NCBI GenBank assembly: GCA_964057225.1
Contig: OZ059897.1
Span: 5,890,001 to 5,954,000, forward strand
Source of the DNA: Auanema rhodensis
Taxonomy: Eukaryota > Animalia > Nematoda
Length of the DNA stretch: 64,000 bases
Reading direction: 5' to 3'
In this document: piece by piece, positions 1 through 64,000 of the stretch
Numbering within the stretch: the stretch's first letter is position 1
Layout: every line of letters starts with the position of its first letter
Translations under genes and position numbers: made by a program
The notes under the pieces: generated by a model
Seen by the model: the letters and a program-made list of their open reading frames with translations, nothing else
Told to the model about the DNA's origin: nothing
Databases searched by the model: none

Positions 1-1440
1 TTTTGAACATATTGTGTCAGATGGTTCATTTTCTATTGTCTGTCTCTATTCAATATAATTGAAAAAGCTGCGAATAATGAACAAGTTTCAGACTGTAAAT
101 AGTTAATGCTTTTAACTATTAACCGTCATCATCAACTTCTAAAAACGACAAATACGTAATAAGCTTGCAGTATATGTAACTAGATCAATTACGGTAACCA
201 GTTGACTAGTTGGTCAAATAAAAAAAAAATAAAAAAAAAGAAAGTAAAAATGTAAATTGGAAACATTGTTATTTGAATCTTTTCCATTATTTCTATTACT
301 TCTTCATCTTCTTTTTCAACTACTTTAACTACAATTTATTTCAATCTTTGTCAAGTTTTTAGATGGAATTGCTCTTAACTACTATCCTTTATATAATTTT
401 TTTCACAATCCTTATATAATAGAATAAACAATTAAGAAATAAAGAATAAAATTTTTTTTTAACTGAGAAAAACTAAAATATTACAAGTTTTAAGAGAAAA
501 GTTTTAAAGAAAGATACATATTGAAAGAGTTAGTAAAACTAGAAATGACCCAACCATGCACATGAAGTAGTTAAAGTAGTGCTTATAGCTTTTGTCATCT
601 ATTTTCTGTATTTACAGAGAAAAATAATATTTGCTTTATCCCAAAAAAAAATTTTTTTTTCAATATTCACTGGCAGAACATCATATATGGGCAATTGAAA
701 TTAAAAAGATTCATAATGGAACAGAGAAAAGCTATTATGATGAAGATACATATACATACATGTACACATACATACATACACATGTACATCTATATATATA
801 TATATATAAATCAATTATTATATGATATAGTTAAATAATATTATATTAACTATATGTATATATATAAATATATTAAAAATAAATAGAGGATAATTGATCT
901 TGAATCTTTAATGACATGACCAACAATATTTCAAGGTGAACGGTAAGACTTGAGAAGATGGGTGTATAGAAAGATGAAAAAGAAGAGGAGAAAAGATGGA
1001 AATGAGAAGAATCCAACAGAGTTCGAATGGAAATACAGACAAAGAAAGAATTGAAATTGAGGTCTTGTATATTACGTGAAAGGAATGAAAACAATATTGT
1101 GAAAGCAATCGGAAAGGTAAGGTTGAAGGTAAGGCAATTATCTATTCATAATTCGATATTTTCATGGAAAATTAGATTATTTCATTGAGCTCTTCAATAA
1201 GGTAAGCAGATGAAATAATTAAAGAAAACGAGAATAAAATGAAATGTATATTCATCTTCTATAATACTATGGTAAAAATGGTAAAATAGTTAGAAGAAAT
1301 GAACATATTTTTTAGAATTGGCTCAATTCATCACATGAAAAACATTAGTAATTCATTTAAGTGAAAATTGAGAAGAGCAAAAGAAGTCTGAATAAGAATG
1401 GACAATTAGATATGTAGTATAGAATGGTTAAGAGGGAAAA

Positions 1441-1442
<2 letters not shown>

Positions 1443-1493
<51 letters not shown>
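1443..1493. repeat. (AG)n microsatellite
   Basis: About 25 perfect AG units. Confidence 0.95.
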
Positions 1494-1497
<4 letters not shown>

Positions 1498-2691
1498 AAG
1501 ATGGATGAAGGCATATCTTGAAGAGAGAAGCAACATAAGAAGATCAAAGCAGAAAAATAGAAACCTCTTTATAGATAGATTGACCATAATGAAAAGCTAT
1601 ATACTATCAACATCCGTATAAGCACAACGGATATTTACATGATGTTGAGTTAAAGCTTAAGCTGCACCTCAAGTATTCTACTGACTTTAAGGATAAACAA
1701 GAGGAAGATGGAACGGAATGACGTGAAGATGAGCAAGTACAACGAGAAATACATCATCATCCACATAGTTATAGTAGGCATATACGTACAATATAACGTC
1801 ATATCATCAAGCTGGATGTGTATGCTCAAGAGATGTAGATAGGTTGACGATTATGTGAAGGATTAGAGCTATGATTGGCTTGCAAGAGCAAAGTCATCAT
1901 CGTTCAGACGACGAAGCCGAGGACAACAATGACGAAGCAAGAAATATAAGGAGTCACTACAAACATATGAAATTGACGATAAAAATGTAAAGAAATAAGA
2001 AAAAATCTTCCGATTTCAGAGAAATAAAGAAGGAAATGAAAAAAAAAGTAATATTACAAAGAGAAGTGTAGAAGGAAGATGAGTCTGGGAGGCCAAAGAA
2101 GGGGTGTCATTTTCTTATTTCAGAAGACATACTACAACGACGACGACATGTAAACTAACAGATGCTTTGAATGATGAACACATTGCTGTCACACATACGG
2201 CAAAGCTTTTGCATGCATACATTTATATTCAAAAGTTTGTTATCTATAGTTCTGTTCAGAATCACTAGGGGATTTCAGATGAAAATCTGACGAGTGTCAG
2301 ATTTAGAAAACATTGAGAGAGACATCACTAGAGAAACATGAGAATAATAAGGCAAAAGACTTATATGTATTTTGAACTTTTCCAAGTTCAATATACACAT
2401 AGTATTGTCATAAAATAATAAATATGTATTATATAGATGTAAACTACATCTTACTATACTTTAAACTATGTTTGATATCTAGACGTATTTCAAATTCGAA
2501 GAAAAACTTCAAATATTCTAAAGAGAATAGGCTTCTCATCCGAAAACTTACCAAATAAATATTTTTTTTCAAAATTTTTATGATAAATTGTTCATTTTTA
2601 ATATGATTTTTATGTTTTTTCTCAATAAATAAACTCACATGGATAACATTAACTTTTTTTTTCTTTTAAGCAAGTAAAGATGCAAACTCAC

Positions 2692-2772
2692 ATTTCTTTC
2701 CGGCATTTCACATCGTTGATCATCAAGACGTTGACTTTGCATTTTTTCCAATAATGTAAGAAAATCATTTGA
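2692..2772 (-). CDS. Internal exon encoding a GoLoco (G-alpha-i/o GDI) motif; Rap1GAP-like gene, presumably continuing left of the window
   Basis: 81-nt phase-0 exon, SNDFLTLLEKMQSQRLDDQRCEMPERN, matching the GoLoco consensus (F/L..LL.+.QS.R.DDQR). Acceptor TTTCAAG after a 45-nt intron; donor GTGAGT. A single N-terminal GoLoco of the EKMQ..R.D.QRC..P form is characteristic of Rap1GAP proteins, but the GAP domain is not in the window. Confidence 0.85.
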
Positions 2773-2817
2773 CTTGAAATAAATATATTTATTAATATAA
2801 ATTATATTTTAAAATAC

Positions 2818-2911
2818 CTTTTCGCCATATTGAACAGCTGTTGTGAACAAACCGTTCTTTCGCATTTTATCCAAATCGTTATATAAATGATCGCCGTTTA
2901 CAGAATTTCGT
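2818..2911 (-). CDS. Common internal exon of the GoLoco/Rap1GAP-like gene
   Basis: TTTCAG acceptor, 94 nt (1 nt + 31 codons: RNSVNGDHLYNDLDKMRKNGLFTTAVQYGEK), donor AAG|GTATTT. Joins in frame to the GoLoco exon and needs a phase-2 upstream exon. Confidence 0.8.
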
Positions 2912-5900
2912 CTGAAATAATAATAAATATAAATAAATAAATATTTAAATTATAAAAACATATACTTATTAAACTATTTACATATATAAGTTATCATAAT
3001 TATATATTAGTTGTTTGTAATAGTTGAATTTGTGAAAAGAGAAGCTAAGCATAGACATGTGTGATTTAAATATTTTAAAACATTAATGAAATATAAATAT
3101 AATAATCAAAAAATCAGAATACTTAACATAAACGTATTGTGATTATTGAAATATTACGTGAACTATTGACGTGAAGAACGTGAACTATTGACGTGATGCA
3201 CGTGGAAGGTTAGATGCATATGAATTTCATTTATAAATGAAAAGATGCAAAGAACGGTTGTACAGTAAGTTTGAATTTAAAATAAATAATTTTAGATTTA
3301 TAATTATTATAGTAAAATATATTCAAAAATGAATAATAAGAAATATAAATGGTTCAAATAACGTTTCTGTTCATTGAAATTTTGATAAAAGTGAATATCT
3401 AACATACATATTATGATGATGCACTTTTAATTAAAATATATAAAGAAATGTTAAATTATAATCAATTTAATATTATTATAGTTAATAATACTTTTATCAA
3501 ATAAACGTTCAAACAATGAAAAGTGTTTAAATAGCGAGGGTGGCGGGTGGATAACTGGTGATTTTCCTATACTAATCTTGGATTATCTATCAAAATTTGT
3601 AAATATATATTGAAAAATAAAAATAGTTAACAGTTATGATTCAATTATATGTGAATTTGATTAGTTTAGATGATAGACCTAAGCATTTGTTCACCAAACA
3701 ATTTGTAATAATGAGAAGATGATGATGATGTGTGGTTTAACCTTCTAAGATATGGCATTCAGGTAGTGGTGATGTGAGTCATAAAGTAATTCTTAAAGTC
3801 TTTAGTTACAACTTTCAAAACCTTTGTAAATCTAAGATAATGTGAAAGAAAGAGAGATAGAGAGAAAGAAAAAGAACGAATGGGGAGGGGGGGGGAAGTA
3901 ACAAGAATGACTAACAATATGGAATAAAGAAAAGCAACTTCATGACTTTACAGATATTTCAAAATATTTCCCTTTTATCTCAACGTAAATTCTCATTTTG
4001 AATGTGAAAATGAAGGAAAATACTTCAAATAATAAAACAAAAACTTTGAAAAATGCTCAAACCCTAGCTGCGAAATTGAAATAGATCCGTAAGCACGCTT
4101 TTTCTTGAATAATGTTGCACATTTGCAATAGGAAATAGGGAGAAAACGGTTTACAAACATGAACATTTTTAGAAAAAAACATGAACATTCAATTGAAGAT
4201 GTGCTCATTGACGATGAAATGAATGTGGGTAATCGAGAGTATTTTAAAAAAAAAAGTTTCAAGAAGTAATAAAAGTACGAAATATTGGATAACATGTTGG
4301 AAAATAAGTTCATTAAAGCTGATTCTTCTTTCTATAACTATTTGTCCACTCTTAGTATTGAAATACAAAATTTGAAAACATATTATGAACAAAAGATAAA
4401 AGTAATTTGATTAAGAATATTATAAACAAAATTATAAAATATTATTTTAATTTTATAGAAAAAAATTTAAAAATCTTTTAAAATACAAATTGTCTTCGAT
4501 TCATTTTTGAAAGTTAAAATATAAATAATCATTAATATCAAGTTATAAATCCCATATGTATTGTCTAGTAAAAGATATTAATGAACAAATTATTTTAAAA
4601 ATAAAATAATTGTTGAAAAAGAAGATGAAAAATGGTTTTATAAATCTCAAATCAAACTTTTCTAGAGAATCTTGAGTCCATATCGTTTATTTTCTAATAA
4701 AAATATGAAATCAATGAAGATTTATATGAAAATTGAAAATAAAAAGAATGTCCCAAGAAATATTATGGAAATTTTTAATTTTATGGTTAAGCTTTTAAAT
4801 ATTTAATAACATTTTATCATTTCTAAAGTTGTTTTTTTCTTTTATTATTTTCAAAAAAGAAATACAGAAAGTACACGAAATACGATAAGTATGAGTGCAT
4901 TAGTAAAGATTTCGAATGAATTTTTTTCAACAAAAAAATTAAAATAAGTTTGTGTATGATAAATCATTTTTTGAAAAAATTATTAGAAGTGGGCAGAGGA
5001 AGTGAACTACATAATCTTCTAGAGGAGATTACGATCTCTGGACATACTAAGACTTTTTTTAGTATTGATGTCCAGAAATAAGAAAGAAAATGATGTAAGT
5101 ACTTGGATTATAGTATTTTAAAATGGAAATAATGACTTATTTTTTGAAGATTTATAGCAAAAAAAAGAAGATTTGAAATTGAAACTCAATGTTGTAATAT
5201 CTGAAGTAAATAATTGATAGATGGAAGATTGAGTGAGAAACATTGACAAGATAAGCAAACGGAACACTGCAAACCTAATGCGAAGAAAGATATATAGAGG
5301 GATAGCTCAAAAGTAAGATAGAGAGAGAGAGAGGGGGGGGGGGGGAGAAGAAAAAACAGGGAAACAGGAAAAGAGAAAGAATTATTAGTTTCATTTATTT
5401 TTTGAATTAATGGTTGGCATGAAATAAAATAAAATTGTATTATTATTTTAAAATATCCCTCACATTCCAATTTACTCAATAAACTGTTTTAAATTCACAT
5501 TTATCAAAAAAACTTATTTTGAATCGTTTTGGCAGCTATTGAAATCAAAATGATTATTTTAAATAAAAAAATAAATATAGAGTATATGTATATAGTAAAA
5601 CTGTTTCTACAATTGGAAGAGAAAAACTTATTTTTTTGGAAAAAAAAAAGGAAAACATTCGCATTATTATTTGGAAAAATCGGCACAGTCCTTAAGTGAA
5701 TATAGTATGCTCTCATCTATTTTAATATTAACTGAAAGAGAAAGAGATAGATAGATAGAGAGAGAGAGAGAGGGAGACAGAGGGAAAGGAGAGGTGGGGG
5801 TAGGGGGAAGACATGAAGTATTTGTAGGTGAAAATTGATAAATGTACGAAAAGTCTATTTCTGAGAAAATAATAAGTAAAAGATAATTTTTCATATTATT

Positions 5901-8414
5901 TAAAATATAAACTAGTAATAGATTGATATGAAGATTTGACTAAAAAAACAAAATACAATGAGAGGGTATATGACATGGAGTTGAATCTTTAGTTGTAAGC
6001 TATGGTAGTATAGTATGTGGATAAATTCAATTTTTGACATTGAAATTCAAGAAAATACATTAATGAGGAAGGAAAAATAGAATATAATGAGTATAGATAG
6101 CTACTAAATGATTGACAAATTGAACAATCTCTGCTTAAGTGCTGGAATAAGGATGGAATAGCCCGGAAAAGGTTACGAGTTCCGTGGATATTTCAGATGA
6201 TATATCGCAATATCTTTAGGATGAACAGTCAATTATTTCAGAAAATAGAAGAGATGAAAGAATAAAAGCTTATTGAACTATGAATAAACCCATTAGTAGA
6301 AAAGAATGAACTGAAAAAAAAGAAACAGTTAAAGGGAAATAAGAGAGAGAGAGAGAGAGGTGAGAGAGAAAGAGAGATAAAGATTGGAAAATTAAGATTG
6401 AATTGAGACTGGGAAATGAAAGTAGCTTGACAGAAATATTTTTTTTAAAACAACGATGTGGTCGTTAAAGAAAATAAAAAGAAATGATTAGCAAGATGAG
6501 CAAAAGACATTACGAGTAGAAAATTATTGGAAACAAATGAACAAAGAGCAATAGGTTCATTTGGAGCATGAAGCTCATGAATAAACAACAAGACATATCT
6601 GGACCACTAAATTAGCTACTTAATTCGTAGCCATCATCCTCATAATTCTCACATTATATTCAATAAGAAGATCTTTCGTTCTTCTCTTTCTCTCTTTCTT
6701 TTTTTCTTTTCCACGAAAAAAATTAAAAAACGAGATGCTACTCGTCTATTATGAACTACTTTGCAAAAAAAAAAGTTTTTTCTCTCGTTCTGCTAATCTA
6801 AGCTCAGTATACTTTATACCAGATATGATTGCACAAATAGAAATTGAGAATAGAATCATCAATATGTATTGGAATAAAAAGAATAAAATAGAGAATAGGT
6901 CCAGATGTCCCTACGGCGAACTTCCCGTTATTGTTTCTTTTTGCAATTTTCAAAAAAAAAAAGAGAATTAAACCCCTGAAAGAAGTGAGAGAAGTAATTC
7001 AAAGAATACACATTGATTATAGTTTTTCAGTTGTTTTCAATAGAAAACGGATAGATAGTACGCGTTTCTCTTGATGGTTGAGCTTCATGCAAATTGTTGC
7101 TGGCCAGTAGTCCGATAAAAGACAAGAAATGATTAAAATAGAAAAGCAAATGAGATAAAGATTAGAGAAAAACGCCAAATTAAATATATTTATTGCATTT
7201 GTGTTGTGGCAGAGAAAACAGAACAGTGCCTACAAACCAAAATTCGAGATTAATGTAGCTGTGTAAGGACTGATGGACGAACGGATTGAAAGTTGATGTA
7301 TTCACATTAGGACAAAGCCAAAATCTATGATAATTACATCAAAAACTGGATAAAAATAGAAAATAAAAGAAATAATATAGGCTTATAGTATGGATTTGTT
7401 CATTTTTTTTGTTATATAGTATATGAAAGAATATGAAGAAAGTGTATTTGAATCATATATTCAAGAAAATCCTCAATAGAACTAAACATATCGAATGAAA
7501 TAGTGAGATCTTGTTTGAGTTAAGGTGGGAAAGATAAGCGACAGGTGTTATAATATTAATTAGTTAGGGTTTAGATAGCCTAAGAAGCATAGAGAGATAA
7601 AGGGGAGTCAGGTGAGATAGTTTGTGAGGATATATCGCTGAGATATGATTGAAGTTGCAAATATGCTTCTAAGAATCCATAAGAGTTTTCAATCTTATTT
7701 AATGTTTAAGCTTAATAGGTTAGTTGTTTGAAAAAAACAGCATGAAGTGTTAAAAAAGAAAGAGTATGAGAGAGAGGGAGGGAAAGAGAGTGAAAGAGAA
7801 AAAGCAAGGAAGAAAAAGTAAGGAAGAAAAGTAGAAAGTAGCAGAAATTGAAGGAGAGAGAGAGAGAGAGTGAGTGATTGTTTTGAAATAAATAATTTTT
7901 TATTTTATTTTTCTTATTAAAATAACCATAAATAGTCATTGTTTTTGATATAGTATTATGTGTTTCTATATAGTCTAGTAGCTTTAATAGATCATATCCA
8001 CTGAATCAACTTATCAAATCAAAAACTAAGAAATTTCCGGCTCATCAGACGACATACTAAGAGGTTTCTCCTAACAAATCGAAAAACATATGCATCATTT
8101 CTATATAATTTACTTAAGATCCTACGATTAATCTAGAATTCATCAGGAAATGAAATTCTGGAAAAATAAATCTCTCGTGCTTGATTACCGATCAGCAGCG
8201 TAATCCCTCTGATTTAAAGAAAAAAGTAAATTTGATTCTTAAGAGAGATTATGAGTAATCATGGCAAGCATGTTTAATCGAGAGCTTAATTGAAGGTAAA
8301 ATCAAAATAGCATGCACATTTGAGAATTGATTCTGTTTTCTGATGAATATACATCTAATTATCAGAATTATATTAAACAATACTATATAATAAAAGGAAT
8401 TCTATTCACATTAC

Positions 8415-8638
8415 CTTAAAAGACGTCTAGCTGTATTCATTCTACTTATTATATCCATTGGTGAACGAAGTTGCGATCGACTTTGACGACGATTTGGTTG
8501 TCGTACAAACAGTTCAGAGATCTTTTTCTTCTGTTTTTCAATAGGACTTACAGAAGCTTTCCCTGATGGGTATTGTTCAGCACAATTTGGTGGAAAGACT
8601 GATGTTGCCAAAGTACGATACATCATAATACTATCCAT
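8415..8638 (-). CDS. Alternative first coding exon A of the GoLoco/Rap1GAP-like gene
   Basis: MDSIMMYRTLATSVFPPNCAEQYPSGKASVSPIEKQKKKISELFVRQPNRRQSRSQLRSPMDIISRMNTARRLL, then AG|GTAATG (phase 2), in frame with exon 2818-2911. GC boxes lie upstream. Confidence 0.7.
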
Positions 8639-8940
8639 TGAAATAAAATTTTATTCCGAAGAATAAACGAAGTAAGAATATTAGATTTTGAATTTAAGAC
8701 AAATATTTCAGTTATATAGTTAAATGAATAAATCACGTGGAATAACTTGTAGAAGTTGTTTCTTCGAATTTCTTTTTCACTAGCGAAGAAGAGAAGAAGG
8801 TAATACAAGAAATAGAGATAGCTGACTTGTATTATTGCGCATTCAATATCCACGTGAAGGAAATTCCACGTAAAAATTTGACGAATTCGGGTATTCTAAT
8901 TATTTTGTCGAATACTGCAGAAATTGTTTTTAAACTGCTA

Positions 8941-9040
8941 GATATATAATGGAAGAGAAAAAGCTCAGGAGTCTGATGAAAGTTCTCGTAGGCGTGGTTA
9001 CCATCACCACCCCCCCCCCTCCTTCGTATATGCCCGCCCC
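8941..9040 (-). promoter_or_regulatory. Putative promoter of first exon A (GC/CACCC boxes and a TATA-like element)
   Basis: GGGGCGGG on minus (9033-9040), a C-run with CACCC at about 9005-9019, GGCGTGG at 8991-8997 and TATATAT at 8942-8948, about 300 nt upstream of the ATG. Confidence 0.45.
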
Positions 9041-12000
9041 ATTGTGACTGTGCCCCGAGACAGCATTATAGAAAAGTATCTTTGTCATAAAAGAGAAGTA
9101 ACTAAATGATAAAAGAAAAAAGATAAAACAACCATTCTGTATGAGAAATTTTCAAAAAATGAAATGATAATACACGTACGTACGTAAACATTTTGTGTTG
9201 TTCATTTGGAAAAAACGTGAACTTTTAAACAAATTATATTGATTATATATAATAAAAATAATCAAATAATAAATAATTTAAATAAATAAATAAATATAAT
9301 AAAATAAATGAAACTTTAATATAAATTTTATATTGTTTGAATTGTATATCAATTCTCGAAAACAGGTTTTTATCTTAAAACAATGATAAACACTTATTTT
9401 CGTAAAATATTTGTAAACTTTAAAGTTTGAATTAGTGATAGTTTCTGTTTGAATTCAAAGTTTTAACTCGTGTAAAAGCATTTTGGCTTCTTCTACTTAA
9501 GCTCTACTTAAGAGAATGCCGTAATGATTGTTCACGGTCAGTCATTATTGCTTTTCTTTATCAACGACTATCATTATCAACATATTAGCTTTAGATGTTT
9601 CTCGTCGAACAAATAGCCTAATGATCATGTGCTGTATTCGCCTACAAGACTAACTGACTAAGATGATTTAGCGAATAAGTTTGTCATCTTTAAACAATTC
9701 TTTATATACTTTCTGAGCCAAAGCGTTAAAAGAAATAAAAAACGTGGAAATAAACATTTTCCAAATGAGATTACGAAAGAACGTTTCACACAGACAATAA
9801 GAGATGAAGAGAAGAAGATGGAGGGAATTAAGTGAAGATGAAGAAGAATTAGAAAGGAAAGATCAATTTTTCTTCTTGTAGGTATACATAAGATTGAAAA
9901 GTAGTTGAGGCTTTGTGTCTATGCAGTTCAATATTATCACCCAAAGCATAGTTAGTCATTAAGGTTTATTTAGAAAAGAAAAGACAAAACAGATGAAGTA
10001 CTGTTTAACCCTGTCAGACATTTTTTTTAATTGCAGTAGGAATTATATGTGATTGTTAATACTAGGTAATGAAAAATTTTCATCTGATCTGGAAACTTGT
10101 CACGTTTGTTTAAACTTCTCAAAGCAGCTCTAAGATGATAGACAAAATAAGCTGAGGGAAATGAATCTTTCAGAATGAAGTAGGAAAAGAAAGATAATCT
10201 ATGCTCTTTATCAACAAAAAAAAAACTTAAATCATCTAATAGTTAAAGAAGGATTATCATATATTGGTCATTAACTTTACTTTTGAAAAGAGCTTAAAAA
10301 ACTACAAACCTAAAGCTTAAACAGAGAAAGATAGAGTTAAAAGAGCAATGAATAGAAAGAATGAAATCAAGATTACTGGATTGTTTATTACTCAATCAAC
10401 GAATATATGGATAATCAATACCATATAATAAAAGAAAATAAATAGAAAAATGATAAGAATGTTGAATGATTAGAGAAAAAGTTGTTGTTGTTTCTTTGAA
10501 GCTCAACTATTCAATATAAAAAATTAATCAGCACATACACTATTTGTAGTATTTCCTTTTCAATAACTATTTTCTAATTTATTTCTTATAAAACAACTTT
10601 TTTTTCATAGTTTATCATCAACTATATGACATTCTGAAACATGTTATATGATTCTAAGTTCAATATGCTTATCGTAGAAGATCATTACTCAGAATTACAA
10701 TCTTCATGAGTCATGAATAAAGCGGAAAATCAATTCATATTGACATAATGAATGAATCATATACAACATTACCTCAGATCATCATAGTTATCGGTTAACT
10801 ATCACACTTCTCTTTCTCTCTATCTCTTCCTCTTTTCATATTATTTACTGTTTTACTGTCATCATCATCGGCTTTTCTTTTGTGTATGCGATCATTTTTT
10901 CTTCGTTTCGTTCATATCTCATGATAAAGCATATCTTCGTTCTTTAGTTTCAAAATAAATTGATGAATCAGTGAGTGAAAGGTATAGGATGACAATGATT
11001 TTTAGTGAATTACGTGAGGAAGTGTGATAGCTTCTGGTTCTTCTTTCTCTCAGACATTATGCACTAACTATTCAAATTATATATTTAACTATAGAGTATA
11101 GGGAAAAATCAAAATCTATACAACTCAAACTTCTTACTATTCAGTAGAGAAAAAAAAAGTTTTGTTTGAAGAGATTAAAACAGAGATTTTGCTTCATTTA
11201 TATCAAGAAAATACCTATCATTAAGCTGTTTGGGGGTGAGAGATAAATAGAAATTTCTAATTTTTTTTCTGATTAAACTAAATTGTTCTTGTATCACTTA
11301 AACAGCTTCAAACACATTGTGAAAATCGTTTTTTTGTGTTTAAATTTCAAAGTTTTTTTATGTTTTAAACAAGAGCTTCTTGAACTTCAAAATGGGAGCA
11401 GGTGATTGAATCAGATAATCATCATTGACAGAGAGCAATATAGTGAAAGAGCTCGTTCAAACGACGAAGATATTGCAAACAAATACAACGGACTACCGAT
11501 AGATGAATCTGAACTGAGAAGAAAAAGACTGCTACTCCTCAAGTCGAATGACAATGTTCTATTGAAGTTCACTACTTTCAGTTTTATCTTGAAAAATCAA
11601 ATAAAGAGTTGAGATCTACAGATATGAACGTATGTTCCATGATATTCAGATTATCCGATCATAAACGAAAAGTATATCTCAGTCTTTAATCTTAAAAAGA
11701 AACTTTAAATATACTTTAATACTCTATATGATTGTAATTAAAAAATAAAAATAATTATTAAAATCTGTTCTCTAATATCCAAATATTTTCTTTTTAAGTT
11801 TATTAGAAAACCTTTTTCATAATTTCTTAAATTACTAAATTAAACAATTTGTTTATAAAAAAATTTTTCACAAGATAATTCTGATTGTTTTATTAGAAAA
11901 ATCTTGAATGAATTATGACTATGTAACGAGAAAAGAAAAATGAAATCAAATTAACAGATTGTCATAAAACATGTTTGACATCTCTTTTGATTATTTTATT

Positions 12001-12567
12001 ATTTTTGAGAATTATATTAATAGATAGATAGATAGATAAATATACAGAAATGAAAGTTAATTTATATAGAAATGTGATTAGAATGATGTGTTGAAGACGA
12101 TAAAGAAGATTGTAATAACATTGCACTTAGTTGATTAAGTGAGATCAGACAATACAGACATTTCTCAAATATATTTTTTTATTTTCAAATATTATTATTT
12201 ATAAATTATAAAAATTAAAAAAAATATATTTGAAAAAGCATTTAGAGAAGCAGTACACATACATACACATTGACACTGATGTTTTACACACAACTCACTT
12301 AAAGCTTTTTAGACGAAGGGGATAATCACATCTGTAATAGTTGGAAATAAATGTCACTTATAAGCACCATATATAGTTAAAGAAAGATCAATTTATTATT
12401 ATTTAATAATAAAATTAATCTTATATTATTCTTAATGAATATATATTAAAAGTAATAAGCTATAAGAACAAATAACAATATAGATTGAAGAGTTAAAATT
12501 ATATTTTTAATGAAGAAATTCATGAAAATATAATGAAAAAGCAAAGAAAATTTGAAGGAAAACTAAC

Positions 12568-12665
12568 TTGTCATCAGGTAAAGGATCCATTTCCACATGT
12601 GATGCTCCAGAACAGGAACATATTCCATAGAAGAATGAGTCCTTAAAGGACCACATCCAATCCAT
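12568..12665 (-). CDS. Alternative first coding exon B of the GoLoco/Rap1GAP-like gene
   Basis: A TTTAG acceptor-like site sits just upstream. MDWMWSFKDSFFYGICSCSGASHVEMDPLPDD, then AA|GTTAGT (phase 2, 98 nt), in frame with exon 2818-2911. Confidence 0.65.
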
Positions 12666-12787
12666 CCAATTGAAAAAGTTACCTAAAGAAACCAATTTGA
12701 ATGAATTCATATAAATAAATAAATATAAATATTTTAAGAAATATAGATAACAAGACATGAAAATTAAGGGATTAAATCAAAATAAGT

Positions 12788-12823
<36 letters not shown>

Positions 12824-13411
12824 GTGGACCATAAGTATGTGACCATCACGTATAACGTATACAGTGTTTGTTCAGACATTAAAGTATATTATAAATCAAA
12901 TTTACTGGTAAAATAGATAGAAATGAGATTGAAGATTAATTATAAATATATCTATCCATATATGCATAATATAAATATTTTCAGTTTAAAATAAATAATT
13001 GAATTTGTTGTAAATGAGGAAAAGCTCAAAAAAAAGTGAAGAATTGAAAAATTTCAACAAACATGTCAATATAAATACAATAAAATAGAAAAATCGTTTG
13101 ATTTTTGAAAATAATAATGAATAATAGATGATAGAAATATCTTTATAGATGAGTAATAATCAATATAGTGAAGTAAGGAGCATTCACCACTAATGTATCA
13201 TCAGAGTCAGGTCAGAGAGTCATATCATTTAATCAGTAGCTAATAGAATAATTAAAGAAAGAGTCATAAAAACATAAAATTAGGAAAATTCAACGATAGA
13301 GTGTTAATCTAGGAAGATAAGGAGAAAAGTGTTAATTCCTATTATCAATTTCTATATGCTTGAATAAGCTGAAGATGAAATCAGGATCGATTGAAATGAT
13401 TGAAAATAAAG

Positions 13412-13460
<49 letters not shown>

Positions 13461-14370
13461 GAGAAAGAGAGAGAGAAATAATTTTGTGAAGCATCATAAT
13501 TCGAAATATGCAATATGGAAAAGGATATGATAAACATGATCATCATGATCATGAACAAGATATTGCCTTATAAGCAATAAAATTTTTAGATTTTATAGAA
13601 AATAGTGAAAAGCGCTAGAAAACTCTTCTTTTTTTCATTTTTTTTTCATTTTAACAAGTGATAAGCAATTTGATTTGATGAAGAAAAGGGGTGGCGTGAA
13701 AGAAACATATATATGGGATAGAAGAGTATCAAGCAATTTATCAACATTAACGTTGTATAGGTTTTAAGAGGAAAAAGCCTTGCAAGAAGAAAGTATGTAA
13801 TAGATTTTGGTAGATTGTTCCACTTCAGAAGTATTGAAATTGAAAAGAACAGGAAAATAGCCTTAAAATGGTAATGAATTAACGATAAGATTGTGAAAAG
13901 AACATTTGATATATTAGGTTGAAATGAGAAAAAAAAAGAGAAATGACCAGAAAGTATTATGTGCATGTTGTGATATGTATACGAATTGCCGTAAAACAAC
14001 GTCATAGAGCTATCGGTATTCTGAGACATTAGGATCATAAATATCTGAAAGCTAGTATGATATAAACTGAAACCGGAAAAAGAAACAGATTAAACAAGAT
14101 TAAGTACTTGGGAGGTTCTTCAAATGAGCCGAATACGGAAAACCTTTCGTATGATTTAATGAATTTCTAAAAATAATGTTTTAGAACACAAGATAGAATG
14201 GATGAGAGTTAATACATATTACATGTAGCTATCATCCTCTCTGCTCGTTTTCATAGTTAAGTTCAGAAGTCAGAAACTATTTTTAGAGAAAGTTAAAGGA
14301 AATCTATTGTTAACTATATGTATAATATGCTAATTTATATTAAATAATAATAATATTTTATAATAAACTT

Positions 14371-14405
<35 letters not shown>

Positions 14406-16415
14406 TAAAATTGAAAATGTTCATCTATTAAAATGTAAACTATACACTTAGGAAACTTTATTTTCTTTCTAGTTTTCTAACTTTTTGACTACCAGTTCTC
14501 AAAGAATTGTTCAGTTTCATATACCTGTGACTGCTTCATCATATACATACATATGAATCTATGTATATGAACTTATAATTTCAAGAGAAACTTTTTATAA
14601 AAGGAAAACAAATAAACAAAAACATTGAAAGTAAGATGTTTATAGAAAATAAAATGAAATATAACTCTCTCTCTCTATATATTATATTAGGTTATAATAT
14701 CAAATAACCATCATATAACTATGTGCTATGTGGCTGTCCTTGTCTCATTATTCTAAGACATACCCAATACTATCAAGGCATGACATCTTGATAAGATGGT
14801 CAAATCAAACGACTACCTTATAAGGATAGAAGTGCGGGGGGGGCTGGTGGTTGGTGATGGTTCTGTGGGTAATGAGAGAGAGAAAGAGAGAGAGAGGTTG
14901 GAAGGAACAAGATCGAGAGCAGAGTGAAGAAAAGGGAAGAACACACTATTCTCGACTATCATAATACGGATATTTGACGATGAAAGAGATATTTTCGAAG
15001 GCCGAATGGTATTGTCTTCGGCATAACTTACTGGTTACAAAGTGGAAAAATGGTGGCAGCCCTGAGATCAGAGTGTATTCAGATATGCGTGTATAGACGT
15101 TCTGAAGAGATTGAAAAAAAAAGAGCGAGAGAGAGAGAGAGAGAGAGAGAAGGAAAGTGAAAGAGAGAGAAATAGAGAAAGAGAGAGAGTGAGAGAAAGA
15201 ATGAAACAACATGAATATCTTCCTCTTCTCAAATAATAATTAAGCATTACTCTATTTTTTTTTCATAAACGTACATACATATGTATGACAAAAGCAAAAT
15301 TGGTGTATGTATGTATATTGATTACATTCATTAATAGAAAATCAGACTTGTAACTTAAATATTCATATCCATTTACTAGAAAAAACATGAGAAAAAACAA
15401 GATTGAAAAAAGAAGTTACAAATGTCTTTGTATGAATTACCATTTTGAAAAAGACATACAGATATGTATGAATGATCTTAAAATCTAAAGTTATTCACTA
15501 ATATTGATAAGGATATAACAAGAAATTAGATAAATGAAGAGATAATTGCAAAGAAAAATATAAAAAAAATTGAATTGGAACAGATATTTGTGATGAAGGT
15601 TTAAGAAAAACAAGAAATTTTTAGAAAGATCTCGTTTTTTCTTTAAAAGTACAGATAAAATATAATTAGAATGCACTACTCATTATAATAAGATAAGGAG
15701 AGGGGGAAGTAAAAAAAACAAAATATTGATCACGATTAATATCAAATGAGTTCCAAAACAGACAATAGAAAGTTAAAAGGGAATAAGGGCATTGAAAAGA
15801 AAGAGAGATAGAGAGAGAGAGAGAAAGGTTGATTGACGATGCGAGAGTAATAGATGATGCGAGGTAGGTTTCAGTCTCAGTTGTTTCCTTCACTGTTTTA
15901 GGAAAACTGATAAGAATAAAGAAGAAGTTAAATAAGAAGAAGAAGAAAAAAACGACGACGGCGATGATGATGATGACGATAGAAGAAGAAGAAGATGAAG
16001 AAGAGCAAGAAGGTGAGGACAATTGAATTTTGATGCTTAGCCCAATGTTACATCTTTTGAAGATTTAAAAAAACGATGATTAATTGAGGTTTCATTGGTA
16101 AAACTTGGGTTCATCATGATAAACGTGAAAAAAGAATATACAAGTTAATGATGATTCGTTGTAAATCAATAGATTAAAAAGGAATTTTTGAATATAATTA
16201 GTGAATATATGAATAAAAGCTGAAAATAAAATACTAAGCAATAATAATAAAATACAATAACATTTCAGAATTTCTAAGAGGTTATGTAAAGCATTAGGAG
16301 GGGCTAATTATGACGTGATCTAGTTGCTTAGACAAAGAACGAACACTGAGTAACTTGATTGTAAAACAATACAAGAAATGTTCATGAACCATATATTGCA
16401 AGAAGAGAAAGAGAA

Positions 16416-16448
<33 letters not shown>

Positions 16449-19400
16449 AAGAGAGAGAAATAGACTTCTTTAATAGTGAAAGAGACATTGAAAGAAGGTT
16501 TAATTTGTTCAAGAGTAAGCTGCAACTTCGTTGATATCGATATTGACTAAACAAGGATGTATTTCTTGGAGTACACTTGAAAATCATGACCAATATACGT
16601 GTATTTTCACAAAAAATTAGAACATTATTGTGTTCCGAAAACATAAAGTTAGACGATGAGAGAGAGGGGGAAAAGACACTTGAACGTAAAACAAAAAATA
16701 TTCGACGTGTTATGCGGCACATCAAAGAAACATACGGAAACACAAGTATATGGAAATAAGGCTGATGGTTCAATATCAAGGTAGTTTAGCAATGAATCTA
16801 TCAAAAAATTGGATTAATTAGTTTTGAAACAGATTTAAAAATATGTTCAGAGAACAATGGAAGTGGTCAAGAGCTGGTTTTTTCCCGACAACACGAATGA
16901 GACACAGCGAGATCTATCGGAGCAAGTTTATGAAGATGATGCTGGGGAGCGATGATGATATTAATGAAGAGTGTTGATGAAAAAATAATGAAAAAAGCAT
17001 ATAATTTATGATTTATGTATAACAATCAGTTAAAAATATACAAAATGAAATGATATATATGGTTTGATAGTTGCTAAAATCATATTTTCCTTTCATATAA
17101 TATGAAATATCAAAAATATTAAATTAACCATCAAATCTTATATATATATATATATATAAAACTATTATGTGAATCTATTTTATTTCTTTTAAAAACATAA
17201 AAATATAATTTTGACAAAAATTGAGAGAGGGAGAGGGAAACTAAGAAGGAGAGAGAGAGAGAGAGTGAGATGAATAAGAGTTCAGGTCATTCTTACAGCT
17301 CAATCGTATTTGAGTCGCGGATTAAAACTGAAACCCAAATAAGTGCATCAGAAAAGAAAAAGAAAAACGAAAGGACCAGACACATCTATAACCAAAAAAC
17401 AGAGTCGAACATGCTCTTGATTTAATTCTCAAATCTTCTTCTTTTCAGTTTTCTATTTTGTCTTTTCACTACAGATTACATTGAAGGAAAAAAAATGTCC
17501 GAAAGCAGTAGTGCTTCAATTGCTTTTGACTATCTGATTATACATATAGACATACATACATCTACATGACACAACTTTCTCAAATAAATGACAAGAAAGA
17601 TCTTATTTTAGAAAATTTTTAAAAAATTTCCGAATCTAACATGAAGAAATAAAAATATTTTATGAATATGGTATATAATACGTCATAAAATAAGAAATAG
17701 TCATAGAATAATAGAATAATTAGTAGATTATATGATAGAAAATAATAAAACAAAGGCAAAATTTGTCAAAAAAAACTCAATTTATCTGTATATATACATA
17801 GATATATATATTTTTTGATTATAAAATATATTAACAAGGTCAGATAAAGGTAGACGTGTTCAGGGATTAAACTAATAAAATTCTTGGGAAAATAGATTGG
17901 TATATAGATGCAATAAGACTTTTAAGATTTAAAAGAAAGTTGATGAGGAATGTATTGAAGATATGGTCAGAATTCGATAAAGAAATACATTTAAGTTGAT
18001 GAATCACAATAGAAATGATGAAGCTTAAATATGAAATAGAGAGTGGAAAGAGGAGAGGGGAGGAATGGGTGGAAGACTTTTGTTGATTTGTCATGAAAAA
18101 TGACTGAAAGATAAAGAATTAAAACAGAAAACTATGGAGAGTTTAATCAGAAATTATTCTAAAAAATACTTTGATATATTCAAGTTATGTACATTGAATA
18201 AACTTTCATAGCTTTAAAAGGTTTTAACTTAGAAAAACTGTAAAGTAATCGACCATTAAGTGATGAGCATTAAGACAAATAGTTAAAACTATAACTGAAT
18301 ATTTAATTTAATATAATTTATAAGAAAAACTACAAAACACAAAAGCATATAAAAGGTTAAAACATATGTATATAAACAGAAAAAGAAAATATAAAGTGTG
18401 GAAACAGAAAGAAAAAGAAAATCATGAAGATGATAATGAAGAAAAAGCTGTGAAGTCAAGTACATACTAGCGTTTTCGTTTTCAATATAAGAATTCAAAC
18501 AAGTAGTTGCTTTTTCTTATTCTCTTATTCTTTTTCTACAAACTGGCCAAAAAAAAAACAAAGCAAATAGCGAACTTTCACAATCTGACTTGACTTATTA
18601 TTCTGACAAATTGCCAGGTAATCTTTTTTTTTTCATTGATCTTTACCAATGATAACCAAGACAAGTTTGACTTCAAGCGATCAACTGTACAACATCATGT
18701 GTGAAAATCATCCAGTTTTTCAAATCAGAACGTTTAAAATAATGATAAATGGATGCTTGACCAGGATTAGCTTAGAAAAATAGCAAAAATCTTGTTATAT
18801 AAGGTAAGTATGAAGAGATTTGAAGAATAGTAAACTAATGCTAATATAAATAAAAATAAAGAAAACAGAAATAGTTTAAGTATATTTAACTATTTCATAT
18901 AATCAAGACCAGTATGTGCGGAGGAGTAAAACCGTTCAATGGGCAGATTCCATTTAATGATTTGAATTTGAATTGGAAAAAGAAGAAGAAGAACATGATG
19001 ACGATTCTCGATAAAAGATAATTTTAAATATTACGAGAAATTCGAAAAATATAAGAAAAAACAGGAAAAAGGTGATAAGAGAGAGAGAGAGAAAAACACA
19101 CAAAATATAAAACAAGAAGAACAACCGTTCGTTCAAATTCATATGACGGAAATGAAATACTATATCACGTGGGATTACCGAATCTACGTGAGTTTATAAG
19201 TGAGTTTTTAAGTTCCAGAAGCAACTTATACAACTTATTCGCTGAAATAAGTTGATGAGGAATGAGTGAACACAGCAATATTATGAAAACCTTTTCATAA
19301 ACTATAGCTATATCCCTTTTTTTCTGTATTTTTTGTTATAATTAGTAAATAACTTGAAAATACTAAAATCAGAAGAAAATTTGTATTAGTGATTTTGATA

Positions 19401-20023
19401 GATTTATACATATTAGGGTAAGCCATTATTACCTATGCTAGTTTTGGTGACCTAAAAAATAAATAACATAACTAGTTAGTATGAACAAAGCAGTTTTCAT
19501 TCGAAATTAAAACGGATTTATAGAAGAATAAAGAAGTAACATCAACTTGTACAAAAAACAGGCTTACTTCCTATTTTAGTAGAAAAAGTGAGAAGAAGAT
19601 GAAGTAGAAGATGACATAAATCCGCAAATTTACTAAAAAAAATAATGAAAAATCAAAAGAAAAGAGTTAAATACTTGTAACATTAAAACAGAATTTGTGT
19701 TGAAAAAATGCGATAAGTATAGAATGGATTAAGAATTTCAAATCAAGGACAATCTTGGATTAACCCAAGTGTTACATTGAATGTCATTTTCATTTTTTTG
19801 TTGTTAAAAAAGGACAAAAAAACTATTGAATCATAGTTAAACTATAGTTAAAATAATTAAATTTAAAAATAATTTTCAAAGGAGAAAAAAATAAAAAGGA
19901 GAATAATGATGTTAAAGCAATTACATTAATCTGAAAACTGAAAAATTCAAGAATTTAACCAATAGTTTAGCAGTCTCTCTATAAATCAACAAAAAGTGGA
20001 AGGTCAAGCAGTTTAAGACTTAC

Positions 20024-20034
20024 ATGGCAATCAT
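20024..20034 (-). CDS. Possible alternative first coding micro-exon C (Met-Ile-Ala-Ile)
   Basis: accATG ATT GCC AT|GTAAGT: perfect donor, phase 2, in frame with exon 2818-2911. A TTTTCAG lies about 185 nt upstream, but there are ATGs in between. Confidence 0.4.
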
Positions 20035-20707
20035 GGTCAAGTTGTTTTTAAAGTTGTTAAGTTTCTAAGTTTTAGAAATGATTTGTACATGTGAACAGTG
20101 ATGTGTTCAATATGGGTTGAAGAAAAAAGGAAATCAGCATGTTCTAATGGATATCTCTTCCTCATTCTTTGAGGGTCATATACAATTAAACGGAAATCAT
20201 TAATCTTAGAATGGAAATACTGAAAAGATGATGTGCAGTTAAAGTCAGCAGGAGATTCTTCAGTGAACGTGTCGAATTTTACGTGAGCCAGACTGATTGG
20301 GTGTGGAAGAGAAAGAATTGTCAATAGCGTACGGTTCAGAATTTCTAAAATTCTCTTAGATTTGCCTTCTATTTTACTTTTTTTTTGATTCATTTTTTCC
20401 TTTTTACTTTTCGACTTCTATGTACAACTCTTCATAGTCATCGTCTTCTTCTATTCCGTTGTCGTTCGTCTACCTCAATCATCTCTCGGTCATTCATTTA
20501 TGAATAGAATAGTCGTATGGAGATTTTAAAGAACAGTCAAGGGTTTTCAATAATAGGAATATGTGAAAACGAAAAAGATGAGTACGAGACTGTACAGGAT
20601 TCTACAAGCTACATATACACTCAGTAGAATGAAAGTCAGATAGATATATAGAATGTGAAAAGATATAAGTATAGAGAGATAAACAGAGAGATAAAGAGAG
20701 AGAACGT

Positions 20708-20711
<4 letters not shown>

Positions 20712-20760
<49 letters not shown>
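20712..20760. repeat. (AG)n microsatellite
   Basis: About 24 perfect units, facing a (CT)n tract at 20915-20953. Confidence 0.95.
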
Positions 20761-20769
<9 letters not shown>

Positions 20770-20914
20770 TGTAATTTTATACTTTTCATATTAAACATGA
20801 AAAATAATCATGTAAACAACAAGGAGTTGGTTCTGAACTCTCAGTTGCTTCTCTCTACCTCCCATCTCATCTCTCACCTTGTTGCTGACTTTATCTCTCT
20901 TGCTCCCTTTATCG

Positions 20915-20953
<39 letters not shown>

Positions 20954-23900
20954 GTTTTCTATCATCTTTACCATCCTCATTCCATATGTCAACCTTTCGC
21001 TTTAGACTTTCGTGTAGAATCTGATCGAGACTTCACAGCAATCTGTTTCTCTCTGAGTTTCAAATCCTCTCTCAAATTCTGGTCATTCATTTCTATTGAA
21101 CCCTAACTATCCGATTTTATAAACCTTATTCTATTCTTTGTTCTGATATTTCTAGATTGTCATTCAAATTAAGAATGAAAATATACGTTTCTCTATTTGC
21201 TTCTCATCTTAATGACACAAATTGCAAATTGTTCTAAAGCCCCATAGCAAATGAGAAAAAAACTATTTTTTCAATAAATACAAAGGGGAAGAACTAGAAT
21301 GATTACATAATAAGATAAGTAATTAGAAAAAATATTAATCATATATGTAAAAAGTACAAAATATTGTAAGATAATAGTTAAATTTTAAAGAAAAGAGGAC
21401 AAGTAGAGGGTAAAAAAATAAGAAAGTTCCGTATATTATCATGATTATATATATTATTATTATTATTATTTTATAAAATAATAAAATGAGGTCAATAATC
21501 TATAAAAAGTGAGAGAAAAGAGAGGGAAAGAGAGCATGACACTTAATTCTCAAATTCAATTTTTGTTTGAAATATTTGTTTATTGAAAGTCCTTAGTTAA
21601 TAATTATTAAAAACTAATATTATATTGAAAATCAATATTATGAAAGAATAAATGGTTTTGATTTATTCTGATATTTCTAAGAATGAACGAGAACTGTTTT
21701 CAGGAAGCTTCACTCTTCTAAGTATTTGGAAGAAGTTTTCTATAGAATGCCTTTTCTCATGTCAATCCTAATGTTGTTGAGTGTCAAAAGTGGAAATGGA
21801 CTTAAGCATTTCGAGAAAAGCGAGTTAGAAAACTGGGTTTTACTCATTTCTCGCTACAGCATATTCTATGGAACAGGTCATTGAAGTTAGGAAATGGCAC
21901 ATCGACGGAGGTTTTAGAAAACAACAGAACGAAACTAGAAGAGAAAGATGGAGAAAAAGAGAAAAAGAAAGAGGTTAGGGGGGGGAGGTGGTAACGATGA
22001 CAACATGTTCAAAAGAAGAAGCTCTTATACATGTCATAGTAAAGTTGTCAATGTAGTAATCAATGTGATATTAATATAAAAAATGATGATGATGATGATA
22101 TTAGAAACTACAGAGTTATTCTGGAAAATGTAATTCAATGACAATATAGAAGACATTTTTGATGAAAAGAAAGATTTTTGTGCAAATAAGAAATACATAT
22201 AAGAGGACGGAATGGTCAGCTGTATTCAGACCTTGAACATTAGGTCATAAAAGTATGATGAAAAGAATATAAGTACTTAACGAAATAAAAAAAAATTGCG
22301 AAGTAGCGGTAGTGGAATTTTGAAAAAAAATCTTTTTTTCTTAACTACTGTACTTCACAAATACTAGGTTTCCAGTATAATCAAATGATACCCTAGAAAT
22401 GAATCGTTTTCTCTCATCTTCTGAAGGACTTCGAAGTAGAATGAGTTGAAAATGACTATATGGTCACGTAAAGAAAGTCTCAGATATATAAGTGTTGTTA
22501 CATTATTCATAAAATCTTCCAAAAAAAAAAAGAGAAATCTGGTTGATCAAACTCAGAAAATACGGTGTAGATATGTGAGTATAGGAGAATCAGTAGTCCG
22601 AGCTGAAGCAATGTATAGGCTTCATTCGATGTTTTTGTTGACGAAGTTGCCAACCTACTTCAGATATACAGTAGGCATCTGGTTTGTATTACAGTTGAGA
22701 TGAGATTTTCTCGATAGATCTCTGTGCTAAAACGGAAATATGAAGAATTTTTATTTCTTCTACTTGTAAACATACTAAAGATGAGAAATTTCCAAAAGAA
22801 TAAGCTATAAAAGGCCGAGTCAAACGAGAAATTTCAGTGGAAATCGGATGAATCTGACGTCTCAATCGGTGTCTGCACGATAACTATCTATGTATATATG
22901 TATATCGAGCGATAGACCTAATATGATTGGAACGATGAAAACAAAACAAAAAGCAAAAACATTAACTTCCTATGGATTTACGAAATTCTTTTTAAATTTT
23001 CTTCATATAAATATATTTATAATATATAATTAAGAATAAAAAAATATATCTTACATACATATGCTTGATGACGAAAGAAATGTTCATTCTTTGCTTTTCA
23101 AAATAATAAAATAATTAAAAAGACTGACTGTAGAGCTAGTTATAATAGTGAAAACTATAAACATCATCAAATTTATATAATAAACTTAAAAAATAATAAA
23201 AATATATATAATTTGATGTTGATTGGCAATATATATATATATTATGTATTTCCTAATATATAATCAATATATTTCAATAAAAGGACAATCATCTGCATTC
23301 AAAAAAAAGAAGAAGAAGAAAAGAAAGATGACACAATCTTTTTAAAAATAATGTATGCCCTGTTGATGATGGCCACGAGGACGGGGGAAAACGACGATGT
23401 CAACGACGACGACGTTATCCACGATGAAGACCATGTCAACGGCGTCAGATTCTAATGATGATGATGATGACGGTCCACTGTGGATAATAGTGTCTGTCTC
23501 TTGTCCATTTAATTAGATTTAATCAGTCAATTTTTCGATTTGACCTCTTGGTTTTCTTGTTTCTTTGCGACAATCACACATTTTAATTTCTTTTTTTTCG
23601 CTATGGCTATGTCAATCTTTTGAGTCAAAAGGAAATAATAATCAAAATTAAAAAGATAATTATATAGAAAAGAACGAAAATAAAAATAAGTTTGAAGGAA
23701 TAAACTTAAAGATCTTGGTCTATGAAAGCTTAGAGAAGGATATAACCAGAACTCTGATGTTTCTTCTGCTGAAACTTGCATTATTTTTAAACTTTAAGAG
23801 ATTGATTAGAAAAAAAATAGTTTTGAATGAAGAAAAACTGGTAGAAAAAGCATAAAAATGAGGAGGAAGAGTAGAAAAACTTTACAAATCAGATCTAGTT

Positions 23901-26221
23901 TAAAGCTTTTTATGGTAAAACTACATAACATTCATAGATATACATATGTTTGGTTTAATGGATAATGTTCACAAGTTTTCTAACAAATCCTTCTGGAATA
24001 TGTTGTTGAAACGGTGTAACGGTTAAGAATCTGAAGAATTTCCAAAAATAAATTCTGAATAGGTGTGTGTGTGTGTGTGTTGAACATCGTCGTCGTCATC
24101 ATCATCATCACACTTCCTTTGATCCTTTAATAGAATATAAGTAGCGTTGTAAAAGATGGCCATGAGACTTATGAGGAGAAGACTACTTTAGTGGATAAAA
24201 AAAATTTTTTTTACTTCTGAAACGCATAGTCAACAAGCAGGAAATGGCTTGAGATAGTTTATTGCTTATTACGGTAATTTCCATAGATTATTGAGATAAT
24301 AGATTTGGAGAGAGAATCTCTTAACTACAGTTTTCATTATTCAATAATGATAATGTTAGTTAATATAAGAAACAATGAATAATAGAAAGAAGAAGAGAGG
24401 AGAAAAACAACATAATGTGGAAAAAAAACAAGTTTTTTATGCTTTTCATCATTAATATAGATCATATAGTTATGAAAGGGGAGAGGAAGGATAGTAAACC
24501 AGAGAGAGAGAGAGAGAGAGAGAGACATCATCTTATAGTTTTAACATTTCTTCAATATTGTGGTTCAAAAGTACAAGAACTAAAGGTTAAATATGTATGT
24601 ATATAACTCTCCTTTCATTCAAATGGCAAAAATATATTTTTAATGAAATTTCAATCAAATCAAATCGAATCAAATTAATTTTATAATCAAATAAATATGT
24701 AAATATAACTTTACATTTACATCTACATATGAGTAAAATAAAATATAAAATAGAATTCTACGGAAAAGAAAAACCAGAATATTACCATTTGAAGACAAAA
24801 AGTTAATGTTTTCTTTCAATGGATCAAAGACAAAGAAGCATGATTACAGAACTTTTAATGGTTTGAAAATGACTGTTCAGAATCAGATGATGGACGATTT
24901 CAAGGAAAATGGTTTTTTTTTTCCTGATGGTGGATGTTGCTTGCAACAGCTGGTGATAATACATATTAACGGTTTCGGGAAAAATGGCTGAAGCCTTGTT
25001 TATGCTGAAAAGTGACCGGTAGAATTCTGCCTTGCGAGGGGATTAGTTAACGGAAGAAGTGGAACGAAGTGTGAGAATGCAAATAGAGAAATGAACAAGA
25101 AATAACGACAGATACATGGAAAGAGTCATTAGCTACATAACACAGTTCTTCCTTCCTTTATTCATTACTAAACAACATAGACGATGAAACATGGAAGTGC
25201 ATAAGGTCGGTGTATGAAGAACGAACACACATGTGCTAGTGACGGTGAAGCACCTACGGAATCTTGTAAGATGTCATACAGACATAGACAATCTGAATAC
25301 GACATCAGACAATGTCACTACAGGTGTTGAAGTGAGGTGCAGCCCTCGTCGGACAGTTGAAGAGCAGCAGCACCAGACAGCAGACATCTAAGCTCATAAT
25401 GGTTTCATGTTTCGTCTTTGCAAATCATACAAGCTTGGTGTTCAAAAGATACAGAATGAGATTTACGATGGGATTGAGGCAATTATAATACAAGAAGATG
25501 ATTAGACGTACTAGATAATAGGACACGATTTTATGAAAATATGTTCTTGCTGCTTGTTTCACTTCATAACTACACAACTATGTTGTTAAGAAATATTCGG
25601 ATATTCATGTGTTTTTATATTATTTAGTTCATTTATGAAATCTCAGATAATTTTTTTAAAAATATTCAAAACAATTAAAAACAGTTGAAATAGAAAATAC
25701 AATTGAAAATGAGTTACATGTTGATATTGACTACTTAGCTGGTAGCTGAATTGGAACAATCAGAGGATTAATCCAAAGGAAGTAAAAGGAAAATCATAAA
25801 CTTTGCAAGATTATGATGATGTGACGACGATAAAGTATGACGACGTCCCGGATAATAATGATGATGATTCTGAGGTGGAAGACAAAAGGAGGCCAAATAT
25901 GAGTGAAAGTGGAGAAAACTATAAGATCTCTTCTCGAGAAAAGCAAACTATTTGAAAAATAGAAGCCATGGAAAAGGATACATACATATCTACATATATT
26001 CACATACTATATCTATCTATCTATCGATGTCTCTATGATTCTGATGCTCCACAATGATTCGGAGTACCGATAACCTCTATATATGAATCAGAATTATGAA
26101 ATGCCATAAGATATGAGACAATCTATTCTGAAAACTACAACGTCTATCTCACTTTCTTTTCTTCTTTTTCTCTAAATCTCCGTTATATTTCTCATATATA
26201 AGCATGTATTACCATATAACT

Positions 26222-26225
<4 letters not shown>

Positions 26226-26268
<43 letters not shown>
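26226..26268. repeat. (CT)n microsatellite
   Basis: About 21 perfect units. Confidence 0.95.
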
Positions 26269-26275
<7 letters not shown>

Positions 26276-28057
26276 TCCTTTCTCTCTCTTTTTATCTTGT
26301 AATCTTTCTTTATATCTTCTCTATCAAAGCATTTCCTTACTTTCCCTCTTCATCAACTTCAAACCGGTTGAAGATTCTACATCAATAAAAATTATGTTCA
26401 CATTGACAGGAATACATAGATTCAACCAAGCTATTAGGTAAAATATTTCAAAAAATGAATTTTTCATCAAAACTACTTTTGAATAATGACTTGAACTTTC
26501 TTTGAACTTTGCAGAGAATTCGTTAATAGTCTCAAAATTTTAAAGTTCAAGGAAAAAAAGAAAAACTTAAATTGTATTTTCGACCATTTAGAAAGATTTG
26601 TTCATCAAAACTGGGTTGTTGTATTTAGACGTGAAAGAGCAAGAAGAAATCATTCGACTTGATCGGAAGCTGGAAAGAACAAACAAAAACAAAGGACGGC
26701 AAGGACAAGCATCTTGACAACTGTTCATCCTCCTACCTCATCGGCAAAAATCTCTGATGCCTTGCAGAAAAAGAAGAAGAAGAAGATCATGAAACAAATT
26801 TTTGCTTATAGCAATTGAAAGATGAATGAAGCAACTCATAATTCAAGGAGGAATGTGCTGATATTTCGAACTTTAGAATGAAATCCGATGAATAAATTAT
26901 AAATTGGATGATAATAGTGAAGAATATATGATATTATATAATAAATTAATTAACAAAAACAGCATTTCTTATAGACAAATCTGATTAACACTTAGATTTT
27001 GACATCATTACGAGCATATTCTGTTAATTTCGATTTAGTTAAGTTAAGACAAAAATTTAAAAAGTTAAGAATTTGAATCAAATATAGTTCGAATATACAA
27101 CTCATTTCAATTAATGTATTAAGAAAGTGAAACAGAAATATTAAAAAACAGTTAATGACCGGTGGATGCTACAGCAGCTGATAATACTTTGAGCTTAAAA
27201 ATCTATTAGCCTAGACTTGCCTCCTCTGCATTCCTCTGTGCCTACTCGTCTTTCTCCTATCTCATCTGATCGTCATCCGCTCCGGCTTTACCTCATCATA
27301 CGATTCCCTTCATTCCAGTCTGATGAAGGTGTTGGAGATAGTTAGATAGTTAGATATATGAAGCTAACATGAATATGATAGTATAAAGTCTTGTACATTT
27401 GTCATTTGTCATCAGAATAGATTGTATAGATACAACAAACTATCCTCAAATTATTTTTTTTTTGAATTTTAAAATAAATTAAAATATAAAGAAATATTTT
27501 AATTATTTTAATTTGATTGTTAATATGATTATTCTCTGTCTTTCATCTATCCATGAAAACGTTTTTTTACGGAAAATGATGTAAACCTTTGTTCTTTTCT
27601 TTATTTCAATTCGCTGAAATAAGCAAAGCGTAACGTATTTAGAAATTTTCTTACAGAAAAAAAAAGATATATGTTTATGTGAAGAAAGATAGAGAGAAAT
27701 AGAAAGAGAGAGAGGGGGTGAAAGAGAGAGAGAGAGATAGTTATGAAGAGAGAAAAAATAATATGAAGAGAGAGAAAGATAAGAAGGAAGTTCCATAGAA
27801 TATACTTTCATACTATAACCAAATTAATTTATTTCCTAATGGATTATAGTCGGTTCAAGATTTGAAGTAATTATTATCTTTCAAACATAAAGGTTTATTC
27901 AGAACATTTTTTATTATTCAAAAGTGATCAATCTCAAACAATGTTTTGGGTATTTTTATAATTTTTATTTGAGATAAAGAACAATTTAACTAGAAAGACA
28001 TTTATTTTTAAAAAATCTATGTTTTCATTAGAAGTTATTATCAGAATGCTATTTGAT

Positions 28058-29174
28058 CTAGCGTCTGTATCCAGGAGCAGTTCTTGGTGGTGGACAGTGG
28101 TCGCATCCTCCGTGGCTTCCTTGAGCTCCATTTTCTCCTGGGATTCCATCATGTCCTGGGGATCCTGGAACTCCGTTGTCTCCGGCATCTCCAGCTGGTC
28201 CTTGTTCTCCGTCAAGTCCTGGTTGTCCACAAAGTCCCTTCTCTCCGGCTGGTCCTGGTGGTCCTGGTGGTCCTGGTGGTCCGGAACGTCCTGGTGGTCC
28301 TGGAAGAGAGATGACCTCTCCGTCTGGTCCTGGAGCTCCATTGTCTCCTGGAAGTCCATCTTCTCCTTGTGGTCCGATTGGTCCGTTTGGTCCTGGGAGT
28401 CCTTGAACTCCTGGAAGTCCTGGCTCTCCGTCCATTCCTGGCTTTCCGTTTGGTCCCTTTGGTCCTGGAGCTCCTGGTGGTCCAGCTGGGGCGTCTGGGC
28501 AGGTGAAGCATGGCTCGACTTCGATTTCCTTAGAATCATCTTCAGAATCAGCTCCTGGGCGTCCTGGGTTTCCTGGGTTTCCGTCTCTTCCTGGAAGTCC
28601 ATCAACTCCTGGAAGTCCAGCAATTCCTGGAGCTCCAGTTCCGCAAGAGCAGCATTGAGCTTGACGAGAGCGACGAGTACTCTTTGCAACACGGTGGCTG
28701 AGTCCAACTGCAAAAGTATAGTTAGTGAATCAAAGAAGAAAATAAAGTTTAAAAGGAATGTATGAAAACATACAGTGTTTGCTATGAACGGAACGCTTGT
28801 CAAGGATCTTTGCTTGTTGTCCTTTGGCTTCAGCTACGATTTCATATTGCTTATGAAGTCCTTCGGAGCGATGAACGCAGAATTCAACCTATAAAATGAA
28901 AATTTGTTAGAAAATTCACTTTATCTGAACTAAACCTCGGATTGGAGTTGGGATTGAACATGTTGCATATAGTTGTAAAGAGATGGAACAGCAACAATAG
29001 CTATCAAAGTAGCTACAATACTGAAACAAGAAAATTGAATATTGAATTGAATAGTAAAAACAAATCAGAAGAGAAAATGATTCAGAACTAATAGTACCTG
29101 ACGGTTACTCCAATGACGGCAGTGCGTCTGAGATTTTCGGCTTCCCGAAGAAGTTGCTGATCCTTAGAAGACAT
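28058..29174 (-). CDS. Nematode cuticle collagen, 308 aa, 4 exons (29174-29098, 29020-28936, 28888-28774, 28707-28058)
   Basis: GT-AG introns of 77, 47 and 66 nt give a continuous frame: [58 protein letters not shown] (Col_cuticle_N with TM segment), RRSR furin-type site, CCSCG, Gly-X-Y blocks interrupted by CFTC, and C-terminal [21 protein letters not shown] on minus at 28001-28006. Confidence 0.97.
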
Positions 29175-29214
29175 AGCTGATGCTACCTGTACAGTTGCAA
29201 TATTCAAGCCAACC

Positions 29215-29221
29215 TTATATA
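29215..29221 (-). promoter_or_regulatory. TATA box of the collagen gene
   Basis: TATATAA about 40 nt upstream of the ATG. GATA sites (TGATAG, TGATAA) lie within about 100 nt further upstream. Confidence 0.7.
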
Positions 29222-30780
29222 GAAATGGTTAGGTGAAACGGTTCCAGCAGCCTACTTCAGTTAGGTGATAGCCAAAAAAGCTTCGTCAGTCTCTTGCACG
29301 TACAACATATGTTGATAAAAACGAACAAAAACTCTTCCTGATTCTGTTTGCTTCAGTGTATTCGCGTGGTATTTGCGTCGATATATTAAGATTTTGGGCA
29401 TTTTCTAACATTCGTACGAACGCTTTTACGTTTCATAATAATTATTGGAATGTTTTTTCTCTCTATCTCTCTCTCTCTGTATCATTTTCTCTTTCCCTCT
29501 TAAGATTATCATTCTTTTTTTAAAAACTCAAATCATGTTTTTCCATATCTGTAGTACTACAAATTTCAAAAAAAAAAAGGAAGTCTTTGCACAATTATAC
29601 AAATTCAACCTTTTTATGCTGAATGCACGAAGAGTGCTGTTTGCATACTAGTAGAATTTTCTATGAAAAGCAAGGCTTTTTCAGCTTTTTTCTGGGTAAT
29701 TTTCGAGTAGATCATACCTTTTGTGAACCTGATTCATCTAGCACTTTGTCTTAGTAGAAAAAAAAAAAGATTCAACCGTACGAAATAGGAAGTAGAAAAT
29801 TATTTAATAAAAAAAAAAGTTTTATAAGAAAACTCGTTATCATATAAATAAGTTATATAAAGTTGAAACAGTACAATATGCTATCATTACTATTCAATGG
29901 TTTTTAAATAAAATAAAAGTTTTTATTTCAATCTAATTGACGACATGAAAATCATTTTTGCCGTATATAAATTCACACAACAACAAGTGTGAACTTCAGT
30001 TTAGCCAACTTGTGAGTTACTACCAGCCTATCTATCATCAAGTAATATTGTCTTTAATTATATTTTCATTATATTTTAACTATTCGTTTATAATATTATA
30101 TTATTTCCAAGTTTTTTTAATATTATTTTCAGATTTTTATTAATTTGAATATTCTTCATTTAACAACAAAAAATAACTTTTATTAAATTTTATATCATCA
30201 TCATGGCTATAAACATGGCAATATTCTAGAATAATTCATTAAAATAGAGATCATATTAGATGAGCATGAGCAAAATCCTTTGAAAGAAACTGAAATAAAT
30301 GATAAATTATGAGAAAAAATATTATTTCTATTACCTTATATTCAATATATATTCATGAATTATGAACAATGTAAACACAGGTGTATACATATAATTACAG
30401 ATTTTCTAAAAAAAAATTAAAATAATTTCAGTAAAATCTAAATAAATTTTTGAAAAAAAATATAATATTGTTAATTATATGTTTATTATTATTATGTTTT
30501 ATCTTTTTATATTTAATTTAAAGAAAATGAACAAACCAGTTTCTGGTATTTCATTCAAATTTACAGCTTGTGGGATGATGAATGATCTGATTATAAATAA
30601 TGTTATAATCGGTATTAAAGCTGCTGAAGATTGAAGTTCATATAGTATATAGAATAGAAGTTCCATCTCTATAAGATTAAAATTATATTTTGGAAAACTA
30701 TAAAATCTATCAGTTTTTTTTTTTCAAAACGAAGAACAGAAAACCACAAAATTATAAGAGGATTATGCTAAATAAACGAG

Positions 30781-30783
<3 letters not shown>

Positions 30784-30873
<90 letters not shown>
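30784..30873. repeat. (AG)n microsatellite, longest in the window
   Basis: About 45 units with one interruption near 30819. Confidence 0.95.
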
Positions 30874-30876
<3 letters not shown>

Positions 30877-33800
30877 TGAGATGAAGTGATCTTTTCTCTT
30901 TGAATTATATATTTGATTTATATTTAATATAAATTTTATTATAAAAATTAATATTTGGAAATATATAATTATACAGAAATTTTTGATTTAAAAAAAAGTG
31001 AAAAATCAAATTAATAAAGAAAAAAAAGGATTCTCGTAAAGTAAAAAGGTAATGAGTAAATATAAAAGAGTGCGAATGTATTTACAAATAAATTTAATTT
31101 CAAATAAATCAAAAACTTCAGAAAACAACTAATTATTCTTAAACTTCATTGTAAATAAATTGAAAAACAGCTGTTGTTTATTTAAAAATTTGAAGGAAAA
31201 AATCTAAAAAAATTTAAAATTTTTTTTTGAAAATGATCTTATCTTTCTGAAATCGTACTGTTGTTTTACCTTAATTCGTTTTCCCCTTTACAACTTGCTT
31301 CAGCTAGTCTTCTACTTCCAGTTTTACCTGTTTGTTGTCTTTAATCTTTAACTAGCTTTATGTTTTCATTGAATAACTTTCAATATTTTTATTTCAACCT
31401 TAACCTTAACTTTCACCCCCAGCCCCCCCCCCCTTTTTCTTTTTCTCTCACTTATCATTATTTCAAGGACTTTCGCAAATGTTTCTTCATGTGAGAAAGT
31501 GGGGGTGGATGAGAGTTAGAGGCGAAAGACTATTAGTATTTCATAGAAATTAATAAAAAAATACTTTCAAGTATATAAGCCTATCACTATTTTGAATAAT
31601 AATTATCAAATATAATTCTCTCAATATCATAATTTCTCCCACGCTAGTTAACTGACAGGATAAAATATTTGATTTCTATCTACATACATATAATACTTAG
31701 ATAGTATTAGAGGTATTATATATATATTTTGTACTTAAATTGTAGCTTTCAAGAAAAATAAATAGATTATATACATATAGTTATAAAAACTTAATATGAT
31801 GTATGATAAATATAATATGTTTTCTTCATCATAAATTATATTTTTATTTATTAAATATCATCATCATCATCATTATATTCTACCTGTATAGTATATCTTA
31901 TATACTTATATGTTTAAATATAAATTGAATTCATATTGAGTATATATAATACTTTTAAATCCTAAAAGTATTATCATATATTATATGATCTTGAATATAT
32001 ATAAATACAGAATATAATATATAAATAACATCTATTCTTAGAAATCTTCTGAATACAATGAAAGTATCAGTACTGTGACATGACACGATTCAATTAAATT
32101 GCAAGAGATAAGTGGATTGAGATAAGTAGCTCTCGAATTGCACATTATGCAATTTGATAAAAGTTTAAAAGTTTCAATAATAGAACAATGGTTAATACAG
32201 TTTTGGCTCATACACTCTAAATCCTTGTAAATTTGTGGTGGAATGCAAAAAATAGAAATAGAAATGTGATAAGCTTTGCCAAGGACGAGCACGCTGTGAG
32301 GAACTTTGAATGCAAGAGCGTTGACTAAAGCTTCAAAATAGACTGTTTGTGAAAAGGTATTGAAAGAAGAAAAGCATAAAACGGCTTAATTTCACAAAAC
32401 GTATGAATAGAATAGTTACGATGTGAATATTAATTATTAATTAAAAGAAAAAAAAACTTTTTTTTGGTCATCAGATGAGACAAAGAAAAGATGTTTATAA
32501 ACATTGATTTGAATCAAAAACATTCTTTAAAAGAACAACAAGTTACAGTTCTAGTAAAGAAAGTTATTGATGTGAAATCGTTGATGTGAATATGATTCTC
32601 AATGAATCGATGATGGCAGATGCGACAGGGCAAGCATATGAGAGAATACAATGCAATGATTTTTGAATGAGACTGGTGTTCTATTTGGAAAAGAAGAGAG
32701 GGAAGAAGAACGAGTGATAGAGAGAAAAAGAGAAAGATGAGTTTAAAAAAAAGAGAATCATGAGGTACGTATTTGAAGAGGCGAAAGAGAATACATATAG
32801 TAAAATATATAATATGAGAACCCATCACTTTCACTAATTTTTGTTTTGTTTGAAAGCAAAAGTTTAAACTTATATTATTATATAATATACATTTTAATAG
32901 TTAATATATTAATATATATATTAGTTTAAAAATGAAAATCATAGACTGTTAAACAGATGAAACGAATGTTGAACTACGGATTCGAAAAAAAACGCTCAAC
33001 ACCTACATCTTTCAAGTAACAAAACAAAAGACAAAAAAGAACATTAATATGTATTTGAATTTAAAAAAAAAGAAGAAGGCAATAGTACAATAATCTGATG
33101 AAAGTTATATGTTCTGTGCATAGTCGAAAAGGTATAGGAAAAACATGAAGATGGACAAAAGTGAAAAGATGTAATTCTCGATGGCACATGGGGGTCGACA
33201 TCGAATACTGCTGATCGACCTTGTCACCTTCCACTTTTTTTCATCGTCAAATGACAGCGAGAAATGGAAGAAAGGAGAAGCGAACACGAGAAATGAAACG
33301 AAAGAAAGAGAGAGATAGGGAAAGAGAGAGAGAGGGAGAAGGGAGAAAACGATAGAATAATATACAGAAACATGAAGCAAAGAAAAACGAAAAGAAAGCT
33401 AATGAGACAAAAACCTGACAGAGAGTAAAGTGAGAGAGACACTGCTGTCATTTATAGGAAATTGAGAGATGGCAGATGATGTAGAGGTGAAGTCAGAAAT
33501 AAAAGTGCGTAAACGACTAAAAAAAACTGCGACGAGGTCGTGTCGACGGCAGATTGCATACAAACATCTGAAAACCGGAACACTAGCTTCTGCTTCTTCT
33601 GCTTCTTCTCATTGACTAGACTGTTGTCTGAAGTTTTCTTCAAGCTTTAAGAGGTTGAAAAGACGAGAGCGACAGCATTCAGCTTTTTATCTGTATGATT
33701 GCGTGATGTTGCTTAAAGTTAGAATAATCATACGATGTGAACGAAAACCTTTTTTTCATAATTTCAATACAGAACTATACAAATAGTTTAATGTAAAATC

Positions 33801-34138
33801 AAGCTTCATACGTTCAAAACTAGAGAAAATGACAAAAGTCCATTAAAAAGAGTTTAAAGGTGAAAGTAAAATATCTTTATATGAAGCTGAAAACAGACGT
33901 TATTATGAGTTTTACGTCTAGTTCATCCATTATATCCTAAAACTATCCTGTTTTATAATCCTAAGCAAATCTTAATAGTTTCAAAAAGCTGTTTTTAAGA
34001 CTAAAATTTAGGGGTCAATCAAATATCTTTTCTTTTGAAAAAAAAAAACATGGAAAATAATGCTCTATTAACTGGTTAAATAGAATCTGAGGAAAAAACA
34101 AGTTGAAAACTTCATTGTTTATTCAAAACAAAGGTCAT

Positions 34139-34306
34139 TTCACGTGAAAGTTCACGTAAACGCCAAAGACATTTTGCTGCACTTGCCGATTCACGTGAAA
34201 GTTCACGTAAACGCCAAAGACATTTTGCTGCACTTGCCGATTCACGTGAAAGTTCACGTAAACGCTGAAGACAGTTCGTTGCACTAACCGATTCGCGTGA
34301 AAATTT
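34139..34306. repeat. 51-bp minisatellite, about 3.3 copies, with palindromic TTCACGTGAA core
   Basis: Unit TTCACGTGAAAGTTCACGTAAACGCCAAAGACATTTTGCTGCACTTGCCGA at 34139 and 34190 (identical), 34241 (diverged) and 34292 (partial). Confidence 0.92.
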
Positions 34307-35077
34307 AGGTGAAGCAAGATGATTACTGTATATCTTATATGAAGTTTTTGAATTTAATGATTCAAATATAATTATAAATTACATATAATTTGGAATAAAC
34401 ATAGATATAATATATATTTTTCTTTTTTTCATTCCCCATTTCAGAATATCTGAAATTTTTAAAAACAACTACTAATCTTAAAATCCTCATAAGATTAGTA
34501 TCAGATAATTTAATAGGATGATAAAGTTTCTATTGAGATTTATTGCAAGTTGTTGATCTTTTTATTTTAACTATCCAAATTATATATCTTATATCATTAT
34601 ATATTAATAATATATATTATATATTGTTGTCAAATTATCTGTTTATCCCTAATTAATTATCATTTCTTTTTGCAAAAAAAAAGAAAAATTATTAATAAGA
34701 TGGTATGGAAAACAATAGATAGATTAGATATTCAATATGCTTCATGAACGAAACATATTTTTTTATAATTTCAACACAAATATCATTTGATTTCTTTGAA
34801 AATTAAGCAAAGAATATTTTTCATAATAACTTCTTATTATTTTTTTTTCTTCTTTAATCTCTTCACACCATTTTTTATAGCTAAAACAATATATATATAT
34901 AGTATATAATATGTATTTTATACATAAATGTATTTATGTATATATTCTAAATTGTGCAAAGTTTTGTCCAAGTTTTTGTTTAAATTCATGCTTATATTCT
35001 TATAATTTATCTTATCTTTATGTATATAATTAGTTATTTATAAATAAAATTATAATAATAGTTATTATATATTTTAA

Positions 35078-35203
35078 CTACAAAAAAAAAGTTTGAAATG
35101 TGTGAATTGTGGAATAGTAGTCGAAGGCCATGTTGTATGGATTTTGTATGTGAATTTTGATTTCAGAACAAGAAGCATCTAGATCTTTCACCTTTTCATT
35201 CAT
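35078..35203 (-). CDS. Candidate 41-aa small ORF
   Basis: MNEKVKDLDASCSEIKIHIQNPYNMAFDYYSTIHTFQTFFL*. This is the first ATG downstream of a perfect TTTTCAG acceptor (exon start 35287), in a locally less AT-rich island. Confidence 0.35.
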   Translation of the reverse strand: MNEKVKDLDASCSEIKIHIQNPYNMAFDYYSTIHTFQTFFL

Positions 35204-38200
35204 GTTGATTAAAACAGATCAAGCTTTGATTAATGATTAATTTCTGATGAAAATTAAGTTTCAGTAGTTAGATAGATTAGGAAATCCCTGAAAATAAAAA
35301 AAATTAAACTAAATATTATATAGAACAAATAATTAATTTAAAGATTTGTATGAATAGATAGATATTGCTTCAAAGTTTTCCGAAAACAACAGCTTTTACA
35401 ATCTAATTGTATAGAATTGCAAATACAGAATCTAATTGAGTATAATAATATTAAAAAAAAAATAAATTATTAGAAATATGAATTATAGTTAACGATTATG
35501 CGGTTAATTTAATGTTCAATTTAATCTCATAAATAACATAGATTTTATAAAAGAAAACTGAACTGTTCTACTACCAAAACTTCAAACGTTGCTTCATGTT
35601 TTAAGTAGGAAGTTTAAATCAAGAAATGAGATTTCAATGTTTATTGATGTTATAAGTGATACAGGGAAAAACTTTTAATTCAGTTAAATATATTAACTAT
35701 TCGGAAAAAATAAATCTTAATCCGTCTTTTTTGAATTTCAAAATAGAGGAAGTTTGGGGCTATGTTCTAATATGCTAATCTAAACTATATGTCTAAGTAT
35801 GGTGATCAAAGATTGAAAAACTTTAAATCTTGTTTGAAAATAATTTAAAATCAAATTGTTCATCAGACATTGAAATTAAAAAAATCAGATCATATCAAGG
35901 CTTCGACATAATTTGCTAAAAGTCAGGTAAGCTTATCTGGTTGATCAGATTATTGAAATTAATTATTTTTCAAACTTTTGATTAAAGATTTGATCCAGAA
36001 AGCATTGAAATCAAACTCTATACTCAATATGTATGTATAATAATTATAAAAATAATAAATGAAATTATATTAAATACATTAAACTAATGAATAATACTAA
36101 TTTCAAATATTGAAGTTCAATTTTTTAATCAGAAATCATATATTCTCATATGTAATTTTGATTTCCAATCACTATACATACATATCTAAATGATTTACAT
36201 GATAACCAGGTTTATGAATAATGATTCATAACGAAAATTTTTTTTAGAAAAGATAATAACATTGTGCAATAACTTCATAAATTTTCTTTTATTATGTCAG
36301 TATGGTCTAGGTTACACACCCTAATACTGTCATAGGTTGTTGTTATCATTAATTTTATTGAAAACGAATAGTTTTTGATAAAATCTTGTATTATTTTCAT
36401 TTATAATACATATTAATATGTTTCAAAGTTCATATATTAATTGGAATTACATGACAATTATGAAGATTTCTCCTTTTTTTCATTTTTTTGTCTCTTTCAC
36501 TATAAACTATTCATTTTTTCATTTTATTTGCTATTATTTCATATTTTGTAGATGAGAAATAAGAAATTGTGTATATTATGTGCTTATATGTACTTTTTTT
36601 AACAAAAAAAAATAATTCAAAGTCATATATGTATGTATGTATGTATCGTTCCCCGGTTTCGTCGTCCTTCTATTTGTGGGAAAATGTGAAAAAAAATTAA
36701 AAAAAAAAAAGCTTAATGCCTCATATTCGTACAATAAACAACCTTTTTCAACTTTTTTTTTATTTCGTTGACATTTACTACTAAATAAGGGCAAGAATGA
36801 GTGGGTAGGATGTGACTTCAGTAATTGCAGAAGAAATAGAATAAGCTGTAAGCTGGAACATGCGTGTGTGTGTGTGTGTGTGTGAACATCAAAGATCCTT
36901 TATTGTAAATCAGTCAACCTTGTTGTTATCGTTACTCATTCATGTTTTTTTTTGAAAAATACAAATATATATCTATATATAATATTATTTAAAAATAGAA
37001 ACATTCATTTAATAAATGAATAAATATTATTATTTTCTTCTCCAACATTTTGATCTTAATTTTAAAAAATATAATGAAAACGTTTGTCAGAGGATAATAC
37101 TTAATCAGAGTATAAGATGAAAGAAAAGCTTGAAAAAACAATATATAAACATTAAAAATTTTGTATTTCACTTCAGCCATAGTTCTACATAAGAAGATGG
37201 GCTTTTCTGATTTTTCTTTCAGACGTCAGCAACTATCAATGCTTCAGAAGCAGTATATTGAGTAACCAAAATCGGGTTAACGACTGTTTTGGATACACAC
37301 CGGATACAAGATATCTGACGATCATCAGTTTTTCCTTTTTATCTTTATTATATAAATACATATACATATATGTTTGTTTGTGATATATACATAAACAATT
37401 ATTGAAAAACATCTGATAAAATAAACTTTTTTTGGATTTCCAGATCAGTATCTATACTTTTCGTATGATTATCTATCAAATACATATTTTTACATAGTTG
37501 TATACTATATGTATGTATGTGTAATAGATCAAAACAATGTTCTATGAATATATGAATATACATACACATAGTATGTTTTGAAATTAATTTTCACAGTACG
37601 ATCAAGTAAGTAAGTAAGATATGAAAAGGTTGTTCCTGTTTCGAGTGGGAAGGCTATTATGCCCTTCAGATCTATGTATATTCGTGGGATTAAAAACATA
37701 TTCTTTCAATATATGTTAAATAATCTACTTGAATTTTGATATATATCTCTATCTATATATGTATACATATAAATCTATATAATAAGATAAAAAAAATCAA
37801 AGAATTAGAAATATTTATTTAGAATTATAAATGTTATATGATGTTACATGATATACAGAAGTATTATACTATATAAATATATAGTTTATTATATATAATT
37901 AGTCATTATAATTACAAAATTTATAATTTAAAATGTTTATTAATTGTTATGATAACTATATATTGATATAGCATGTACTATGTACGTTTAGTCATCTAGT
38001 TTTGACCCCAATTTTACAGACCGGAAATAAGTGAAAAGGAAGAAACATCTCTAACAATAAAATAGAAAAAAAAAAGGAAATAAAGATGATTGTGATACTA
38101 TAAAAAGATCTCAGAAAATCAAATATAGTTGTCTGATCTATTTCAGAAAATGATTTAATGGTTTAAGAATTGAAAAATACTATGTTTTCAATGTATATAT

Positions 38201-38550
38201 CCATATAAAATATAAAATATATATAAATAATTGTGCGAATATATGATAGTGATTTGATCAATCAAATGAGAAAAATGATAATAAAACTACTTTATTGATA
38301 AAATAATTTATTTTTTGGTAAACACTCATAATTAATAATCATTATATCTTATCATATAAAGAAATAAAAAATAAGCTTAAAACTACTGAATAGAGTGAAG
38401 TTGGATTAGTCATTTGATTATCATTATGATGATAAAAACTCATTTTTTGTGTTTTATATACAATATATAATAGAAATATAAAGAGATTATTATATTTACA
38501 GGTTAGAATCCTTCATATTTTCTTAAACAATAGACATCTTTGCTGTGAGC

Positions 38551-38697
38551 ATGAGCAGAGTTCCACCAACATGTCTGGAATGTATTGAAGAAGACTCTAT
38601 AGATATACCATATATTCCAAGTATTACTAGAGCAGATGTTTTGTTTCTACAAATAGCAACAACAACAAAACAGAATAAATGTCATTCTAAGTTGTAA
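38551..38697 (+). CDS. Candidate 48-aa small protein with an LxxIxE motif and C-terminal SKL
   Basis: MSRVPPTCLECIEEDSIDIPYIPSITRADVLFLQIATTTKQNKCHSKL*. First ATG after the TTTACAG acceptor ending at 38501; ends in canonical PTS1. Confidence 0.5.
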   Translation: MSRVPPTCLECIEEDSIDIPYIPSITRADVLFLQIATTTKQNKCHSKL

Positions 38698-40363
38698 AAA
38701 AACACAAAATAGAAGTTTTTTTATAAATTTTACTTAATGTTAATTAAATAAATGAAAGATTAAAAATTTTGAAAATCTTTTTTTGACGATTTCAAGAAGA
38801 AGAACTATTTTAAAATTTCTTTGATAATAAATAAATAGTAAATAAGTGTACTGTATAGATATAGATTTTTTTCTTTTCGTATGATTATGATCGGTCAACA
38901 ATTCTCATTTTCCGAATAATTTCAAGTCAAAGTGAGAGAAAACCTTGAGAAGATCAAGAAAAAAAAGAAGAAAAAGAGCTTCTTTTCTATTTTATTTTCC
39001 TGAAGAATCAAGTAAATTAATTTTTTTTTATTTTCATTAACAAACGTTTAAGAGAATATAGTATTCGTGGAATATTCAGATCATATAGTATAATATATTC
39101 CTTAATTATTTAATAAAATTAATTATGAGAGTACGAATGATGATTACTTTTACCAAATTTGTAGTTATCTCATTCGAAATTTTAGTTTCCACTTATACAG
39201 AAGTCGGGATGTTATCTGTTTTCAAAGTTTAACAATACAATTTGTTATAAGGGTTATAACTATCACGTAGAAATTCGAAAGAAGCTTCTATCTTTAACAT
39301 CGTTCATCGCACACACACACATCAACTACAGCTTCTAGTTTGAATTATTTCGAACCATTATCATGCGATAATTTTTCGGAAGAAACTTAAGTGTTCAAGC
39401 ATTTTTAAAACTTGAAAGAAAGCATTTATTGCTAAAAATAACTTGTTATATAAATATATATTGATAAATAATATTGTATAGAACTGTTATTTTTTTCAAA
39501 AATTGGTTTAAAAAGGAAAAAAATTGTTTTTTTCTTATCATATATCCTGCAATGTAATAGCTTTTTCAAATTGTTTGATCAGTGTAAAATCATATAATAT
39601 GATGCTAATGACACTTCAATAATCATTTTGCAATCTGTGCATCATTCGACTTCGATGACCATCTTCTTGTCAACGACGTTCTGTCAATCCTCATCGTCAC
39701 TATGATAGCCATCAAAGTGTGAAGATGAATGAATGCAGAAATGTATTTTTGGAATTCAAAACTTGAACAGCATTGTCTTGCCGGAAATAGAATAGGCTGT
39801 ATTTGGATTCGAACTAATAAGTTAATAGAACATGATATAGTTGGAATATGCTGTAGATAGAACACATGCTGTTCAAGAATATGTTATAGAGATATTAATA
39901 AAACTAAATTGATTCAATGAATTTATGAAAGTTCTATATACTTATAATATTTATAATTATTTGTTATCTAATAATACAAATTGTACAAAAAGGAAGAAAA
40001 AAATGTATAATAATCCAATTACAAAGAAATATCTGTATAGAACATATACTATATAATAATAATAATTAATATTATTAAAATCAAAGTTTTAAGTTATTAA
40101 TTTTATGCTTTAAGTTTTAATATTTTACTTTTTCAACTTGTTCTTCTCATTGGCTTACCATTTCGTTTTTTCATAAACATCTTTATCTTCATCCTCTTCG
40201 ACTTCTTCCTATTTTTCTTCTATTATTCTATGCGTCTTGTTGAAGTATTTTGAAAAAGAACTTTATTATAATGAAATGATAAACATATAGATATAGATGA
40301 ATTGATATAGAATATCTAATCTAGAGAATCATAGATACTTCGGCTCACAAGCAATTTATGGAC

Positions 40364-40435
40364 ATTGGAGGCGGAGCATAGGCGGAGTCTTGAGAGCTCC
40401 TTATAAAGGCAAAATTCGCATACATACAGCAGTTC
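40364..40435 (+). promoter_or_regulatory. Core promoter of micropeptide gene P1: ATTGG, two GC boxes, TATA, Inr-like CAGTT
   Basis: GGCGGAG at 40370-40376 and 40381-40387, TATAAA at 40402-40407, CAGTT about 29 nt downstream (A at 40431). No ATG before 40539. Confidence 0.75.
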
Positions 40436-40538
40436 ATTAAAGCTTTCGTTCAACTATATTACAGTCAAGTGTATTGTTCACTTAACTCTCTAATATTTAC
40501 GCGATTATACTATCACCATCATCTGAATTACATTCACT

Positions 40539-40646
40539 ATGGTACATATCTCTTGGTCAACTGATGCTGATCTTCAAACTCGACCAGTTCGATTTGCTCG
40601 ATTGGCAGTTCGAACATCTGCTCAACTAGCTCAATTCTCTAACTAA
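40539..40646 (+). CDS. Micropeptide P1 (35 aa), MVHI-STxADLQ family
   Basis: MVHISWSTDADLQTRPVRFARLAVRTSAQLAQFSN*. First ATG after the TATA promoter, actATGG context. 12/13 N-terminal residues identical to P2, with 8 of those 12 codons differing synonymously. Confidence 0.85.
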   Translation: MVHISWSTDADLQTRPVRFARLAVRTSAQLAQFSN

Positions 40647-43170
40647 ATCAAATGCTAGTTATTCAGAAGCGTTCAATGACATCAGCATGTCAACAGCTTC
40701 TTCTTCTACTACTAGAGGTTGTGGAATCAATGCCTCTATTATGACAAGAACATCACTAACTCTTGATTCATTTCTATACATATTTGGATATATAATCTAT
40801 TTGTATTTATATATTTGGTCTACAATTAACTATTTATTTGATCCTCATACTATGTATATATTTGGAAAAAAAAACACAAAACATCTGATATCAGTCCACA
40901 TGATCTTCATACAACTTCAACTCAGCTTCTACTCAAAATCTCAACTGTTTTCTATATTTTGATGATCTACAATCTAATTATACAATATTCCTTCTATCTG
41001 TATCGGAATCTGAAGAATCAGTATGGACAGCGCTCACACAATTGGATGTTCAATGGAACCAAAAGCTGAATCTACTTAAGCCAACTGTTCTTCCCAATAA
41101 TGGTTTCGCGGGTTTTATACTTGCAAAATGCAATGTGATGCTTTAAAACATGTAAATTAGCCCAAATGTAATATTATATTTGTTAATATATTTATATATA
41201 TATAGCATAATATGTACATATTTTGTTTTATGAACATTAATTTATAAATATTTATTTTTTTTTAATTTAGTATATGTTATTATAAAAAATAATTATATAA
41301 ACAGTAGTTACTACTATACTACTACTTATACTTATATATGAACTTTATGAACTTTATGATTCATTGAACTATATGAAAACATGAAGAATAGTTAAAATAT
41401 CAAAAGTGAAGCACAACCGTTCATCTTCATGATCTGACTGAAAATAATGAAATTGTCTGATCTCTAATAGAATGTCATAGTTTACATGTATCTGAACGTG
41501 CCAAAGTACTAGCTATGATCTAAAGATTGCACCGTAATCTCTTAGTTCACTTGCAGCAATTCTTTTCAATTTTGCAAATTTATAGCTTTTCTAAGCGGTT
41601 AATCAAATTGTCTTCGTTCACTTTATCCATTATAATAACAAAATATATTTAAAATATACTGCTTAAAAGCAAAATTTCATATAGATTAAGTATATTTTAT
41701 AGAGCTAACCATATACAGCTCTGGATTGTTTTTCAGAACAATTTGAGCTCGAACAGATAATCACATATAACATTGAGTTGTTTTGCGTATAAGAAACAGA
41801 ACAGTTTTCGAATTAAATCGTCAAAATTACAAAGATTCAGATATTTAAACCCCAACTAATTTATTGTCTATCAATCTTTTTATGAAAAAAAAGTTCGGAA
41901 AATGTGATATTAATTGAAATTTTTATCAGAATTTCCGCTTGTATTTTTCAAAGACATAAGAGAGTGTTGAACCACGTGTTAAAACTTTATCTGAAAATTC
42001 TTTGCTAGACTATGCAGTTACATACGCTTTTTCCATCAATTTACTATGTCTGAGTGTTATCATATTTCTTATCAAACGTAATCCAAATGAATCCTATATA
42101 TATATTCATTGTCTGAGTTAAGAGAGACTGTTAAGAGAGGAGCAAAGTAAAGTAAAGCAAAATAAAAAGAAAATTATTCTTATAATTTACCCTATAAGTA
42201 TAATATATTTGAAATACATGTGTATATTCAATCTTAAAGGTTTATACGTTTTCAAAGAGTTCTTTTAGATAGATTTGCTCTAGTTGAATCATACTTACGT
42301 CAGTAGAGAATTTAAAAAGTAAAAACATGGCTTAAAGATATTTAAAAAATTTTCAAAATACGATCTGAACAAGTTATGATTTGCACAAAATCTGAGCTGG
42401 TCTTAGTATAAGATTAGATATGTTTTTCAGAACAATTTCGGTTGATTTTAATGCTGATCCATAAGCTTGATCTGAAAATTTCAGTTTTGGACATTGGCAT
42501 GTTGACAATGAACAAAACTCAAAATTGTGCTTATAAATACTTCGATCTTTCAATCTAATTATCGTTTATTCTTTGGAATAATTCATAAATTTATAGTGAA
42601 AACACTACAAGATTCACCGAAGCCCATAATTCATAGAATGTACTACCATCCGAACTATTTTTTTTTCGCAAAAAATTGTCCGAAAGATACAGAAACTCCA
42701 AAATTTTCATATCTATATATTCATTTTTCTTATTTCAATTAAAATATATAAGATTTGCATCATCAAGTTTGAAAATAAAAAAAATTGAAATTGGGGGAAA
42801 GGAAAACGTTTTTCATGCTAAGTTGAAGAAGAACTCGTCATCAGATCTGTCATCAAAAAATAGATAACAAAGTATAATGTAAATGACTTAATTATGATAT
42901 AAGAATACACATTTACGTATCAAAATTGGAAAGTGAGTTCTATAATAGGCAATGTCGATACAGCATGTTTTACGTGGAAACTAACTAATGATAGTGAAAT
43001 GTTTCTAGTTTGCTTATGAATCAGTGAAGATGTTTCATACATGTATATCTATGTAACGATTATTTTGAACTAAAGTTGAATATTTTAACAACTTTTTCAA
43101 GAGCATGATAATAGCTTATAGCCTGTATTTGTTAATAATACATCGGTGAGCCAATCCTTTCAGTCAAAAC

Positions 43171-43275
43171 ATGCTGGATTATGGAGTAGAGAAGCTAGCT
43201 AAAGGATTTTTGACATTAAATCCTATAGTCTTGTATGAAGACCTCCATACTGAATTTGGTCAAGAAGATATTTAA
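43171..43275 (+). CDS. Candidate 34-aa small ORF or terminal exon
   Basis: TTTCAG|tcaaaacATG, then MLDYGVEKLAKGFLTLNPIVLYEDLHTEFGQEDI*. No homologue in the window. Confidence 0.25.
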   Translation: MLDYGVEKLAKGFLTLNPIVLYEDLHTEFGQEDI

Positions 43276-43485
43276 ATTGATTGAATATTCTATTTTTTCA
43301 ATTTCAAGATTATAGTCTTAGTAAATTCCACGTGAGATAAACTACGAAAGACATGTAGAGGTCCAGAAAAGAACAACATGGAAAATCTGAAAGGATGGAG
43401 AATTAAAATGAAAAATGAAGAAAAGATAGAAGTGAGAAGTTAAGTGGGAAAGAGTAAAATCTTAGTTAGATGGAGAAGTTTGTTT

Positions 43486-43487
<2 letters not shown>

Positions 43488-43539
<52 letters not shown>
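43488..43539. repeat. (AG)n microsatellite
   Basis: About 26 perfect units. Confidence 0.95.
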
Positions 43540-43540
<1 letters not shown>

Positions 43541-45792
43541 AGCTCATGAACTACATTTCAAAATATCCTACTTTATTGTATTATTACTTGATATATAGAA
43601 AGAACTAACTTTTAAAATGTTTCGAAAAACATGTAACTACATATCTATTATCATCTTAACTATTGTATTTTTGAATTATTAATAGAATTTTCATAAAGAT
43701 TTGGCCAAAGACCTCATCAGAAACTAAAATAGAAGAAAAAATTTATAAAAAGTTTGAAGACTTTCAAATCATTGTAAATGAGTCATACATCATGCAAGAT
43801 TGATGCTTATAAGACTAGTGATATCATATACTATATACGTATAATCATCTGAAACCATATATTTAAATTTAAAAAAAACTTTCTTTTTTTTTTCATTTAA
43901 TCTCTTAATAATACTACAATTCAAATATAATTTAAGTTTCATTATTATTTAATATTTTGGAAATTGAATTCATTTTTCAAATAAAACTTTAAAGGAACTG
44001 CATGTCTGTTAAACGCCAAATTCAGCTTTTCCTTTCATCCTTCCTGAAGGAAATGAAGATTTTCAGATTAACGTAATAGTATTATTAATTTATTTTAATT
44101 TAATTATAATTTAGATATAGCAATATCCGTATATCCTTTATCATATCATATTCCTGTTCCTGTTTTGAGCGTAAACCGATTGATAATGTTTTGAAATTGT
44201 ACGTTCAATATTGAAACAGCATAGATACAACAACGATGCACAAATTTTTAAGAATAAGTTGAAATACACTTCTTAGTTTATGTTTTCATCCCTCAATAAC
44301 GTTTTTTGGAATAAAATAAAAAGTTCAAAATTAAAATTTACTTTTCTTTCATGCACACACACATACATACACGCGTTTGACGTTTTTTTTACTATCTTTG
44401 TACTTCAAAATCAGACAGTGATAAGAAGTGATCATGTGCAATTCGTCGAAGTCTTTGAAAACGTTTTTGCACAAAAAAAAAAGTCAAAAATAAACTTTGA
44501 AAATTGAAAAACAAACAGATTTTCATTCATTTTTTTCTTCATTTATTTATTATACTATATAACTATACAATATAATTATAATGAAGTTCAAACATATACA
44601 TGCTACGTCATTCTATTTATAATTAATGGATGGTAAGATTTTTTTTTGTAATTGATTGAGAAAAAGAAAACTTTTTTTTATTTTCTTCAACAAAAGTCAA
44701 ACTTTTCGAAAAAAGAACCGATGCGAGAGACATACTTTCTATATACGAGAGAGATGATTTTTGAAATTCAAAATCTTTTTTGGTGTTTTTTTTTATTTTG
44801 AAATGGAGAGTTACCTCATCATTTCATGCCACATGAAAGAACATGAAAAGCCATCCATCGTCTTGTTATTATTGATGTGATTAATGCTTTTGTACACGTT
44901 TTTCATAGCTGGATAACTAACTACTTTGATAATCCTCATATATCAGCTGGTTTTGACTCCATGGATAGATTATAATCTCAGTTATGCATGCTTGTAACTG
45001 TGATATGAAAAGCTGATCAATGACTGCGACAACTATTCGGCAGCCGTTTGAATTTTGCATCATTAGACTAGTATACCAGTGATACTACAAGAATATCAAG
45101 AAATATCATCAAACATGAAGGATTTAAGCTTGAATCTCTATCAACTAATACTACAATGTTCTAAAGAATATGATTGCTTTCGTATATGTATCAAAGTTTA
45201 TAAGTCAGTCTCACTCATTCAATCACTCATTCAATCACTCACTAACTCACACACTCATTCACATACTCATTTCCTTCATTTGAATTGTTATTGGCGACAA
45301 AAATTCTTTATTACTTACCTTTGATTATCTATGTTAAAGACATTAACACAATAACAAATCAACTTCAGAAAAGCAAGACGGGGCGACGACGAAGAAGAGA
45401 TCATCATACTCATACACCACTACTTCCTACGACTAAGACCACTACTACAACTCTCCCCCCACCCAAACACCTTTATTCCAACCTTTTTTGTGTTCTTCTC
45501 TCCAGTCGGTAGTACTCGTCTGACGACGATACATACTTTTTGTGAGAATTTGCACGAAAAGACGAAGACTGCTGCTGGTGGCGCTTGTGTGTTCTGTGTG
45601 GACAAGCTAAACGTCGTGGCATAGTACTACATCAGCAACTACTACTTGTCAACAACTCGACCAGATCTATAGCCAATAGTGGACCATTTGTAATATTCGT
45701 TCATCTACAGAATTATATTCGAATTCTCACGTTGATTTTTACTAAATTTTGTGGAAGAAGAAAAAACTTTTACAGTTTAAACAGTGTAAACT

Positions 45793-45939
45793 ATGATTCA
45801 CATTACTTATTCGACATCAGCTGATCTTCAGTCTCGTTTTGATCTAAAATATTCACGAAGAACTCGATTGAAACTACGTTGCGAGCATCTTCAAAAGAAC
45901 AATAATACATTAAATGTTTTCTCTACAACAGAAGAATGA
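45793..45939 (+). CDS. Micropeptide P3 (48 aa), MVHI-STxADLQ family
   Basis: MIHITYSTSADLQSRFDLKYSRRTRLKLRCEHLQKNNNTLNVFSTTEE*. 10/13 N-terminal residues identical to P2. TTTTACAG at 45768-45775 just upstream; AATAAA at 46055-46060. Confidence 0.78.
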   Translation: MIHITYSTSADLQSRFDLKYSRRTRLKLRCEHLQKNNNTLNVFSTTEE

Positions 45940-47578
45940 ATGTCTTGTATTCTAAGTATTATAGGATGGAAATAGTCGCCAATTAATTCTTAGGACAGAT
46001 TGATCAACTTCATCAATTAAAAACAGAACAATTTCATATTTTCTCAGTTCAATTAATAAAACATTTTGAGTTCTAGTTATAATAATCTGTATGATTTAAT
46101 ATATTTAATTTGTTATATAAATATCTGTATATATGTATATAGATTTATTTATATATATTTGTTGTATTTTAATGAATGTTTTTGTATATTATATTCTTAG
46201 ACTCAATCATATTACAAGGTATAGAGAGAGAGAGAGAGAGATAGATAGATAGATAGGTAGAGAAAGAGAGATAGAAAGAGAGAGAGAGACAGATAGAGTT
46301 AGAGATTTTAAGAAAGAAATATGAAGAGATGAACATAAAAACCAGAAAAAACCTCTTTTCTACAGTATTTACTCTGAATCTCATAATACATATTTATATT
46401 AAAATAAGATTCAATACTATAAGTTTCTTTTTTTTTTTTGAAAATAGTACATCGTTACATCTTGAAATCCTTGTTCATGTTTGAAAACTTTTAAATTATA
46501 TCTTATAAGTACACGATTATACTAGATAATAAAGCTGAATATTAAACTATATATGTATTTGAGAATCAAATGAACCCTCGAGTCAAATTGATCTGATACA
46601 GTATCATCAGATCAGATGAAAAAATAACAGATGCACATGCATGGAATCCTAAAATGATTATGAATGTCAGGTGTTTGACCTTTTTGTCTCTTCATCTTCC
46701 AATTTGTTTACTTCCTTTTGTTTTAATGTCTGCTTCTACTTTACCTTCTTAATCATTTTCTTCTACTTTAGATCTTTTTCTTTTCTTGTTCAAATATATA
46801 AAATCATGAGAAATACATTATGACCAACTGATACACATCTATCTGATTATCATACTGATATGATTTTACTCATTTTTTAACAAAAATTTATTATTTTGTT
46901 TATTTGAACTAATGAAAGGAAAGAATTTATATGGAAATGAGAGATCAAAGGAAATAAAGAGAGAAATAGTCACATGAAGAGAGATAGAGGGATAGAGAGA
47001 CAAGAGTTTGTGTCTCATTATCTTGCTTCTGATCTCTCACATCTTTAAGCTTCCTGTTCTTGTTTTTTTTATTTTTTTTGCATCATTTCACAAACAAATA
47101 AAAAAAAAGTTTATAATACAATATAAAATAATATGTATTGAACTAATATTATCAAATATTTGAAACAAAACAAACAAAAATGATGCTAAGAAGACAAAAG
47201 AAAAAACAACTTAAGATAAATTTTATTTTATGAAAACTTTAAATAATCATAGAAATTGTAAAAGATATTATAACAAATACATTCATATATCCTTAATCTT
47301 ATGAAGAATTCTTAATTCCATATTAAAAAGTTTTAAACTTTTTCTGAACTTTCAATTAGATCAATTTAACATAGAAGAGAGTAATTCGGATTTTTTTTCA
47401 ATCTACTCTAAGCTTTAATCATTTTGAATTCATATTTTTGGTGAAAAAAAAAGATTTTCTAATCTGATATATTCAAACATATGCTTCTTTCTTGTACATT
47501 CAAATATTAGAACAAAGGCTAATTATGTTTAATATCATCTCTCTCTCTCTTTCTCTCTCTCTATCTCCCTCTCTTTCT

Positions 47579-47627
<49 letters not shown>

Positions 47628-49275
47628 GACTGATATATTATTGGTTTTCTTTTCTCATTTCATACAAGACTATTTAAGAATAAAAAGGAGAAAATAGTTA
47701 GTTTATCATTCAAATGAATGATTTTCTTCATAACACCTATTTAGTAGATTCACACAAAGATGAGATTTTTCCTCTTAATAACTTCTTCAACTATGATCCA
47801 TTTCGTAAACTATCTCCCATCATCTAGTAAGATAAGAAATAAATTTGTAATCATTTATGTATTTTACACATGATAGACCTATTTGATTAGACATGTGATT
47901 GGGAAGACTTCCTGAACAACTCTTGAATGTGCGATAAATCTTATACCGTTTGTAAACTTTTTTCTCTTCATCTCCCTCTATTTCTCTTCTTTTTGTTTCT
48001 CTTTGTACCTTTCACAATTTTAATTGTTATTTCTTTCTAGCTTGTGTAGTCAGAAGATTGCTACAACAAACTGTTAGGGCGTCTCATTTTCTTGGACCAC
48101 AAAATACATTCATATGTATATGTATATACATATGTATATATACATATAATCTATATAAAGATTATTAATTCTTTTATAAATGTCTTGAAGATGAAACATT
48201 AACTAAAATATATAATTTTATTAAATAATAAAATTACAGTAAGATTTATATATTATTAAAGTTTATTATAATACAAGCTTAAATATGTCTGAATGATCTT
48301 AACTATATACTGGAAAACATGAAAAATACTTCTTTCTTCTATAGATTCTAAAAAGAGAAATTAAGATTACAAACAAATGAATTTACAGCATTTTTTTTAG
48401 GAATAAAGAGTTACAAATATTTGGAAAAATCCAAGTTACTTATAAGTAAATAGAATAAGTTTTTTTTGACTTAAATGGTAAGTACAAACGAAAAATCATA
48501 TATTAGACTCAAATATATAAATTATAAATATATAGAGATATATAGATAAACTTTTAAATTTTAAATATATTAAATCTCTTTATATACACAATATTTATAT
48601 ATAATAATCTTTAATATTATATTTTTCTTTTTTTCAACATACAGATATCCTTTACTATAATCCATAATTATATACTTTGATTTAAGAGGTTTTAAGTATA
48701 GTCATCTAATTGTATTTCAATAGTCTTGGATTTATAAGATGAATTATAGAAAATACATCAGGCTGCATAATATTTTTTCAATATTTTAAGTACGATTAAC
48801 ATAAGATTTAAGCTCACAAAATTCATATTTCATATGTTTTATAGATTTTAATTATTATTCTTGAATGAATAATCTTTTCGGATTTTCAAGTTCAACATAT
48901 TAGCTTGTGAAAGAAACTTTATAAATTTTAAATAAACTATATGATATTATTAATGAATTTGGTATTCTTTTTGATATAAATTGTTCTTATAATTCCTTAT
49001 ATTATTATTATTTTTATAAAAAAAATTTTCATTTTCATTCATTCATTCATCAGTTTACTGAACAAACGTACTAGTCATTTTATAGCTATTTTTGGGACTT
49101 TTTCTCATAGCAATGACATTACTCATTGAAAGAAAAACTGGTAGAGTAAGCAGTAATATGAGATAGAGACAGCACATAAGTGATATGGAGGTTCGAGGTT
49201 GTTGAAAGAACAGGAGACTAAGGGAAAGCAGTGAGGTCATAACAGAGTTCAGCAATCTCCATGTGCAAAGACAGT

Positions 49276-49283
49276 TGACGTCA
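49276..49283. promoter_or_regulatory. Full CRE palindrome TGACGTCA between P3 and P2
   Basis: Exact 8-bp CREB/ATF site in a locally GC-richer island; function not shown. Confidence 0.3.
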
Positions 49284-50711
49284 GCATTAACTTCCGTTTT
49301 AAAAGATTCTATTTTTGGAAGCTGATTCCTATAGAACGAGTGTATGTGTGTATGTGTGTTGGACCACATCAAACTGAACTAGATTTACATCTGGAAATTT
49401 AATTTTTTTTCTTTGCATTCAATTATAAGAAGATAAAAAGAAAATAGAAGTAAAATGACAAAAAAAATTTGTATTTGTCTTAAGATGATTATCTAAACAT
49501 ACAAGAAGCCAGAGATAGGGAGTTGTAGTAGTAGTAGAAGTAGAAATCATCAGACACAAGCCATTTGTTAGCATTTATGATGATGTGATATTGAAGCTGA
49601 TGTTGTCAGTTTTTAGAAGATGATCAAGTCTGGCTTCAACTTGAAAAGTTTTTTCTCACAAATCTTGTAGATTTAAAAGGAGTGAGAGAGAGATCATAAA
49701 AGAGAAAGAGGTTTGTACATATAACTCTCATCCTCTAATACCATCTGTTTTAAATTTTTTCAGAAGTTGTAGTATGAGATGAAGAAGCATATTCTCTTGA
49801 AGCCATAGTAAATCTCAAAACTATAGTACTAAGCTGATTAATATAGTGAATTATGGTATTAACTGTTCGAACAAAAAGCAAAAAGGTAGAAGACTACATT
49901 GATTAAATTGTTTTTTTTTTAATTTTCATATTGTTTAGTAATCAAAGAGGGAGAGAATGAATTACATTCATACATAGGGTTTCTCTCTTCTTCATCTCAA
50001 GAATCATTTTAATGAGATTTTCTTTTGTAAAACAAACATTATTTGTTGATATTTTAAACTAAAAATAAAAGTTGTTAAATTAGAAATGTAAATAAATATT
50101 TTTTTTTATTCAGATATTATTTTTTCTTTTATTAAAACTTGGAAGTAAGCGTGAGTAAGCTTGTTAGCCAGCTTTACTTTCAATGCAAGTACAACCTTGT
50201 TCAGCAAATCATATTCGTTAAATAAGATATTATGGTATAAATAGACAAAAGATAAATATAAGAAATAGTCTTTATACGATAATTGTAAATAAAAAAACAA
50301 ATGCTCTACAAGACTTGAACTTGATGTGTGATTGCGAGGGAGGACAATAACAAAGCAGAGACTGGAAATGTAATGTTTGGTAGATATGTATGAGTAAGAT
50401 TTTTTTTTTTGCGTTTTTTAGTGTTGATTCATAAGGAAAAAAAGTAATTTTATTCTTTTTTTTTGTATTTAATGTTCCTTTACTAGTTTATTCTTGTTTT
50501 GAAAGCAATAAATTATAACGATGTTTCGATGGTTAGTCGACGTAATGATTCAGAATCTTCATTAGAATCTAGCTATTCCTTCTTCTTAGGATCAAAATTA
50601 TGAAGCTAATATAATAATAAGAAATCAAAGAAGTAAATCTTTTTCTTTCCCTTCTTTTTTTGTCTTGTGCACACCTGAATTCTACAGATTTGCAAGGAAG
50701 GGAAAGAAAAG

Positions 50712-50719
<8 letters not shown>

Positions 50720-50768
<49 letters not shown>
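50720..50768. repeat. (AG)n microsatellite
   Basis: About 24 perfect units. Confidence 0.95.
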
Positions 50769-50774
<6 letters not shown>

Positions 50775-51458
50775 GAGTTGTAATATCACTGTTCTATATT
50801 TTGTATTTTCTATATTTATGCTGTATATGTATGTATAGTAATAGTAGTAGTAAGTAGTACTTGAGAAAAAAATGACAAATAAGGTTATTTTTAGTTTAAA
50901 ATAGATTTATTATTATAGTATTTACAATGAAATTCATCTATCTATAAGATATACATATTATATACACATCACATGTGTTTTCAATAAAATATAACATAAT
51001 ATATAAACAGATCATTATAAGTTTTAAGTTAAAGCTGTTGATCCAAACTCGTCGTTGGCTGAGATATAGTATCAGAGTTGATAAAATGAGAGAATGAGTG
51101 ACCCGTGCTCATACCATGCTGCGACTTCTTCCATTCAACATATTCTGTCTATATGTTGGCTTCTTCGGTCCTGTGACTTCAATAGTTGGTTGATGTCTCG
51201 ATAGGTAATAAGTCGAATATCATAGCCAGAATAAAAGACATGAAGCTTCTTGTACCAGCATAATTAGACAATGTATAGTATATTTAGAATTATAGATAGC
51301 TGGATATAAGAATATGTCATGAGTTGACTAGATATGTACAGAGAATGTTAGATCTTTAGATGATCTGTAGTACTACCTCGCAGAACGTTGCAGAAGAACG
51401 TTGAGTACATTAGCAGTAGAATCCATCTGAATCCAGATCAGTGTCCATCATATAGTGT

Positions 51459-51560
51459 TCATTTGTCCGTTCGGTTCAATCGAGAGAATCGGCTCGGTCG
51501 ATGAATGGACGTGGAGAATGCCTGCAAGTCGGCATCAGTAGACCATGTAATGTGAACCAT
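51459..51560 (-). CDS. Micropeptide P2 (33 aa), MVHI-STxADLQ family
   Basis: MVHITWSTDADLQAFSTSIHRPSRFSRLNRTDK*. First ATG after the TATA promoter; differs from P1 by a frame-preserving 6-codon indel before RPxRFxRL. Confidence 0.85.
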   Translation of the reverse strand: MVHITWSTDADLQAFSTSIHRPSRFSRLNRTDK

Positions 51561-51699
51561 ATTGGAAGCAGTAAGTTAGTTAGCAAATTTATGCGTTTTG
51601 TCAATAAAAACAGAAGTGAACGCTGTAGAGAGAGTTTGAGAGAGATAGAGTGTTACGCTCAAAGGTTTGAGAGTATAAGCGTGCGAACAAGCTCAGGAA

Positions 51700-51811
51700 A
51701 GGCTGCCCACATTCGGAGATTCTCCGATTTTATATCTGCTGATAGGCTCCGCCCCTTCGCCCCTCCCCTTCCGCCGTCCCCCTACTCTGCAAAGAGAAAA
51801 TGACGTCATTT
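51700..51811 (-). promoter_or_regulatory. Core promoter of P2: CRE, GC boxes, TATA
   Basis: 14-bp palindrome AAATGACGTCATTT (51798-51811), G-rich boxes at 51746-51782 including GGGGCGGAGC, TATAAAA at 51734-51728, and an Inr-like GCAG about 30 nt downstream. Confidence 0.78.
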
Positions 51812-53485
51812 GCCTCTAGAATCATCGCTAAAACGATTCTTGAGGTCAAACGACGATGACGAAGGGTTAAGAGAAGATGAAACAGTCATCCATGTATTGG
51901 TACAAGATCAAATGTTTATGTTTGCTGTAGACTAACTGCAGAAAAACTGTTTTTCCACGTTGTATATACATACTTAGTATATTCAGGTCTCATCAAATTC
52001 ATATTGAAGTTGTGTTAGACTTGTCACTTCGTATCATTGAGATGATAAGAAAGAATGATATATTATGTTCAAAAAATAAAAGTTAAAAGCACAGTCTTCT
52101 ATCTGAATTCCCTTGTTCATTCGTGTATCTGCTGGAATTTTCTGTGGATTTCGATAGAAACGAGATAACTTCCCTCATATTCTAGAGTCTTTCGTAATCT
52201 GTTTGCTAAACTCCCGGACAACAATGCGACAAATGGCTACTCACTTCAAATGTGCGAATTTGTGCGAAAAAACGGAACAAAATTGTCATGTTGTGTTGGC
52301 TGTTGACGGTTTCATCAGACCTCTGTAAGGCACACTTATCATACTAAGCTGCAGGTAGTGGTCAGCTATTAAGCTCGATTCGAGTTGTATTACACACAGG
52401 GTGGTCATACCTGATCATCAGATATCATTGAAAGCTTTGCTGTTATCTCTGCAGTAGTCGTACGACTTATCAGTGCTTCATGAAGCATATTTCATGATAT
52501 AGCGATTGCAACGAATGAGCTATAGCTTTTGCGTCAACTATCATCTCCTGAACATGGAGAGCTGAATGATTTTACAATGTTTCGCCATAATTCGAAACAA
52601 TTGGCGTTGTGATAGCGCTCCAATTCCACCTTGTATGGTCAAGATTATAACAAACAAATAGTTGCAAAACGCACGTGAAAGCTTGATCATCTATATCATT
52701 TGTAGAAAAATAAAATTAATACCGTCTCCTTTTCGTGCAGTCTCAGAGTACAGCATAGCATAGCAGGTGACAGCAACATTAGAAAAATGTTACAAGGTTC
52801 TAATACAAAAAGAAAAAGTAGAAATTTTATATAAAAGGGTAAAATTAATATTTTCTTTTTTGTGAGAGTATATATGATCTTCGAGACTGGTTATACCATC
52901 TATGTGTATATTATGGACAAATTTAGATCTTAAAACAAAAAAAAGTGATCAAGTTGGTTCAAGAAGATGGATTGAACACACGTGCCTCTGTCACTGCACT
53001 TCTAGGGGTGAATTGAAAACTAAGTAGTTTCCCACTTTTATTGATAATCATAGATGAAATTCTTCTTTTCTTTTCTTTTTTCTTTTTCGTGTCTTCTATT
53101 TCCTAGTTTTGCCATGATTTTTCGAATTTTGGAACTGCTCCCGATTCATATATCTTTTGAATGTTTAGACCTCTAAACGAACGTTTTAAACAAGAACCCA
53201 TACTTGATCTTGCCACTTTTTGATCTGACAGCGTATGTGTGATCAGAGACTTTTTCCTGGACGCGGCTGTTATAAGGTTAATGATATAGTTTATGATTGT
53301 CCTCTTGGTAGTTTGTGATATGTGTTTGGCCTGTCTATATGAAGAATATAGAAGAGACGATTGTTATTCATAAATCAGACGGTGTCCTGACAACATATCA
53401 ACGTGGTACATGAATCTCATGTATACAACACCGCTGTCAGAATAAAAAATATGGGGGTAAGACGGATGGAAAGTCGGGGGGGGGG

Positions 53486-53499
53486 GGGGTTGTCAATAT
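53486..53499 (+). repeat. Poly-G tract (G14)
   Basis: Homopolymer run. Shorter G/C runs at about 3882-3895, 5334-5345 and 9010-9019. Confidence 0.85.
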
Positions 53500-56400
53500 G
53501 ATCATCTGACGTTGAAAAGCTATCAGAAGGCGATGTCATCTCTAGATGTCGTCGTCTTTTTGTGTTCTACCTTTCTTCAGTCATATGGTTCTCTCATTTT
53601 CTGATTTGTTGGGTTTTTGTCACACATATAAAGTGTCATGTTGTTGAATCTAGAAGAGCTGCTACTAATTCTGAACATATGTAGTTTTCAGTACGGGAAA
53701 GACCTCCAAAAAGCAGAACTAATTCACTAATGAAGAGAAAATACACATAATGATGTCATAGTTTCTCAGCAAAAAAATAGTTTTTCTTTCAGGCCATGCT
53801 TTTCTAACATATGTAACGAATGATGATAATGCGAAAAATCGTCAAATGATGAAATGGATGTTCAATTTAAAACATTTCGAATTAGATAGATAGGATGTGA
53901 TTGTGAGACGAAAGCGACTAGATGATCATCGTAAGTTGCAACACATCATGTTAAAGAGCGAAGATGATGACTATGACTATGGCGACGACATCTTTGTGTG
54001 GTCTAGCATCCATCTCATTAATGTGATTTTACCACCTTTCTTGTGTTTTATCCCCTTTTGCGTTAAATTTATTCTTCAATTTGTATTTCGTAGAAAAGGA
54101 GGGATGACGTCCAATTTCGCAATCGGTCTCTCGTTACAACCCGGACAAGAGAGAAAGAGAGAGAACTAAACAGATAGCTGTGACTGTCGCTATCATCTAT
54201 GTACATCGTCATCTTAATCATCATTTCTCATCGTCATCGTCGTCTTAAAATCTCGTCGTTCTTTATCACTTTTGTCTTATTGGTGTAAGCGTCCAAGTTG
54301 TTGTATTCTATCTTGGCCAATTGCAACTGTTTGGCAACATTAGTACAAGAGTCAGAAGTCGATCAAGTTGTACTCAGTTGATCAAATATTAAACATTTTG
54401 CAAACGGTGGTCGTATACCTTGGAAGAAAGGTTTGAAAAGCTGTCCAGTTACATCATGCTTAAGAATATGAATCATTACTGCTCTTATCTGTATATGTAT
54501 ATCAATGGAAACTAGAATGTTGGAATACCAGAACAATCATGATATGTGTGCTTCCTGCTCTGTGTCTGCTCAGCCATGTAGCTTATAATGCTCTTCATAA
54601 AGTAATAAGGAACAATGAAGTAATAAACGAATAGTTCAAATTTTCTCTTGTCATTCTACGTATAAACGGTTTAATTTGCTAATTTATACAATACAAAGCA
54701 TGCATTTTTCATAAAAATCCTATTTCAACAAGCATATGCTTGTATACACAGACATACAAGCTCTCTGGTTTTCGACCAAAAAGATGCTCTTGTTATTAGT
54801 TATTTATTCAGAAGATTCTTTTTTGAGGATAACCGATTAGAATACATGATGAATTGAGATTTATCAAGAATCATCCATTCTATTCGATCAAAAGTCGAAT
54901 TAGGAATTATCATTATTATCGAAGGATTGAGAAAACCGTGGAAGATGGTAGCTGTCTACTAGTTCAGATAGAAAATGCTTTATCGCAGTTTCAATGGTGT
55001 TGTTTTTCTATTTATTACTTGGAAACTTTCTGAAAAAAAGGAGATGAGAAGATTTGTATTCATTATAAAGATTATCTCAAAGTTTTTATTCTTTTTGAGA
55101 AATATCACAAAAAAAACATTAAGTTTTCAGCAAGAGAGATTCGCCTAATATACGCTCTTTGAATTATGGACTTTATCTATCGTAAGACGCTTGACCTTTA
55201 CAAAAGAAAATCTCTTCTAAAACTCAGCATTTAAGAGAAAAAGCAGAGAAGATGGAGTTCTTGTAATTTGCTTTCTTCATTGTTTGCACAAACAATAAAA
55301 AAAAAGAAAAAAATAATTCCTGAAGAAAAGAAGATAAAAGAATATCTGCGGAGAAGAAGGAAGAAATAGTATGATGAGAGTAAACTATTGAATAATAAGG
55401 AAACAGTTCCAGACATATTCGTAACAATTGTTCCAAAAAAGAAAAAAAATAACAAAAAGGAGGGAGGAAGGGACTTGTACAGGAGATGGCTGAAAATCAG
55501 TAGTATGAAGCTTCACATAGTTTATAGGATCACATCTTGTTGATCAAATGGACAATAGGGTCAAAATCAATTAGTTTTCAACTTTTTGTTGATTTTTTGA
55601 AAACATAAAGGATATTCGAACATATATCTCTCATCTAATGCTTATGTTTGAAATTTTGCCAAGGTTGTATGTCAAGTTGACAAGAAAAAGTGATTGTGTT
55701 TGTTCTCGTCTCCGAACACATTCCACATCATAGTCATGATTTTCATCTGAGAAGTTTATTTGATGTTGACCATTCTAAACAAAATAAAATGAAAAAATGT
55801 GGAAAAAATACAAAGAATAAGGTTATTTATTTGTCTTAAGTATAACATATGTACTGTTTGCGGGGGAGTGAAAGGGAAGCAGCTCGTTTATTCAATTTCT
55901 CAAACGCTTTCTTTTCAATTCTCCAGATTACGTGTGAGCAGAGGCACACGATGGCTTTCTTTTGCAACGCTAAAACACAACACATCATCACCCGTCTATA
56001 TTTGTATTTTGTTAGTTTGTTGTTGAGATACCTATTATCTGACATATTTTGAGAAAAACGAAGAATGGGGACAATGAGACTGGAAAACTAGCAAAAAAGA
56101 AATCCGATTAATGATATGAGCACAAATAAAATAGTTATCTGGAACATGGAGTCATCACATAGTTAACTCTTAACTATTTGCTAGTATATATGATCAAAGT
56201 ACAGAGCTGAATCTTCACATATTAAGACTATCAAATAGTTTTCAAACAAGAAAGTGGCGCATTCCTTGAGAAATAATGCTTCTTATGGACCTGCAAAAGG
56301 ATAGTATATGGTGGTGAGAATTGAATATGAGCTGTTTTCAAGTGGACTTTCTACTTTTCACATTGTTTGATCATCTTATTCATCGTGTTCGTCAAATTTT

Positions 56401-59400
56401 CAATTTTAGCCGAGCATAATACAAAGATTGACTATAAAGTGGTATCCGAATGTTCCGTGATATATGAGAAATGAGTTTGATGGTTTGATGCAGTAATATC
56501 TGAAGATGCTGACGACACAGACTTCATCAGTCATGCAAGAATGAATGTATAGAAGTAGTTCGCGTACTATATACTGCCCATTCATATGTACTAATTCTTG
56601 AATCGCATTCGTGTGACATCAGCAGAATTTTTGTCTGTGTTATCAGAAACCATATGCACATCGCCTGTTCAGTAATAGAATGAGGAGTATCCGTTTTCAT
56701 CTCAACATCCTATGCTCGTCGTCATCAGCATCGTTAATCAGTCTGTGACATTGAAATATTTGATATCTCCAGGAAAAAGTTGGTAGAAGAGGGATGATTA
56801 GCATCTGCATCTGCATCCGTCATCTGATGATTATGCTACGTTGTTCAAGCAACGTGTCACCTATAAATCTCGTCATCAAGATATAGCTGTATTAACTAAA
56901 ACGGATAAGCATGACGGAAATTGTCAAATGAAACTTTTTGCAGATCCTTAACTATTCTATTAAAATTTTTGAATTCAGAAAAAAAAGGAAACAATTCTAG
57001 AACGGGAGTGTGGGCAAGGGGAATGAAAGAAGTGGGAAAATTCTAAACTCTTAGAGAAGGACTAGAGGGAAAGAGAATACATCTGATCTATCGTATAATT
57101 ATAATCAATTTCTGTAGTATTATGAAACTTGTTTTGAATAATAAGTTTAAGAAAAGATATATAGTAACTATACACTCTACACGTAGATTGGACTTAACAT
57201 GACAAAGATTCTCTGATCTGATGGATTTATCAGTCATAATTACATAGCATCTTCATAGCCTATTATAAATAGTATAAAATTTATAAAATATATAAATATT
57301 CTTATAGTTTAGTTGGTTTTTATAGTTATATGAAGATCTTTGTACATCTCTTGTTATATCTTTTATGATCATGCACATAGATGTACTGTTTCTCAATCGA
57401 CTCATCTGTCTTATCTTGTGTGTCGTCTTAAGCTGATACGACATGCTTAAATAGATACATGTGCATGTTCCTTCTTCTATTTCTTCAGATTTGAGATTAT
57501 ACTTCTACTTCTTCTAGAATTCCATTAGATTACATTTAATAAAAAAGAAAATTTATTATAAAAGATTATCATTATATCTTTAAAAAAATATTTTTTATAA
57601 TAACAATATCAGACAATTCTTACACAAAAAAATCACAGAAAATTACTATTATATTCAAGTATAAAATGAATTTTATTCAAAATAAATGATTAATTTTACA
57701 AATAATTAATAATATTTGATATCAAAATATCAAAATAAATATTATGGGATCCAATAAATCATCAAACTTCACTAGACAATAAAGATTAAAATCTCTTTTT
57801 TTTCATAAATATATGTGGAAAATATTTTCTTTTCTTTGAATAAGTTAAAAATATCTTTTTTTTCTTGATTTGAACTGTTTTTCTTACGAAAAATGATATT
57901 ATTTCATTCATAATATACTCAATATGCTGTGTTATCAATTCCATTTTATGGAACATTGAGCTATACATCTTTGTGAAAAATCAAAAAAAAAAACTTTCTG
58001 AGAATATAAAATGGTTAATATTCCATATATCTTATATGGAATATACATATATATAATATTATAAATATATATTATATAATACAATAGAAAAGGAATGGAA
58101 GATATAACCTTGAAAGTACTTTTGAATGAAAAGTATAAGCAGAAACTTTTTTATTTTTTGGATCAGATCAGACCTCTAAACTCGTTTTGTATCAAGTTGT
58201 AAGAAACATATCATATAAATAATATAAGAAAATAATATAAATTATGTATTAAATGAAGATTTAATACAAAAAAAATATTTTTATAACAACAACAATAACA
58301 ATTATTCGAAATCAATTAATATTATTATTTATGTATTTATATAATAATTATGTAATTATACTAAGATTATAAACAAAAAACTGATAAACGAATGATTAAA
58401 GACACGTCGTCGTAATGAATTGATGTCTGATTCTTAGATTCTTGTGTGAGAATCAAAGGATGATGTAAGACGAAAAAGAACCTTATCGATGGTCTCATCG
58501 TTCGTTCACTTTTCCTCAGAGAAATCTGTTCGAACCGTCTCCCTTTCATTCACTCTCACACGTTCTCATTATCTTTGTTCTTTACGTTGAAATATACTTC
58601 AATATCAGTAGCAAATAGAAAAGTCAATAAAAGTTTGATGATTCATTTCAATATCAGCAACGAATTGTGATTTTTCACGTTAATTTTGCAACCTTAGCAA
58701 CTTCTGCATCACTTTTTTCATCTTTTCTCTTCTCTGCAGAGAAAATACACACAGACGCATATGTACATATACCGAATGACATGAAGAAAAGATGAAAAGG
58801 TTGACATCGAAGAAATACCGAAAATTGCGGAAAGATGACGAAGATCACCAGAACTCGCATATCAACAACAAGCTCCGAAAATTAATAATTCTATGCAGTT
58901 GCAAAGTCTCGATTTCTGATATTGTTGATGTTAGACCAGGAAGAGCAAAGACAACAATGACCACACTTGGTCAATTTTTGATTTGTTTACCTTGCTGTCT
59001 CATTTCATGTTTTTTTCTTTTTTCGCTATTCTTCTTCTTATTTTTGCTATTGGAGTAGTGAAAAGTAGAACGAACTCATATACATACTGCAAGATATAGA
59101 TGAATGAGTCATAAAAACAAACAAAAACTATGAGGGAAATTAGATTGAAACAGCTAATAAACGTGATGCGATTAGTAACTTTGCATTAAGTTTTTCGACC
59201 AATTTCCGTCCACTGTAATGTTTTTTTTTTCAAAAAAAAAAATGCGGTACAAGGGATCTATAAGTATGTTTGTTTATTATTTTTATTATAATATCATTAT
59301 AATATAAGGCGATTCATTTAGTTTTGCAGTCTCAGTTATTGAAAGGTTTCTTTAGGGTGAAAGAACGTTCATAAATTCCTTTATAGTCTACTGATAACTC

Positions 59401-61771
59401 AAAGAACATTCAAAAGTTAAAATAATACATGAAGAAGGAATATTTTGAACAGCTTACGTATCAATATTGATAAGTTATCCATGATTCTTGTGAACTAATA
59501 GCAAGACAATCATCGAATGTACAAAGATTCACAGAAACAGAAGATAGTTTGATGAGATTTATGCATGAAAATCTGTATCAATCCGATTTTATTGTTGATT
59601 TAGTTGTGAGAAAACCATAATATGAAATTATAATAACTGATTCACTCTCTAAATCTGTTTTTCTTAAAAGTCTTTTGAGAATCTTTTGTTCATTTTTTAA
59701 ATGAAAGTGCATTATTACATTCAAATCAAGACAAGTTATGAAGATTAAAGGATATAATTTCAATTTGCAAGAAACTTTTGATCAAAAAATGTTATTTCAA
59801 CGAAATAAAATATCTTTTTCTGTTTCTTTTATCAGAATTTTCATTACCTAGTCAATAAGAATTTATTTAATTCTATTAATAAACACATGCAAATTCTGGA
59901 AAGCAGAAATAACATGTTCATCATCATCGTTAACTCAAAGGAAAATGCAAAAATTTATGAAAAATTATTTTTCTTAATTGTAAAATTACTATTCAGCTGA
60001 TATGTTTTTCATGTTATATGTATTTGATGTATGTACTAGCCTGAAATGAAATTTGTTGAGAAATAACTTGAAAATCTAAAAAAAGCCACGAGGCTTTAGT
60101 AGCTAAGAGAACGGGAGAGTGAGAGAGAGTGAAAGAGAGAATAATTGAATGTAATCTATACATACCTCAAAATATCCTCAGAGATTACTCATTTTCCTCC
60201 CTAATTTGTGTGTTTATCTTTCAAATGTATAATATAGATGTCAGCAAACACTTAGTCATGTTTGTTTGAACTCAATTCATCATTTCAAATGAGAAAAAAA
60301 CTGATTTCCGAGATCAACAGTTCATATAGTCAATGACTATTCTTCTTTTCCTTACGAACCATCAAAGACAAGTTGTAATTTCAGCTAATTGCATACGTCC
60401 GGTCATGATGACGATTCAGCCATTGCCATCTTGAGGTAATAGCATTGGCGTATTTGCCAACGTTGACTCAACTCAACTCAAATCGGAACAGTTTTGAACT
60501 ATAAAGTCAGTCACATTACGATACTTTCATGAAAGTTAATGAGAATTTGTTGTGTCGTCATCATCATTTCTGTCTTTATAGGTTGAATGTACGTTGCTAA
60601 TTCGAATAAGTAACATTTAACTTACTTAGTACCACTCTGTGACGTAGGTAAGTAATTTGTTGTTTCATTTTTTACAAATGTCTCCTTATTTAACTTAACT
60701 TTTCATATATTTTGAGGTGAAAGAGGGAATAGCATATGCGTAGGTGTTGAGAACGAAATATTAAAAAGGATAAAAGAACCGTTCAAATCAGTACCATGTA
60801 ATGATGATGAGTAATAAGAAAAACATAAAATGTTTATTATTAAATTCAAATTCAAGAGAATTTTTATAAACTGGCTTCTCATGTTTCGAAGAAAAAAAAA
60901 GAAGAAAAATTGCTGTTTATTGGCAACTATCGACAACTATAACTTCATACATGTGTCATCATTTCTTTTAAAATTTTGTTATGTTTTCTCATAAGTTGTC
61001 ATCGTCATCGTCATCATCATCATCATGATCAGCAGCAAGCATCAGCATTCTCATTAGCATCAGAATCAGCGTGAATTGTCTTTGCAACATATAGAAAATG
61101 ATTTATCATTACTCATAAAGAACTTCAAGTCATAACGTTATTCGGTTTATGAACAAGAATACATAGGTAATCAATCGCTTTTTTTTTCTTGAAAATATTC
61201 AAAACATATTCTGAATGAAAAATTAGTTTTGTACCTGACAATTCGTATTGAAAACAGGCTATTGGAGTATTTATATCTTCAAATTTGCAACATAGTTTCT
61301 TTCAATCACATGAAATATCATAAGAAGGACTCAGAAGAAGAAGACTGAAGAGAGGACATTTCAACTAAGTTTGTACGGTGTTCCATACATATTTCTGTTC
61401 TAAAATAGTATATGAAAGCTGTTTCTTCATAACCTTGATTTCTCCTCAATCAGATTATCTCAGTTGGATATCTTTTCGTCGTTTTCGTTTTTCAAACTTT
61501 TCACGTAAAGCTCTATAAATATCGAATGTTGTTCCATTTTGACTAAGCATATACATGTGCTGATGTTACTTATTCAAATTATGATGACGACACGATGAGG
61601 ATGAAGAAGTCAGAGATCAAGTAATCATACGAACTAACTCATTGTTCGTATTTATCAATATTATCTTCACAATAGGATTTGTTATCCATTTCGTTGATCA
61701 TTCTAATTTTAACTTATATATACATAATATAATAGTAAAAAACATATTTTACATCTCATTTTCAGTTATAT

Positions 61772-63952
61772 ATGGCTAAGATGTTACTAAAGCTTTCGTT
61801 ACTTCTCATTTCTATTGCTTATGTGCAATCGTTTTTGTGGAATGTACTAGGTGAGTATGGAAAAACCATTGAAACTACTGATATCTAATTCCATAATACT
61901 AATTCCCAGATTAGATATTGTTTTATTTTTCAAAAACTTGGACACGCGTACAAGCTAAATCCTCAAAGTCAGCTCATTGCAGGGTGTCCATGGTGTTCAG
62001 CTCCTCTAAGTACAAGTTCAATGTACACTCCATACATGGCTTATCAAGCTTATCCATCAGCAATAATTATTAATTCACAGCCGCCGTCACAACCAGTAAT
62101 CACCACTTATCGTCAGCCTATCAGGTTAGTTGAAGAATTTATGATTATTATTAAGAAAATAAAAATATTTTGAAAATAATAATAAAAGAGAAAGAGAGAG
62201 GGCGAGAGAGAGAGGGAAAGAGAGAAGATTGTACAAAAGAATACTTTATCATGATAAGGGATTCGGAGAAAAAGACCAAAAAGCACTTTTTCGAACAAAC
62301 GAACATAAAATCAAAAGATTTATGAGTGCTTTGAAATTGAGAAAAAAAAGAGAATGAAAGAGATATATATAACATAAAATAAAACTAAAATTTCAATATG
62401 TTCAAGAAATTTTACAAAAATTTGTTCATTTTCATTGGTATTGCATCATATTTCAGTTATCGGGTGGTGCAACCTTCCTACAGCTATATTTCACCATCAA
62501 CATCCGCATCTGCTTCATACCAATCACCATACTATCAAAGTTTGTTAACAATAAAAAGCTAATGTTATAGCTTTGGAAAAGAATTTGAATGTGTGGGAGT
62601 TAGCGAAATGATTATCATGAATAGAGAGAGAGAGAAAGATAGATAGAAGGGACTAAAAGAAAGAAATGTACACGTGACATCAACGAGGGCCCAACTTCAA
62701 CATCTAGAAGATTTTACTTGTAATACGTTAGTTTGATATGTTTATTCAGATAATTATCAACCGTATTATCACCAACCAGCTAGATCCCCATATAAGATGA
62801 GTTATCAAGAATTAGCCAAACGATATGAAAGTACTTCTGCTATATCTAATCCTAATACAGCTGGCTATCAGACATCTCCATATGGTTTCTACATGCAATC
62901 TAATTTTTTTGTTTCATTTTTCTATTTAAGATTCTCAGTATAGTGTGCAATCTCAAAATCCGGATAATGGTATGGGATTGATTACACATGCGCCCTTAGG
63001 CAAGCTTTTCCCAGTGAATATTTCTTAGAAAAGTACATGGTGATTTTCAGCCAGAGCTCGAAATAATCTCAAAAATGAGCCAACTCAGAGAGAATTACAG
63101 CTATTGGAAAGAAGTATGTTTGTAGAAAAAAAAAGTTCAAAAATTAAACATTCATACAACTTTAGTGTCTAAGCAGCATCACCTAGAAATGGAAAAAGCT
63201 TCAAGAGCTGGGACATCTGAGGACGAGCATGCTTCCAAAGACAAATTATTAACAACTCCTGATTTTGAAGAACGTATTTTTCACTAATTTATACATATAT
63301 AGTTATATATTTTGAAATATATTATTATGGAGACAGAAAAAAAAATATTTATCATACCATTATCAGGATCATTGATAATTGCACGTACTATAGATTTTGA
63401 AATAGTCAAGCCATCTATCGCTCGATCAAAATGAACTGAGTAGATTTAGAGAGAACGAGAAGTATACCTTTACAACTATCTCACTAGACTACTAGTTTTT
63501 TTTTGATTTCAATTTTGATTTCAATATATTCGATAGAAATGCAGCGGAAACCAAAGAATTTTCAGAAAAATTCTATTTTTTTTAGAAGATAAAGAGGAAA
63601 AACATAGTAATCTGAAAGCAGATAATTCAGATTTGTAAGGGTTTTTTTGAAAAAAAAAATATTTTTCAGGGTTCAGATTCTGATCCAAAGGAAGATGATC
63701 ATAAAATCAAAAAAACAGAAAGTTCATCCGCAACAAATGAAATGAAACAGGCGAAATCTAAAAATGTACTCAATTTACCCTTTTAAGTTTTAAAAAACTT
63801 TTTTTTTAATTTGAAATAACATTTTTTTATCAAATATTTTATTTTTTTTCTGAACAAAAATTATGAAAACTGGAATGAAATTGTTGTGCCCTTAACTATA
63901 TGTTTCAGATTGATGATCTTGATATAGATTTGGACTATCCAGAGAAAGGAGG
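61772..63952 (+). CDS. Secreted Tyr/Ser/Pro/Gln-rich then acidic protein, about 10 exons, truncated at the right edge; family not identified
   Basis: TTTTCAG just before the ATG. Exons 61772-61850 (signal peptide MAKMLLKLSLLLISIAYVQS, then FLWNVL), 61983-62124 (GCPWCSAP...), 62457-62539, 62750-62884, 62931-62999 (or -62969), 63051-63113, 63166-63273, 63586-63634, 63670-63765, 63909-63952. Phases fit except at the 63634/63670 junction. Confidence 0.85.
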
Positions 63953-64000
63953 GTTAGTTATAGATATACATACTCTATATGTACTTTAATAGATCTTTCA

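What the first reader, a model, noticed from the sequence alone, without database searches (positions are those of the whole stretch)
40539..51560. Hidden three-gene family of conserved micropeptides (M[VI]HI[ST][WY]STxADLQ...RxxRL)
Seen in sequence: three sub-50-aa ORFs missed by the ORF track. P1 40539-40646(+) MVHISWSTDADLQTRPVRFARLAVRTSAQLAQFSN; P3 45793-45939(+) MIHITYSTSADLQSRFDLKYSRRTRLKLRC...; P2 51560-51459(-) MVHITWSTDADLQAFSTSIHRPSRFSRLNRTDK. P1 and P2 share 12/13 N-terminal residues, yet 8 of those 12 codons differ synonymously (GTA/GTT, CAT/CAC, ATC/ATT, TCA/TCT, GCT/GCC, GAT/GAC, CTT/TTG, CAA/CAG). The indel between them is exactly 6 codons, and flanking DNA is largely unalignable. 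Each ATG is the first after a promoter or acceptor-like site. Inference: old paralogues under purifying selection on the peptide, i.e. real micropeptide genes likely to be missed or mis-called as lncRNA. I do not recognise the family, but I cannot exclude that it is already annotated.
Basis: partly seen in the sequence, partly recalled or inferred. Interest (0 to 1): 0.92.

Follow-up and report, generated by a model that had tools for sequence, protein, structure and literature searches.

The report
Three-gene micropeptide family in Auanema
Three tiny stand-alone genes (33-48 codons) in a gene-poor stretch of a nematode chromosome encode related basic peptides whose amino acids have stayed the same while the DNA drifted, so they look like real, unrecognised small-protein genes, though expression and function remain untested.

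Summary
Three ORFs of 35, 48 and 33 codons start with M[VI]HI[ST][WY]STxADLQ and share a later RxxRxxRL block. The motif occurs nowhere else in the six frames of the 64-kb window.

P1 and P2 differ at 11 of 39 bases in the N-terminal block. Nine differences are at third codon positions and only one residue changes (permutation P < 5e-5). The flanks are almost unalignable.

Each ATG has an in-frame stop 2-6 codons upstream and an A at -3. Each ends an unusually long ATG-free leader (181, 462, 152 nt; window median 31). Rare GC-box motifs lie upstream of all three, about 20 nt before a TATA box at P1 and P2. No usable splice donor follows the conserved part, and no further shared exon lies nearby.

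My reading is a local cluster of old paralogous single-exon micropeptide genes, with no signal peptide and no membrane segment. No relative turned up, but the searches cannot see nematode genomes or 13-residue matches, so neither conservation beyond this genome nor transcription could be tested. How the peptides work (a docking strand plus an arginine-rich helix binding a partner) is inference only.

It is a new family of a known kind and moderately interesting.

The parts
40539..40646 (+). P1: 35-codon ORF (MVHISWSTDADLQ ... RPVRFARL ...)
   Evidence: in-frame stop 5 codons upstream; A at -3
40370..40387 (+). P1 promoter: two GGCGGAG GC-box motifs
   Evidence: GGCGGAG occurs 3 times in 64 kb (0.28 expected), all upstream of P1 or P2 on the sense strand
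40402..40408 (+). P1 TATA box (TATAAAG), 137 nt before the ATG and 21 nt after the second GC box
40430..41270 (+). Inferred P1 transcription unit of about 0.8 kb. It is a GC island with C>G on the sense strand and has no poly(A)-signal-like hexamer for 596 nt after the stop; the first TATAAA is at 41243.
   Evidence: inference, not shown
45793..45939 (+). P3: 48-codon ORF (MIHITYSTSADLQ ... KYSRRTRL ...), the most diverged copy
   Evidence: in-frame stop 2 codons upstream; A at -3
45768..45775 (+). P3 acceptor-like TTTTACAG 17 nt before the ATG (a possible trans-splice site); no TATA box
   Evidence: inference
45380..45385 (+). GGGGCG GC-box motif at the start of the 462-nt ATG-free leader of P3
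46055..46060 (+). AATAAA 116 nt after the P3 stop
51459..51560 (-). P2: 33-codon ORF (MVHITWSTDADLQ ... RPSRFSRL ...)
   Evidence: in-frame stop 6 codons upstream; A at -3
51747..51763 (-). P2 promoter: GGGGCG x2 overlapping GGCGGAG (GC boxes)
51728..51734 (-). P2 TATA box (TATAAAA), 174 nt before the ATG and 19 nt after the GC box
50906..50911 (-). First AATAAA after the P2 stop (+548 nt). It coincides with the end of the GC island and implies a unit of about 0.8 kb.
   Evidence: inference

Best explanation
P1, P2 and P3 are three old, locally duplicated, single-exon protein-coding micro-genes of an Auanema-type rhabditid nematode. Each appears to have its own RNA polymerase II promoter: GC box plus TATA for P1 and P2, and a GC box plus a probable trans-splice acceptor for P3. 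In each, the micropeptide ATG is the first ATG of the transcript.

The products are 33-48-residue, basic (pI 9.5-11.5), soluble peptides with no signal peptide and no membrane segment. Selection has kept two parts: an N-terminal 13-mer and an arginine-stripe block RxxRxxRL(x1-2)R. Residues 2-8 of the 13-mer alternate hydrophobic and polar like a beta strand, and the next residues form a short acidic helix cap.

Shown: homology of the three ORFs, codon-level purifying selection, intact ORFs, and start-site and promoter-like context.

Inferred: the peptides act inside the cell as small binding modules. The extended N-terminal strand would dock on a conserved partner protein, and the Arg-rich helix would supply a second, electrostatic contact with an acidic surface, a kinase or phosphatase active-site groove, or RNA. 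That would make them small regulators or inhibitors rather than enzymes, secreted signals or membrane peptides.
For: - Motif uniqueness and homology.
- Selection: P1/P2 N-terminal block has 11 nt differences, split 2/0/9 by codon position, with 1 amino-acid change (pS > 0.75, pN 0.06, permutation P < 5e-5). P2/P3 and P1/P3 give P <= 0.002.
- Flanks decayed. Only a faint colinear trace remains in the P1/P2 3' regions, so the peptide has been held while neutral DNA randomised.
- Start context: in-frame stops 2-6 codons upstream. ATG-free leaders of 181, 462 and 152 nt against a window median of 31 (fractions 0.027, 0.0007, 0.052). A at -3 in all three.
- Promoters: all three GGCGGAG in the window sit 19-21 nt (and, for the first P1 copy, 32 nt) upstream of the TATA boxes of P1 and P2. 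Three of the five GGGGCG lie upstream of P2 and P3 in sense orientation.
- No GTAAGT/GTGAGT-type donor follows the conserved block (read directly). No further paralogous exon lies within about 10 kb.
- No transposon structure around the loci.
- Peptide properties. The AlphaFold model has residues 1-8 extended and helices 9-14 and 16-34, mean pLDDT 70.
Against: - No transcript, ribosome or peptide evidence could be obtained.
- No homologue was found in any collection. These searches are nearly blind here. Small ORFs are rarely called as genes, a 13-residue match cannot reach E <= 0.001 against 1.8 billion proteins, and the DNA collections hold no nematode genomes. Conservation outside this genome is therefore unknown.
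- A search with four spurious ORFs that flank or overlap the loci found no public ORF call covering them, which is a weak hint that abundant assembled transcripts are lacking.
- P1 and P2 would have unusually long 3' UTRs for a nematode (about 550-600 nt), so the RNA may do something more.
- The proposed binding mechanism rests only on residue patterns and a low-confidence model.
Confidence: 0.65

Rival explanations
1. The ORFs are conserved upstream ORFs, or 5' coding parts, of longer RNAs of about 0.8 kb or spliced RNAs. The main function would lie downstream, in a second ORF, a distant exon or a non-coding RNA body, with the peptide acting in cis on its own ribosome or message.
For: P1 and P2 sit at the 5' end of GC islands of about 0.8 kb with sense-strand C>G skew. 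Both lack poly(A)-signal-like hexamers for 596 and 547 nt after the stop (3-4% of random positions). The P1/P2 3' regions keep a faint colinear similarity (z 2.3-2.6).
Against: No downstream ORF or exon is shared between the loci in any frame. The aligned 3' stretch falls in different frames in P1 and P2 (read). Conservation is at the N-terminus and mid-peptide, and the distance to the stop varies (13, 5 and 22 residues after RL), unlike known stalling uORF peptides. P3 has an AATAAA 116 nt after its stop. No plausible splice donor follows the conserved block.
Confidence: 0.17
2. The ORFs are relics: N-terminal exons of a once larger gene family, or of a mobile-element protein. They were under selection in the past but are no longer expressed.
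For: The region is gene-poor and AT-rich (29% GC). No outside homologue or transcript-derived ORF call was found.
Against: All three ORFs are intact and keep ATG, -3 A, ATG-free leaders and promoter-like motifs, although neutral DNA around them has diverged to near randomness. Relics of that age would carry stops, frameshifts and random-position substitutions. There are no terminal repeats or other transposon marks.
Confidence: 0.1
3. The similarity reflects a DNA- or RNA-level element (a binding site or small-RNA target) or chance, not a peptide.
For: The CTCGATTG octamer of the RL block is identical in all three.
Against: 9 of the 11 P1/P2 differences are at third codon positions and 8 codons are swapped for synonymous ones, which an RNA or DNA element would not tolerate. 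tblastn E 2e-7 rules out chance. There is no Rfam or tRNA match.
Confidence: 0.03

Closest known systems
Animal micropeptide (sORF/smORF) genes found by conservation, such as the conserved-sORF sets of Mackowiak et al. 2015 (PMC4568590)
   Same: ORFs under 100 codons on short transcripts of their own. They are recognised by codon-level purifying selection and are easily missed or filed as lncRNA.
   Different: No sequence relative. The motif is absent from the text-held supplements of that catalogue and of a C. elegans non-canonical proteome. Here the selection signal comes from paralogues within one genome, not from orthologues.
PP1-docking RVxF short linear motif, [KR]-x(0,1)-[VI]-{P}-[FW] (consensus recalled from the literature), as in small PP1 regulators such as inhibitor-3/Ypi1
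   Same: HI[ST]W has the V/I-x-F/W core in a beta-strand-like stretch and is followed by acidic and then basic residues. The peptides are small and probably disordered, like PP1 inhibitors.
   Different: The basic residue is His, not Lys or Arg. The motif sits at the extreme N-terminus with no basic lead-in. P3 has Tyr in the F/W position. No binding data exist.
Pseudosubstrate-type kinase inhibitor peptides: PKI (RRNAI) and the protein kinase C pseudosubstrate RFARKGALRQKNV (both recalled from the literature)
   Same: P1 carries RFARLAVR, which resembles RFARKGALR. All three have R-[FR]-[AST]-R-L with arginines at every third residue, and the peptides are small, soluble and basic.
   Different: The spacing differs by one residue from the PKC pseudosubstrate. 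The putative acceptor position is not conserved (A, S, T). There is no PKI-type RRxAI. Sequence searches found no relation.
Conserved-peptide uORFs such as the fungal arginine attenuator peptide
   Same: A short conserved peptide encoded at the 5' end of a longer RNA.
   Different: There is no conserved main ORF downstream. Conservation is N-terminal and the distance to the stop varies.

Membership tests
Stand-alone micropeptide (sORF) gene | Intact ORF under 100 codons that starts at the first AUG of its own transcript | tested here: inconclusive
   The ORFs are intact, with in-frame stops upstream, and leaders of 152-462 nt are ATG-free. Promoter-like GC box and TATA are present. The transcript ends themselves were not observed.
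Stand-alone micropeptide (sORF) gene | Purifying selection on the amino-acid sequence | tested here: met
   P1/P2 N-terminal block: pN 0.06, synonymous sites saturated, permutation P < 5e-5. The other two pairs give P <= 0.002.
Stand-alone micropeptide (sORF) gene | Evidence of translation (ribosome footprints or peptide) | not testable with these tools
   No RNA-seq, Ribo-seq or proteome data for this genome are reachable. Exact and homology look-ups were empty.
PP1 regulator with RVxF motif | [KR]-x(0,1)-[VI]-{P}-[FW] docking motif | tested here: not met
   The sequences are VHISW, VHITW and IHITY. His stands in place of K/R, and P3 has Tyr in place of F/W. The consensus is recalled from the literature.
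PKA/PKC pseudosubstrate inhibitor | RRxA-hydrophobic (PKI) or R-K-G-A-L-R type pseudosubstrate with a conserved non-phosphorylatable acceptor | tested here: not met
   The R-[FR]-[AST]-R-L block has a variable acceptor position and a different spacing. No PDB or Pfam match.
Conserved-peptide uORF | Conserved main ORF downstream on the same mRNA, and a peptide conserved up to its stop codon | tested here: not met
   No shared downstream ORF or exon. The tails after RL are 13, 5 and 22 residues long and are not conserved.
Secreted nematode peptide families (nlp, flp, antimicrobial peptides) | N-terminal signal peptide | tested here: not met
   The highest 11-residue Kyte-Doolittle mean is 0.2-0.4, and the N-terminus is polar/aromatic and invariant.
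Membrane micropeptides (sarcolamban/DWORF type) | Single transmembrane helix | tested here: not met
   No hydrophobic segment; GRAVY is -0.14 to -0.88.
Transposon- or virus-derived ORF | Terminal repeats, multiple alignable copies, or similarity to mobile-element proteins | tested here: not met
   The only non-microsatellite repeat in 39-53 kb is the coding block itself. No relative in viral contigs.

The most novel reading that the evidence does not exclude
The three genes define a previously unknown, lineage-restricted family of intracellular regulatory micropeptides. Its invariant N-terminal strand would dock on a core enzyme such as a PP1-type phosphatase or a basophilic kinase, and its arginine helix would block or retarget that enzyme. 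It would be a new class of genetically encoded mini-inhibitor in nematodes, possibly carried on bifunctional RNAs of about 0.8 kb.
Probability: 0.12. Interest if true: 0.7.

Novelty: new member of a known kind. Interest (0 to 1): 0.45.

Why it matters
Micropeptide genes are systematically missed by annotation, and few have been supported in nematodes outside C. elegans. This cluster is a clean example in which sequence alone shows selection on a peptide of about 35 residues: three paralogues with saturated synonymous sites and decayed flanks. It gives precise targets for mass spectrometry and knock-outs in Auanema, a three-sexed worm used to study sex determination and programmed DNA elimination. 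If the peptides prove to be docking inhibitors of a conserved enzyme, the 13-residue motif would be a new short linear motif. On present evidence it is only a well-supported gene call without a function.

Tried and rejected
- Exact look-up of the three peptides and of ten neighbouring ORFs in the 15-billion-protein collection: none present.
- Word-indexed homology search with the three-peptide alignment: no candidate.
- Full HMMER scan of 1.84 billion representatives: one hit, a 543-residue tandem-repeat protein that scores only by summing 8 weak stretches, so spurious.
- Degenerate DNA pattern scan and the search for related loci on metagenome contigs: nothing. Viral contigs: nothing.
- Prokaryote genomes: one 17-residue chance match inside a Paenibacillus reading frame. 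It lacks ADLQ and the basic block.
- Synteny route to a sister species via the neighbouring cuticle collagen: the best hits are only 54-59% identical and from distant nematodes, so no orthologous locus could be fetched.
- Pseudo-alignment of four spurious ORFs flanking or overlapping the loci, meant to catch public contigs or transcripts of the same species: no hit.
- Pfam on ten other stop-free stretches of the window, to find anchor genes: nothing usable.
- Rfam, tRNA scan, Pfam and PDB on the loci and peptides: nothing. A weak ssDNA_DBD match for P3 is below threshold.
- Literature full-text search and two supplement searches for the motif: nothing relevant.
- A pol III (U6-type PSE plus TATA) reading of the promoters. 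I dropped it because P2 has a T5 run before its ORF, P1 has no T4 for 537 nt, and the leaders are not conserved.
Full report
**What is there.** The window is AT-rich (29% GC) nematode DNA. Its only recognisable conventional gene is a cuticle collagen at 28.06-29.23 kb on the minus strand. Earlier notes of this scan place the genome in Auanema; I did not test that.

The three ORFs are at the stated coordinates:
- P1, 40539-40646 (+), 35 codons.
- P3, 45793-45939 (+), 48 codons.
- P2, 51459-51560 (-), 33 codons.

All three begin M[VI]HI[ST][WY]ST[DS]ADLQ. After a linker of 1-8 residues they share an RxxRxxRL block followed by another Arg.

**More than chance.** ADLQ and [VI]HI[ST][WYF]ST occur only at these three sites in all six frames. 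I searched every stop-free segment of 36-56 kb against the window with tblastn. Only these three ORFs matched each other (P1/P2 E 2e-7), apart from a few borderline chance pairs. A profile of the three finds no fourth or degenerate copy in the window.

**Selection on the peptide.** In the first 13 codons P1 and P2 differ at 11 of 39 bases, split 2/0/9 by codon position. Eight codons are exchanged for synonymous ones and one residue changes (Ser/Thr).
- The proportion of synonymous differences exceeds the saturation limit, while pN is 0.06.
- Placing 11 random substitutions never gave one or fewer amino-acid changes in 20,000 trials.
- For the N-terminal block, P1/P3 gives P = 0.002 and P2/P3 gave no such trial in 20,000.
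- The basic block is looser. Its signal is the invariant Arg/Arg/Leu positions rather than a low dN/dS.

Outside the ORFs the three loci do not align under strict scoring. With permissive scoring only the P1/P2 3' regions keep a faint colinear trace (z 2.3-2.6). So the whole unit was duplicated long ago, neutral sequence has almost randomised, and the peptide has been held. An RNA- or DNA-level element cannot explain third-position wobble.

**Complete, stand-alone ORFs.**
- Each ATG has an in-frame stop 2-6 codons upstream and an A at -3.
- The upstream ATG-free runs are 181, 462 and 152 nt, against a window median of 31. Only 2.7%, 0.07% and 5.2% of all ATG-to-ATG gaps are that long. This is the expected mark of leaders scanned by ribosomes.
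- After the conserved block there is no GTAAGT/GTGAGT-type donor, and the three tails end at different stops.
- No other shared exon exists nearby, and there are no transposon hallmarks.

**Promoter-like context.**
- GGCGGAG occurs three times in 64 kb (0.28 expected). All three are on the sense strand upstream of P1 (twice) and P2.
- The copy nearest each TATA box lies 21 nt (P1) and 19 nt (P2) before it. The TATA boxes lie 137 and 174 nt before the ATGs.
- GGGGCG occurs five times. Three are upstream of P2 (twice) and P3, again in sense orientation.
- P3 has no TATA box. It has a TTTTACAG acceptor 17 nt before its ATG and an AATAAA 116 nt after its stop, which fits a trans-spliced message.
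- P1 and P2 sit at the 5' ends of GC islands of about 0.8 kb with C>G on the sense strand. They lack poly(A)-signal-like hexamers for 596 and 547 nt after the stop. I read this as transcripts of about 0.8 kb with long 3' UTRs. This is inference.

**The peptides.** They are basic (pI 9.5-11.5) and hydrophilic, with no hydrophobic segment that could serve as a signal peptide or membrane helix.
- Residues 2-8 alternate hydrophobic and polar, with a beta-type hydrophobic moment of about 0.5 against 0.1 for a helix.
- An AlphaFold model of P1 with the three-sequence alignment leaves residues 1-8 extended and makes helices 9-14 and 16-34, at modest confidence (mean pLDDT 70).
- The arginines recur every third residue, which would line one face of a helix.

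**Mechanism (inferred).** The most economical reading is a soluble intracellular binding peptide: an invariant N-terminal strand that docks by beta-strand addition, plus an Arg-rich helix as a second contact. Two concrete models were considered.
- The PP1 RVxF motif, as suggested by another first-stage note, fits only partly. His replaces Lys/Arg, and P3 has Tyr in the Phe/Trp position.
- A kinase pseudosubstrate is suggested by RFARLAVR in P1, which resembles the PKC pseudosubstrate RFARKGALR. The spacing and the acceptor position are not conserved.

Neither membership test is met, and both consensus motifs are from memory. I therefore commit only to 'small docking regulator', at low confidence.

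**Outside evidence.** None could be obtained.
- The peptides and neighbouring ORFs are not in the protein collection.
- Homology searches were empty or spurious.
- DNA scans of metagenome and viral contigs found nothing, and the prokaryote-genome scan found only a chance match.
- The collagen neighbour gave no close orthologue to anchor synteny.
- A search built to catch any public ORF call over these loci was empty.

These blanks carry little weight. Small ORFs are seldom called as genes, a 13-residue match cannot pass the E-value cut-off in a library of 1.8 billion proteins, and no nematode genome DNA is searchable here. The motif is absent from the held supplements of a conserved-sORF catalogue and of a C. 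elegans non-canonical proteome, and from Pfam and PDB.

**Verdict.** This is a new, unnamed family of a known kind (micropeptide genes), with function unknown and expression untested.

The main rival has about one chance in six. It holds that the ORF is the 5' part of a longer functional RNA, which would explain the long PAS-free 3' regions of P1 and P2. Relic and non-coding readings are unlikely.

Noticed in passing
window 28061-29228 (-): A multi-exon nematode cuticle collagen gene (Col_cuticle_N plus collagen repeats). Its best database relatives are only 54-59% identical and come from distant nematodes. It is the only recognisable conventional gene I found in the window.
   Followed up: partly
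window 40476-40483 (+) and 51614-51621 (-): P1 and P2 share the octamer GTTCACTT at nearly the same distance from the ATG (-63 and -61). In each case it lies just after a TACAG acceptor-like site. It may be a conserved leader element or trans-splice site, or chance.
   Followed up: no
window 51800-54500: A GC-richer stretch (33-41% GC) directly upstream of P2 on the other strand, with several open segments (such as 51810-51935 + and 53894-54166 +). It may be a gene transcribed divergently from the P2 GC-box region. No Pfam match.
   Followed up: partly
window 43480-43540, 46217-46330, 47530-47630, 50700-50775: Long (GA)n/(CT)n microsatellites recur through the cluster, and similar runs are seen across the whole window. 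Two of them lie about 280 and 690 nt downstream of P3 and P2.
   Followed up: no
window 51501-51803 (+): A 100-codon ORF runs antisense across the P2 start, leader and promoter. It has no homologue or domain and probably stays open only because the region is GC-rich.
   Followed up: partly
L001:3001-3051: A Paenibacillus tundrae contig encodes MVHITYSTSVTLQQ inside a longer frame. It is a chance resemblance to the N-terminal motif, without ADLQ or the basic block.
   Followed up: yes
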